In this document: in pieces, positions 1 through 43,211 of the stretch
Position numbering within the stretch: the stretch's first letter is position 1
Layout of the letters: the number at the start of each line of letters is the position of its first letter
Source of the DNA: Candidatus Woesearchaeota archaeon
GTDB lineage: Archaea; Nanobdellota; Nanobdellia; SCGC-AAA011-G17; GW2011-AR17
Length of the DNA: 43,211 bases
Direction: 5' to 3'
Assembly (NCBI GenBank): GCA_964343245.1
Contig: CAYFIU010000001.1
Span: forward strand, 1 to 43,211
Notes under the pieces: generated by a model
The model's database searches: none
What the model was told of the DNA's origin: nothing
The model's input: only the letters and a program-made list of their open reading frames with translations
Translations under genes and position numbers: made by a program

Positions 1-312
1 TTTAGCTAAAATAATTAACTCTGAAGTATTTTCTTTTTCGCTAAGTTCTTTCATAAGTTTAGGGCTCATTTCCCAATGTTCGTCAGCCTTTGCTTTCTTC
101 AAGATGTCTTTTGCCCAATCTGATAATTTTTTATTTTTTTTGTATAGTATGGCTTTAATTTTCCAGTTATTATTGATTAATTGATTGATAGATTTAACAC
201 CTTCAACAAAGAAAGTTTTATTTTTTTGTCTTTTACTACGATTCCTTCTAAGTGCATCAGCATATTGATATGTATTATCTTCCTTTGTTACTGAAATTAT
301 TTTAGTTTTCAT
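1..312 (-). CDS. TrmH/SpoU-family RNA methyltransferase, N-terminal part only (C-terminus lies off the left edge)
   Basis: Not in the ORF track because it runs off the window. My translation from the ATG (complement of 310-312) is MKTKIISVTKEDNTYQYADALRRNRSKRQKNKTFFVEGVKSINQLINNNWKIKAILYKK...SELIILAK. The basic stretch followed by F-VEG and a later LIILA strand matches the usual N-terminal layout of SpoU/TrmH enzymes. A TATA-like ggttttaaatc lies about 27 nt upstream. Confidence 0.4.
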   Translation of the reverse strand, partial: MKTKIISVTKEDNTYQYADALRRNRSKRQKNKTFFVEGVKSINQLINNNWKIKAILYKKNKKLSDWAKDILKKAKADEHWEMSPKLMKELSEKENTSELIILAK

Positions 313-419
313 TATTCTTTTTTAGAAACAAATTGGTTTTAAATCTTTCTATGATTGGTTTGTTGGCCAAATCTTATCTTCATATCTTCTAATACACCTT
401 TCAAGAATATAAAAGTTTC

Positions 420-920
420 TCATTTAACCATTTCATTAACAATCCAACCAACAAAGATTTCAGAAACTTCTTGAGGATTATTAGATCCACCATTAACAAT
501 AAGATGCTTAGTTTCAGCTTTGACATATCTTTCTAAATGTTTAGCCCAAATTATATTAGCATCAATTAATTCATTACTCCATTTTCTTCTTGTCAACCTC
601 TCTCTAATTTGGGATTCACTAAGGTGTATAAATCCATAATGAACATTTAAAGAAGAATCATAAAATCGAGATTTTTTAATTTCATCAGGAACAAAAACTC
701 CACAAACAACCATAATTCTGCCATCTCTTTTATAATTTTGCGCTTCTTTTAAAAAATAATCTGTTCTTCCTCTTCTCCAAGCCTCATCTGCACCTTTGGG
801 AACTCCATCTTCATCAATATCATGAATCCTAGCAAAAGGTAACTGGTCTTTTAAATTATTCATCAAAGTTGTTTTCCCTGAACTACTTGTCCCAGTTATA
901 AAAAATAATACAAACCTCAT
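420..920 (-). CDS. P-loop NTPase, small kinase-like (AAA_33-type layout)
   Basis: 166 aa. Walker A 'GTSSSGKTT' is at residues 10-18 and a hydrophobic strand plus Asp ('IHDIDEDG') follows. TATA gattatataaag is centred 27 nt upstream of the ATG. Confidence 0.6.
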   Translation of the reverse strand: MRFVLFFITGTSSSGKTTLMNNLKDQLPFARIHDIDEDGVPKGADEAWRRGRTDYFLKEAQNYKRDGRIMVVCGVFVPDEIKKSRFYDSSLNVHYGFIHLSESQIRERLTRRKWSNELIDANIIWAKHLERYVKAETKHLIVNGGSNNPQEVSEIFVGWIVNEMVK

Positions 921-955
921 ATTATAATCTTTAATTAAAGATTATATAAAGTTTC

Positions 956-1927
956 TTATTTAACCATCTCCCTAGGCAAATAATCCAAAGTATGCTCTTT
1001 AGTATACTCCATAAAATAATAATCATAAATAATATCAGCAAACTTTATCTTTATATCTTCAATTATATCATACAACTCATTATTACTCTTCACTTGAACC
1101 TCAATCTCATAATCAGCTCCACCAACAGCCTCAACAACATGGATAATATTTGGATGAGTTTGAGCATATCTTAACAATGAATTAAATTCACTCATAGAAT
1201 AATTTTTCAATTTAAAATGAACTTTAAAATAAATCATATTCAATTTACTCATATCATAAAAAGGAGTAAACCCAATAATAACTTCTTCATCTATCATTTT
1301 ATTAACTCTATCTCTTATCAACTTAGGATGTTCTTTTAATCTCCTAGCCAAATCAATATACTTAATCCTTCCATTATTCAATAATATTCCTAAAATCTTA
1401 ATATCTAACTCATCTAACTTTGGTTTCTTACCTCTATCTCCCATCACCAACACTCTTTTATTGCTTTTGTTATCTAACAAATAACCTCTTTTATAATGCC
1501 AAAGTTTTGTCATGGTTGAAACCCAACAATCTTGAATATACTCTCCAAACTTTGATTTAAGTTCACTCAAATAATTATTATATTCAAAAATTGTAGAAGC
1601 AAAACTCATGGTTGTCAAATTCCAGTTACCTTCAACTTTTGTAACCCAATTTACTTTTTTCTGTAAATAATGAATAATCTCTTCTTCTTTTTTTGGAGTT
1701 AAATTAGTAAATTTATAATAAGTTCTAAACATGAGAAAACCTAAATTTAAAGTGTTCACCAGAGTCATATAATACTTTATTATTCCTTCTCTCTCAAGCT
1801 TTTCAAGTCTATACCTAACAACCTCCCTTGACAATTTAGTTCTCTTTGCTAATTGTGATTCTGGAATCCTTGCATTCAATTCAAGCTCATAAAGTATCCT
1901 TCTATCCTTTTTATCAAGTTTTATCAT
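956..1927 (-). CDS. Tandem (double) Lrp/AsnC-family transcriptional regulator
   Basis: 323 aa with two winged-HTH signatures: 'DKKDRRILYELELNARIPESQLAKRTKLSREVVRYRLEKLEREGIIK' and 'DELDIKILGILLNNGRIKYIDLARRLKEHPKLIRDRVNKMIDEEVIIGF'. Each is followed by an approximately 80-aa RAM-like region. TATA tttataaa is centred about 27 nt upstream. Confidence 0.75.
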   Translation of the reverse strand: MIKLDKKDRRILYELELNARIPESQLAKRTKLSREVVRYRLEKLEREGIIKYYMTLVNTLNLGFLMFRTYYKFTNLTPKKEEEIIHYLQKKVNWVTKVEGNWNLTTMSFASTIFEYNNYLSELKSKFGEYIQDCWVSTMTKLWHYKRGYLLDNKSNKRVLVMGDRGKKPKLDELDIKILGILLNNGRIKYIDLARRLKEHPKLIRDRVNKMIDEEVIIGFTPFYDMSKLNMIYFKVHFKLKNYSMSEFNSLLRYAQTHPNIIHVVEAVGGADYEIEVQVKSNNELYDIIEDIKIKFADIIYDYYFMEYTKEHTLDYLPREMVK

Positions 1928-2039
1928 ATTTTACACAAATATTACTTTATTTATAAACTTTTTGTTTTAAATGTGTAAAATTATAAGACAACTTTTAAAT
2001 ATTGAAAAGTATCACTTCACAGTAATAAAAAGAAGAAAA

Positions 2040-2744
2040 ATGACAAACATTCAAACATTAAAGGAATATAGAACAAGAATTGAAGGAATGCTTTACAACA
2101 GACCTAAGATAATTTTTGAAGCAGGTAGTGAGTATAGGAATGCAGGTTTATTTGGACAACACCCTACATTTTATTTTAGAGATTCAGCAGATGAAGTTAA
2201 AGAAAAATTAATTGGTTTTGACCAATTAGAATCTCGATTAGAAAGGGATAGATTTAGTTTGGCCTTCGGAGAATTATCAGAACCCGTTTCTGCAACTTAT
2301 CTTAGTGATAGATTTAGCTATAGGTTACAATTTGGAGAGGCACCAATCAATCTACAAATAAATGAAATTGGGTTAAGAGGAAATAGAATTACAAGGTATA
2401 AATTAGAAAAAGAAGAACCAACTAAAGAAAGAAAGTCTCTTATGGAAATGCCTGTTCAAAGTTCAGTTATGCTTAATGATTCTATAAAAACAGAGTTTTA
2501 TGGAACTTTTGAAAATCTTTTAGAAATGACTAAGCCTTATGAAAAGCTTACTGAAGAAATTAAAAAAAGAATGGTAGATAATGATCCTGCAGAAATAGAA
2601 TGGACACTTAGAAGAGGAGAATTATTTATGTATCAGCTGGCATTTTTTGAAAGAGTTATTCAAAGCGATCTTCCATTAATTTATAGTAATAATGCTAAAG
2701 GAGATATGGCAAAAAACTTAGCTGGCTTTGCCATCAATAATTAA
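2040..2744 (+). CDS. Hypothetical protein, first gene of orphan operon
   Basis: ORF-track ORF 1971..2744. I prefer Met24 (ATG 2040), but 1971 is not excluded. No motif recognised. It is on the same strand as the next ORF, with a 4-nt gap to it. Confidence 0.5.
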   Translation: MTNIQTLKEYRTRIEGMLYNRPKIIFEAGSEYRNAGLFGQHPTFYFRDSADEVKEKLIGFDQLESRLERDRFSLAFGELSEPVSATYLSDRFSYRLQFGEAPINLQINEIGLRGNRITRYKLEKEEPTKERKSLMEMPVQSSVMLNDSIKTEFYGTFENLLEMTKPYEKLTEEIKKRMVDNDPAEIEWTLRRGELFMYQLAFFERVIQSDLPLIYSNNAKGDMAKNLAGFAINN

Positions 2745-2748
2745 AAAA

Positions 2749-3465
2749 ATGGACCCAAACATAAGACCTTATTCATATTTTGTACTTAAAAATGAGGAAT
2801 TAGCATCAGATATAGATTTATTAGATTACACTGTATTATTTGGTTTATCTAAAAAAATACCAAAATATCGACCTAAATTGGCAGATTTAAGAGTTGTTTT
2901 ATTTGAGCAACTTGATGCTTTATCAGAAAGAGGCCCTTGTATTGAAGATGTAGGCATTATTACAGATGCCATTGAAAATACACTAGATCAAAGAATTACA
3001 GATTGGTTAACCCTAAATCCATCGGATAAAAGAGCATTAGGTTATAGTAAATTAACAGGTTATTCAATTAGTGCAACAATATATTATGAACAAATATTTC
3101 ATCATTTAATAAGAGATTTGGATTTAGAAAGAAGAAAAGAATTATTAGGTAATGCAGACCAAAATTATCAATTATCTCATAATCAACACCCATTATTTGA
3201 AGAATTATTTAAATTAGTCTCAGATGAAGAAAAAAAATCCATACAAACAAGGTATCACCAATTATTTCAAAGAGATCAAGTTAGGGGAATAGCTTACCAA
3301 AATTCTGGATTATATTTAAATAAAGGAGATAAAAATCAAAGAGCAAATGAAATTGAAAAAGAATTGGGTTTTGATTATGGTGGATACAAGTTTTCCGGAA
3401 AAGGAACCATAGAAGGATCTCATCAAGTTAATGCTGGTTTGTGTAAGATTTTTGGAAATTTATGA
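2749..3465 (+). CDS. Hypothetical protein, second gene of orphan operon
   Basis: The ORF-track ORF 2728..3465 starts at TTG. The first ATG, at 2749, gives MDPNIRPYSYF... No recognisable motif. Confidence 0.5.
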   Translation: MDPNIRPYSYFVLKNEELASDIDLLDYTVLFGLSKKIPKYRPKLADLRVVLFEQLDALSERGPCIEDVGIITDAIENTLDQRITDWLTLNPSDKRALGYSKLTGYSISATIYYEQIFHHLIRDLDLERRKELLGNADQNYQLSHNQHPLFEELFKLVSDEEKKSIQTRYHQLFQRDQVRGIAYQNSGLYLNKGDKNQRANEIEKELGFDYGGYKFSGKGTIEGSHQVNAGLCKIFGNL

Positions 3466-3661
3466 CTTTGATTTAAGTATGAGAGCACAAACAGCATTAG
3501 AATATAATGATTTAATAAAAATTTCAGATCTAGTCAATATGTCAAAAAGGGATTTACTAGAATTAAGGTGTTTTGGTAGGAAAGAAATTAGTCTTTTTTC
3601 AATGGAAATATTTAAGAAAATTAAAGATAAAAGAAAATACTTTAACAACTTTTTTACGTAA
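3431..3661 (+). CDS. Small helix-hairpin-helix protein resembling the bacterial RNA polymerase alpha C-terminal domain
   Basis: 76 aa. 'DLSMRAQTALEYNDLIKISDLVNMSKRDLLELRCFGRKEISLFSMEIFKKI' follows the alpha-CTD HhH pattern (LSVRSANCLK..I.T.GDL....E.ELL...N.GKKSL.EI). The start overlaps the upstream ORF by 35 nt. Confidence 0.5.
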   Translation: MLVCVRFLEIYDFDLSMRAQTALEYNDLIKISDLVNMSKRDLLELRCFGRKEISLFSMEIFKKIKDKRKYFNNFFT

Positions 3662-3786
3662 AAATAAGAAAACAAATAATTTTTATAAAAAGTTAGGTTA
3701 TAATATAGTACAAAAAAATAAAGAAGAAAATTGGATTCTTTTCTCAAAAAAGATTTAATACTTGAAATGAATATAAATTTAAACTT

Positions 3787-4554
3787 TTATTTTGAAGAAT
3801 TTAAAATAGAGTTTACTTTTCTCATTAAGGCTTTATCATCAAACTTTTTATTCTTAAATATATATCTTGTAAACTTCCAAAGAGCTCTCAAAGACCTTTT
3901 TATTTCTTCTTTTGAAGGTTCTCTACAATAAGACTGTTGCATAAGTTTCATTTCATTTTTATTCAATAATTTTTCAGCATTTGCAAAACCAAATTGTATA
4001 TTCCCTTTCATTTTCATCAAATCTATAAATAATCTCTGAACTCTAAAATTAATCCAATCTCTAGATTCCCACTTCCATCCTCTAGAACATCTTTGAGCTG
4101 CAATTATCTGGGTGATGATTGCTTCTTTAAATTCTCCATCTATATATTCTCTATCTACTTTATTTTTAAATTTTTTAGCCTTAGTTTTAAAATTCTTCAG
4201 TAAATTATTTTTATCCTTAATAATAACAATACTATTATATTTGCCCCAAGGCTTCATACTATCTGTAGTATGTAATTTAAGATCTACTTTTTGAAAATCA
4301 TCAATAAAAGACTTAACATTCTTATCATCCAAAAAATACACTAGTTTAATTTTGCCTAATTTTTTTAATAATATCTTAATATTACTCTTACTTTTCTCTA
4401 AAAATTTTTTATTAACTATAAGTTCTATGTCTAAATCAGAATATTCATCATTCATACCTCTACTATAAGATCCAGAATAAAACATTCCTATGATATCTTT
4501 GTTATTTTGAACAGATCTTTCAAATTTTTTTAAATTTAAATCTTCTATAGCCAT
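3787..4554 (-). CDS. Pol-beta-superfamily nucleotidyltransferase (aminoglycoside/substrate NTase-like)
   Basis: 255 aa. N-terminal 'GSYSRG' plus 'SDLDIE' form the NTase signature, followed by a helical C-terminal half. A TATA is centred 27-28 nt upstream of the ATG. Confidence 0.6.
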   Translation of the reverse strand: MAIEDLNLKKFERSVQNNKDIIGMFYSGSYSRGMNDEYSDLDIELIVNKKFLEKSKSNIKILLKKLGKIKLVYFLDDKNVKSFIDDFQKVDLKLHTTDSMKPWGKYNSIVIIKDKNNLLKNFKTKAKKFKNKVDREYIDGEFKEAIITQIIAAQRCSRGWKWESRDWINFRVQRLFIDLMKMKGNIQFGFANAEKLLNKNEMKLMQQSYCREPSKEEIKRSLRALWKFTRYIFKNKKFDDKALMRKVNSILNSSK

Positions 4555-4678
4555 ATGAATATTATTAGTTATAATCTTTATTAAATATTTCTATTAACTA
4601 ACTTTATTTCCCTTTAAGGTATAAAATATTTTTTACAGCAATAAACAGCAGTCACTCCATAAAAAATCCCTTCGAAAC

Positions 4679-5866
4679 TTATTCCCACCTTAAAGCTTCA
4701 ACAGGTTTCAACCTAGAAGCTTTCCATGCAGGATAAACACCAGAAATCATTCCAACAATAAAAGCAAAAATCAAAGCAAAAGCAACAACATCCCATTCTA
4801 TAGTAATCCTAAGCAATCCAAACCCAAGCAACCCAGCCACACCTTCAACAGCAAAAGCAAAAACATTACCAAGCACAACACCAATAATTCCACCAACAAG
4901 ACCAATCAACCCAGCTTCAATAAGAAAGATAAACATAATTTCAGCTCTAGAAGCACCAACAGCTTTCATTACACCAATCTGTTTAGTCCTTTCCAAAACA
5001 GAAGAATACATGGAATTCATAATACCAATTCCACCAACAAGCAAAGAAATTGCAGCAATACCTCCAAGTAAAAACTGTACAACACCAAGAATAGAACCTA
5101 ACTGATCTAACAATTGATCAGGTGTAAACATATCAAAATTATCATCATCTCTTTTTTTCTCTAAGTCCTTTACAACTTTCGCACTAATCTCAGTTATGTT
5201 TTCTCCCTCTTCAATAGCAGCGACAATTGCATTAACACCTTCATCATTATCAAACAATTCTCTTGCATTAGTTAATGAAATATAAGCTACTGTATCAGCT
5301 CCCTGGTCACCAATCTGTTCCATGATACCAATAACTTCAAACTTTTCATCATCAATTAGAATGTTATTCTTTAGCCTTATATCTTCTTCATAAGTTTTGT
5401 ACGCAACAGCATCACCAATAACTGCAACACCTGTATCACCCTCAGAGAACCAGTCTCCTTCAGCTAAGGTGATATCCATATCTATTTTTCCTTCACTCGC
5501 AAGATTACCTGGATAACCCTTAATAAACATAATTTCCTCAGTGTTATCATACTCAACAGTTGCATAGTTTATGGTCATACCTGCAACCCAATCAATTCCA
5601 ATTACATTTTCAACAGTATCAACATCATCTATCGTTAATCCAGAGACCTCAACAGGAAGCCCTGTCAACCCTTCAGGCACAACCCTTATTTTATCACTGC
5701 CCATAACTTCAAACTGTTCAACAATTGCATTCTCCAAACCTTGACCAACAGTAATCAAAGAAACAATCGCAGCAATACCAATAACAACACCTAGGATAGT
5801 TAACCAACTTCGTAACTGTCTGTGCTTCATGTTCTTTATTCCATGCATAAAAAAATCTTTAATCAT
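4679..5866 (-). CDS. ABC transporter permease, MacB/FtsX family (copy 2)
   Basis: 395 aa. Layout is an N-terminal TM helix, an extracytoplasmic domain of about 200 aa and a C-terminal FtsX block ('GGIGIMNSM...ERTKQIGVMKAVGA'). 4-nt overlap with the upstream paralog. Confidence 0.85.
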   Translation of the reverse strand: MIKDFFMHGIKNMKHRQLRSWLTILGVVIGIAAIVSLITVGQGLENAIVEQFEVMGSDKIRVVPEGLTGLPVEVSGLTIDDVDTVENVIGIDWVAGMTINYATVEYDNTEEIMFIKGYPGNLASEGKIDMDITLAEGDWFSEGDTGVAVIGDAVAYKTYEEDIRLKNNILIDDEKFEVIGIMEQIGDQGADTVAYISLTNARELFDNDEGVNAIVAAIEEGENITEISAKVVKDLEKKRDDDNFDMFTPDQLLDQLGSILGVVQFLLGGIAAISLLVGGIGIMNSMYSSVLERTKQIGVMKAVGASRAEIMFIFLIEAGLIGLVGGIIGVVLGNVFAFAVEGVAGLLGFGLLRITIEWDVVAFALIFAFIVGMISGVYPAWKASRLKPVEALRWE

Positions 5867-7053
5867 TCTCTTAAAGCCTCCACTGGCAACAGCTTAGCTG
5901 CCTGTCTTGCAGGTAAGTAACCAGACAATACCCCAACACCAAAAGCAAATAGCAATGCAGCTATTGCTAACCACCACTCAACTTGTATACTTAGATACAA
6001 GAAACCTTGCAACTCAGCAAACCATCCAATCCCAAAAGCAATCAAACTTCCTAGGATAACCCCCAACAATCCTCCAACAAACCCTAACAATCCAGCCTCA
6101 ACAATAAAAATCATCATAATATCTTTTGGCCCAGCACCAATACTTTTCATGATACCAATTTCTTTCTTCCTCTCTAAAACATTAGTAAACATTGAGTTCA
6201 TAATTCCAATCCCTCCAACAAGCAAAGAAATTGCAGCAATCCCTCCAAGAACAAGTTGCACAATGTCTAGGATGTTCCCAAACTGCGAAAGTAACTGCTC
6301 AGAAGAATAAACATCAATGTCCTCAGCATCTCTGTACCTCTCTAACCTATCTTTAACATCAGCAGCAACCTCACTAATTTCAAAACCTTCCATCACAACC
6401 AACTCAATAAAGTTAATTTCGTCAACTTTATCATAAATCTCTCTAGCATCATCTAGTGTAACATAGATTGAAGTATCATCCTGTTCATTACCAACTCTTT
6501 CAAAAATTCCAATAACATCATATTTTTCTCCACCAATATCTAACTTATTATTAACTCTGACTTCTTCATCATCAAACAATTTGTGTGCAACAGAGTTCCC
6601 AATCATAATAGAACCATCTTCTTCACCCTGCCACCACCGCCCATCCTCAACATTTAAAATATAAGAATACCTTTTATCAGCATCAGTGGTTGGCATTCCC
6701 ATCACTGTTGTATAAGCTTCTATATTATCAAACTCAACAGCAGTTCTTTCATAAATATAAGGGTTAACATAATCAAACTTCCCAAGTCCTTCAAGAAAAT
6801 CAGCATCATCTGTAGTTAAACCTTCAGCACCTTGTGCAGCACCAAACACCCCTGCCCCTGTTTTTGGAAAAACATAAATTATGTTTATACCCATATCTTC
6901 GAACTGTTCAACAATAGCATTCTCCAAACCCTGGGAAACAGAAATTAAAGTAACAATCGCAGCAATACCAATTATAATCCCAATAACAGTTAACCAGCTA
7001 CGCATTTTTCTATGCATAATACTCTGTAGAGCAAACTTAAAGGCATCATTCAT
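5863..7053 (-). CDS. ABC transporter permease, MacB/FtsX family (copy 1)
   Basis: 396 aa, clear paralog of 4679..5866 (shared 'GIAAIV.LI.V.QGLENAIVEQFE.MG' and 'LLVGGIGIMNSM'). Confidence 0.85.
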   Translation of the reverse strand: MNDAFKFALQSIMHRKMRSWLTVIGIIIGIAAIVTLISVSQGLENAIVEQFEDMGINIIYVFPKTGAGVFGAAQGAEGLTTDDADFLEGLGKFDYVNPYIYERTAVEFDNIEAYTTVMGMPTTDADKRYSYILNVEDGRWWQGEEDGSIMIGNSVAHKLFDDEEVRVNNKLDIGGEKYDVIGIFERVGNEQDDTSIYVTLDDAREIYDKVDEINFIELVVMEGFEISEVAADVKDRLERYRDAEDIDVYSSEQLLSQFGNILDIVQLVLGGIAAISLLVGGIGIMNSMFTNVLERKKEIGIMKSIGAGPKDIMMIFIVEAGLLGFVGGLLGVILGSLIAFGIGWFAELQGFLYLSIQVEWWLAIAALLFAFGVGVLSGYLPARQAAKLLPVEALRE

Positions 7054-7137
7054 ACTAGAACTCTTATTCTTTGTTCTTTATTATGTTTTTGGGTGTTGTA
7101 TAGAAATGACAGCAAGAGATATTTGCAAAAAAGCACA

Positions 7138-8517
7138 TTAAATCGACTTAAGAAACTTTTGCAACTTTCTTGGCCAGGTCTTAACATTTTTCCACCTAAA
7201 GAAAAACAAAATCCTAAAAGGCAACTTAATCAACTCTACTAAACCATACTTCAAAGCTTTGTCAACCTTTTTCTCTCTTCTCCAGCCTTTAATAGCAAAG
7301 TAAACAAACGCAATAATAATAAGATAAACTAACCAACTATAACTAGAACCATTTGCACTCAAACCAAACAACTGAATTTCAGCAGCATCATAAACAGGTA
7401 GAGCTAAACTAACTTCCTCAACATACTCTGTGTTGTAAGCATCTTTGTAAGTTACTTGCACATTCAAATCAACATCTTCTTCAGAAACATAAAGATCAAA
7501 ACTAGAAGTTTCAAAATCATCACTGTCAACATTACCAAGGTATTCTTTAGTTGTACTCAAAACAGTGTAACCATCACACTCTAACAATTCCAAAGTCATA
7601 TACTTTAGATCAGAAGGGCCAGTATTAGATATAGAGAGAACAACACTACCAGTTGAACCCTTTGTAAATGTGTCAAACTCTTCAACATTAAATTCTAAAT
7701 CAGGTTCAGAAGCAATCAAAACAGCAAAACTATCATTGTTACTATAACTAGTACCAAGTTCATCATCATATGTAAACAGGAAAGGAATACTGTAAACACC
7801 AGCAGTTGCACTTTCATCAACAATAACATGAAAGGTAAAAATGTAAGCCTCACCAGAATCAAGTTGTCTTAGTGTTAACCTGTCTGTCATTTGGTATGCC
7901 ACAACAGGAACACTTCCTCCATTCTCAAGCTCTAACTCTAAATTTCTAAACAAAGAATAAGCATTGTTCATAACAGTAATCTCAATCTCAGCTCTCTGAC
8001 CTGGTTCAATTTCATCAGGATCAGTATCAATACTAACCACATCCAGTGCAGAGTCAACAACTTGCACATCAACATTTAATCCAGCGGTTTCAACTCCAGC
8101 AGGATTATTATCATGCCTTACAATAAAAGTGATTTCATTTTCACCAGGATAAACTCCTTGGTCAACTTTAAGCTCATACTTAATTGTTACTGATTCACCT
8201 TTAGCTAAATCACCAAGCTCTTTAATAGCATCTTCATCATTTTGCAATGTAAAAGGAAAGCCTTCAATAAGTTCAATCTCAACATCATCTAAAAGAACAT
8301 TACTATTCCCGCTCCAACTTCCTTCATTTTGAACAGATAACCATAGGTCAAAACTTTCACCAGCTCCAATTGGATCTGGACTAGTTCTAACAACCTCAAT
8401 TCGGATATCAGTACCAGTATCAACGCCAACAATAACAGAATCAGCACTAACAAATTGTAATAACATAACAAACAACAACAAAAGTACAATTCCTCTTTTA
8501 ATTAACAACTTTTCCAT
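7138..8517 (-). CDS. Secreted/anchored beta-rich repeat protein (COG1361 / CARDB-like 'S-layer-like' protein associated with ABC exporters)
   Basis: 459 aa. It has a signal peptide (MEKLLIKRGIVLLLLFVMLLQFVSA), repeated beta-rich modules of about 100 aa, and a C-terminal TM helix plus basic tail. It sits between the ATPase and the permeases and overlaps the ATPase by 20 nt. Confidence 0.55.
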   Translation of the reverse strand: MEKLLIKRGIVLLLLFVMLLQFVSADSVIVGVDTGTDIRIEVVRTSPDPIGAGESFDLWLSVQNEGSWSGNSNVLLDDVEIELIEGFPFTLQNDEDAIKELGDLAKGESVTIKYELKVDQGVYPGENEITFIVRHDNNPAGVETAGLNVDVQVVDSALDVVSIDTDPDEIEPGQRAEIEITVMNNAYSLFRNLELELENGGSVPVVAYQMTDRLTLRQLDSGEAYIFTFHVIVDESATAGVYSIPFLFTYDDELGTSYSNNDSFAVLIASEPDLEFNVEEFDTFTKGSTGSVVLSISNTGPSDLKYMTLELLECDGYTVLSTTKEYLGNVDSDDFETSSFDLYVSEEDVDLNVQVTYKDAYNTEYVEEVSLALPVYDAAEIQLFGLSANGSSYSWLVYLIIIAFVYFAIKGWRREKKVDKALKYGLVELIKLPFRILFFFRWKNVKTWPRKLQKFLKSI

Positions 8518-9175
8518 CTTGCAATTTAATTATTCTATCTGCTTTCTTAGCTACATACATATCATGTGTTACGATTATTAAAGTTTTCCCTTTTTTTCTA
8601 TTCAAATTAATTAATAAGTCCAAAATTTGCTCACCTGTCTTTGTATCTAGGTTTCCAGTGGGTTCATCAGCCAAAATAACTTCAGGATCATTTGCTAAAG
8701 CTCTTGCAATAGCAGTCCTTTGTCTTTCACCACCAGATAAAGAACTTGGTTTGTGATCCAACCTGTGCCCAAGGTCCACCTGTTCCAATAGTTGTTTGGC
8801 TCTTTTCTCCATCTTTTCTTCAGTGTAACCTTGAAATATCATTGGCAACCTAACATTTTCAACAGCATCCAAGCTAGGAATCAGATTAAATGTCTGAAAA
8901 ACAAACCCTATCTTTCTACCTCTAACTCTAGCCAACTCTTTTTCGTCAAGTTTAGAAATATCTTTGCCATCTAAGGAAATCTTACCTTTTGTAGCGTTGT
9001 CCAAACAACCAATCATGTTTAAGCAGGTACTTTTACCTGATCCTGATTTACCAATTATAGAAACAAATTCCCCATTCTTAATATTAATATCAATGCCTCT
9101 AATAGCAGGAACCTCTGTTTCACCTAACATATAAATCTTCCACACCTCTTCAAGCTTGATAACAGAACTTTTCAT
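8498..9175 (-). CDS. ABC transporter ATP-binding protein (MacB/LolD-type)
   Basis: Walker A GKSGSGKST, signature LSGGERQR, Walker B ILADEPTGNLD, H-loop VTHD. Confidence 0.9.
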   Translation of the reverse strand: MKSSVIKLEEVWKIYMLGETEVPAIRGIDINIKNGEFVSIIGKSGSGKSTCLNMIGCLDNATKGKISLDGKDISKLDEKELARVRGRKIGFVFQTFNLIPSLDAVENVRLPMIFQGYTEEKMEKRAKQLLEQVDLGHRLDHKPSSLSGGERQRTAIARALANDPEVILADEPTGNLDTKTGEQILDLLINLNRKKGKTLIIVTHDMYVAKKADRIIKLQDGKVVN

Positions 9176-9190
9176 AATTATTTAATTATG

Positions 9191-9487
9191 TTAAGAGTTT
9201 TTATAGTTTTTGTAGATAAAAGGTATCAATAAACCTGCTTTAGTGCTAACATCATCAACATAAGACAACCCCACTATAACAACAACAACAATAACAACAA
9301 TCGCAATAGCAACAATTCCAACAGAAATCCACAACTTTTTATTATCAAACAAGCTAGAACTTTTGCTTGGCTTAAATTCAGCTCTCTCTTCAGGCATAAA
9401 ACTTGGTTGCGTTTCTTCAACCTTGATTGTTTCTACTTTCCTCTTTGCAAACAAAGGTTTCCTTGAAGGTGTTATCTGTTGTGGCAT
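9191..9487 (-). CDS. Small single-pass membrane protein, first gene of the ABC operon
   Basis: 98 aa. Central hydrophobic helix WISVGIVAIAIVVIVVVVIVGL. TATA ctatttaaacc is centred 27 nt upstream. Confidence 0.45.
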   Translation of the reverse strand: MPQQITPSRKPLFAKRKVETIKVEETQPSFMPEERAEFKPSKSSSLFDNKKLWISVGIVAIAIVVIVVVVIVGLSYVDDVSTKAGLLIPFIYKNYKNS

Positions 9488-9504
9488 ATTATACTATTAC
9501 CAAA

Positions 9505-10131
9505 CTAACTATTTAAACCTTTTTCTTTCAGAATTTTAAGAATGTCTTCAAAGATGGGTTCAGGCTTTCTATCCCCATCAACTTGAATAAGTTTACCCTG
9601 TTTTTTGTAGTAATCAAGAACAGGACTTGTCTGTTCATTGTAAACATCAAGCCTTCCTCTAATTGTTTCTTCATTATCTTCATCTCTTTGATAGATTTCA
9701 CCACCACACTCATTACACACACCTTCAACTTTTGGAGGGATATTAATTCCATGAATTGCACCACAAACTTTACAGATCTTTCTAAGTGTAACTCTTTTTA
9801 TCACAAGCTCATCAGGACAATGAACATCAATAACAAGATCAATGTTAGTAATTCCATCTAACTGTTTAGCTTGCTCTACATTACGAGGAAACCCATCTAA
9901 GATAAAACTTTCAGGCAAGTTGTGCTTAAGAATCTCAATAGTGGTTTCATCAGGAACAAGAACTCCTTTTGCCATGTACTCTTGTAACTTCTTCCCTAAC
10001 TCAGTACCTTTTGCAACCTCGGCTCTAAACAAATCACCAGTAGAAATATGTTTTACATCAAACTCTTTAATTAACTTCTTTGCTTGTGTACCTTTGCCTG
10101 CAACAGGCTTTCCAAAAAGAATAAGTTTCAT
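9505..10131 (-). CDS. adk: Adenylate kinase, long bacterial-type with zinc lid
   Basis: P-loop GKPVAGKGTQ, GDLFR, GFPRN, and lid CKVCG...CNECGG. 208 aa. TATA ggttataaaaag is centred 27 nt upstream. Confidence 0.9.
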   Translation of the reverse strand: MKLILFGKPVAGKGTQAKKLIKEFDVKHISTGDLFRAEVAKGTELGKKLQEYMAKGVLVPDETTIEILKHNLPESFILDGFPRNVEQAKQLDGITNIDLVIDVHCPDELVIKRVTLRKICKVCGAIHGINIPPKVEGVCNECGGEIYQRDEDNEETIRGRLDVYNEQTSPVLDYYKKQGKLIQVDGDRKPEPIFEDILKILKEKGLNS

Positions 10132-10231
10132 AATTCATTTCAATTCTAATGGTTATAAAAAGATTTCTATTTTGCTTTATACAATTAATTATAAACTCAA
10201 CCAATGTAGACTCTTTAGAGGTGTTAAAATA

Positions 10232-10876
10232 ATGGATCATTTTCTTGAAATTGCGCAACCCCATACTCTGCACGTTGTTACTGGTGCAATGAAGGGTGGT
10301 AAAACATTAGAATTTATTCATAGATTGCATCAAGCAGAATTTAGGAGGATACCTGTACAGGCATTTCGGCCCAATAGTGATGATCGGCCAGAAATAAATG
10401 GGCCTGGTTCAATAGGATCAAGAGGGTTAGGTGTTCCTGTAGAATATCCTGCTATTCTTGTGCCTGATAATGATCCTTACATGATTTTTGATGGGTTGAC
10501 AATTGAACCCTTTGGCATAGTGGGGATTGAAGAAGTACACCTTTTTGATAATTTAACTGGTTTGGTAGAAGTAGTTCTCGAATTAAGAGATAGAGGTTTT
10601 GCAGTTTTGGCTTGTGGTTTAGATCGAAATTATAGGGGTGAACCTTATGATCCTCTTCCAGAACTAATGGCTTATGCAACAACCGTTTCAAAACACTTTG
10701 GCTCTTGCACCCATCCTGAGGGGCCTGAAGATGTTTGTGGTAGGAAAGCAGAATTTACACAAAGATTTGATGATGGTGAACCTGCCCATTATGGGGGAGC
10801 AACTAAGGTCGTGGGCGATCAGCAATATGTGCCTCGTTGCTTCCGACACCATATTGTACCTGGAAAACCAAGATGA
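10232..10876 (+). CDS. tdk: Thymidine kinase (TK1-type), divergent
   Basis: 214 aa from ATG 10232. Motifs: 'VVTGAMKGGKTLEFI' P-loop; 'IVGIEEVHLFD' (TK1 IGIDEAQFF); 'VLACGLDRNYRGEPY' (TK1 AGLD.DF.G.PF); a C-terminal Cys/His cluster. An SD-like GAGGTG lies 9 nt upstream. Confidence 0.7.
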   Translation: MDHFLEIAQPHTLHVVTGAMKGGKTLEFIHRLHQAEFRRIPVQAFRPNSDDRPEINGPGSIGSRGLGVPVEYPAILVPDNDPYMIFDGLTIEPFGIVGIEEVHLFDNLTGLVEVVLELRDRGFAVLACGLDRNYRGEPYDPLPELMAYATTVSKHFGSCTHPEGPEDVCGRKAEFTQRFDDGEPAHYGGATKVVGDQQYVPRCFRHHIVPGKPR

Positions 10877-11472
10877 AAATAGCAATAATCGGAACACATG
10901 GAACTTTCAAAACAACATTAGCATACTTTTTAGCAGGTGTTCTAAAAGCAAAAGGAAGAACAGTTGGAGTTGTAAGCGAAGTTGCAAGAACTTGTCCATT
11001 TGTTAAAGAAGGAAGAGGAAACATTGTTGCACAAAACTGGATACTCTTAAGCCAAGCACAAGAAGAAAGAGAACTAACAGACCTTTATGAATGTGTAATC
11101 TGTGACAGGAGTTTAATTGACAACTATGTATATGCAAAAGATGCATACAAAAAAGAAAAACAAGATGTCCCCCAATGGATTGAACCTTTTGTGCTACATC
11201 ATGCAAAATCTTACAACATCATCTTCAAAACTCCTTTCTCTTCACTAGGCCTTGTTAACGATGGCATGCGTTCAATAGATCCTGACTGGCAAAAAGAAAT
11301 AGACTTAGAACTAACAAGATATCTAAAAGAAAAAGGGGTTAAGTGCATAGAAATTCCTGAATCTTCAGCAGCAGACCATGAAAACATAATAGATTACTCA
11401 ACAAGACAAGCAAGATTCATGGCAAACAAAATTCTAGACATGGATGTACAAACAAAACTAAAAAGAATCTAA
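10873..11472 (+). CDS. Small P-loop ATPase/kinase-like protein with deviant Walker A
   Basis: 200 aa. The ATG overlaps the tdk stop (ATGA). 'IAIIGTHGTFKTTLA' has F where the canonical second Gly of GxxxxGK[ST] sits. 'VICDRS' is Walker-B-like. Confidence 0.55.
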   Translation: MKIAIIGTHGTFKTTLAYFLAGVLKAKGRTVGVVSEVARTCPFVKEGRGNIVAQNWILLSQAQEERELTDLYECVICDRSLIDNYVYAKDAYKKEKQDVPQWIEPFVLHHAKSYNIIFKTPFSSLGLVNDGMRSIDPDWQKEIDLELTRYLKEKGVKCIEIPESSAADHENIIDYSTRQARFMANKILDMDVQTKLKRI

Positions 11473-12317
11473 GCAGTACAGATAATAGTTTTTATTTTCT
11501 TCCTATTAGGATACTTTCCTTTAAACACGCCCGTCCTATACTTTGAACCTTTCTTAATCTTAACCCTTTTCAAAGTAACTAACTCTTCTGCATAATAAGG
11601 CAACAAATCTAACTCCTTAAACAATTCTGACAAAGGACTCCAGATCCATTTTTGCTCTTTCCAAAACAGTGTATCTAAGTCTCTTAAAACTAACAGAATT
11701 GAAATCAAAGCAACTGATAACAAAACAATTATAGTGATTGCAGGCCAAGTATTTGCATTAATGAAGAACAAACAGAATAGTATAATAACTCCAAGCACAA
11801 GAATAGTTCCCCACTCAAAAGTTGAAATCCTATCATTAACAAGATATGTCATTTTTTGATTGTTTTTGTTGGTATCTTCAAGAATCTCCAAAAGTTCTCC
11901 ATAAATCACTTTTTGCTTTTGTGTCTTTGGATTCAAATCCCTAATATATTTGAACAACTTCAAAAACTTTGGTTCAGATTTTTGGAACTCTGATAGATCA
12001 TAATCAATTGTACTTGTTAACCAATTATCAATTAACTTTTTAGCTTTCTCACCTACATCTTTACCAAACACTTTCGACAATTCATAGATATTTATAAGAG
12101 CTCCATCGTCTCCTCTTAAAATTGTTCTAATCTCTTTCAACCTACCTTGCCTATCAGAAATAGAAAAAGCTACAAAAATACCAAATAGGAAAGATGAAAC
12201 AGATAACAAAGCAAGAATCAAATCATCAAGCCCTTCTCCAGGGATAAATATTGCCATTAAAGTAAAAAGAACAAACCCAATAATAATTCCTTCATGAATA
12301 TCCAACCTCTTCTTCAT
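11469..12317 (-). CDS. Integral membrane protein (2+2 TM helices around a soluble helical insert)
   Basis: 282 aa. Hydrophobic helices lie at both ends of a charged central region. TATA gaatatataaaag is centred 27 nt upstream. Confidence 0.55.
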   Translation of the reverse strand: MKKRLDIHEGIIIGFVLFTLMAIFIPGEGLDDLILALLSVSSFLFGIFVAFSISDRQGRLKEIRTILRGDDGALINIYELSKVFGKDVGEKAKKLIDNWLTSTIDYDLSEFQKSEPKFLKLFKYIRDLNPKTQKQKVIYGELLEILEDTNKNNQKMTYLVNDRISTFEWGTILVLGVIILFCLFFINANTWPAITIIVLLSVALISILLVLRDLDTLFWKEQKWIWSPLSELFKELDLLPYYAEELVTLKRVKIKKGSKYRTGVFKGKYPNRKKIKTIICTA

Positions 12318-12400
12318 AATCTAAAACATGCTCTAGAGAATATATAAAAGTTTCTACACAAAAAGAAAGTAATTTAAACAATCCTACCTTGTACTCTAAC

Positions 12401-12913
12401 ATGGACGAGGTGATTTTAACTTTAAAACCCAGTGCATTCAACGCACTAGTACCAATTTTTCTAAAGAGATTATTCTACTCAATCTTAATCTCTGTTGTGC
12501 TTCTACTAATATACTTGGTTTTAAACTGGTTGGGCATTTTTGATTATACTCTTACAATAGTGATAATACTATTGCTTTCTTTATCATTCATATTTTCTTT
12601 AATTTCTCTTGTTTGGAGATTCATTGTTTTATACAATACAAACTACTACTTTACAAAAGCAGGAATCACGCATGAGTTTGAGTTGTTCAAAATAAAAAGA
12701 ACTTCTGTTGCATATCACCAAATAGTAAACTTCACTGTTGACATTTCATTGTGGGACAGACTTTCAAAAGCAGGAGACATCCATATCCACACTTCAGAGG
12801 GGACTCCAGACATAACTCTTCAGTTCATAAAATTGCCTCACGAAGTTGAAACAAAGATTCATCAGATAATGGATGCTTGCATTGCAAACGACCAAACCTT
12901 CAAAAAGTTTTAA
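12401..12913 (+). CDS. Membrane protein with bacterial-type PH domain (YdbS/YdbT-like)
   Basis: The track ORF starts at TTG 12389. ATG 12401 is placed 27 nt from TATA taatttaaaca. Two TM helices are followed by 'YYFTKAGITHEF.LFKIKRTSVAYHQIVNFTVDISLWDRL.KAGDIHIHT'. Confidence 0.55.
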   Translation: MDEVILTLKPSAFNALVPIFLKRLFYSILISVVLLLIYLVLNWLGIFDYTLTIVIILLLSLSFIFSLISLVWRFIVLYNTNYYFTKAGITHEFELFKIKRTSVAYHQIVNFTVDISLWDRLSKAGDIHIHTSEGTPDITLQFIKLPHEVETKIHQIMDACIANDQTFKKF

Positions 12914-13107
12914 GCCAAAGAAACATTCTTATTAACATTCCTTTTAGCTTCCAACTTATTTAACACTTTACTAAATACAAAGATTGCTAAAACAATCAGA
13001 GTCATCACAAAAAAGAATCCCCAGTTTAGAGAAACTCCTCCTTCAAACAAGGGACTTAACAAAGGTTCAACATACACACCATAAATCTGTGTTTGATAAG
13101 TAGAAAA

Positions 13108-13181
13108 AGCCTCGGCCGTGATTTGAACACGGGACCTCTTGCTTACCAAGCAAGTGCTATACCAGGCTAAGCCACCGAGGC
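13108..13181 (-). tRNA. tRNA-Thr (anticodon GGU)
   Basis: Minus-strand sequence: GCCTCGG-TG-GCTT-AGCCTGGTAT-AGC-A-CTTGC-TTGGTAA-GCAAG-AGGTC-CCGTG-TTCAAAT-CACGG-CCGAGGC-T. It folds as a full cloverleaf with U33 and A37. CCA is not encoded. Confidence 0.9.
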
Positions 13182-13206
13182 ATTAAAGATCTGTGAATTT
13201 TTGAGA

Positions 13207-13217
13207 TTTATATATTT
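13207..13217 (-). promoter_or_regulatory. TATA box for tRNA-Thr
   Basis: tttatatattt is centred about 31 nt upstream of the tRNA 5' end. Confidence 0.5.
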
Positions 13218-13264
13218 AACCCTTAGTTAAACTTATAAGTAATGAGTAAAAGCCCCTAAAAGTT

Positions 13265-13915
13265 ATGATTGTTGGCTATGATGATTCAAATAATGGAACA
13301 AGAAAGGGCATTGATAGGGTTCTTGTAGCATTGGCAACAACAGATCCTGCAGATGCTATTAGGCATGCTAAAAAATGGAGCTGGTTTGGTAGAAGGGGTA
13401 GAAGGCAAAAAAGAAAAAGTGATTATTTCCCAAAACCACAAATATTAGACCCTGAAAATACATTAAGGGCGTTTGAAAACAGATTTGTTTTTTCTTTAGT
13501 ACCAAATAATATTACTGCAGAGCCTTGGTTAGCAAATTTTACAGACCAAGAAAGACTTTGTATTTGCCTAAGTGAGTTTGTTGCACATTATACTGCCAAT
13601 GGTCATTTAGAGAGATTTATTATTGATGGAAGTCCTAGAGGCTTGTATCCACTTGTCCATGCTTGTTTAAGAGAGGTTTATGGTATAAGAGTAGGAAAAG
13701 ATATAATTTTAGCAGAGAAAGATGCAGATGGAGCTTACAAAGTTGTGAACGATGCTGCCCATGTTGCAAAAGCTTTACATTATTTACAAAGGGGGATGGA
13801 TTATCTTAAACCTGGGTCAAATTCAATTAAAGATTCTCACTTGGCAAGGTGTCTTATAGAACCTCAGCCAGAAAGGTATAGAGATTTAGTACACAGCTTG
13901 AGAAAAGGTCGATAA
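13265..13915 (+). CDS. Divergent RNase HII-like protein
   Basis: 216 aa. Alignment by eye to archaeal RNase HII landmarks: 'IVGYDDSNNG' vs IAGIDEAGRG; 'FIIDGSP' central Asp strand; 'EKDADGAYKVVNDAAHVAKAL' vs KADDIFPVVSAASILAKV. The DSK motif is not seen. TATA cttataag is centred about 28 nt upstream. Confidence 0.45.
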   Translation: MIVGYDDSNNGTRKGIDRVLVALATTDPADAIRHAKKWSWFGRRGRRQKRKSDYFPKPQILDPENTLRAFENRFVFSLVPNNITAEPWLANFTDQERLCICLSEFVAHYTANGHLERFIIDGSPRGLYPLVHACLREVYGIRVGKDIILAEKDADGAYKVVNDAAHVAKALHYLQRGMDYLKPGSNSIKDSHLARCLIEPQPERYRDLVHSLRKGR

Positions 13916-13921
13916 ATATAA

Positions 13922-14173
13922 TGCGGGGGAAGGGATTTGAACCTTCTCGTGAACTTGGGCGAACCCAAAAATCAACTCGAACTCACTAAGAGACAGGATC
14001 TCTTACAAACCTCTGTTTGCATGTCTCACAAATGAGGTTCTGGTCTTAAGTTTCGCAGATTTACAAAACTTGTAAATCCCCTGCGCATATAGCCTGAGGC
14101 AGATTACTCTAACCTCATTTGACCAGACTTTGCTCTGAAGAGTAAAAACCCTAAAGTCTAAACTAACCCCCGC
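13922..14173 (-). tRNA. tRNA-like gene with about 175 nt of internal inserts (candidate multi-intron tRNA; tentative anticodon CCU/Arg)
   Basis: 5' GCGGGGG (14173-14167) pairs perfectly with CCCCCGC (13929-13923) and is followed by discriminator A. The T-arm GAAGG-TTCAAAT-CCCTT lies directly before it. There is an internal 5-bp/7-nt anticodon-like hairpin AAGAG-ATCCTGT-CTCTT (14004-13988) and a D-loop-like TGGTCAAA. TATA cttataaag (14209-14217) lies upstream. Confidence 0.5.
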
Positions 14174-14225
14174 ATGGGATCTGGTCTATAATCTAGAAAA
14201 AATTTGGTCTTATAAAGCTTTTCAT

Positions 14226-14893
14226 TTAAGCCTTAAGTGAAGAGTTTAATATTTCAACACATTTTTCAAGCTCTTTTATTTTATTTAAATTATACCTAAA
14301 ACCAATTATTCTTGCAAAATTGATAATATTCTTTTTGTTTCTTTGAATAGAAAAGTATATATCCCATGTATTTTGATCTTTTTTCCTCTTGGGAGATGAC
14401 AAAACACTACATTCAATTCCAAAGGATTCAATCATAGTTTTGATTTGATCAAGAAAATATCTATGGTTATCTAATAGGTTCTCTTCTTTTGACATTTTGA
14501 ATTGTGGTTTGTTAGCATAAGACTTGTTCTCGATTTTTATTGTTGATAACTCATCCTCTAGAATCCCTTGTAAAAAATAAATTTTGGTTAGTTTAGAACC
14601 ATTAACAATCCATCCGAGGACTGCAAAAGAACATTTGGTTTTTTTGCCTTTGGGTGCTCCAAGTTAATTTAATTTTTTCCAAGTGTTGTTGATAGGTTCA
14701 TATAATAACTGCAAGCATACCCCCATTTTTGATAGATTTTGAAATTAGATTGGATTTTATTCTTATAGTCTGTCTTTATTTTTGTCAGATCTTCCAATTG
14801 TCCTACTAATTTAACAGTATTATTACTATCTATGTGTCCATCACCCATGATTTTCCCAACAAAATAAGTTAGTTCTTGCTTACTTAATTTCAT
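14226..14893 (-). pseudogene. Double-motif LAGLIDADG homing endonuclease gene interrupted by a 20-nt insertion (stop + frame change)
   Basis: The N-terminal half (14669..14893) carries 'LTYFVGKIMGDGHID'. The C-terminal half is in another frame and carries 'KIYFLQGILEDELS' and 'NIINFARIIGF'. The break lies between two copies of tccaag (14658-14663 and 14678-14683). Removing one copy plus the 14-nt spacer restores ...STTLGAPKGKK... Confidence 0.7.
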
Positions 14894-14915
14894 ATCATAA
14901 CACAAGAAAAATACC

Positions 14916-14923
14916 CTTATAAG
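14916..14923 (-). promoter_or_regulatory. TATA box for the LAGLIDADG gene
   Basis: cttataag is centred 27 nt upstream of ATG (complement 14891-14893). This argues that Met19 of the track ORF is the real start. Confidence 0.5.
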
Positions 14924-15015
14924 CTCTGCGCGTAAACGCCCTGTCACTCACTATATACTAGAGTATACACTTTCGCTTAACAATCTTTAAATACTTCTCC
15001 AACCATACTATAACC

Positions 15016-15330
15016 ATGCAAATCGACAATACACACCTTCTAAAACTTAGCAGAGATCTAGACGCACTAAAAGGAGCAAACAGGGAAACTCAAGAAAGTC
15101 GAGCTTACAACCTTATTGACTCTTTAGACCCTCACTTTGTAAAAATGCAACCAAAGGCAAAAGAAATACATAACTTAGCTGAAGAATACATGAAAAAGTT
15201 CCAAGCACTAAAATCTGCTCTCTCACAAAAGAACTTTGATCATGCACAACAAGACCTTGTAAAACTTGCATCAATAAATGAAAGCTTAAAAACAAAACTA
15301 AGCAACCAACTAAAAAGCTTCGAAAAGTGA
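15016..15330 (+). CDS. Small coiled-coil protein, unknown function
   Basis: 104 aa, heptad-like K/E/L-rich sequence. TATA ctttaaata is centred exactly 27 nt upstream. Confidence 0.5.
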   Translation: MQIDNTHLLKLSRDLDALKGANRETQESRAYNLIDSLDPHFVKMQPKAKEIHNLAEEYMKKFQALKSALSQKNFDHAQQDLVKLASINESLKTKLSNQLKSFEK

Positions 15331-15401
15331 CTCTCACTCAGAGACAAAAACTGCACTAAACTTGCGTAAACATTATAAATACTCTCTACAAATTCTAGAT
15401 T

Positions 15402-16079
15402 ATGCAACTAATAGTGTATGGCCCAGCATGGTTTTATGGATATGAATCAATTTTTGCATTCGTATTCGCATTTGTAACATTACTAATCTGTTTACTAAGC
15501 TTTAGAGCGTATGGCCTTACAAATGATAGAAAATATAAATACTTTAGTTTAGCATTTTTACTAATTAGTGCTGCAAACTTTATAATTTGGTTATTCACCA
15601 CAATATTGCATTTACACCTAGCTCCATCTTTGGACGCAATACTCTCTCAATTTGATTTTGCTTTCTTATTATACATCTTGTTAAGCATTTTAGCATACAT
15701 GACTTTACTAATCATTGTACTAAAGATTAAAACCAAAAAAATAATCTTACTTTTACTTTCACTATCATTATTGTTTGTACTGTTTTCTAGAGAAAACTTT
15801 TTGAAATTTCACATTACAGCATTTTTACTATTATTTTTCTTATCATACCAGTTTTATACTAACTACTTAGACACAGGGAAGGATAATGCCAAATCTGTTT
15901 TTGTTTGCTTTTACTTGCTAACTTGTGCAGAAATCTTTTTTGGACTATCTATGCTTGCACATGAATGGTTTTATGTTGCAGCAAACTTTATTCAATTAAT
16001 TGGGTATTTTGTACTATTTTATGTATTTTTGAGGATTGTCAATCATGGGAGAAAGAAGAGAAAAACTAGAAATTATTAA
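15402..16079 (+). CDS. Polytopic membrane protein (about 7 TM), unknown function
   Basis: 225 aa, almost entirely hydrophobic helices with a basic C-terminal tail. TATA cattataaata lies 27 nt upstream. Confidence 0.6.
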   Translation: MQLIVYGPAWFYGYESIFAFVFAFVTLLICLLSFRAYGLTNDRKYKYFSLAFLLISAANFIIWLFTTILHLHLAPSLDAILSQFDFAFLLYILLSILAYMTLLIIVLKIKTKKIILLLLSLSLLFVLFSRENFLKFHITAFLLLFFLSYQFYTNYLDTGKDNAKSVFVCFYLLTCAEIFFGLSMLAHEWFYVAANFIQLIGYFVLFYVFLRIVNHGRKKRKTRNY

Positions 16080-16317
16080 GGATATCCTTGATGCTATCAG
16101 AGCAAAGGGAGGGGAGATTAAGCCGACCCACTTACTTTACAAGTCAAATTTGTCCCATGATTCTATGAAAAGGTATGTAGCAGAGCTAGTTGAAAAAGAA
16201 ATGATGGAAGAACTTCAAGAAAAGAGAAGCAAAAAGTATACGATCACAAACAAGGGTTTAAAATTTTTAACATCTTACCAACAAATCAGAGAATTCACTG
16301 ACAGTTTTGGTTTCTAA
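16045..16317 (+). CDS. Winged-helix DNA-binding protein (COG3432-like small archaeal regulator)
   Basis: 'REKLEIIKDILDAIRAKGGEIKPTHLLYKSNLSHDSMKRYVAELVEKEMMEE...YTITNKGLKFL'. ATG 16045 (the track start 16036 is TTG). It overlaps the end of the membrane protein gene. Confidence 0.6.
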   Translation: MGERREKLEIIKDILDAIRAKGGEIKPTHLLYKSNLSHDSMKRYVAELVEKEMMEELQEKRSKKYTITNKGLKFLTSYQQIREFTDSFGF

Positions 16318-16586
16318 GCAATTTTTCTTGCTTCTGTTGATTCCCATTGAGGATAAGCAGCTGTTATCATTCTTGCATACCCATCAAGCCTTAACCTAAA
16401 GCAAGTCTCAGCAACAGAATACACAAAGGGTTCTGGTAAAACTCTACAGGCAAAAAGATCTTCTTTCACTGCACAGAATCCTCGCATCATTCTCCTTGCT
16501 TTCATTAAATCACCTTTAGCAACCTCAACAATCTCTTCATGTTGAGCTATGATGTGTGGTAAATAGTGATTTATTCTAATTGGCAT
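16314..16586 (-). CDS. Hypothetical protein
   Basis: 90 aa. A correctly spaced TATA (agtttatatttc) lies upstream. No motif recognised. Confidence 0.45.
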   Translation of the reverse strand: MPIRINHYLPHIIAQHEEIVEVAKGDLMKARRMMRGFCAVKEDLFACRVLPEPFVYSVAETCFRLRLDGYARMITAAYPQWESTEARKIA

Positions 16587-16675
16587 GATAAAAAGAACTA
16601 GTTACTAGTTTATATTTCTTCTGAATTAAAAATATTAAAGAAACTTTTAAAAACTCCCTTGCCTAGAAAAGCTAT

Positions 16676-17881
16676 ATGCCTAAACTAAAAAGAGAGCTGG
16701 GATTATTTAGAGTAACACTTGCAGGTGTTGGTGTGATTCTTGGTGCAGGTATTTATGCTTTAATTGGCGTTGCAGCAGGTAAGGCAGGTAACGCAACATG
16801 GTTAGCATTTCTCATTTCAGCATTCATTGCACTCTTCACAGGATTAAGTTATGCAGAACTCTCTTCAATGTTCAGAGGAGACTCAGGTGAATACCACTAT
16901 GTCACAAAAGCACTTAACAAAAAGTTCGCCTGGTTCATTGGAATAAGTGTAATTATGGCTTCAGTTATAACTTGCGCAACAGTTTCTCTGGGTTTTGCAG
17001 GTTACTTCACTTCACTCTTATCTTTACCTTTCATACTAGCAACAGTTTTAGTTCTAGCTTTAATGGCAACAATAAACTTTCTTGGAATTAAAGAGTCAAG
17101 CTGGTTCAACGCAGTTGCAACATTCATTGAATTCACAGGTTTGGTTCTAATCATAATTTTTGGGATTAGTCATATTGGTTCTGTAAACTATTTAGAAATG
17201 CCAAATGGTTTCTTTGGTGTGTTCAGTTCAGCAGCACTAATCTTCTTTGCTTTCCTAGGCTTTGAAAACATAATAAAACTTTCAGAAGAAACAAAAAACC
17301 CACAAAAAACAATTCCAAAAGCAATCCTACTTTCAATTGCAATAACTTCAGTACTTTATGTTTTAGTTGCAATATCAGCAGTCAGTGTAGTTGGTTGGGA
17401 CGCGCTATCTCAAAGTGTAGCACCTTTAGCTTTAGTTGCACAAACAGCACTTGGCACTTTATCTGGTGTTGTCTTAGCAATCATTGCTTTGTTTTCAACT
17501 TCAAATACAATACTAGTTTCAATGTTAACATCTTCAAGACAAGTTTATGGTATGGCAAAAGAAAAAGGTTTACCAAAAGTGTTTGCATCAGTGCATGAGA
17601 ACACAAGGACACCTTGGCTAGCAATAATCCTAGTAATGGTTCTAGCAATGCTGTTCTCGCTTATTGGCGAGATAGAAACAGTTGCAAGCATAACAAACCT
17701 ATTCTTGTTCATTACTTTTGGCTCTGTTAACTTGAGTCTAATGATTCTTCGTTACAAAATGCCAAAAAGAAAAAGGTACTTCACTTGCCCTGGTAGAATT
17801 GGTAAACTTGCTTTGATACCTCTGTTTGGTTTCTTAAGTTCAATTGTAATGATAGTGTTTATTCTGATTAATCTATTATAG
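16676..17881 (+). CDS. Amino acid/polyamine permease (APC superfamily)
   Basis: 401 aa, about 11-12 TM helices. N-terminal 'GVGVILGAGIYALIG' and 'FLGFENI..LSEETKNP.K.IP' motifs are typical of APC transporters. Confidence 0.85.
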   Translation: MPKLKRELGLFRVTLAGVGVILGAGIYALIGVAAGKAGNATWLAFLISAFIALFTGLSYAELSSMFRGDSGEYHYVTKALNKKFAWFIGISVIMASVITCATVSLGFAGYFTSLLSLPFILATVLVLALMATINFLGIKESSWFNAVATFIEFTGLVLIIIFGISHIGSVNYLEMPNGFFGVFSSAALIFFAFLGFENIIKLSEETKNPQKTIPKAILLSIAITSVLYVLVAISAVSVVGWDALSQSVAPLALVAQTALGTLSGVVLAIIALFSTSNTILVSMLTSSRQVYGMAKEKGLPKVFASVHENTRTPWLAIILVMVLAMLFSLIGEIETVASITNLFLFITFGSVNLSLMILRYKMPKRKRYFTCPGRIGKLALIPLFGFLSSIVMIVFILINLL

Positions 17882-18010
17882 CTCAGCATCAACAGCATCA
17901 CCATACTTTTTCTGGCAAGCAGGGCAAACAGCTTTCTTACCAACAAAAGTACCTCTAATCTTACCTAAGAATGTATATTCAATTTTGCCTTTACAAATAG
18001 CACATTTCAT
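17876..18010 (-). CDS. Small zinc-ribbon protein
   Basis: 44 aa from Met20 of the track ORF (MKCAICKG...CPACQKKYGD). Two CxxC pairs. TATA ggatttaaataatt is centred 27 nt upstream of this ATG. Confidence 0.4.
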   Translation of the reverse strand: MKCAICKGKIEYTFLGKIRGTFVGKKAVCPACQKKYGDAVDAEL

Positions 18011-18052
18011 AGCAATACAAATCTTTTTAGGATTTAAATAATTTACCTTAAA

Positions 18053-18061
18053 CCTTATAAA
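18053..18061 (+). promoter_or_regulatory. TATA box for ABCE1 (leaderless)
   Basis: ccttataaa is centred exactly 27 nt upstream of ATG 18084. Confidence 0.55.
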
Positions 18062-18083
18062 CCTCAAATTCTAAACTAAAACT

Positions 18084-19850
18084 ATGACAAGAGTAGCAAT
18101 TGTAAAGAGATCAAAGTGTAATCCTACTAAGTGTAACTATCTTTGCATAAAGCTCTGCCCAGTTAACAGGACAGGTGGAGAATGTATAATTAAAGCTGAA
18201 GATACAAAGCCTTACATAAACGAAGACCTCTGTAATGGCTGTTCGATATGCACAAACAGGTGTCCACTAGAAGCTCTTGACATTGTAAATTTACCAGAAG
18301 CACTAAAAGAAGAACCAATTCACAGGTATGGCAAGAACGCATTCCAACTTTTCAACCTACCAATACCCCAACCAGGCAAAGTTATAGGAATCATTGGTAG
18401 AAATGGAATAGGTAAAACAACAGCTTTGAACATTTTAGCAGGCCACCTAAAACCAAACTTAGGAAACTTTGAAGGTTTTGACAAAGATGCAATTCTAAAA
18501 AGATACTCAACATCACCTTTGGGAGACTTTTTCAAAAAGCTTTACAATAACAAAATTAAACTAGCATACAAGCCACAAAGAGTTGAACAAATTCCTGAAA
18601 CTTTTGATGGAAAAGTTAAAGATTTACTAAAAAAAGTTGATGAAAAAGGCAAACTAAAAGAATACACAGAACTTTTAGAAATTGATAAGATTCTAGATTC
18701 CAATGTTAAAGAAATTTCAGGTGGTGAACTACAAAGAGTTGCAATTGCAGCAGCAGCACTAAAAGATGCACAAGTAATTTACTTTGACGAACCATCTTCA
18801 TACTTGGACATCAAACAAAGATTAAAAGTTGCACAGTTCATAAGATCTTTGGCAGACAAAAACACTGCAGTTATCGTCGTGGAACACGACTTGATCACAA
18901 TGGACTACATGGCAGACCTAATCCACATTGTTTATGGTAAGCCAGGTGTGTATGGTGTAATCTCAGGCCTGAAATCAGGCAAACCAGGTATCAACACTTA
19001 CTTGTCAGGGTTCTTAAGAGAAGAAAACATGCGATTCAGGGACAAAGAAATTAAGTTTGGAACACATGCACATGGTGCAGAGTTAGAAACTGAAGAAATT
19101 GCAGAGTGGCCAAAGATGAAAAAGAAACTAGGCAGTTTCAACCTAGACATTGACCAAGGTTACATCAAAGAGCATCAAGTTTTAGGTATTTTAGGTTCAA
19201 ATGGTATTGGTAAAACAAGTTTCATGAAAATTTTAGCAGGTGAAATCAAACCAGACAACACAAAAGTAGATTTGAAATTAAAAATTTCCTACAAACCACA
19301 ATATTTAAAATCAGAATCAGAAGAAACAGTTGAACAGTTACTAAAGAAACAAGCACAAGACTATAACACAAAATCCTACAAAGCAATGATAGTTCAGCCT
19401 CTAGAAATCAACCACATTTTACAAAAACAAATAAAGACCTTGTCAGGTGGTGAACTTCAAAGAGTCTCAATCGCACTTTGCTTATCAAAAGAGTGTGATT
19501 TAATATTAATGGACGAACCATCAGCTTACCTTGACATAGAGCAAAGGCTGACTCTAGCAAAAACAATTAACAAAGTTATTGAAGTAAAAGAATGTTCAGC
19601 TTTAATTATTGATCACGACTTAGTTTTCATGGATTCCTTATCACAAGGGTTGTTGGTGTTTGAAGGTGAAGCAGCAGTTAAGGGTGTGTTACACAAACCA
19701 TTAACTATGGAAGAGGGAATGAACCAGTTGCTAACAGAGTTAAAGATTACAATGCGAAGAGATGAAGAGAATCAAAGGCCAAGAATTAATAAATTAGACT
19801 CGCAGATGGACAAAAAGCAAAAAAAAGAGAACAAGTATTATTATTCTTAA
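18084..19850 (+). CDS. ABCE1 / RNase L inhibitor-type ribosome recycling ATPase
   Basis: N-terminal 2x[4Fe-4S] cysteine clusters (CNPTKCNYLCIKLCP; CNGCSICTNRCP). Two ABC cassettes (GRNGIGKTT/LSGGELQR and GSNGIGKTS/LSGGELQR). Confidence 0.95.
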   Translation: MTRVAIVKRSKCNPTKCNYLCIKLCPVNRTGGECIIKAEDTKPYINEDLCNGCSICTNRCPLEALDIVNLPEALKEEPIHRYGKNAFQLFNLPIPQPGKVIGIIGRNGIGKTTALNILAGHLKPNLGNFEGFDKDAILKRYSTSPLGDFFKKLYNNKIKLAYKPQRVEQIPETFDGKVKDLLKKVDEKGKLKEYTELLEIDKILDSNVKEISGGELQRVAIAAAALKDAQVIYFDEPSSYLDIKQRLKVAQFIRSLADKNTAVIVVEHDLITMDYMADLIHIVYGKPGVYGVISGLKSGKPGINTYLSGFLREENMRFRDKEIKFGTHAHGAELETEEIAEWPKMKKKLGSFNLDIDQGYIKEHQVLGILGSNGIGKTSFMKILAGEIKPDNTKVDLKLKISYKPQYLKSESEETVEQLLKKQAQDYNTKSYKAMIVQPLEINHILQKQIKTLSGGELQRVSIALCLSKECDLILMDEPSAYLDIEQRLTLAKTINKVIEVKECSALIIDHDLVFMDSLSQGLLVFEGEAAVKGVLHKPLTMEEGMNQLLTELKITMRRDEENQRPRINKLDSQMDKKQKKENKYYYS

Positions 19851-19885
19851 CAAAGTTTAAAAATCCTAAGTGTTGCAACCTTTTT

Positions 19886-20482
19886 ATGAGAAGATTTGGA
19901 CCAGCTACTCCAACTACTATTAGAACAGATTCAGTAGAGGGGTTGGCAGAAATTCTGGGTTATTTTTCTGGTGCTGTACAAGAACTTGAAGAACCTTTAA
20001 GAGCAAGATACTGGAATTTCTTCGGTTTAAAACCTGGGGAAGTGGTTATTAATGAACTAGAATTTACTGGAGAGGACAAGTTTAGACTTGAAGTAAACCC
20101 AAAAAGAAGAGGTGGAAGACAAGCTCCTGCAACCACTCACTTAGGAAGATGTTTCTCATTTTTAGTAGGCTATCAAGATGTGGTTTATTTATTAGATTAT
20201 TTAGACAGTAATGATAATACTTTTGGTCTTGTTAGAGATGGTTTCGAAGGTTTAGGCCATGGTCCTGAGTTTATTAGAAGTTTGGCTCAGAGGGAGATCT
20301 ATGATGATGAACTTTTATTTGAAATAGATAAGCTAACATTAGATGGCGATCATTATAGGGTCCATTTAAGACCAACTCTACATCATGCTGCCTATTCAGA
20401 AAGAGATATAGCCCTTATGATCCATAGAGTTTTTGTTGAAAACAAAAGAATTATTAAAGTGCCTAGGGATGATAAAACTTAA
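19886..20482 (+). CDS. Orphan protein, paralog A of a tandem pair
   Basis: 198 aa. TATA-like agtttaaaaat is centred 27 nt upstream. It shares 'TD..GLA..L.Y..G' near the N-terminus and 'F.ID....LDG..Y.VH' near the C-terminus with the next gene. Confidence 0.55.
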   Translation: MRRFGPATPTTIRTDSVEGLAEILGYFSGAVQELEEPLRARYWNFFGLKPGEVVINELEFTGEDKFRLEVNPKRRGGRQAPATTHLGRCFSFLVGYQDVVYLLDYLDSNDNTFGLVRDGFEGLGHGPEFIRSLAQREIYDDELLFEIDKLTLDGDHYRVHLRPTLHHAAYSERDIALMIHRVFVENKRIIKVPRDDKT

Positions 20483-20508
20483 ATACACTTCTTTTAAATC
20501 TGATTTAT

Positions 20509-21077
20509 ATGGTTAAAGGGTTGACTATGAAAACAGATGGATCTGGTTTAGCAAAATTAGTCAACTATTTAGCTGGTGAAGGTTCTCCACCTTATGGTAT
20601 AGTTCATGAAGAAAGATTCAAAGGCTATGGCCCTCAAGATTTAGCAATTTCTGATATACAAATTAAAAGAGGGGTACATAATGTAAGCTACACAATAACA
20701 GTCAAACCTCTAGTAAAGCTAAGGCATATTACTGAAAATTGGTTGGAAAATGGGGTTAGTGGACTTTTTTTCCAGTTAAGTAGAGAAGGTCTTGTAGGAC
20801 TAACAGAATATCTTACAGGAGAGGGGATGTTAGTAAAGTTAAAAATGAAGGGCCTTTAAGGGATATCTTTTCTGAAGTTAATGAAGAGTTTTTTGTAATA
20901 GATAGAATGTATGTTCAACTACTTGATGGCTCTCCATTATATGGTGTGCACATCTCGGCACTTCGTCAACAAAACGAATATGAAGGAGATTTGGTCCATA
21001 AGAAAACACAAGAACTTTTAGATTTAGCAGCCAGACTTAGAAAGGTTCAACTAGAAGCAGAAAGAGATACAGCTTAA
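20509..21077 (+). pseudogene. Orphan protein, paralog B, reading frame broken once (frame change near the A5 run 20841-20845)
   Basis: Track ORF 20509..20859 ends MLVKLKMKGL*. The -1 frame is open from 20784 to 21077 and encodes ...EGPLRDIFSEVNEEFFVIDRMYVQLLDGSPLYGVHISALRQ.... This aligns with the C-terminal part of paralog A, so the two pieces look like one gene. Confidence 0.45.
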
Positions 21078-21946
21078 TCACCCTTATAGAACTCAACCTT
21101 TTTCTTCTTATCATTCAACTCTAACCAAACATTAACTTTGCCACCATAACCAGCATTGATAACAGTGGTCTTTCCAATCTTACAAGCACCGAAATGCTCA
21201 TGCATATGCCCACCAATACAAACTGGTGGTCGATAAACTTCAACCATTTCTCTAGCTAGAACAGAACCTTGGTGCTGACCACACCGAGGAGACTTTTTCC
21301 AAGTAATCTTGTCCAACACAGTGTTAAAAGGAACATTGTGTGTCAAAAAAATTGCTCGCCTTTTATTCCTGCCACTCTTTCTCTGTCTAAAACACTTTAC
21401 AAGAATTTCTTTTTTCTTTTCATACTCTTCTTCTAGTTTCTTAAACTTTGCTGGGGTTAACATTGCCATGTCTTCTGCATGCTGAGGCAACTCAGGGAAA
21501 GAATGTGCACCATAACCCACAATACAAAGCTCATCATTAATAACAACAAACTTGTTATGACAATCAACAACATTTTTCAAATCTTTTAACAGATAATCAT
21601 GATAATAATCTTTATCTAAAAACTTCCACTTATCTTCACAATATGCCCAGTCAGCATTTCCAGGGATTACATATACAGGCACACCAAACGAATCAAGGTG
21701 CTCTAAAACCTCTCTCCCTCTTTCAAGACTTTCTTTTACAAGCCTTCTAGCTCTTTTTTTGCCAGCAAGATCATACCACTGTTTACTATAATTTGGATCT
21801 TTTTGCCTCTCTTCAAGAATCTTAAAATAAAACTCTCTAAGCTCCTCAGTTGGACAAAAGTCCCCTGGTGCTATGATAGCATCAAAGCTCTGATAGTATA
21901 TTTCAGGCTTTTGCCCATGCAAGTCTCCAATTACTACGAATCTCAT
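21074..21946 (-). CDS. Calcineurin-like metallophosphoesterase
   Basis: 'VVIGDLHG', 'GDF', 'GNADW', 'THNVP' and 'GHMHE' motifs occur in canonical order. TATA cttattataaaac lies 27 nt upstream. Confidence 0.8.
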   Translation of the reverse strand: MRFVVIGDLHGQKPEIYYQSFDAIIAPGDFCPTEELREFYFKILEERQKDPNYSKQWYDLAGKKRARRLVKESLERGREVLEHLDSFGVPVYVIPGNADWAYCEDKWKFLDKDYYHDYLLKDLKNVVDCHNKFVVINDELCIVGYGAHSFPELPQHAEDMAMLTPAKFKKLEEEYEKKKEILVKCFRQRKSGRNKRRAIFLTHNVPFNTVLDKITWKKSPRCGQHQGSVLAREMVEVYRPPVCIGGHMHEHFGACKIGKTTVINAGYGGKVNVWLELNDKKKKVEFYKGD

Positions 21947-22053
21947 ACTTCAAATGCGATTTTTTCTTATTATAAAACTATCGCACAACGAAAAGGTTTA
22001 TAAAGCCCAGTTTTTTCTCATAATCAAACCAATGATATAATGGAGGTTTAAAT

Positions 22054-22407
22054 ATGGAAGATAAAAAAATTCAAGAAATGGCTTTCCAAGCAGTAGAGCA
22101 TGCTAAGACTTCTGGTAAAATTAAAAAAGGCGCTAACGAAGCAACCAAAGCTGCTGAGAAAGGTACAGCAAAATTAGTTATTGTAGCTAAAGACACAAAC
22201 CCTAAAGAGGTAGTAATGCACATCGGACCTTTGTGTAAAGAAAAAGATGTTCCTTTTGTTGAAGTTGACAAAAAAGAAGAGTTAGGAACAGCAGCAGGTA
22301 TTCCTGTTTCAACAACAGCAGTTGCAATTATACAAGAAGGCGATGCAAAAACCATAATCAAAAGAATTGTAGAGGCATTGAAGAGTGGCGAAGGACAGAA
22401 AGAATAA
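22054..22407 (+). CDS. rpl7ae: Ribosomal protein L7Ae (kink-turn binding)
   Basis: '[32 protein letters not shown]...LC.EK.VPF..V..K.ELG.AAG'. SD GGAGGT lies 7 nt upstream and a TATA lies about 54 nt upstream. Confidence 0.95.
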
Positions 22408-22429
22408 ACAACCTCAAGGCAAGAAAGCC

Positions 22430-22663
22430 ATGAAGGAGAAAGGAAAAATCTCCACAACAGCAGTTCAAGCTAGTGTTGAAGAAATTGTAGGCAGAACTGG
22501 CACAAGAGGTGAAGTTATTCAAGTTAGATGTAAAGTCCTTGAAGGCAAAGATGCCAACAAAATCATGACACGAAATGTTAGAGGCCCTGTTAGGGTAAAA
22601 GACATTCTTATGTTAAGAGAAACAGAGATTGAAGCAAGAAAAATTGGAAGAGGTAAAAAATAA
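22430..22663 (+). CDS. rps28e: Ribosomal protein S28e
   Basis: '[54 protein letters not shown]'. I prefer ATG 22430 over the track's GTG 22385, which overlaps L7Ae. Confidence 0.9.
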
Positions 22664-22824
22664 TGGCACTTTGTTCATTCTGTAAAAAAAACATCCCAAA
22701 AGGAACAGGTTTGCTATATGTTAACAAAGCAGGCAAATCTTTTTGGTACTGTTCTAGAAAATGTCTTGTACATGTTCAAAAGCTAAAAAGAAAACCTCAG
22801 AACACTAAATGGGTGAAACAATGA
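22663..22824 (+). CDS. rpl24e: Ribosomal protein L24e
   Basis: Below the ORF-track size cut-off. My translation is [53 protein letters not shown], with a zinc-ribbon-like C..C...C..C. The ATG overlaps the S28e stop. Confidence 0.85.
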   Translation: MALCSFCKKNIPKGTGLLYVNKAGKSFWYCSRKCLVHVQKLKRKPQNTKWVKQ

Positions 22825-23396
22825 TCGAACAAACATTAGTTATTCTTAAACCAGACGCAGTACAAAGAGCAATCACAGGAGAAATCCTAAAAAGATTTGA
22901 AAGAGTAGGTCTAAAAATTGTCGGAATGAAAATGTTATTTGCAACAAAAGAACAAGTTGCAGAACACTATTACAAAGACGATGAATGGTTAGTCAGAGTT
23001 GGTAAGGGTGTTGTAAAAAACAAAGGTTACCCAGAAGACTATGATCCAAAAAAAGCAGGCCAAGAAATTGTTGACAGTTTAATGAATGACATGAGACTTT
23101 GTCCTGTTGTTGCAATGGTTCTAGAGGGTCACAACGCAATAAATGTTGTAAGAAAACTTTGTGGTCCAACAAATGTTGAAGAGGCACTGCCTGGAACAAT
23201 CAGGGGAGACTACTCTCACGATACATATGTGCTAGCAAATATTAAAGAAAGACCAATTTTAACAATCATCCACGCTTCAGGTGATATAGATGATGCTAAA
23301 AAAGAGGTTGGAATTTGGTTTAGTCCAGAAGAAGTGCACACTTATAGCAAGCTAGACACTGACTGGCACTACAGAAAAGGCTCATTAGAAGCCTAA
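22821..23396 (+). CDS. ndk: Nucleoside diphosphate kinase with internal insertion
   Basis: 'EQTLVILKPDAVQR...GEILKRFE..GLKIVGMKM' and the catalytic-His region 'IIHASGD'. An extra segment of about 40 aa lies mid-protein. ATG 22821 overlaps the L24e stop (ATGA). Confidence 0.9.
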   Translation: MIEQTLVILKPDAVQRAITGEILKRFERVGLKIVGMKMLFATKEQVAEHYYKDDEWLVRVGKGVVKNKGYPEDYDPKKAGQEIVDSLMNDMRLCPVVAMVLEGHNAINVVRKLCGPTNVEEALPGTIRGDYSHDTYVLANIKERPILTIIHASGDIDDAKKEVGIWFSPEEVHTYSKLDTDWHYRKGSLEA

Positions 23397-23789
23397 TTTT
23401 TTATCTATTTCTTTTCCTAAATTTTCTAACTCTTCATAAGTTGAAAGAACATCATGCTTCATTTTTTTCAGAGTTAACTCAAGATTTCGCTCTCTCAAAG
23501 TATACTTATTATCTTCAACCCTGATCAAACCAGCAGCAATCAACTTAGTTAAATGGTGCACCACAGTACCACGAGTTAGATTCAACCTAAAAGCCAACTC
23601 ATCAGAAGTCAAAGCTTCTCTTCTTTTTACAGCTTTAATAATCTCAATAAACAACCTAAAACAAGAATAATCTTTGTCTCGATCAGAAACAAGCCCAAGA
23701 CTCTTTGAAAGCCACATTAACTCAGCATTCAAATTACCTTCAGGAACCTTTACTTTTTCAATAACAATTCTTGTAAATCTGGTTATCAT
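23385..23789 (-). CDS. Winged-helix (ArsR/TrmB-like) transcriptional regulator
   Basis: 'LTSDELAFRLNLTRGTVVHHLTKLIAAGLIRVEDNKYTL', followed by a coiled-coil tail. TATA gacttaaatac lies 27 nt upstream. Confidence 0.6.
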   Translation of the reverse strand: MITRFTRIVIEKVKVPEGNLNAELMWLSKSLGLVSDRDKDYSCFRLFIEIIKAVKRREALTSDELAFRLNLTRGTVVHHLTKLIAAGLIRVEDNKYTLRERNLELTLKKMKHDVLSTYEELENLGKEIDKKLGF

Positions 23790-23853
23790 AAAAACTAGTA
23801 TGTAACATTTGACTTAAATACTTTTTCTTGAGCCCTTAATAGTTAATTAATAT

Positions 23854-24294
23854 TTAAGCAGCCCTTTGTTGAGGCATTTGTTCATAAGGTTCTTCAGCTT
23901 GCACTTTAAGAGATTGAATCCTTTGCCTCTGCCTTTGCAAATAGTTCTTAAAACCTCTCAAAAAACTTGATGTTACACTTATATCTCTCTCAAGATCAGA
24001 TTTTGTCTGTTCCAACTCTTCTAATAGCCTTGCAGCCTTGGCTTGTTTTGCTTCTAAAGCTCTAAGTTGCTCTTTCATACTTTTCAATTTTTCTTGTGAA
24101 GGATCTTTTGATAGTTTATCAAAGTCAGCATCGAGTCTTTGTATCTCAGAAAAAAGTTTTGTTGTCTGTATAGAATGCCTGCCAATTAACTTTGCTGCAC
24201 TTCTCTCAATTGTAGGAATACTAGTTATAACTGTTTTAATAGCCTCCTTTTCATCTACACTTTGTTTTTTCTTAAACAAATTGAAAGGCCACAT
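23854..24294 (-). CDS. Coiled-coil protein, unknown function
   Basis: 146 aa, heptad-rich (LRALEAKQAKAARLLEELEQTKSDLE). A correctly spaced TATA lies upstream. Confidence 0.45.
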   Translation of the reverse strand: MWPFNLFKKKQSVDEKEAIKTVITSIPTIERSAAKLIGRHSIQTTKLFSEIQRLDADFDKLSKDPSQEKLKSMKEQLRALEAKQAKAARLLEELEQTKSDLERDISVTSSFLRGFKNYLQRQRQRIQSLKVQAEEPYEQMPQQRAA

Positions 24295-24325
24295 TAGTAA
24301 TAAGGGGTAAAAGAACTATTTAATG

Positions 24326-24744
24326 CTAGCGAAAATGTTCTTTCATGGCTTCTATTGCTTTATTGACTTTAACAATATTTGTATTGTTGCACATTTCTTT
24401 TTCTGCATAGTCCATAATTGGCCTTACAGACTGGACATTTCTGCCAAATTTCTCCATCCACTGGTGTCTTGGGAACATCCATATATGAAAGCCATGCTCA
24501 GTATCTTCATTTTGGAACAAATAAACTTCCTTTATGCTTAGCACTCTCTTCATCGCTTCCCTGACTCTCTTAACCAAAGAGATAAATTCTATTAATTCTC
24601 TCTCTGAGAAATCTGTTACAGATCGCTCTTTTTTCTTAGAAGAAACTATGAAAAACCCTTCAATTGGGGTTTCCCAGTCTTGGTTGACCCTGAAATTCTC
24701 TGTTTCTAGCACAACTCCTTTTGGAAAAAGTTTTTTTTGTCCAT
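24326..24744 (-). CDS. HIT-superfamily hydrolase-like protein; apparent frame break in an A8 tract right after the start codon
   Basis: 'HGFHIWMFPRH' is the histidine-triad-like motif. The track ORF (24326..24712) starts at GTG. ATG (complement 24742-24744) sits exactly 27 nt from TATA ccttatataatt, but it is out of frame by one base across the T8 run 24731-24738. Confidence 0.6.
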
Positions 24745-24799
24745 CTGGCTTAATTAGGACTAATTCCTTATATAATTAACTATAAAAACACAAAACCGA

Positions 24800-24818
24800 A
24801 AGCTTTAAATAGAAGCTT
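24800..24818 (+). promoter_or_regulatory. grpE promoter: TATA-like tttaaata flanked by two AAGCTT palindromes
   Basis: AAGCTT-TAAATAG-AAGCTT lies about 44 nt upstream of grpE ATG 24851. An SD-like AAGGT lies between them. Confidence 0.35.
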
Positions 24819-24850
24819 AGATTAACTTTGTTTACTTAAGGTCAACAACG

Positions 24851-25321
24851 ATGAAAAAGAAAACAGGACTAAAAAAAGAACTTGATGAAATCAAGGAAGA
24901 TATTCAAGAAGTAAAAGAAGAGTTAGAAGAGCTTGACTATCTACAACAATTACAAAGACTTCAAGCAGAGTTCATCAACTACAGAACAAGAGTTGAAAAA
25001 GAAAAACAAGACTCAATCAATTATGGAAAAGAAGAGATCATACTTCAGTTCTTAGATGTTCTTGATAACTTTGAAAGAGCATTAGAACATAACAAAGATC
25101 AAGGTATTGAAATGATTTATAATCAAATGCAAGCAATACTAAAAGAGCAAAATGTAAACAAAGTAGAAACAAACACTTTTAATCCACAAGTGCATGAGTG
25201 TGTTTGTAAAGAATGTTCAGAAGAAGAACAAGACACAATTCTAGAAGTGTTCCAAAAAGGGTACACTTTCAATAATAAAACAATAAGACCTGCAAAGGTT
25301 AAAATTTCAGGAGGAAAATAA
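24851..25321 (+). CDS. grpE: Nucleotide exchange factor GrpE
   Basis: '[15 protein letters not shown]' plus '[11 protein letters not shown]'. C-terminal beta domain 'GY....K.IRPAKV.I'. Immediately upstream of dnaK. Confidence 0.9.
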
Positions 25322-25322
25322 A

Positions 25323-27146
25323 ATGAGTAAAATAATTGGTATTGATTTAGGTACAACTAATTCAGCAGTTGCTGTTCTAGAAGGTGGAAAGCCATCTATA
25401 ATCCCTTCAGCAGAAGGAGGTAGAACAGTTCCGAGCGTTGTAAGCATTAAAGGAGATGATATTATTGTAGGAGAAGTTGCAAAAAGACAAGCAGTTGCAA
25501 ATCCTAACCACACAATTAGAAGTATTAAAAGAATTATGGGAACAAAAGAAAAAGTTACAGTTGATGGTAAAGATTACACTCCAGAACAAGTTTCAGCAAT
25601 GGTCTTAAAAAAATTAAAGAAAGATGCAGAAGCTTACTTAGGTTCAAAAGTGACAAAGGCTGTAATCACAGTGCCAGCATATTTCAATGATGCACAAAGA
25701 CAAGCTACAAAAGATGCAGGCGAGATTGCAGGACTGGAAGTTGAAAGAATTATTAACGAACCAACTGCAGCATCACTAGCTTATGGGTTAGATAAAGGTG
25801 AATCACAAACAGTTCTAGTTTTCGACTTAGGTGGGGGAACATTTGATGTTTCAATATTAGAACTTGGTGATGGTGTTTTCGAAGTAAAATCAACATCAGG
25901 CGATAACAAACTAGGTGGAGATGATTGGGATGATAAGATTATTAATTATCTAGCTGATGAATTCAAAAAAGAAAATGGAATTGATCTAAGAGAAGATGCA
26001 GCTGCACACCAAAGATTAAAGGATGCAGCAGAAAAAGCAAAGATTGAACTGTCAACAGGAATGCAAACAAGCATCAACTTACCTTATGTAACAGCTGATG
26101 CATCAGGTCCAAAACACCTAGACATGACTTTGACAAGAGCAAAGTTCAATGATCTAACAAAAGATTTAGTTGAAAGAGTAATTGCACCTGTTAAAAATGC
26201 ATTAAAAGATGCAGACATGACTCCAAATGATCTAAACAAAGTTCTTTTGGTTGGTGGTTCAACAAGAATTCCTATTGTACAAGAAAAAGTAAAAGAATTG
26301 TTACAAAAAGATGGAGACAAAGGTATCAACCCTGACGAATGTGTAGCTTTAGGAGCATCTATTCAAGGTGGAGTGCTTGGTGGTGAAGTTAAAGATGTTT
26401 TATTGTTAGATGTGACCCCATTAACATTAGGTATTGAAACACTTGGTGGAGTAATGACACAGTTAATTGAAAGGAATACTACAATTCCATCTAAAAAGTC
26501 TCAAGTTTTTTCAACAGCAGCAGATAACCAACCTGCAGTAAACATTAATGTTTTGCAGGGTGAAAGGTCAATGGCTGCTGATAACACCTCCCTCGGTAGG
26601 TTCGATCTAATGGGGATACCTCCAGCACCAAGAGGAGTTCCTCAGATCGAAGTTACATTTGATATTGATGCAAATGGAATTGTAAATGTTTCAGCAAAAG
26701 ATCTTGGAACAGGTAAAGAACAAAAGATCACAGTAACTGGTGGTTCAGGTTTAAACAAAGAAGAGATTGAAAAGATGGTCAAGGATGCAGAAAAACATGC
26801 AGATGCTGACAAAAAGAAAAAAGAATCAATCGAAGTAAAGAACCAAGCAGATACAGTGATCAACACAACTGAAAAGATGTTGGATGAGCACAAAGACAAG
26901 GTTGACAAAGAAACAAAAGAAAAGATTGAAAAAGAGTTAAATGCTCTTAAAGAAACAGTTAAAACTGATGATACAGAAAAGATCAAGGCTCAATTGGACA
27001 AGTTAAACAAAGTTGCAATGGAGCTTGGTCAAAAAATGTATCAACAAGCTCAGCAAGAACAAGCAAAGCCTAAAGAAGAAAAGGCTGATGAAAAAGTTGT
27101 TGATGCAGAGTTTGAAGAAGAGAAAAAAGAAGAAAAGAAAGAGTAA
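25323..27146 (+). CDS. dnaK: Hsp70 chaperone DnaK
   Basis: '[10 protein letters not shown]', '[10 protein letters not shown]' and '[11 protein letters not shown]' signatures. 607 aa. Confidence 0.97.
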
Positions 27147-27171
27147 TCTTTCTTTCCTTTAACACCATACC

Positions 27172-28257
27172 ATGACAAAAGACTATTATGACACCTTAGG
27201 TGTAGATAAGAGTGCAAGCAAAGAAGAAATAAAAAAAGCGTACAAAAAGCTTGCAAAGAAGTATCATCCTGATTTGAATAAAGATAATCCTGAATCTGAA
27301 CAGAAGTTTAAAGAGGTTAATGAAGCTTATTCAGCTCTTTCTGATGATAATAAGAGAGCAAACTATGATAGGTTCGGAACAGCAGACGACCAAAGGCATG
27401 GTGGTTTTGGCCAGGGTGGTTTCCAAGGAGGCTTTGGTGGTTTCTCAGATATTTTTGAAGGTTTTTTTGACATGGGTGGTAGAAGAAGACAGAGAAGGGG
27501 TAGAGATTTGAAAGTTGAAGTTGAAATTTCTTTCATGGACGCCTGTTTTGGTAAAGAAAAAACAGTTTCAGTTACTAAATTAGATAAGTGTAATGTTTGT
27601 CATGGTAAGGGTGGGACAGGCACTAAAACCTGTTCCACCTGTAATGGTTCTGGTCAAGTAACAAAAGCATTCAGAACACCTTTTGGTTCTATACAACAAA
27701 GAGCAACATGTTCACACTGTCAGGGTATGGGCCAAACAGTAGAACATCCTTGTAAAGAATGTAATGGTTCTGGTAAAGAGAAAAAAAATAAAAAAGTTAA
27801 AGCTAAAATCCCAGCAGGTGTACACGATGGTACAACCTTAAGGTTAACTGGTGAAGGAGAGTATGACCAAGTACCAGGAGATTTATTCGTTGAAATCTTT
27901 GTAACACCTCACAAATACTTTGAAAGAAAAGGTGATGATATTTATTTGGAATATCCAGTAAGCTTTTCACAGGCAACACTTGGTGATAAAGTTGAAGTGC
28001 CAACAATCCATGGTGATGTTAAAATGAAAATCCCAGCAGGAACAGAATCTGGCACTATCATGAGATTAAAAGGCAAAGGTGTTGAAAACATTCAGGGCTA
28101 TGGCCAAGGTGATCAACATGTTAAGGTTCAGTTGAAAACACCTCAAAAACTTTCTAAAAAACAAAAAGATCTGTTTAAACAGTTAGCTAAGGAAAACAAA
28201 GAGAAACTTAAGATAGAAAAAGGTTTCTTTGAAAAATTAAAAGATAGTTTTTATTAG
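27172..28257 (+). CDS. dnaJ: Hsp40 co-chaperone DnaJ (type I)
   Basis: J-domain with 'KKYHPDLN', G/F-rich linker, four CxxCxGxG zinc-finger repeats. Confidence 0.95.
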
Positions 28258-28303
28258 TTGTCAGAATGAAATAAAGTTTTACAAAAAAGAAAAGAAAAAA
28301 AAT

Positions 28304-28642
28304 TTAGTTCCTTGCTAGAACAAATACAGATTTCAAAGCCACTACAATTGTTGCTGGTACAAATAACATTAACAAGTTATTCATTAGTGTGCCTAGATAC
28401 GCGATTGTACCTAAAACTTCACCACCAAAGTAACTAACCAAAACTAGGGTTAGACCAGCAAGCAAGAACGACTGTACTTCTTTATCAGCAATGTTCAATA
28501 GACCTATGATCAGTCCTAAAACCACTAGCAACCATGATACCCAGGTCATTGCTGGTACAAACATAAAAACTACTGCTAGTAGAACACCGATCAAAAAAGC
28601 CCAATGTCCAACCATTGCTTTACTTTTTGCCTTTTTTGCCAT
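28304..28642 (-). CDS. Small integral membrane protein (about 4 TM)
   Basis: 112 aa, hydrophobic. Strong SD GGAGGTGA lies 7 nt upstream of the ATG. Confidence 0.6.
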   Translation of the reverse strand: MAKKAKSKAMVGHWAFLIGVLLAVVFMFVPAMTWVSWLLVVLGLIIGLLNIADKEVQSFLLAGLTLVLVSYFGGEVLGTIAYLGTLMNNLLMLFVPATIVVALKSVFVLARN

Positions 28643-28775
28643 TTAGTATTCACCTCCTTTTAAGAGTATAATAGTTAAAACTCAAGGTATGCTCTTTTAA
28701 ATAGTTTTTGGTGAGGAGTTATCAATGCAGTAACCTTTAAAAACACAATCCAATTCTCATTACTTGTGATAGCGA

Positions 28776-30491
28776 ATGATCAGACAACCTTTAGTAGTAG
28801 TAATGGGAAACATCGATTCTGGGAAAACCAGGACACTAGATACTATTAGAAGGACTGCTGTTGTTGACTCAGAAGCAGGCGCAATCACACAAATGATCTC
28901 TTCTTCAGCAATTTCATTCAAAACAATTCAAAAAATTGCAGGAGATTTTCTAAAAAGTCAAAAAATCACAATTCCTGGTTTAATTTTCTTAGATACACCA
29001 GGCCATGCAGCATTTTCAAACATGAGAAAGAGGGGTGGAAACCTTGCAGACATTGCAATCTTAATAATTAACATTAATGAAGGTATTAAACCACAAACAA
29101 AAGAATGTATTGAAATATTAAAAAAATACAAAACACCTTTTTTAATTTCACTGAACAAGATTGACTTATTCCCTGGCTGGCAAAAAACAGATGAGAAAAC
29201 AATCCTTGGCATGATTGATAAACAGTCTGACAGCGTTAAACAAAAAATTGAAAGCAGGTTATATGAAATTGTTGGAGAACTTTACAAGTACGGTTTCCAA
29301 GCAGAAAGGTTTGACAGAGTTGATGATTATACAAAACAAATTGCAATGGTTCCAGTTTCAGGAAAGTTTGGTGAGGGTATTCCTGAACTCTTAGCAGTAC
29401 TTATTGGCATAGCACAAAAGTTTTTAGAAAAAGAGTTAGACATTAATGCAGACGCACTAGGTAAAGGAACAGTTCTAGAAGTTAAAGATGAAAAAGGTGT
29501 GGGTGTTGCGCTGGATACAATTGTTTACGAAGGCAAGGTTAAAGTTAATGACACAATTGTTGTTGGAGGATTACATGAACCAGTTGTAACAAAGATTAGA
29601 GGGTTGTTCTTACCAGATGAAAAAGGTAAATACAAAGCAGTAAAAGAAGTAGTTGGTGCAGCAGGAGTAAAAATAGTAGCACCTGGAATCAAAGAAGTTG
29701 TATCAGGTATGCCTTTGTATGTTGAAAACAAGGATGTAGAGCAAGCAAAAGAAAAGATCATGGAAGAGGTTGAAGAGGTTGTGATTGAAACAGAGAAAGA
29801 GGGTGTCATAGTTAAAGCAGATTCACTGGGTTCATTAGAAGCAGCAGTTGGCCTTTTACAAGAAAAAGAAATCCCTATCAAAAAAGCATCAGTTGGTAAC
29901 ATCACAAAAAAAGATGTTGCAGATGCAGAATCAAACAAAGATGAATTAAACAGAGTTATCATGTGTTTTAACACAGGTGGTGAAGCTCCAGAATCAATGA
30001 AAGTTCTAAAAAGTCCAGTTATTTATCAATTAATTGAACAATTAGAGAAGTTTAGGTTTGAAAAGAAAAGAGAAATTGAAGCAAGAGCTTTGAAAGATAC
30101 TGCACAGCCAGCAAAAGTTAAAGTTATTCGTGGTTGCATGTTCAGGCAAAGTAACCCTTGCGTAGTTGGTGTAGAAGTGATAAAAGGTACACTTACATCT
30201 GACACTGAACTGATTAAAATGGATGGTTCAAAAGTGGGCCATGTTAAAACTGTTGAACTTGAGAAGGAATCAGTTAAAAAAGCTGAGAAAGGAAAGCAGG
30301 TTGCAATTTCGTTGCCAGGAGTCACTGGTGGCAGACAGATTAACGAAGAAGATATTTTGTTAGTCGATATTAATGAAAATGAGTTCAGGACAATGAAAAG
30401 GTTAAAAAAACTTTTAACACCTGACCAAATCGAACTTCTAAAAGAAATAGCTGAGATTAAAAGAAAAGAAAATGCTCTTTGGGGCGTTTAG
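28776..30491 (+). CDS. infB: Translation initiation factor aIF5B (IF2 homologue)
   Basis: GTPase motifs 'GNIDSGKT' (variant of GHVDHGKT), 'DTPGH' and 'NKID', followed by the beta-barrel and C-terminal domains. 571 aa. Confidence 0.9.
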   Translation: MIRQPLVVVMGNIDSGKTRTLDTIRRTAVVDSEAGAITQMISSSAISFKTIQKIAGDFLKSQKITIPGLIFLDTPGHAAFSNMRKRGGNLADIAILIININEGIKPQTKECIEILKKYKTPFLISLNKIDLFPGWQKTDEKTILGMIDKQSDSVKQKIESRLYEIVGELYKYGFQAERFDRVDDYTKQIAMVPVSGKFGEGIPELLAVLIGIAQKFLEKELDINADALGKGTVLEVKDEKGVGVALDTIVYEGKVKVNDTIVVGGLHEPVVTKIRGLFLPDEKGKYKAVKEVVGAAGVKIVAPGIKEVVSGMPLYVENKDVEQAKEKIMEEVEEVVIETEKEGVIVKADSLGSLEAAVGLLQEKEIPIKKASVGNITKKDVADAESNKDELNRVIMCFNTGGEAPESMKVLKSPVIYQLIEQLEKFRFEKKREIEARALKDTAQPAKVKVIRGCMFRQSNPCVVGVEVIKGTLTSDTELIKMDGSKVGHVKTVELEKESVKKAEKGKQVAISLPGVTGGRQINEEDILLVDINENEFRTMKRLKKLLTPDQIELLKEIAEIKRKENALWGV

Positions 30492-30847
30492 TCCTTTGGT
30501 TTATAACTTTCAATAGCTCCAAAAAGCGCTCTACGAAAAGAATCTATCTCTTGTAGAGGATTTAAGTTGTGGTCATAAGTAAGTTCTTCAGCAAAGCCAT
30601 ATCCAATTACTCCCCCTAAATGCTGTGCTTGAATTGCACCAGCCAAACCATTTCCAGTAGGAACAACAATTACATCATATTCCAATTCCATCAAATGATC
30701 AGCAACTTCTTGTTCTCTATCACTGCCACCACTAAATAAGGCTTCAACAGTTGCTTCAGCAAATTTTCGTCTAACTGAAAGTTCAAGAGTTTTTGGTAAA
30801 GGTACACTATTCCCATCATCAATCATTAATATTCTAAAACCTGACAT
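30488..30847 (-). CDS. Hypothetical protein
   Basis: 119 aa from ATG (MSGFRILMIDDGNS...). This ATG, not the track's TTG, is 27 nt from TATA gtctttataagtt. No confident motif. Confidence 0.45.
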   Translation of the reverse strand: MSGFRILMIDDGNSVPLPKTLELSVRRKFAEATVEALFSGGSDREQEVADHLMELEYDVIVVPTGNGLAGAIQAQHLGGVIGYGFAEELTYDHNLNPLQEIDSFRRALFGAIESYKPKD

Positions 30848-30883
30848 AAAAGATAGAAACAAATAAAGTCTTTATAAGTTTTA

Positions 30884-31054
30884 TTAAAAACTCTTCTTAT
30901 ACTTACTCAACATACCACCAAAGCCTCTATATGGCGGCCTATCAGATCTCCTAAGCAGCCTTTCTTGATAAGCAGGAGTCACACCACTAGTATCCCTTAA
31001 CCAAGCTCTCCTGTCCCTAGCAACTAGACCATCTAAAAACTTATTACTTATCAT
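30884..31054 (-). CDS. Small basic hypothetical protein
   Basis: 56 aa from Met6 of the track ORF. TATA ccttataaacc (31081-31091) is placed about 27-30 nt upstream. Confidence 0.3.
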   Translation of the reverse strand: MISNKFLDGLVARDRRAWLRDTSGVTPAYQERLLRRSDRPPYRGFGGMLSKYKKSF

Positions 31055-31113
31055 TTCCAAAAAAATCACAAAATCAGAACCTTATAAACCTTTCCCAAAT
31101 CGACCTACAAAAC

Positions 31114-31122
31114 CTTTATAAA
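31114..31122 (+). promoter_or_regulatory. TATA box for S6e (leaderless)
   Basis: ctttataaa is centred exactly 27 nt upstream of ATG 31145. Confidence 0.55.
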
Positions 31123-31144
31123 CCCTAAAATTTCCCTTAAACTC

Positions 31145-31543
31145 ATGGCAGAGACAAAGTTTGTAATAAACGACACTAAGTCTGGAAAGAGCTATCAAAA
31201 AGCCTTAGAGGACAGTACTCTAGAAGGCAAAAAGGTAGGCGAAAAAGTGTCAGGAGACTTTCTTGGATTAGAAGGATATGAACTTCAGGTTACTGGAGGC
31301 AGTGATTTAGCAGGATTTCCAATGAGGAAAGAGATTGATGGCACTGGAAGAAAAAAAGGTCTTTTCAGTGGCGGTGTCGGAGTAAAGATTAAGAGAGATG
31401 GCATGCGAAGAAGAAAGACAGTTTGCAAAAATACAATCTCTGCTGATATTGTTCAAGTGAATTTGAAAGTAGTTAAAGAAGGATCAAAAAAACTTGAAGA
31501 AGTCTTCCCAAAAAAGGAAGAAGAGCAACCTAAAGCTGAATAA
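31145..31543 (+). CDS. rps6e: Ribosomal protein S6e
   Basis: 'ELQVTGGSDLAGFPMRKEIDGTGRKK....GVG' is the S6e signature. Confidence 0.9.
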   Translation: MAETKFVINDTKSGKSYQKALEDSTLEGKKVGEKVSGDFLGLEGYELQVTGGSDLAGFPMRKEIDGTGRKKGLFSGGVGVKIKRDGMRRRKTVCKNTISADIVQVNLKVVKEGSKKLEEVFPKKEEEQPKAE

Positions 31544-31559
31544 GCAGAAGGTAAAAACA

Positions 31560-31862
31560 ATGAAAACCTATAACTACAAGAGTGTTCTAATAGCAAGGAA
31601 GAAAAGAACAAACCCAGAAGACTTTGACCATAGACCATGTTTTCTAAGCTTTTTTGGAAGTAATGACCCACACCTAAATGCAGAGGGCCCAAAAGAAGTT
31701 TTAGAATTTGACAGAAAACATAAAGTAATGATCAATGGTTTGGATGTAAACTATTTGTTGCCAGGTAATGACATTGTGATTAATGACTTAGAGGAATTGC
31801 ATGTAGCCGAAAAAGACAACATTGTGCATGTGACTGGAAAACAGGTGAGATCACAAGAATAA
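31560..31862 (+). CDS. Hypothetical protein between S6e and aIF2-gamma
   Basis: 100 aa from ATG 31560 (the upstream part of the track ORF overlaps S6e). An SD-like GAAGGT lies 10 nt upstream. No motif recognised. Confidence 0.4.
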   Translation: MKTYNYKSVLIARKKRTNPEDFDHRPCFLSFFGSNDPHLNAEGPKEVLEFDRKHKVMINGLDVNYLLPGNDIVINDLEELHVAEKDNIVHVTGKQVRSQE

Positions 31863-31913
31863 ACAACAAAGAAGTACAGTTCTGATTTACATAGGCTAGA
31901 CCTCCCTCAAAAA

Positions 31914-31922
31914 CTTTATAAA
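31914..31922 (+). promoter_or_regulatory. TATA box for aIF2-gamma (leaderless)
   Basis: ctttataaa is centred exactly 27 nt upstream of ATG 31945, the same box and spacing as S6e. Confidence 0.55.
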
Positions 31923-31944
31923 GACCCCTTAATTCTAACCATTT

Positions 31945-33162
31945 ATGTCTAAACAACCTGAGATAAACATTGGATTAGTTGGTCACGTTGATCATGGTAA
32001 AACAACATTAGTGTCCAGACTAACAGGAAAGTGGACAGATACACATTCTGAAGAACAAAAGAAAGGTATCACTATTAGGTTAGGCTATGCAAATGCGACT
32101 TTTTACAAGTGTGAAAAGTGTGATTACTATGGCCCAAAAGACAAATGTCCAAAATGCAAAGCAAAAACAAAAGAAATCAAAACAGTTTCATTTGTTGACG
32201 CGCCAGGTCACGAAACTTTGATGGCAACAATGCTTTCAGGTTCAGCAATAATGGATGCAGCACTTTTAATGGTTGCAGCAGATGAAAAATGTCCACAACC
32301 ACAAACAAAAGAGCATTTGATGGCTTTACAAATTGCAGACATAAAAAATATAATCATTGTACAGAACAAAATAGATCTTGTTTCAACAGAAGATGCAATG
32401 AAAAATTATAACCAAATTAAAAACTTTACAAAAGGAACTATTGCAGAAAATGCACCTATACTTCCTGTTTCAGCACAACTTGACGTTAACATTGATCTAC
32501 TAATAAAAGCAATTTATGAAAACTTCAAAGCACCAAAGAGGAACTTGAAAAAAGATCCAATCATGTTTATAGCAAGAAGCTTTGACATTAACAAACCTGG
32601 TGCAACATACAAAAATGTTGTAGGTGGAGTTCTTGGTGGAGCTTTAACTCAAGGTCAACTAAAAATTGGAGATAAAGTAGAAATCAAACCTGGAAGGAAA
32701 GTAGAGAAAGAAGGTAAAACTTTATGGGAACCTATTCAAACAGAGATAACAGGCATAAAATCTGACAGAGACACATTAAAAGAAGCAGTCCCTGGAGGTA
32801 GCATAGCCTTACTAACAAAATTAGACCCTTCAATGGCAAAATCAGATTCTTTAACAGGAAGTTTAGTTGGACACCCTGATAAACTCCCACCATCACACTA
32901 TGAAATGGAACTTGTACCCCACTTACTTGAAAGGGTAGTTGGAAGCGACAAAGAATTAGAAGTTGAACCTATTAAAAAAGGTGAAAACCTGATGCTTAAT
33001 GTTAACGCATCAACAACAGTTGGTTTAGTAACAGATATTAGAAAGAATTCTTTCAAAGCAAAATTAAAAATCCCTATCTGCGCAGACAAAGGCGATAAGA
33101 TAACAATCTCAAGGCTTGTCGGGCACAGATTTAGATTGATTGGTTACTGTTCTTTAAAATAA
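31945..33162 (+). CDS. Translation initiation factor aIF2 gamma subunit
   Basis: 'NIGLVGHVDHGKTTL', 'DAPGHE' and 'QNKIDL', plus the zinc knuckle CEKCDYYGPKDKCPKCK. 405 aa. Confidence 0.95.
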   Translation: MSKQPEINIGLVGHVDHGKTTLVSRLTGKWTDTHSEEQKKGITIRLGYANATFYKCEKCDYYGPKDKCPKCKAKTKEIKTVSFVDAPGHETLMATMLSGSAIMDAALLMVAADEKCPQPQTKEHLMALQIADIKNIIIVQNKIDLVSTEDAMKNYNQIKNFTKGTIAENAPILPVSAQLDVNIDLLIKAIYENFKAPKRNLKKDPIMFIARSFDINKPGATYKNVVGGVLGGALTQGQLKIGDKVEIKPGRKVEKEGKTLWEPIQTEITGIKSDRDTLKEAVPGGSIALLTKLDPSMAKSDSLTGSLVGHPDKLPPSHYEMELVPHLLERVVGSDKELEVEPIKKGENLMLNVNASTTVGLVTDIRKNSFKAKLKIPICADKGDKITISRLVGHRFRLIGYCSLK

Positions 33163-33174
33163 ACAAAAGGTTTA

Positions 33175-33200
33175 TATACTAAGGTATACTAAGGCATACT
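33175..33200 (+). repeat. 2.6 tandem copies of a 10-nt unit (TATACTAAGG) between the TATA box and the antitoxin start; candidate operator
   Basis: tatactaagg (33175-33184), tatactaagg (33185-33194), catact (33195-33200). It directly follows TATA ggtttatata and directly precedes ATG 33202. Confidence 0.5.
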
Positions 33201-33201
33201 C

Positions 33202-33441
33202 ATGGAAACTACAACTCTCAAAATTCATTTTGATACAAAGCGTAATCTTGATCTTTTCAGAGAATATAAGAATGAAAGCTATGATGAAGTAATCAAAAAA
33301 TTATTGTATATTGTGAACACTTGTAAAACTCAGCCTAAATTAAGTATAAATACCATACATGAAATTGAAAAAGCAAGGCTAAGAATGAAGAAAGGACATT
33401 TTTTAACTGAAGAAGAGGCAAAAAAGAGACTAAGGCTCTAG
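33202..33441 (+). CDS. Putative antitoxin of a RelE/ParE-type TA pair
   Basis: 79 aa, immediately upstream of and overlapping the toxin frame. C-terminal helical acidic/basic tail. Assignment is by position. Confidence 0.5.
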   Translation: METTTLKIHFDTKRNLDLFREYKNESYDEVIKKLLYIVNTCKTQPKLSINTIHEIEKARLRMKKGHFLTEEEAKKRLRL

Positions 33442-33695
33442 CTTATACAATTCACTTTGATGAAAATTCAATCAATTTTCTGAATAAACTTTCAAATAAT
33501 TTGAAAAAAAGAATTTATAAAAAAATAATTTCAACAAAAGAGAACCCACATCATTACTTTTTAAGATTAGAAGGCAGGTCTGATTATAAGTTAAGGGTTG
33601 GAGAATATAGAGTTATAGCAGAATTATCAGAAGAAAACTTGTTGATAGAAATAACTTTGATAGGGCATAGAAAAAATATATATAAGAAAATTTAA
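33441..33695 (+). CDS. RelE/ParE-family toxin, no canonical start codon at the expected N-terminus
   Basis: 'AYTIHFDENSINFLNKL...LKKRIYKKI...NP......L.G...YKLRVGEYRVIAEL.EENLLIEITLIGHRKNIYK' follows the RelE/ParE pattern. The frame is open from 33411, but the first ATG/GTG/TTG is TTG 33501. Confidence 0.65.
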   Translation, partial: AYTIHFDENSINFLNKLSNNLKKRIYKKIISTKENPHHYFLRLEGRSDYKLRVGEYRVIAELSEENLLIEITLIGHRKNIYKKI

Positions 33696-34396
33696 TAATT
33701 ATTCTTCAAATAATTATATTGGTCAACATTGGAAACAGGGAACCATCTTTTATCCTTACCAATGATATAACCTCTAACATTAGAATGCTCAACTAAAAAA
33801 GCTACAAAATCACCTAACCTTTCTTTCTCAAATTTGTCTAACAACGCAAGATCCTCTTTCTTAAGAATATAACATGCAGTTGAAGCTAAACTAGACTTTG
33901 GTTCCTCAGGCTTCTCATCAAATTCAACAACTTTATCACCATTTAGTACAACACACCCTACTCTACAAGCAATCAAATTTTTGTCTTCATAATCACATAC
34001 AGCAACAATACTACTCCCATTTTCCTTAAAAAAATCTCTAAAGTTTCTCAAAGAAAAGTCATACAAATGCTCGCCAGCTAAAACCATTAAATTTTCTTTT
34101 ATTCCTAATTTGTTAACTACAAATTTTAACTCATTAATAGAACCTCTTCGACCTTCAATACCATTACTAACAATCTCAACATCAAATCCACTATCTTCTT
34201 TCCACTGTAAATAATCTTTGTAGAACTTTTCATTGGTATGAATGTAAATCTTTTCAATGTTAGGCACTTTTTGAATTTTTTCAACAGTGTGACTAATCAA
34301 TGGCTTTCCATTTATCAACAACAAACCCTTATGTTTATTCTTGGTTAATGGATATAGAGATCTACTTAACCCTGCTGCCAATACAATCGCCTTCAT
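33692..34396 (-). CDS. Sugar-1-phosphate nucleotidyltransferase
   Basis: 'MKAIVLAAGLSRSLYPLTKNKHKGLLLINGKPLI' is the N-terminal NTP-transferase signature. 234 aa. Confidence 0.8.
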   Translation of the reverse strand: MKAIVLAAGLSRSLYPLTKNKHKGLLLINGKPLISHTVEKIQKVPNIEKIYIHTNEKFYKDYLQWKEDSGFDVEIVSNGIEGRRGSINELKFVVNKLGIKENLMVLAGEHLYDFSLRNFRDFFKENGSSIVAVCDYEDKNLIACRVGCVVLNGDKVVEFDEKPEEPKSSLASTACYILKKEDLALLDKFEKERLGDFVAFLVEHSNVRGYIIGKDKRWFPVSNVDQYNYLKNNY

Positions 34397-34450
34397 GTTC
34401 CAAGAATTAGTTTTTTTTCAATATATAAATCTTATGAATCAAAATCTTCA

Positions 34451-34744
34451 CTAAACATCAAACGGGACACCATTCTTTTTCAAGTTTGCAATCATTTCTT
34501 TATTCGCTTGGGTATCAACACCCTCTTCAATATGTCGTTCTCTAAACTCTTGCAACTTCAATTTGATACCATAAGGACAAACTCTTTCACAGTTGCCACA
34601 AAGAACACAAAAGTAAAACACTCTATCATAAACTTCTTTCTTTTGCATAATAGCATACCCTCTAGGAGAAACACTTTCCCTTCGCAATATCTTAAATGCA
34701 GGACAAACTTCTTTACACAATCCACACTCATTACACTTATTCAT
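34451..34744 (-). CDS. 2x[4Fe-4S]-type ferredoxin-like protein (GlcF N-terminal-domain-like)
   Basis: 'CNECGLCKEVCP' and 'CVLCGNCERVCP'. 8-nt overlap with the upstream FAD oxidase gene. Confidence 0.75.
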   Translation of the reverse strand: MNKCNECGLCKEVCPAFKILRRESVSPRGYAIMQKKEVYDRVFYFCVLCGNCERVCPYGIKLKLQEFRERHIEEGVDTQANKEMIANLKKNGVPFDV

Positions 34745-35891
34745 GCACCTTACCTCTATTCAATATTTCTTTAGGATTATACTGGTCTTTCAAGATTTTA
34801 TACTTCACCTTTTTCTCACCCTGCAAAAACTTTTTCCTTTTCAAACCATAACCATACTCAACAGCACTATCTCCCTTTAAAGTCATTACAAGCTCGTGCA
34901 TCTCTTGCGGCAACTTTGAGAACTCTTTAAAACAAGGAAACACAGTTTCATGGCAAAGGTTTCCAAACACAGGAACATCCTTTTTTCTTAACCAATGCAA
35001 AAAACCAGCCATTTTGTCAGGATTAATCCTTACATCTTCAAACTGGCCATACCTTTCCTTTTTCAGTTTATGGTACAAGGATTCTTTCATACCAACAATG
35101 CTTTGTACCTCTTCAGGAGTTTTCATAACACCAATATCACCTTCAAACTCAACAACCATATGATTTTGTGCATCTAAACCTAACATTGTAGACGAGAGTT
35201 CATCAAAGAACTGAATCGACTTAACCTCACTTTTAGCTCTAAACTTTTCAACTCTCTCCATCATAGAACTTAAAGTAACAAACTTGTAAATAGAAAATGA
35301 TCTAAACTTTTTTATTGGAACAGTTTTCAAATGAATCTTTGTAATGATTCCAGTTGTACCTTCAAGACCAATAAAGTTCTTAACAGTTGGATGTCCAAGC
35401 TTCAAATACTTGCCAGTGCCATCAACAACTTCCATTTTTTCAATATAATCACCAATCCTACCATCACTTGCATCAGTGCTAAGACAATTCATTGCAACCA
35501 TCCCACCTATGGTACACACTTTGTAGTTAACAACATTAACAGGAACTCTTTTATCGCCAAGCAAAGCATTAACTTCATCTAGCACAGCACCAGCTTCAAC
35601 AACAACATAATCATCACCAATCTCTAGAACTTTATTCATCTTAGACATGTCAACAACAACAGACTTTACAGGAACACAATTTCCTTGCATGTTAGTACCA
35701 GCACCACGAATAACTAAATTATAATCATGCCTTTTAGAATAATTAACAAGTTCATGCAACTGTTTTGATGTCTTTGGCCAGACAATAGCAAGTGCTTCAC
35801 CCTCCAAATCACTAGCGTCCCGAGAATAAACTAATTTGTCAACATCACTATCAGAATACGATGCAGGTCCAAATATATCTCGCAATGTCAT
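34737..35891 (-). CDS. FAD-linked oxidase (GlcD / D-lactate dehydrogenase-like)
   Basis: FAD_binding_4-type N-terminal region: 'VWPKTSKQLHELV.YSKRHDYNLVIRGAGTN..G'. 384 aa. Confidence 0.75.
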   Translation of the reverse strand: MTLRDIFGPASYSDSDVDKLVYSRDASDLEGEALAIVWPKTSKQLHELVNYSKRHDYNLVIRGAGTNMQGNCVPVKSVVVDMSKMNKVLEIGDDYVVVEAGAVLDEVNALLGDKRVPVNVVNYKVCTIGGMVAMNCLSTDASDGRIGDYIEKMEVVDGTGKYLKLGHPTVKNFIGLEGTTGIITKIHLKTVPIKKFRSFSIYKFVTLSSMMERVEKFRAKSEVKSIQFFDELSSTMLGLDAQNHMVVEFEGDIGVMKTPEEVQSIVGMKESLYHKLKKERYGQFEDVRINPDKMAGFLHWLRKKDVPVFGNLCHETVFPCFKEFSKLPQEMHELVMTLKGDSAVEYGYGLKRKKFLQGEKKVKYKILKDQYNPKEILNRGKVHE

Positions 35892-36553
35892 ATTAACACC
35901 TCTGACAACTCTAAGACTTCAACATTAGGATTGTTTTGTTTCAACTGCCCATAACAGCTTGGACACATTGTTATAATTTTTGCCTTCACACCACCCAACC
36001 TTTGTTTTGCCATTTCTTCTGAAACCTTGGGCGAATTATCTTTTATTGGTTGGCCACAACACAAACTCTGACCTTTGCTATACATAAACTCCTTAACACT
36101 AAAACCAAGACTTTTTAGTATTTGCCTAGGCATCTCATAAACCTCGTCAAAATCATACGGGTTGCAGGGATCAAAAATATAAACTTCTTCAGAATACCTC
36201 TTCTTAATTTCCTCAAGATTTTCCAACACTAACTCAGAGATCAACTTAACTTCAACATCATAAAACTTTTTGAACATATAATAACACTTAGGACAGGATG
36301 TAACAATAGTTTTAACACCTTGGTTTGCAAAAAGTTCCTTATTCCTTCTAACAACATCTTTGAAAACATCTTTGTGCCCTGATTCCAAAGCTGGCTTACC
36401 ACAACAAAGCTCCATATCGGGAATTTTGATATAATCTATGTTAAACATTGTTAACAAATGCTCATGCCTTCTTTGTACATCTTTCAACATATGTTTTGGA
36501 ACACAACCGGGATAGTACAAAGTTCTGCCAAATAATCTTCTAAATATACCCAT
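35888..36553 (-). CDS. Cysteine-rich CCG-domain protein (GlcF C-terminal / HdrB-like)
   Basis: Two CCG motifs ('MELCCGKPA', 'QSLCCGQPI'), each followed by 'CP.CY'. Confidence 0.8.
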   Translation of the reverse strand: MGIFRRLFGRTLYYPGCVPKHMLKDVQRRHEHLLTMFNIDYIKIPDMELCCGKPALESGHKDVFKDVVRRNKELFANQGVKTIVTSCPKCYYMFKKFYDVEVKLISELVLENLEEIKKRYSEEVYIFDPCNPYDFDEVYEMPRQILKSLGFSVKEFMYSKGQSLCCGQPIKDNSPKVSEEMAKQRLGGVKAKIITMCPSCYGQLKQNNPNVEVLELSEVLI

Positions 36554-36661
36554 CAGCCATTATTTGAACAGCCAGATTTATAAGCATTTATGAGACAGAA
36601 ATTAGCGATAAAAGGTGATATGTTTTAATATACAAATCTTTAAATACCTTGATCCTAATTC

Positions 36662-37834
36662 ATGATACTTAAAATGGCAAATAAAGATCAAATATTAGCT
36701 GAGCATAAAGAGCAAGTAAGGAGGAATAGGATGAGACCGACATTATTTTGGAAGATTACTACTATAGTATTCTTAATATTATTTATAGGCGCAATATACT
36801 TCAATGGTATGCCAAGTTTTAGCAATGACGTTGGGCAAGATGAAGCTGTACAGACAGCAGTTGCTTTTATTAACGAAAACATGCTAATGGGCCTTGCAAG
36901 TGCAGAAGTGCAAGAAGTATCAGAAGATAAAGGTATGTACAAGATTGACTTGTTAATCACAAGCGATAGCTTGGACTACACCGAAGAATTCACATCATAT
37001 GTTACAAAAGATGGGAAACTACTTTTCCCAACAGCAGTTGACTTAGGCGAACTTCAAGTTCCAGTTGAGGAAGACCCTGTTGTAGAGGATCCTGTTGATG
37101 AAGATCCATTAGCAGAAATTGATTACTCAGGAGATCCAGTTCTAGGAAACCCTGAAGCAACAGTAACAATTGTTGAATACTCAGACTTCGAATGTCCATT
37201 CTGTAGCAATGCATACTGGACAATGAGGCTAATTGAAGAAGATTACGCAGACAGTGTTAAAATTATCTTTAAACAATTCCCACTAAGCTTCCACGCAAAC
37301 GCACAAAAAGCAGCAGAAGCATCTGAATGCGCATTTGACCAGGACATGTTCTGGGAATACCACAACATGCTATTCGAGAACCAGGAAGCACTAAGTGTTG
37401 ACGATCTAAAACAATATGCAGTAGATCTTGGACTTAATACAGAACAATTTAATACATGTTTAGACTCTGGAGAAAAAGCAGATGAGGTTGCACAAGATAT
37501 GGAAGATGGATCAGCACTAGGAGTAACAGGTACACCAGCTTTCTTCATAAATGGCCAAAGCCTTGTAGGTGCACAACCATATGAAGCATTCCAAGCAATC
37601 ATCGATGCAGAACTAGCAACTGAAGAAGAACCTGCTGAAGAGGAACCAGTTGAGGAAGACCCTGTTGTAGAGGATCCTGTTGATGAAGAACCTGTAGAAG
37701 AGGAACCTGCTGAAGAAGAACCAGCTGAGGAAGAGCCTGCTGAAGAACCTACAGGCGAAGAGTGCAGTTCTACAGAAGATTGTCCAGAAAACAGCATTTG
37801 TTTCAGTGGAAATTGTATAGAAATACAAAACTAG
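36662..37834 (+). CDS. Membrane-anchored DsbA-like thiol:disulfide oxidoreductase with acidic Pro/Glu repeats and a Cys-rich C-terminal knot
   Basis: N-terminal TM helix. 'VEYSDFECPFCSNAY' is the CxxC active site. DsbA-fold landmarks ('FPLSFHANA', 'GVTGTPAFFING'). (EEPA/EEPV)n tail. C-terminal CSSTEDCPENSICFSGNC. Confidence 0.75.
   Translation: MILKMANKDQILAEHKEQVRRNRMRPTLFWKITTIVFLILFIGAIYFNGMPSFSNDVGQDEAVQTAVAFINENMLMGLASAEVQEVSEDKGMYKIDLLITSDSLDYTEEFTSYVTKDGKLLFPTAVDLGELQVPVEEDPVVEDPVDEDPLAEIDYSGDPVLGNPEATVTIVEYSDFECPFCSNAYWTMRLIEEDYADSVKIIFKQFPLSFHANAQKAAEASECAFDQDMFWEYHNMLFENQEALSVDDLKQYAVDLGLNTEQFNTCLDSGEKADEVAQDMEDGSALGVTGTPAFFINGQSLVGAQPYEAFQAIIDAELATEEEPAEEEPVEEDPVVEDPVDEEPVEEEPAEEEPAEEEPAEEPTGEECSSTEDCPENSICFSGNCIEIQN
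37061..37104 (+). repeat. Copy 1 of a perfect 44-nt direct repeat inside the DsbA-like gene
   Basis: ccagttgaggaagaccctgttgtagaggatcctgttgatgaaga is identical to 37646-37689. It encodes PVEEDPVVEDPVDE. Confidence 0.9.
37646..37689 (+). repeat. Copy 2 of the perfect 44-nt direct repeat
   Basis: Identical 44-mer, 585 nt downstream of copy 1. The two copies bracket the thioredoxin-fold domain. Confidence 0.9.
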
Positions 37835-39759
37835 TTTAGAAGGTTACCAACATAAACCTTCTTTACATTTTTTATTCTTTTTATTCTTTCAATTATATTC
37901 TGTAAATGTTCTAAACCTGTTGTTTCCATTGTAAAAGAGCATTCAACATTATCTTGCCCTCTTGGCTGTGCATTAGCAGATTTGATTGTTGTATGAAGAG
38001 CAACAAGCGTGTTAAGTATCTCAGCAAACAGACCAACTCTATTCAAAGCATCAACTTTTATTTCAACAAGAGAACCAATGTTAGCTGTCCACTCAACATT
38101 AACCTTTTTCTTTCTTGACCCTAACTTAATCTTCTTAAGTTGTGAACAAGCATGTTTATGAATAGTAACCTTGCCATTGCTTGTGGCATAACCAACTATC
38201 TCTTCACCAGGCAAAGGAGAACAACACTTTGCAATTAATATTTCAGGATTAATTATACCTTCAACATCAATGATCCATGCTTCTAACTCTTTTTTCACAT
38301 CACCAGTTTGTTTAATGGTTTTAACAGGAATGTTTTGCACAGCACGCAAATACTTTTTTATTCTGGATTGTGCTCGAGAAGTTCTAGCAATCTTTAACCA
38401 AGATCTTGAAGGGCGCTGGTTTTTAGCAGTAACAATTTCAACCTTGTCACCATTTTTCAAAGTTGTTCGTAAAGGAGCAAAATGTCCATTAATCTTTCCA
38501 GCAATTGTTCTGTCACCAACATCAGAGTGAACAGCATAAGCAAAATCAAGAACAGTTGCACCAGTTGGCAACTCAATAACTCTTCCTTTTGGTGTAAATG
38601 TAAAAATTTCCCTTTCAAAGAAATCAACATGCAACATCTCCATAAATTCTGTTGCATTTTCACTTTCTTTCTGCCATTCCATAACTTGCTTCATCCAGTT
38701 TAACTTTTCATCAAACTTTTTATCACCTGCAACACCTTTGTATCTCCAGTGTGCAGCAATCCCATCCTCAGCAACCTGATGCATGTCTTGGGTTCTAACT
38801 TGAATCTCAACAGGCTTTTTGTCAGGACCAATAACAACCATGTGCAATGACTGATACCTGTTAGACTTGGGTGTAGCAATATAATCATCAAACTCTTTTG
38901 GAATAGGAGTCCACAAACTATGAACAACACCCATCACCTCATAACACTCTTTAGGATATTTAACAATAATTCTTATCCCAGCAATATCATAAATATCAGA
39001 GAAAGGTTTATCTTTTCTTAACATTTTTTTGTAAATACTATACAAGTGTTTTGGCCTACCACTAATGTCAGCTTCAATTGACTCTCCTTTCAACTGCTCC
39101 CTAAGTGTTTTCTTAACTTTTTCAATTTGTATTTCTCTTTCTTTCTGACTTTGTTGCAGCTTTCTTTTCAAATCTTTGTAAACCTCAGGCTCAAGGTACT
39201 TGAAAGCTAAATCCTCCAATTCCCACTTAATACTAGCAATGCCTAACTTGTAAGCAATAGGGGCATAAATGTTCAGAACCTCTCTAGCAATCCTTTCACA
39301 CTTTTCTTGCCTAAAAACACCAACAGTTCTCATGTTGTGCAATTTGTCAGCAAGTTTGATAAAAATAACTCTAACATCCCTTATTGAAGCAAGGATAACT
39401 TTTCTAACAGTCTCAGCAGTGTACTCTTCAAAACTCATCTCTCTAAGCTTTGTAATCTTTGTAACACCTTCAATAATATTAGCAATCTCTTCCCCAAATT
39501 CAGAGACAATATCTTCTTTAATAACCTCAGTATCCTCAACAACATCATGCAATAAAGCAGCAGAAATAGTGGTAGCTCCTAACTTATGCTCAGCTAAAAT
39601 ATAAGCAACACTCAAAGGATGTTGGATAAAAAGCTCTCCTGAGGACCTTCTTTGCGTACCATGATGCTTCTTTGCAAACTGGTAAGCTTTCCTAATTAGA
39701 TCAAAGTCAGCTTTCTTATCATAACCTTCAATTTTTCTGATAATAGTCCTTAGTTGCAT
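37831..39759 (-). CDS. Long bifunctional RelA/SpoT homologue ((p)ppGpp synthetase/hydrolase: HD-SYNTH-TGS-ZFD-ACT)
   Basis: HD motif 'HGTQRRSSGELFIQHPLSVA...LLHDVVEDT'. Synthetase 'RPKHLYSIYKKM...DIAGIRIIV...YQSLHMVV...VEIQVRTQDMH..AE.GIAAHWRYK'. TGS 'FTPKGRVIELPTGATVLDFAYAVHSDVG'. CCSPLPGE zinc motif and ACT-like C-terminus. Start chosen at Met21 (complement 39757-39759) from TATA spacing. Confidence 0.9.
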   Translation of the reverse strand: MQLRTIIRKIEGYDKKADFDLIRKAYQFAKKHHGTQRRSSGELFIQHPLSVAYILAEHKLGATTISAALLHDVVEDTEVIKEDIVSEFGEEIANIIEGVTKITKLREMSFEEYTAETVRKVILASIRDVRVIFIKLADKLHNMRTVGVFRQEKCERIAREVLNIYAPIAYKLGIASIKWELEDLAFKYLEPEVYKDLKRKLQQSQKEREIQIEKVKKTLREQLKGESIEADISGRPKHLYSIYKKMLRKDKPFSDIYDIAGIRIIVKYPKECYEVMGVVHSLWTPIPKEFDDYIATPKSNRYQSLHMVVIGPDKKPVEIQVRTQDMHQVAEDGIAAHWRYKGVAGDKKFDEKLNWMKQVMEWQKESENATEFMEMLHVDFFEREIFTFTPKGRVIELPTGATVLDFAYAVHSDVGDRTIAGKINGHFAPLRTTLKNGDKVEIVTAKNQRPSRSWLKIARTSRAQSRIKKYLRAVQNIPVKTIKQTGDVKKELEAWIIDVEGIINPEILIAKCCSPLPGEEIVGYATSNGKVTIHKHACSQLKKIKLGSRKKKVNVEWTANIGSLVEIKVDALNRVGLFAEILNTLVALHTTIKSANAQPRGQDNVECSFTMETTGLEHLQNIIERIKRIKNVKKVYVGNLLN

Positions 39760-39783
39760 GGTTTTTAAGAATAAGTAAGAGAG

Positions 39784-39794
39784 ATTTATAAAAG
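39784..39794. promoter_or_regulatory. Shared near-palindromic TATA element between the divergent RSH and E1-like genes
   Basis: atttataaaag is centred about 30 nt from the RSH ATG (leaderless). It is about 50 nt from the E1-like ATG, whose short leader carries SD-like GAAGGAAAAGG. Confidence 0.45.
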
Positions 39795-39838
39795 TTGTCA
39801 TGGAAAGACTTTTAAACAATTGCTGAAGGAAAAGGTAT

Positions 39839-40639
39839 ATGAAAATAGCAATTATTGGCTGTGGAACAACTGGAAATCAAATTATCCCTAAACTAAGAGA
39901 ACATGAGCTCTTAATTATAGACAGGGACCTTGTTGAGGAAAAGAATCTGTCAAGACAAACACAGTTTTCTTCAGACGATGTTGGCAGGCCAAAAGCACAA
40001 GTTTTAGGAGAGAAATTTAAGATTAACTATAAAGTTTTAGACCTAGACTGTACAAATGTTAATATTCTAAATTTTGATCTAGTCATTGACTGCACTGACA
40101 ATTTAATCACTAGATTTTTAATAAATGATTACTGTAAAAAAGAAAACATCCCTTGGATTTACACAGGTGTTGTTGGCGACAGAGGAAGAGTTCTTGGGTT
40201 CACTGGTGATTACTGTTTTAGATGTTTGTTTAAAGAGGTAAAAGGTTTGGACACTTGCACTTCTACAGGTGTTGATTTAGAAGTTGCTGGACAAGTTGGC
40301 AAAATTGCAGTTGAAGAAGCTGAAAGGATTTTGGCTGGAAAAAAACCTAGAGGCTTGTGGGCAGGGGAATGGATCGCAGTTAAGAAAGACAAAGATTGTT
40401 TAGCTTGCAATGGCACCTATGAATACTTGGATAAGAAAGAAGACATTGTAAAGTTTTGTGGCTCTTCAAGGTACCAGTTCAAAGGCAACTTTGACTTTGA
40501 AAACATTAAGAAAAGGTTAGGTGGCTCTGGTGAATACTTTGTATACAAAGACTTTTCCATCTTTAAGGATAGAGTTTTAGTCAAAGCTGACTCTGAAAAA
40601 GAAGCAAAGAAAAAATTTAACGAAGTTATCGGGGCCTGA
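39839..40639 (+). CDS. E1-like adenylyltransferase (ThiF/MoeB/UbaA family)
   Basis: 'IAIIGCGTTGN', 'DRDLVEEKNLSRQ', 'GRPKA' and 'DCTDNLITRFLIND', plus zinc pairs CFRC...CLAC. Confidence 0.8.
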   Translation: MKIAIIGCGTTGNQIIPKLREHELLIIDRDLVEEKNLSRQTQFSSDDVGRPKAQVLGEKFKINYKVLDLDCTNVNILNFDLVIDCTDNLITRFLINDYCKKENIPWIYTGVVGDRGRVLGFTGDYCFRCLFKEVKGLDTCTSTGVDLEVAGQVGKIAVEEAERILAGKKPRGLWAGEWIAVKKDKDCLACNGTYEYLDKKEDIVKFCGSSRYQFKGNFDFENIKKRLGGSGEYFVYKDFSIFKDRVLVKADSEKEAKKKFNEVIGA

Positions 40640-43211
40640 TATCTTTTCTAATCTGTTCAAGGCTAGTTCTGATTTCTCTAAGAAGATTATACATTTGGTT
40701 TGCTAATCGCATCCAGTTTTCTAGCATTTTGTAAAAGTCAGTAATTTTATAAGTATCCCAACCATGCATAGCAAGTATACCATCAATTCTAGATCCATTT
40801 TCCAAGAACCACGATAAATATGTTTTATTTGCTAGAATTGTTCTAATATCTACTCTAGTTAAAGCCACATTGTGAGTTTTTTCAAAGTGTTCTAATAATA
40901 ACTTCAACTCTGCACGCATGTCCTTTCGTGATTTAATTAGATCCAATAAACCTCTCCATAGCCGAGTAATTCTACTCTTAAGGGCTCTAGTATCTTGCAA
41001 TCCACTTAATTGTGAATGCACTTCTAAAAGTTCTACGATTTGGTTATTGAATCTTTTAAGAGTTTTTGGATCAATTTTATTTCTTATTTTTGGATTACCA
41101 AGTTCAAGATTTAATTCTGTGATCCTTCTTCCTAAAGCAAAATAAGAATCTAACTCTCCACTATTAATAAGACCATATAGGAAAGTACCAATACTTGATT
41201 CTTTAGCAAACCAACCTGTCTTAGCTGGTCTTTTAATATATTTGATCATATTAATAATTTTTTCAATGTCTTCATCAATTGGGGGCTCTGGTTCATCTTC
41301 ACCTACTATAACCACATCTTTAACAATGAACAAACCTTTATCATCTTGTTTACCTAGTGCAGTGAAATGGAAAGCAATTTCACAGTCAATATTGTTTTCA
41401 AAATTAGGAGGCCTCCATACAACACTACCTCTCTGACTAGTATGCCCATTAGGAACACCTGGTTGCTCTTCTAAAGGAATATTAGTAAACTTTTGATTCT
41501 CACCAAATCTATAAGCAATGTCCAAAGGTGTACTAAAACCTAAAGCATCTACACCTTCTCCTTTAATTTCCCATTCAAGTTTAATTTCACTTCGAATCTC
41601 CTGATGATCTGTACTAGGATTAATAATATTAACTGTAACTTCAGGAGTTCCCTTTACTAAGGTGCCCTCTTGAAGAGTCAAATCTTTATATTCTCTTGGT
41701 GTTGTAAATGAAAGTGTATACTGGTAAGTGCCAGGCGCTAAATCACTCAGATCAAAAGGATAATAAGCCCATTTTCCATCAATCTCATCTGTTCTTCCTA
41801 CTTTAGTTTGTCCAGCAATAACTAATGCGATATTAACTCCTTTAACAGGTCCACTTTCGCTTGATGCACCTACTGCTAGTATGTTTGGACCAGAAAAAAA
41901 TTGGTGCCTGATCCTTATGTCTCTCTCTTCTTTTCCAGGAATAATAAAGCTAAATTGTTTAGAGATATTTAATTCTGTTTTTCGATCCATTGCTTGAACT
42001 TCAATTATACATTCAGTATCGTCTTCAACTTCAGGAACTTTGTCCCAGGAAATCTGTCCTCTCAAACCACTACCAGGAATTGAAGCAAATCTACTACCAC
42101 CAACATTTATTCTTATTGATATAATTGGATTGACGCTATTATCAGTGAACCCAGTAACTTCCCATTTAATGTTTTGGGGATTTGTTATTGGTTCACCTTC
42201 AACAGGACTATGTAATATAATCTCATGAGGGTAAGCACTAATTTTAAAGGCCTTACTTTCAGCTTGCCCTAGTTCATTATTATCTTGATCAAACGCAGCA
42301 ACTAGCAAAAATGCTTCATCTGCTTCTTTGTCTGGCACAGTCCATTCAACACTTCTTGCTGTTCCTATTTCACTATTTGCAACTTCCCAGCCAGTATTTT
42401 TTGTTGCGAAATACAGAACATAATAACTAACATCTGTAGGATCATTTACATCCCATGTAACTGTAATCTTTTTCCCAACATGAACATTATCTTTATCAGT
42501 AGGAACATTTGTAAACCAAATCTTAAAAGCTCCATCTGTAGGACCAACAGTGATTTTACCAGTAAGCATTCTTGGAGCATCATAAACATCATTGCCCTCT
42601 ACATTTACAGTAAAAGAGTAGGGTTCTTCCCTAGCAGTTAAACCTGTAATAGGAATTTCAGCTCTAGAAGGGACATTATGCTCTCCTCTTTCAGTTTGTT
42701 TTTCATAATCCTCACCATTACAGTTAACCTTTACAGCAAGTTCATTAACTCCTCCTCCACTATCATCAACACTAACAATAAGATTAACAGACTCACCTTG
42801 GTTTATATTAAATTCATACTGGTTAAGCTCAACATTCAACATTCCTTGAGTTCCTTTGATATCAAATGGTTTAGGACTATCATCCTTACCAAGCTCATCA
42901 TCTTTATCAAAAGCAGTAATCCTTAAGAAACACCTATGTCCAATAGCATTCCTTGGAACATTCCAATGTGTTGTTCTTTTCCCTCCTCTCACACTCTTAA
43001 TCATTTCAAAACTATGCTTATTATCATAAGAAACTTCAATTTGAAACTTTGTAACGCTAGCAGCAGGATCAACAACATCCCAAGCTAAATCCACTTTTTT
43101 TTGTGGCTCAATAGTTTCATCAGAAGGAACCTCTGTCCACTTGACAACTTCACCAGCTTTTGTAATAGTTATTGTTCCATCAAGTGTAATGCCTCCATTA
43201 TCAACACCAAC
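40626..43211 (-). CDS. Giant beta-sandwich repeat protein with C-terminal all-helical domain (N-terminus off the right edge)
   Basis: The frame is open to the window end, upstream of the track's first Met (…VGVDNGGITLDGTITITKAGEVVKWTEVPSDETIEPQKKVDLAWDV…). At least 5 modules of about 100 aa share a 'I.(V/L).W(D/E)V ... (V/H)W.VP ... AFD' pattern. The last 215 aa or so are helical with no TM segment. Confidence 0.7.
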   Translation of the reverse strand, partial: VGVDNGGITLDGTITITKAGEVVKWTEVPSDETIEPQKKVDLAWDVVDPAASVTKFQIEVSYDNKHSFEMIKSVRGGKRTTHWNVPRNAIGHRCFLRITAFDKDDELGKDDSPKPFDIKGTQGMLNVELNQYEFNINQGESVNLIVSVDDSGGGVNELAVKVNCNGEDYEKQTERGEHNVPSRAEIPITGLTAREEPYSFTVNVEGNDVYDAPRMLTGKITVGPTDGAFKIWFTNVPTDKDNVHVGKKITVTWDVNDPTDVSYYVLYFATKNTGWEVANSEIGTARSVEWTVPDKEADEAFLLVAAFDQDNNELGQAESKAFKISAYPHEIILHSPVEGEPITNPQNIKWEVTGFTDNSVNPIISIRINVGGSRFASIPGSGLRGQISWDKVPEVEDDTECIIEVQAMDRKTELNISKQFSFIIPGKEERDIRIRHQFFSGPNILAVGASSESGPVKGVNIALVIAGQTKVGRTDEIDGKWAYYPFDLSDLAPGTYQYTLSFTTPREYKDLTLQEGTLVKGTPEVTVNIINPSTDHQEIRSEIKLEWEIKGEGVDALGFSTPLDIAYRFGENQKFTNIPLEEQPGVPNGHTSQRGSVVWRPPNFENNIDCEIAFHFTALGKQDDKGLFIVKDVVIVGEDEPEPPIDEDIEKIINMIKYIKRPAKTGWFAKESSIGTFLYGLINSGELDSYFALGRRITELNLELGNPKIRNKIDPKTLKRFNNQIVELLEVHSQLSGLQDTRALKSRITRLWRGLLDLIKSRKDMRAELKLLLEHFEKTHNVALTRVDIRTILANKTYLSWFLENGSRIDGILAMHGWDTYKITDFYKMLENWMRLANQMYNLLREIRTSLEQIRKDIRPR

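Follow-up and report, generated by a model that had tools for sequence, protein, structure and literature searches.

The minus strand of the analysed window (the whole stretch of 43,211 nt) very probably encodes, at 14173-13922, a class II tRNA-Leu(UAA) whose gene is divided into six exons by five introns with bulge-helix-bulge (BHB) motifs. Direct reading of the sequence yields exact tRNA ends, which lie 252 nt apart. The exons are 8, 16, 9, 7, 24 and 22 nt in length; the introns measure 31, 30, 28, 45 and 32 nt and are inserted after tRNA positions 8, 21, 30, 37 and 51, respectively. The predicted mature tRNA measures 86 nt before CCA addition, with CCA not being encoded. Since all six exons are colinear within the 252 nt, the gene is neither split nor permuted.

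The host belongs to the marine DPANN archaea and is close to Woesearchaeota/Nanoarchaeota. The marine source and a GC content of 34% had at first suggested a thaumarchaeon, but the aIF2-gamma is 65-71% identical to proteins named Woesearchaeota or Nanoarchaeota. Disrupted tRNA genes have been described from this lineage before (PMC5829648).

Identity of the encoded tRNA

The acceptor stem GCGGGGG/CCCCCGC (14173-14167 and 13929-13923) shows 7/7 Watson-Crick pairs and is followed by the discriminator A73 at 13922. A T-arm with a GUUCAAAUC-type loop lies directly 5' of the 3' acceptor strand. A first-pass annotation had recognised both ends and had read the arm as GAAGG-UUCAAAU-CCCUU with an A.C mismatch in the stem. 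This mismatch is present in the DNA as read but does not belong to the tRNA. It arises because GAA at 13946-13944 ends intron 5, and the true stem is GAGGG/CCCUU, giving GAGGG-UUCAAAU-CCCUU in the spliced form. The more general proposal of that annotation, a tRNA gene interrupted by multiple introns of BHB type, most of them in non-canonical places, is borne out by the geometry of all five junctions and by the relatives described below.

Intronless archaeal tRNA-Leu(UAA) genes align to the locus as six colinear blocks, and the spliced 86-mer is identical to such genes at 84/86 positions. ARAGORN at default settings calls the 86-mer tRNA-Leu(taa), 86 nt, so that a set of BHB-compatible introns does yield a scoring cloverleaf. 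The cloverleaf is likewise its minimum-free-energy fold. Leu features of the spliced product are the anticodon UAA, A73 and a 15-nt variable region containing a stem of 3 bp. The D-stem GCA/UGC, and not AGUU/AACU as initially proposed, encloses a D-loop of 13 nt. This loop had been regarded as over-long, but class II tRNAs normally have such a loop, as well as the extra 'variable' sequence. The universal or tertiary tRNA nucleotides U8, A14, G18 G19, A21, U33, G53, U54 U55 C56, A58 and C61 are all present in the spliced sequence.

The 3'-terminal 22-mer is the same as the tRNA-Leu 3' end in at least 120 archaeal genomes. ARAGORN genes found at sites of this 22-mer without intron mode are tRNA-Leu in 91 of 94 cases. 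Expression of the gene, aminoacylation with Leu and use of the product in translation are plausible and receive indirect support from the purifying selection on the exons.

As can be expected for a gene with five introns, the unspliced locus is overlooked by the programs used. ARAGORN makes no call at default or in its default intron mode, i.e. the intron-aware search put forward in the first-pass annotation does not recognise the gene. When the thresholds are relaxed, -ps90 and -ps80 return a low-quality tRNA-SeC(UCA) containing an intron of 156 nt, and -ps80 also an antisense tRNA-Pyl; both calls were rejected as artefacts. Rfam gives no match at the gathering threshold, including RF00005. 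Allowing E up to 10 for 13850-14250 adds only chance-level matches to snoRNA, miRNA and viral elements, hence no strong match to a different family. The introns were read for box C/D guide RNAs, and no pair of C box (RUGAUGA) and D box (CUGA) was seen. Both strands of the window were moreover scanned for a T-arm followed by 7 nt that are perfectly complementary to a strand ≤450 nt upstream. The only matches were this locus and the annotated tRNA-Thr, so that the T-arm/acceptor scan indicates no further hidden tRNAs in the whole 43 kb. The scan, the shared 3' 22-mer and the folding of the 252-nt RNA (z = -4.6) all show a pattern beyond what chance would produce.

Exons, introns and BHB motifs

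The archaeal BHB motif is composed of two 3-nt bulges on opposite strands with a 4-bp helix between them (3-4-3; PMC3239211). Each of the five junctions (5/5) shows a 3-nt bulge, a 4-bp central helix with 4/4 pairs and a second 3-nt bulge. A cut after the second nucleotide of the bulges leaves exactly the sequence of the intronless homologue. In the following, all features lie on the minus strand. Exons were placed by spliced alignment to intronless tRNA-Leu(UAA) genes and introns by BHB geometry. Numbers of paired nucleotides in the BHB motifs are an index i, the window coordinate being 14174 - i.

A TATA-like box, TTTATAA (14210-14216), is located 43 nt upstream of tRNA position 1 and represents a putative archaeal promoter. 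In 8/10 relatives checked, a TTTATAA or TTTAAAT box is found 40-44 nt upstream of G1; the box is at -34 in L015 and at -46 in L132 (labels of this kind denote homologous loci).

Exon 1 (GCGGGGGU, 14166-14173) comprises tRNA positions 1-8. It is followed by intron 1 (31 nt, 14135-14165) between positions 8 and 9. The central helix is GGGG/CUUC with bulges GUU and AGA, flanked by an outer helix of 2 bp (G1-C42 and C2-G41) and an inner helix of 3 bp (AGU/ACU). Comparison of 12 intron-1 genes shows that the central helix co-varies (G.U, A-U, G-C). In L147 and L148, both of which are without intron 1, exon 1 is contiguous with exon 2. The latter (AGCAAAGUCUGGUCAA, 14119-14134, positions 9-21) contains the 5' strand of the D-stem and the D-loop with G18 G19, and its sequence is the same in all five-intron relatives.

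Intron 2 (30 nt, 14089-14118) is inserted into the D-loop between positions 21 and 22; a boundary at 22/23 gives the same product. The central helix GGUC/GGCU has bulges AAA and AUA. A contiguous outer helix is absent, and the inner hairpin of 9 bp shows compensatory changes at 5/9 pairs. The intron is precisely absent from L151, L150 and L132. Exon 3 (AUGCGCAGG, 14080-14088, positions 22-30) supplies the 3' strand of the D-stem, G26 and the first 4 nt of the anticodon stem.

Intron 3 (28 nt, 14052-14079) lies between positions 30 and 31, with the central helix CGCA/UGCG, bulges GGG and AAA, a 9-bp inner hairpin and a single outer pair, G88-C124. A BHB-like unit at 14085-14051 (9-bp hairpin, GGG, CGCA/UGCG, AAA) had been singled out in the first-pass annotation and corresponds exactly to intron 3 and its BHB motif. 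The junction ...GCAGG|...UGCGAA|ACUUAAG is common to 8 distinct intron-3 motifs, including those of L020, L133, L088 and L057, while L151 and L131 precisely lack the intron.

Exon 4 (ACUUAAG, 14045-14051, positions 31-37) is only 7 nt long and carries the anticodon UAA at 14048-14046. Joined to exon 5 it forms the anticodon loop C32 U33 U34 A35 A36 G37 A38. In between, intron 4 (45 nt, 14000-14044) occupies the canonical position 37/38. Its central helix CUUA/UAAG is bordered by two AGA bulges. On the inner side come the pair C131-G168 and then a helix of 6 bp, while the anticodon stem serves as outer helix. Intron 4 is precisely absent from L070 and from the intronless genes.

Exon 5 (AUCCUGUCUCUUAGUGAGUUCGAG, 13976-13999, positions 38-51) covers the 3' strand of the anticodon stem, the long variable arm and the first 3 nt of the T-stem. 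A U-A pair of the variable arm is replaced by C-G in L146, a compensatory change. Intron 5 (32 nt, 13944-13975) interrupts the T-stem between positions 51 and 52, with the central helix UUCG/CGAG, bulges AGU and AAG, and an inner helix UGA/UCA that is followed by a UUCG-capped hairpin. An outer helix is absent. All 15 distinct intron-5 BHBs of the relatives (15/15) have 4/4 central pairs, and the second of these pairs is U-A in 7 and C-G in 8. L150, L151 and L020 precisely lack this intron. Exon 6 (GGUUCAAAUCCCUUCCCCCGCA, 13922-13943, positions 52-73) is the 22-mer mentioned above and comprises the rest of the T-arm, the 3' acceptor strand and A73.

How specific is the BHB signal? Four of four central pairs are found in 71/79 introns of real homologues vs 5/64 pseudo-introns. 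The latter served as control and are false introns from the first spliced alignment to non-homologous loci (identity <75/86). For intron 2, the relatives show 4/4 central pairs and 3-nt bulges in 6/7 motifs. The structure with all BHBs formed is paired in 94.9% of cells, compared to 29-47% with the partners slid, and shows compensatory changes at 7 pairs. For the cloverleaf, 100% of cells are paired; acceptor pair 4:69 and the variable arm show compensatory changes.

The all-BHB fold amounts to -31 kcal/mol (-49 when completed) vs -86 kcal/mol for the minimum-free-energy fold of the naked transcript. Thermodynamic folding of the full precursor does not recover it. The structural support thus comes from geometry and covariation, not from energy. 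In the strict hBHBh' motif, helices h and h' flank the BHB at either end. Introns 2 and 5 represent relaxed BHB motifs, in which the inner helices are present and contiguous outer ones absent. Hence a broad-specificity endonuclease would be needed. EndA of broad specificity is known to accept relaxed motifs in which one flanking helix is missing (PMC3239211).

Conservation among relatives and alternative explanations

Four more distinct five-intron genes were found: L130 (same as L145, which lies in GCA_018651505.1), L140, L146 and L147, the last with a different set of introns. Four introns are present in L132 and L148, and three in ten further genes. The clade makes use of six intron positions in total, and each single intron is missing to the nucleotide in some natural homologue. 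Syntenic orthologues possess 2, 4 or 5 introns and so provide a natural series for intron gain and loss. Exons are 98-100% identical among relatives vs 67-89% for introns. The compensatory changes among relatives fall into the BHB helices and the cloverleaf. Identical copies of the locus occur in independent assemblies. The conservation pattern points to purifying selection on the exons.

It is improbable that the locus is a decaying pseudogene, in which insertions have entered a tRNA-Leu gene that once worked but has ceased to give a functional tRNA. Such decay would agree with the frameshift of the adjoining gene in the window and with the failure of standard detectors. It does not agree with exons that are 100% identical to those of L140 when introns are 71% and neighbouring proteins only 47-84% identical. 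Moreover, each insertion sits in a precise 3-4-3 BHB, BHB helices and cloverleaf are both kept by compensatory changes, the promoter box is conserved, and the same copy recurs across independent assemblies.

A real tRNA-Leu gene could also contain one or more inserts, most plausibly intron 2 or 5, that are poorly spliced or not removed by EndA, leaving it partly functional or regulated. We consider this highly unlikely. The missing contiguous outer helices of introns 2 and 5, competing long-range helices and the distance of the all-BHB fold from the minimum free energy speak in its favour. However, 15/15 intron-5 and 6/7 intron-2 motifs retain 4/4 pairs and 3-nt bulges with covariation, and broad-specificity EndA cuts relaxed motifs (PMC3239211).

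The isotype needs separate consideration, as the first-pass annotation had assembled a tRNA-Arg(CCU) from five segments with three to four introns. It used AGUU (14164-14161) and AACU (14052-14049) as D-stem, AAGAG-AUCCUGU-CUCUU (14004-13988) as anticodon hairpin and GAAGG/CCCUU as T-stem. Every element it listed is indeed found at its coordinates by direct reading. This includes UGGUCAAA at 14125-14118, the two UAAGA copies, the GACUUU/AAAGUC and UUCG-capped hairpins and the 11-bp helix of 14121-14111 with 14039-14029. Three versions of the joined product are even accepted by ARAGORN default as tRNA-Arg(cct). As the program accepts the Arg product too, Arg and Leu are separated only by the relatives and by BHB geometry, and these leave the Arg solution practically no chance. 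It turns AUGCGCAGG and AGCAAAG into intron, but both are invariant in relatives and form contiguous exon in homologues without the introns. Across four relatives, Arg stems are paired in 48/56 cells vs 64/64 for Leu stems. The Arg anticodon stem is broken in three of them and the A.C mismatch of its T-stem persists in 4/4. What was taken for an anticodon hairpin is really formed by the variable arm and the 3' end of intron 4; in 3/4 relatives the fifth pair of this hairpin is broken, and in one the fourth. All Arg junctions but one are off BHB geometry, the exception lying 1 nt away from intron 4. In its ends, D-loop, long variable arm and A73, the sequence matches archaeal tRNA-Leu. The first-pass annotation had declared exon boundaries and isotype unsettled, and both differ from its solution: spliced alignment and BHB geometry yield five introns and the isotype is Leu(UAA).

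Finally, another structured RNA with tRNA-like ends (tmRNA-like, a tRNA with group I intron or a novel ncRNA) can virtually be dismissed. In its favour are the distance of 252 nt between the ends and the good folding of the naked RNA (z = -4.6 for the unspliced 252 nt vs dinucleotide shuffles). Against it, a complete tRNA-Leu is present as colinear blocks, and Rfam, searched up to E = 10, assigns the locus to no family. A tmRNA carries a tRNA-Ala-like domain with G3.U70 and a reading frame for a tag peptide. Here, the acceptor pair 3:70 is G-C, and ARAGORN in tmRNA mode (-m) as well as Rfam remain empty. A group I intron of tRNA-Leu(UAA), as in the cyanobacterial/plastid type, is a single ribozyme of ~200 nt or more in the anticodon loop. 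The five inserts of 28-45 nt each are far below this size, and no Rfam group I match appears at E up to 10.

Proposed processing, neighbouring genes and known systems

Upstream of the tRNA-Leu(UAA) gene, a 5' leader element, GACCAGA (14180-14186), is complementary to the D-loop sequence UCUGGUC (14127-14121). The longest leader/D-loop helix has a mean of 7.5 bp in genes with intron 1 vs 5.2 bp in those without (Mann-Whitney p = 5e-5, not corrected for phylogeny). Leader and D-loop co-vary, with GACCAGAC/GUCUGGUC in some genes vs GCCAGGC/GCCUGGC in others. Exceptions are L147 and L148, which keep the leader element though they lack intron 1. Judging from these sequence patterns, the leader may be a clamp by which the outer helix of the intron-1 BHB is lengthened.

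A second GACCAGA, at 14045-14039, spans the boundary of exon 4 and intron 4, with one nucleotide in the exon and six in the intron, and is complementary to the D-loop as well. This copy is enriched in genes with intron 3 (no phylogenetic correction applied). The D-loop UCUGGUC therefore has the 5' leader, intron 2 and the start of intron 4 as alternative partners, which suggests stepwise refolding during splicing. Such mutually exclusive pairings provide a model for the ordered folding of a multi-intron precursor.

Going by established archaeal tRNA splicing, transcription would start ~14 nt upstream of position 1, driven by the TATA box at -43. Every exon-intron boundary would then fold as 3-nt bulge, 4-bp helix and 3-nt bulge. 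EndA, the tRNA splicing endonuclease of archaea, would cleave after the second nucleotide of each bulge and an RtcB-type ligase would join the exons. RNase P and tRNase Z would trim the ends, with CCA addition thereafter. As to the probable order of events, the anticodon stem exists only once intron 3 is out, so that the full intron-4 BHB must form later. Genes for EndA and RtcB are not found within the 43-kb window.

Immediately upstream of the tRNA gene, and not part of the RNA, lies a LAGLIDADG-like gene of a family that we call A (14229-14893, minus strand). It is split by a frameshift into the ORFs 14669-14947 and 14226-14495. In line with this, tblastn with the intact 221-aa homologue of L140 returns two pieces in different frames. 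The Pfam match of the family A gene to LAGLIDADG_3 is below threshold. In relatives, intact family A homologues or an unrelated, true LAGLIDADG_3 gene sit at the same spot; the intact LAGLIDADG proteins of L140 and L145 measure 221 and 204 aa. Two unrelated LAGLIDADG-type families are thus placed directly against the tRNA gene in different relatives, as intact, fragmented or remnant copies. Among syntenic relatives no clear pattern links the LAGLIDADG gene to intron number (intron numbers are 5, 5, 5, 5, 4 and 2 where a gene or part of one is present, and 5, 2 and 2 where there is none or only a remnant).

It is conceivable, though rather doubtful, that tRNA-Leu(UAA) is the homing or target site of free-standing LAGLIDADG endonucleases and that the introns were built up in an arms race. 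With introns every 7-24 nt, no long unbroken stretch of conserved tRNA sequence is left. That disrupted tRNA genes give protection from mobile elements was proposed by Randau and Soll, as cited in PMC4033280. If the homing interpretation were true, it would offer concrete support for this proposal, and the spread of introns could be explained by co-conversion when the cut is repaired.

According to reviews and the tRNAscan-SE 2.0 paper, a tRNA gene has three introns at most (PMC4033280, PMC8450103), and we found no gene with more than three described in the literature on disrupted DPANN tRNAs. Five introns are two above the reported maximum and set a new bound on the cis fragmentation of a tRNA gene under selection. 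The maximum of three is known from Thermoproteales, e.g. Pyrobaculum calidifontis (PMC8450103, PMC4033280). The locus resembles their genes by several BHB introns at canonical and non-canonical positions, by BHBs that form only after removal of another intron, and by fast intron change between relatives (PMC8450103, PMC4033280). It differs by the five introns, six positions in the clade, exons down to 7-9 nt and a host that belongs to DPANN and not to TACK.

In nuclear tRNA genes of Cyanidioschyzon merolae, a single gene may likewise be interrupted in the D-arm, at 37/38 and in the T-arm, with a preferred order of intron removal (PMC3728597). In contrast to our locus, this is a eukaryote with at most three ectopic BHB introns, and some of its genes are permuted. 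The split tRNAs of Nanoarchaeum equitans consist of halves that are joined through complementary leaders. There, sequence outside the mature tRNA pairs with the other part of the precursor and contributes to the boundary BHB (PMC4033280). In a similar way, pairing of the leader GACCAGA with the D-loop is possible beside the intron-1 BHB of our locus. Unlike the split halves, the exons are colinear and would be spliced in cis from one transcript, and the putative role of the leader is deduced from covariation and co-occurrence.

ARMAN-2, Pacearchaeota and Woesearchaeota, with their broad-specificity splicing endonucleases, belong to the DPANN superphylum as well and combine non-canonical introns with a mix of strict and relaxed BHBs (PMC3239211, PMC5829648). 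'Missing' tRNAs of DPANN were already suspected to be undetected disrupted genes (PMC3239211, PMC5829648). A gene that escapes the detectors, as this one does, helps to explain the tRNAs 'missing' from DPANN/Nanobdellota genomes (PMC5829648; bioRxiv 10.64898/2026.05.13.725050) and makes the locus a test case for intron-aware tRNA finders.

Identity of the disrupted tRNA gene

Positions 14173 to 13922 of the minus strand (252 nt) were inspected by direct reading. The elements described in the first-pass annotation are all in place: the 7-bp acceptor complement GCGGGGG/CCCCCGC (14173-14167/13929-13923) with A73, the UUCAAAU T-loop, the AAGAG/CUCUU hairpin (14004-13988), the UGGUCAAA element (14125-14118), the unit of 9-bp hairpin, GGG bulge, CGCA/UGCG helix and AAA (14085-14051), the UUCG-capped hairpin (13968-13955) and an 11-bp long-range helix. 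Both strands of the 43-kb window were scanned for T-arms preceding a 7-nt strand that is perfectly complementary to a sequence upstream, and only this locus and a tRNA-Thr at 13108-13181 matched. Compared to shuffled versions, the 252-nt RNA has a more stable fold (z = -4.6). The unspliced locus is recognised neither by ARAGORN at default settings nor by its default intron mode, and shows no match in Rfam at gathering thresholds or at E up to 10. Models for SeC and Pyl are poor and seen only at relaxed ARAGORN thresholds.

The 3'-terminal 22-mer of the locus, GGTTCAAATCCCTTCCCCCGCA, is found in at least 120 archaeal genome records, and 91 of the 94 ARAGORN calls at its sites are tRNA-Leu; an example of an intronless tRNA-Leu(UAA) from these loci is GCGGGGGTAGCAAAGCCTGGCCAAATGCGCAGGACTTAAGATCCTGTCTCTTAGTGAGTTCGAGGGTTCAAATCCCTTCCCCCGCA. 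Compared to such intronless genes the locus consists of six colinear blocks (exons 1-6 with 8, 16, 9, 7, 24 and 22 nt) separated by five introns (I1-I5). The predicted spliced product of 86 nt is identical to the intronless genes at 84 positions, is called tRNA-Leu(taa) by ARAGORN at default settings and adopts the cloverleaf as its minimum-free-energy fold. It exhibits the anticodon UAA, A73 and a 15-nt variable arm; the D-stem GCA/UGC encloses 13 nt of loop, and the T-stem GAGGG/CCCUU is paired throughout.

The first-pass annotation had instead tentatively proposed a tRNA-Arg(CCU) with three to four introns. Its joined product (within 13922-14173) is likewise accepted by ARAGORN at default settings. 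Hence the detector call alone cannot choose between the two, a match on a hand-joined sequence being weak evidence. Among relatives, however, the D, anticodon and T stems of the Arg model are paired in 48 of 56 cells compared to 64 of 64 for the Leu stems. Moreover, blocks placed in introns by the Arg model are invariant and form contiguous sequence in homologues that have fewer introns. The hairpin taken for its anticodon arm is the end of I4 paired with the variable arm, and the A.C mismatch in its T-stem results from counting GAA, which is part of I5.

Archaeal information-processing genes are present in the window (ABCE1, aIF2-gamma, aIF5B, L7Ae, S28e, L24e, S6e). Its aIF2-gamma shares 65-71% identity with proteins under the names Candidatus Woesearchaeota, Nanoarchaeota or Nanoarchaeia. 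The contigs originate from marine metagenomes. A full-length RelA/SpoT-type protein with HD, RelA_SpoT, TGS and ACT domains is encoded at 37831-39819 (minus) of this DPANN-like archaeal contig.

Bulge-helix-bulge motifs and selection

Each junction was checked against the rule for bulge-helix-bulge (BHB) motifs, a 4-bp helix between two 3-nt bulges (PMC3239211). The central helix is paired at 4/4 positions in all five cases: GGGG/CUUC for I1 (14165-14135, 31 nt, after position 8), GGUC/GGCU for I2 (14118-14089, 30 nt, after position 21), CGCA/UGCG for I3 (14079-14052, 28 nt, after position 30), CUUA/UAAG for I4 (14044-14000, 45 nt, after position 37) and UUCG/CGAG for I5 (13975-13944, 32 nt, after position 51), all on the minus strand. 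Predicted cuts after the second nucleotide of each bulge restore the intronless sequence exactly. I1, I3 and I4 possess both outer and inner helices, while I2 and I5 have inner helices only and are thus relaxed motifs. Four central pairs are present in 71 of 79 introns among homologues but in only 5 of 64 pseudo-introns taken from spurious alignments to unrelated loci. No gene for the splicing endonuclease EndA or a ligase was seen within the 43-kb window.

The anticodon stem serves as the outer helix of I4 and becomes complete only once I3 is removed. The nearest-neighbour energy of the fold with all BHBs is -31 kcal/mol (-49 kcal/mol when completed) compared to -86 kcal/mol for the minimum-free-energy fold. 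Both observations suggest ordered events. With an energy this far above the minimum, the all-BHB fold would have to be reached co-transcriptionally or with the help of proteins.

Between the window and L140, a homologous record, the exons are identical at 86 of 86 positions and the introns at 120 of 168, with neighbouring proteins 47-84% identical. Covariation tests on the full gene used four or five sequences each. In an alignment of four genes with I1-I5 the all-BHB structure is paired in 94.9% of cells, compared to 29-47% with partners slid, and seven pairs are changed on both sides. For the cloverleaf, 100% of cells are paired, and both acceptor pair 4:69 and the variable arm show compensatory changes. 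The central helices co-vary in the wider set as well: for the second pair of I5, 7 motifs have U-A and 8 have C-G, and pairs of I1 are G.U, A-U or G-C among relatives. Of 10 relatives checked, 8 have a TATA-like box 40-44 nt ahead of position 1; in L015 and L132 it is at -34 and -46, respectively. Taken together, the contrast between exons and introns, the covariation and the conserved TATA-like box argue against a pseudogene.

Intron turnover among relatives

Homologues were collected by a metagenome scan anchored on exon 5, gap and exon 6 and by look-ups through the neighbouring HTH_45 gene. They cover every intermediate intron state: of 41 distinct tRNA-Leu genes, 8 are intronless, 4 carry a single intron, 12 carry two, 10 three, 2 four and 5 five. 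The five-intron genes are those of the window (also in L001 and L139), L130 (= L145, NCBI GCA_018651505.1), L140, L146 and L147. The latter (3893-4141, minus) is without I1 and carries an additional BHB intron within the loop of the variable arm, therefore six intron positions are used in the clade. A gene with six introns combining all marine-clade positions was not seen among the relatives found. In L099 the variable-arm loop is likewise interrupted by a BHB intron, and L055 shows a second D-loop intron position. For each of I1-I5 there is at least one homologue lacking it with nucleotide precision. The genes of L140, L146, L147, L148, L150, L151 and L015, all syntenic with the window, have 5, 5, 5, 4, 2, 2 and 2 introns, respectively, which implies quick gain or loss. 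The two-intron version of L151 adjoins an IS605 OrfB/TnpB-type gene (2437-3561).

The Woesearchaeota-type disrupted gene also occurs in a record titled 'bacterium' (L015) and in three titled 'uncultured Methanosarcinales archaeon' (L045, L095, L125), and the HTH_45 protein of L015 is 83% identical to that of the window. These labels are probably wrong.

Directly upstream of the tRNA gene lies a LAGLIDADG-like gene, split by a frameshift in the window (14229-14893, minus) and intact in L140 (600-1265), L148 (3447-4127) and L015 (2908-3708). At the same spot L145/L130 (L145: 3232-3846) and L146 (3540-4118) carry an unrelated and clear-cut LAGLIDADG_3 gene (E = 2e-14), which also matches I-DmoI weakly. 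It shares the first 20 nt of the tRNA gene, the L145 reading frame ending 20 nt inside. L150 (3828-3953) retains only a remnant of a LAGLIDADG-type gene. Two families at one site in intact, fragmented and remnant form suggest turnover of homing-endonuclease genes. A link to the build-up of introns is speculative, and gene presence does not track intron number. On the other side, a convergent 216-aa ORF (13265-13915, plus) comes to within 7 nt of the tRNA gene's 3' end. It has no Pfam match and no tblastn match in the relatives compared, including L130, L140 and L015, apart from the window-identical L139.

Alternative pairings and known systems

Three partners, each excluding the others, are available on the minus strand for pairing with UCUGGUC of the D-loop (14127-14121): GACCAGA in the 5' leader (14186-14180), GGCU of I2 (14094-14091), which forms the central helix of the I2 BHB, and GACCAGA at the exon 4/intron 4 junction (14045-14039). 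Leader and I4 start co-vary with the D-loop across relatives. The leader helix averages 7.5 bp in genes with I1 and 5.2 bp in genes without (p = 5e-5), the I4-start helix 6.4 bp with I3 and 3.5 bp without (p = 9e-6), both values being uncorrected for phylogeny. The leader element is kept in L147 and L148 although both lack I1. From these patterns we infer that leader and I4 start may act as clamps lengthening the weak outer helices of the I1 and I3 BHBs. The 11-bp helix (14121-14111/14039-14029) links the exon 2/intron 2 junction with the inner part of I4, in competition with two BHB inner helices. In four relatives 90% of its cells are paired and two pairs are compensatory; L130 shows two A.C mismatches.

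Reviews and the tRNAscan-SE 2.0 paper give three introns at most for archaeal tRNA genes (PMC4033280, PMC8450103), and the red alga C. merolae likewise has up to three (PMC3728597). In DPANN genomes disrupted tRNA genes are numerous and the predicted tRNA sets are incomplete (PMC5829648, PMC3239211, bioRxiv 10.64898/2026.05.13.725050). A limited literature search retrieved no published report of a tRNA gene with four or five introns. Features of this kind are already known. The degree and part of the anatomy seen here are new. The proposed clamps resemble in principle the leader pairing of split tRNAs.

Follow-up and report, generated by a model that had tools for sequence, protein, structure and literature searches.

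A long RelA/SpoT homologue with a shortened helical domain in a Woesearchaeota-type DPANN archaeon

A long RelA/SpoT homologue (RSH) encoded among archaeal genes raises the question of whether such a gene belongs to its host and, if it does, what the enzyme might do there. We have addressed this question in a 43,211-nucleotide stretch of DNA (the window) from a Woesearchaeota-type archaeon. The coding sequence runs over 37831..39759 (-) and specifies 642 amino acids plus the stop codon. The open reading frame listed for it (37831-39819 (-)) is longer than the real coding sequence; the start was placed at ATG 39759 because orthologues align with residues 1-642 from there, and the longer starts at TTG 39819 and ATG 39801 were excluded, since the first residue of the orthologues coincides with ATG 39759. 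Thus, of the span 37831-39794 given in a preliminary description of this DNA, the 37831 end stands, while the other end takes in a TATA-like box lying beyond the coding sequence. The protein scores 703.1 bits against TIGR00691 spoT_relA (NCBIfam), above the cut-off of 499.2, and falls outside both the SpoT subgroup (equivalog model NF008303, 547.6 bits, cut-off 947) and the monofunctional RelA subgroup (NF008124, 447 bits, cut-off 728). A sequence search of the PDB returned mycobacterial Rel (5e-151), B. subtilis Rel (1.6e-146) and E. coli RelA (3e-122). The AlphaFold model (pLDDT 77) has full-length RelA, Rel and SpoT as its top fold matches, with RelA on the ribosome as the top Foldseek match (4e-40), and its catalytic half superimposes on T. 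thermophilus Rel with a TM score of 0.85 (2.7 Å). Judged by its sequence, the gene product is apparently a functional, full-length long RSH, and the genome that encodes it is genuinely archaeal.

In the catalytic half, an HD (p)ppGpp hydrolase domain (residues 25-174; 39238..39687 (-); Pfam HD_4, 1e-43) precedes a synthetase (RelA_SpoT) domain (residues 234-341; 38737..39060 (-); Pfam, 7.5e-45). The hydrolase motif, as read residue by residue, is intact (H47, H71-D72, E75-D76, D138 and N142), and the synthetase motifs R235-x-K237-xxx-S241-xxx-K245, D258-xx-G-x-R263, Y302-x-S-x-H306 and E318-I-Q320-V-R-T323 are all in place. Eight synthetase residues (R235, K237, K245, D258, Y302, H306, E318 and Q320) are kept in 71 of 71 archaeal homologues, and R263 in 70 of 71. 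The hydrolase site has decayed in about one third of the archaeal clade, where D72 is kept in 50, E75 in 46 and D76 in 41 of the 71 sequences. With the synthetase residues the strictest and the hydrolase site decaying, selection therefore acts foremost on synthesis. A further feature of the synthetase is EFDD at residues 289-292, a form of EXDD, the motif of monofunctional RelA. It takes the place of the basic RxKD motif of the bifunctional Rel subgroup, which Sajish et al. are said to have described as a charge-reversal motif in the synthetase of bifunctional Rel. E/QFDD occurs in 13 of 13 sequences of the protein's own archaeal family, and RFKD in 113 of 200 bacterial sequences. The pairing of EFDD with an intact HD domain in this family is an unusual combination. 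The synthetase is probably catalytically competent, and the hydrolase probably active: the enzyme would use ATP to pyrophosphorylate GDP or GTP, and would also hydrolyse the product.

The C-terminal half departs further from the bacterial plan. The TGS domain (residues 385-444; 38428..38607 (-); Pfam TGS, 3.9e-21) contains His411, which all 71 archaeal sequences and 199 of the 200 bacterial ones share; its counterpart in bacteria recognises the CCA at the 3' terminus of uncharged tRNA. The zinc-finger/ribosome-intersubunit (ZFD/RIS) domain (residues 508-545; 38125..38238 (-)), listed as PF28438 RelA_RIS in the precomputed Pfam annotation of an identical protein, has the ligands C512, C513, H534 and C538, all four unchanged throughout the 71 archaeal homologues. 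The ACT/RRM domain (residues 565-636; 37852..38067 (-); Pfam ACT_4, 2.4e-13) adopts a βαββαβ fold in the AlphaFold model and is net basic: over residues 546-636, which include the ZFD-ACT linker, the net charge is +5, close to the archaeal mean of +4.7, in contrast to a bacterial mean of -1.3. What is largely gone is the α-helical (AH) domain. Its remnant (residues 445-507; 38239..38427 (-)), delimited by spacer length and the AlphaFold model, consists in that model of a single helix (461-474) and, after it, a linker modelled with low confidence (481-495). The spacer from the end of TGS to the zinc-finger CC measures 68 residues, which is also the archaeal median (range 57-77 in 71 homologues), and the bacterial median is 141; the full AH domain, with a spacer of about 135-150 residues in bacteria, is absent here, and the shortening is also seen as gaps in sequence alignments. 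The preliminary description had credited this 642-residue protein with every domain of a bacterial long RSH. The HD, synthetase, TGS, zinc-finger and ACT domains were found, with all the catalytic and zinc-binding residues that were checked, and the wording is not quite right only because the AH domain of bacterial long RSHs is mostly missing. In bacterial complexes with the ribosome, this domain extends alongside the tRNA; since it has been cut to one helix and a linker, the bacterial docking geometry could not be copied exactly. Shortened AH regions, of 76-100 residues, occur in some bacterial long RSHs too.

Compared with bacterial bifunctional Rel (B. subtilis 6YXA/6HTQ, M. tuberculosis/M. 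smegmatis 8FR8/5XNX, RelSeq 1VJ7 and T. thermophilus 6S2T), the archaeal protein has the HD, synthetase, TGS, zinc-finger and ACT domains in the same order, is 45-50% identical over residues 1-475 and keeps the catalytic residues of both sites. It differs in an AH domain about 73 residues shorter, in the basic ACT end, in having EFDD instead of RxKD and in its host, an archaeon. In the case of E. coli RelA (5IQR, 5KPS/5KPV), a stringent factor activated by the ribosome and tRNA, the likeness lies in EXDD and in the TGS His and CC..H..C zinc finger, which make tRNA and ribosome contacts in the RelA complexes. Unlike the archaeal protein, however, RelA has a dead pseudo-hydrolase and an AH domain that has not been shortened. 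The reduction of the AH domain from about 141 to about 68 residues, the basic ACT end and the family's combination of EFDD with an intact hydrolase were not found described in the literature searched.

Our preferred interpretation, which we hold with reasonable confidence, is that the protein is a bifunctional (p)ppGpp synthetase/hydrolase of the Rel type, whose gene is native to a Woesearchaeota-type DPANN archaeon (GTDB phylum Nanoarchaeota) and has been passed down vertically. The C-terminal half of the enzyme would set the switch between synthesis and hydrolysis, with His411 possibly reading tRNA as its bacterial counterpart does, the zinc finger and basic ACT domain anchoring the protein to the ribosome, and the flexible linker standing in for the rigid helical domain. 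The preliminary description was fair in asking what a full-length copy would sense on an archaeal ribosome, although, to our knowledge, the elements contacted by bacterial RelA (H38, uS19, uL16 and the tRNA CCA end) are universal and not specific to bacteria. Activation by the ribosome and uncharged tRNA is a tentative part of this interpretation, to which we give somewhat less than an even chance. If the activity is as proposed, alarmone signalling would extend to the third domain of life, and the enzyme would show how a stringent factor can dispense with most of its helical domain.

The same C-terminal features could also be read in a different way. In a native but ribosome-independent, SpoT-like enzyme, the TGS, zinc-finger and ACT domains would have no role beyond autoinhibition within the molecule or the binding of a small ligand or partner protein (for instance, amino acids at the ACT domain), and the loss of the AH domain would mean that A-site tRNA sensing had been abandoned. 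An AH domain down to about 68 residues in all 71 archaeal homologues, the predicted disorder of linker 481-495, the difference in charge between archaeal and bacterial ACT regions and the fact that the highest query-normalised whole-chain TM score belongs to free full-length SpoT (7qpr, TMq 0.54) would all accord with such an enzyme. However, His411 and the four zinc ligands are invariant in a clade with only 35-50% overall identity, as would be expected if tRNA and ribosome contacts were still under selection, the basic ACT end would favour RNA binding, and a shortened AH region is shared with some bacterial long RSHs. On balance, we regard ribosome independence as rather unlikely.

It is much less probable that the protein is mainly a hydrolase or makes another nucleotide, such as pGpp or (p)ppApp. 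The nutrient dependence of the archaeon on its host provides the setting for the idea that it clears alarmones taken up from the host cell, and the intact hydrolase site would suit this role. So would the lack of a partner gene: other alarmone genes, which the preliminary description had thought worth looking for, did not turn up, the genome carrying neither a further HD_4 or RelA_SpoT gene nor a SAS or SAH. Against this, the synthetase residues are the strictest part of the protein, as noted for the eight sites above, the hydrolase site is the one that decays within the clade, and Tyr302, which we take to be the guanine-stacking residue, is retained. Relatives have RelA_SpoT-domain reading frames of about 350 residues and HD-only frames of about 200 residues.

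For the bifunctional enzyme that we favour, the question of targets was approached by profile search. Neither Guanylate_kin (PF00625) nor HGPRTase (TIGR01203), the Firmicute-type alarmone targets, had a match in the genome, a provisional absence because the genome is only 76% complete; control genomes showed that the bacterial-type guanylate kinase (Gmk) is missing from archaea generally. With no guanylate kinase or HGPRT, the likeliest candidates for alarmone targets are the translational GTPases (aIF5B, aEF1A, aEF2 and aIF2γ) and not the purine salvage enzymes.

The surroundings of the gene are those of an archaeal chromosome. As the preliminary description had reported, aIF2γ (31945-33162), aIF5B (28776-30491), S6e (31145-31543), L7Ae (22054-22407) and ABCE1/RLI (18084-19850) are all located in the window, and the divergent neighbour is indeed E1-like, namely a ThiF/E1-like adenylyltransferase gene of 266 residues at 39839..40639 (+) (Pfam ThiF, 1e-31). 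On the other side lies a convergent DsbA-like thioredoxin-fold gene (36662..37834 (+); Pfam Thioredoxin_4 and DSBA); the 3' ends of the two genes share 4 nt at the RSH stop codon. The order surface protein–ThiF<>RSH–DsbA–CCG–FAD–orf97–NTP-transferase–aIF2γ is conserved, being shared with independent MAGs at 60-76% identity. The part from RSH out to aIF2γ, DsbA included, recurs in relatives L013, L014, L016, L018 and L020, and the ThiF gene adjoins RSH divergently in L003, L004, L005, L011, L014, L017 and L019; in L018 a ThiF-like match lies about 1 kb away from the RSH start. A TATA-like box, TTTTATAAAT (39784..39793 (-)), ends 25 nt upstream of the ATG, and a transcript initiated from it would be leaderless or have a very short leader. 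Of 15 orthologue upstream regions inspected, most contain a similar A/T box 24-35 nt ahead of the ATG. The GC content of the gene is 0.354, against 0.341 for the window, and its codon usage correlates with that of the other genes at 0.84, inside the range of its neighbours.

The gene is not an isolated case either. Within its GTDB family, 34 of 36 genomes have an orthologue; across the phylum (Nanoarchaeota sensu GTDB), 132 of 301 genomes have one above the cut-off. Thus, in a phylum of ultra-small, host-dependent archaea, close to half of the sampled genomes retain a full-length enzyme predicted to make and break (p)ppGpp, and the present gene, clean and intact and equipped with native signals, is a good example. 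The phylum count agrees with the passages of Li et al. (2021, mSystems, PMC8407392) that concern RelA/SpoT, a gene of the same kind in the same lineage, where it is reported in 41.7% of Woesearchaeota, 69% of Diapherotrites, 21% of Pacearchaeota and 19% of Nanoarchaeota, and predicted to have been acquired from Bacteria in DPANN. Those passages give RelA/SpoT one sentence and contain no domain, motif or clade analysis. The AH shortening, the basic ACT end, EFDD, the grouping of the archaeal sequences in one clade and the shared gene order are worked out in the present analysis.

In an unrooted IQ-TREE phylogeny (LG+C20 PMSF) whose bacterial sample was taken from the best matches, one branch splits 48 archaeal from 63 bacterial sequences (SH-aLRT 98); FastTree recovers the same branch with support 100. 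The seven families sampled more than once are all monophyletic, the number of changes being the lowest possible. The premise that long RSHs are only sporadic in archaea therefore falls with the family and phylum counts, the monophyly of these seven families and the passages published in 2021. The gene, presented in the preliminary description as an oddity, turns out to be ordinary for its lineage, because long RSHs are common and vertically inherited in this archaeal group and had already been reported there. As a genomic observation, a long RSH in this lineage is not new; it is the rule and not the exception.

The best non-archaeal matches in a pattern scan are RSHs of CPR (Patescibacteria), such as Magasanikbacteria and Parcubacteria (L021-L024; 41-45% identity over residues 6-477), which likewise come from ultra-small, host-dependent cells. 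Unlike the archaeal RSHs, these proteins have about 500 residues and stop after TGS, without zinc finger or ACT, and they nest within bacteria in both trees, with no sister relationship to the archaeal clade; CPR bacteria were rejected as donor on these grounds. That a bacterial fragment was misassembled or misbinned onto an archaeal contig, or transferred very recently, is hardly credible: the typically bacterial nature of the family and its CPR matches would speak for it, but the same gene order in at least five independent MAGs, the native composition and codon usage, the near-universal presence of orthologues in the family, the deep archaeal clade that follows taxonomy and the different architecture and placement of the CPR proteins speak against it, and a chimeric contig or recent transfer is ruled out by synteny, composition and distribution. 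Domestication rather than contamination, as the preliminary description had argued, is borne out by composition, by synteny and by the TATA-like boxes of the orthologues. The gene is real and long resident in the lineage, and almost certainly native and vertically inherited.

As to its origin, the archaeal clade comprises "short-form" long RSHs of about 620-660 residues, set apart from all sampled bacterial long RSHs, and fits one ancient origin. An ancestor of these DPANN lineages may have gained a long RSH once, long ago, from a bacterial lineage that would no longer be identifiable, most of the α-helical domain being dropped early and the gene then passing vertically with many losses. Acquisition from bacteria is an inference only, because the tree has no root and its bacterial side consists of best matches. 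The short-form RSHs nest in no sampled bacterial phylum, lie on the opposite side of the deepest supported branch among long RSHs and are represented in two or more phyla of DPANN, namely Nanoarchaeota sensu GTDB and Micrarchaeota at the least. A bolder proposal, which we consider improbable, is that long RSHs are older than the bacterial radiation, whether ancestral to both domains or exchanged very early, and that these archaea run a ribosome-coupled stringent response through a minimised Rel, with a flexible tether for the helical domain and a basic ACT end re-tuned to the archaeal ribosome. A Micrarchaeum homologue placed afterwards fell on the archaeal side of the tree with support 99, and the gene contexts of further clade members are also archaeal, with RadA with inteins, RPA, Trm56 and TFIIE.

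The RSH gene of the window is real, intact, and native. It lies on the minus strand, within an ORF listed at 37831–39819, and occupies positions 37831–39759; the start is placed at the ATG at 39759 because orthologues in related genomes align from Met1, and they do so to the final residue of the 642-aa product. Pfam models delimit an HD_4 domain (aa 25–174), a RelA_SpoT domain (aa 234–341), a TGS domain (aa 385–444), and an ACT_4 domain (aa 565–636). In an NCBIfam search the protein reaches 703 bits against TIGR00691 (spoT_relA; cut-off 499) and stays below the cut-offs of the proteobacterial SpoT and RelA equivalog models, being a member of neither. A sequence search of the PDB retrieves mycobacterial Rel (5e-151), Bacillus subtilis Rel (1.6e-146), and Escherichia coli RelA (3e-122), and an AlphaFold model (86 homologues, pLDDT 77, pTM 0.62) has ribosome-bound RelA, Rel, and full-length SpoT as its best fold matches, its catalytic half superposing on Thermus thermophilus Rel with a TM score of 0.85 at 2.7 Å. 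Each motif named in the preliminary description is found in the translated sequence: the hydrolase residues H47, H71-D72, E75-D76, and D138, all intact; the synthetase residues R235/K237/S241/K245, D258..R263, Y302..H306, and E318-I-Q-V-R-T323; and the zinc-finger residues C512, C513, H534, and C538. The further claim that every domain of a bacterial long RSH is present holds for the HD, synthetase, TGS, zinc-finger, and ACT domains and fails for the α-helical domain (AH) between TGS and zinc finger; a full AH is the one sequence character of long RSHs in general that the protein lacks.

This trimming is shared by the archaeal enzymes, in which the spacer that separates TGS from the zinc-finger CC has a median of 68 aa (range 57–77, 71 sequences), as against 141 aa (interquartile range 134–148) in 200 bacterial sequences. 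Some bacteria show intermediate spacers of 76–100 aa, as in the homologue P0150, found in a bacterial SecD/DprA context. In the AlphaFold model, what remains of the AH is its first, basic helix (aa 461–474), followed by a low-confidence linker (aa 481–495). The ACT region carries a net charge of about +4.7 in archaea versus −1.3 in bacteria (+5 in the window). Each of the 71 archaeal sequences keeps the synthetase residues, His411 of TGS, and all four Zn ligands, whereas the hydrolase residues are kept less often (D72 in 50/71, E75 in 46/71, and D76 in 41/71). About one-third of the archaeal short-form RSHs, that is, those with a trimmed AH, have their HD/ED residues replaced (for instance LLHQVLEN or LMHGILNK) next to a perfect synthetase site, as in P0124, P0126, P0142, and P0167; judged from these alignments, RelA-like monofunctional enzymes seem to have arisen by hydrolase loss, either repeatedly or in particular lineages. 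In place of the RxKD motif of most long RSHs, the window's family has E/QFDD in each of its 13 sequences, the motif of monofunctional RelA; the significance of E/QFDD versus RxKD reportedly follows from work on charge reversal by Sajish et al. The window RSH thus differs from classical Rel at RxKD, combining a RelA-type EFDD-class motif with an intact hydrolase.

Every part required to make and to break down (p)ppGpp is present and under purifying selection, and the enzyme would act as a Rel-type bifunctional switch. Its C-terminal half may retain the reading of tRNA and ribosome, with a flexible tether in place of the rigid helical domain. This proposal, which we hold tentatively, is favoured by the strict conservation of the zinc finger and of the His in TGS among proteins otherwise 35–50% identical. 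The main rival is a SpoT-like control independent of the ribosome, which we consider somewhat less probable. Reading of the ribosome by the C-terminal half would be possible in principle on an archaeal ribosome, because the elements contacted by bacterial RelA (H38, uS19, uL16, and the tRNA CCA end) are universal. In a cell that has to import amino acids, and the window encodes an amino-acid permease (16676–17881), one might speculate that uncharged tRNA is a sensible read-out of host supply.

The source genome (651 kb in 70 contigs, the window being contig 1) is 76% complete, and a profile search of it returned no second alarmone gene. Many related genomes (G004, G010, G012, G013, G015, G028, G029, G033, G043, G049, G073, G108, G118, and G274, among others) hold ORFs of about 340–385 aa that match the RelA_SpoT synthetase domain (E ~1e-17 to 1e-22) and ORFs of about 190–230 aa matching just the HD part of TIGR00691, which could be, from their domain content, small alarmone synthetases and hydrolases; neither kind occurs in the 76% of the window's own genome that is covered. 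Purine-salvage enzymes are known (p)ppGpp targets in Firmicutes. As guanylate kinase and HGPRT have no match in the source genome, provisionally given its completeness, targets of this type are unlikely here, and translational GTPases are by inference the most plausible ones.

The preliminary description regarded long RSHs as sporadic in archaea; within the window's lineage these enzymes are common and vertically inherited, and the window RSH is ordinary for it. A RelA_SpoT match is present in 34/36 genomes of the window's GTDB family, nearly all as ORFs of about 640–660 aa, and patchily in other families of the same order (9/24 genomes). Across the phylum, 132/301 genomes pass the TIGR00691 cut-off, always with ORFs of about 600–720 aa. 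A word-index search yielded more than 100 protein clusters (about 625–660 aa, 48–76% identity), several of them on contigs of 0.3–0.8 Mb. The DPANN occurrence was already published in 2021, in a single sentence: Li et al. give RelA/SpoT frequencies of 41.7% (Woesearchaeota), 69% (Diapherotrites), 21% (Pacearchaeota), and 19% (Nanoarchaeota) and predict a bacterial origin (PMC8407392). The survey of Atkinson et al. (2011), which reported no long RSH in archaea, predates these genomes (PMC3153485), and as late as 2023 a review of second messengers in archaea regarded (p)ppGpp as not described there (PMC10249747). Our literature search found no paper characterising these archaeal enzymes. The window gene is of moderate interest, as a clean test object for the question whether any archaeon uses (p)ppGpp.

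Phylogenetic analysis sampled 60 archaeal loci (26 GTDB families), four loci of CPR bacteria, some 55 named loci from across many bacterial phyla, and 150 further representatives at 50% clustering. FastTree (271 rows) gathers all short-form RSHs on the same side of a fully supported (100) branch, and IQ-TREE (LG+C20+F+G4 PMSF, 111 rows, 642 columns) splits 48 archaeal from 63 bacterial sequences across a single branch (SH-aLRT 98). The seven families with at least two genomes are each monophyletic, requiring 6 changes, the minimum possible, a value reached in 0/200 shuffles. The archaeal side includes a Candidatus Micrarchaeum homologue (support 99), and short-form cluster representatives lie in archaeal gene contexts, one with RadA with inteins and RPA, another with Trm56, TFIIE, and class I LysRS. 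The CPR proteins (Magasanikbacteria, Parcubacteria, and Howlettbacteria) nest among bacteria; at about 495–504 aa, they end after HD, synthetase, and TGS, without zinc finger or ACT domain. Most simply, the trees would reflect a single ancient origin, in an ancestor shared by several DPANN lineages, after which the gene passed down vertically and was often lost; direction and date of transfer are only inferred, because the tree has no root and the choice of bacterial sequences favours best matches.

Domestication rather than contamination, as suggested earlier, is borne out by composition, synteny, and promoter. The surrounding aIF2γ, aIF5B, S6e, L7Ae, and ABCE1 genes were all identified as described, and the named relatives of the RSH gene are Woesearchaeota/Nanoarchaeota MAGs. 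The gene is indistinguishable from its neighbours (GC 0.354, GC3 0.272, codon usage r = 0.84 versus other genes). The order surface protein, ThiF-like, divergent RSH, DsbA-like, CCG, FAD_binding_4, orf97, NTP-transferase, aIF2γ recurs wholly or mostly in five independent MAGs, with protein identities of 76% (L013) and about 60% (L014, L016, L018, and L020), which rules out a chimeric join at the RSH. A TATA-like box, TTTTATAAAT, spans 39784–39793, its end lying 25 nt ahead of the ATG; of 15 orthologue upstream regions that were examined, most have a similar A/T box 24–35 nt before the start.

The DsbA-like gene (36662–37834, plus strand) converges on the RSH gene, and their 3′ ends overlap by 4 nt (37831–37834), leaving no space for separate terminators. 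On the other side, the divergent gene (39839–40639, plus strand) encodes a 266-aa ThiF/E1-like adenylyltransferase, whose best NCBIfam matches (ThiF, MoeB, and SAMP-activating E1) are all below cut-off; the RSH TGS domain also gives a weak Pfam match to ThiS (β-grasp). The pairing is seen in most family members (L003, L004, L005, L011, L014, L017, L018, and L019) and is missing in the closest relative, L013. A repeat protein of at least 822 aa (40626–43094, minus strand) has just a weak Kre9/KNH-like Ig-domain match, its C-terminal ~200 aa being kept beside the RSH locus in L010, L012, L014, L015, L016, and L019. Amid the archaeal translation genes there is also a pair encoding DnaK (Hsp70, 607 aa) and DnaJ (361 aa) at 25323–28257 (plus strand), which adds to the bacterial-type stress genes of this small genome.
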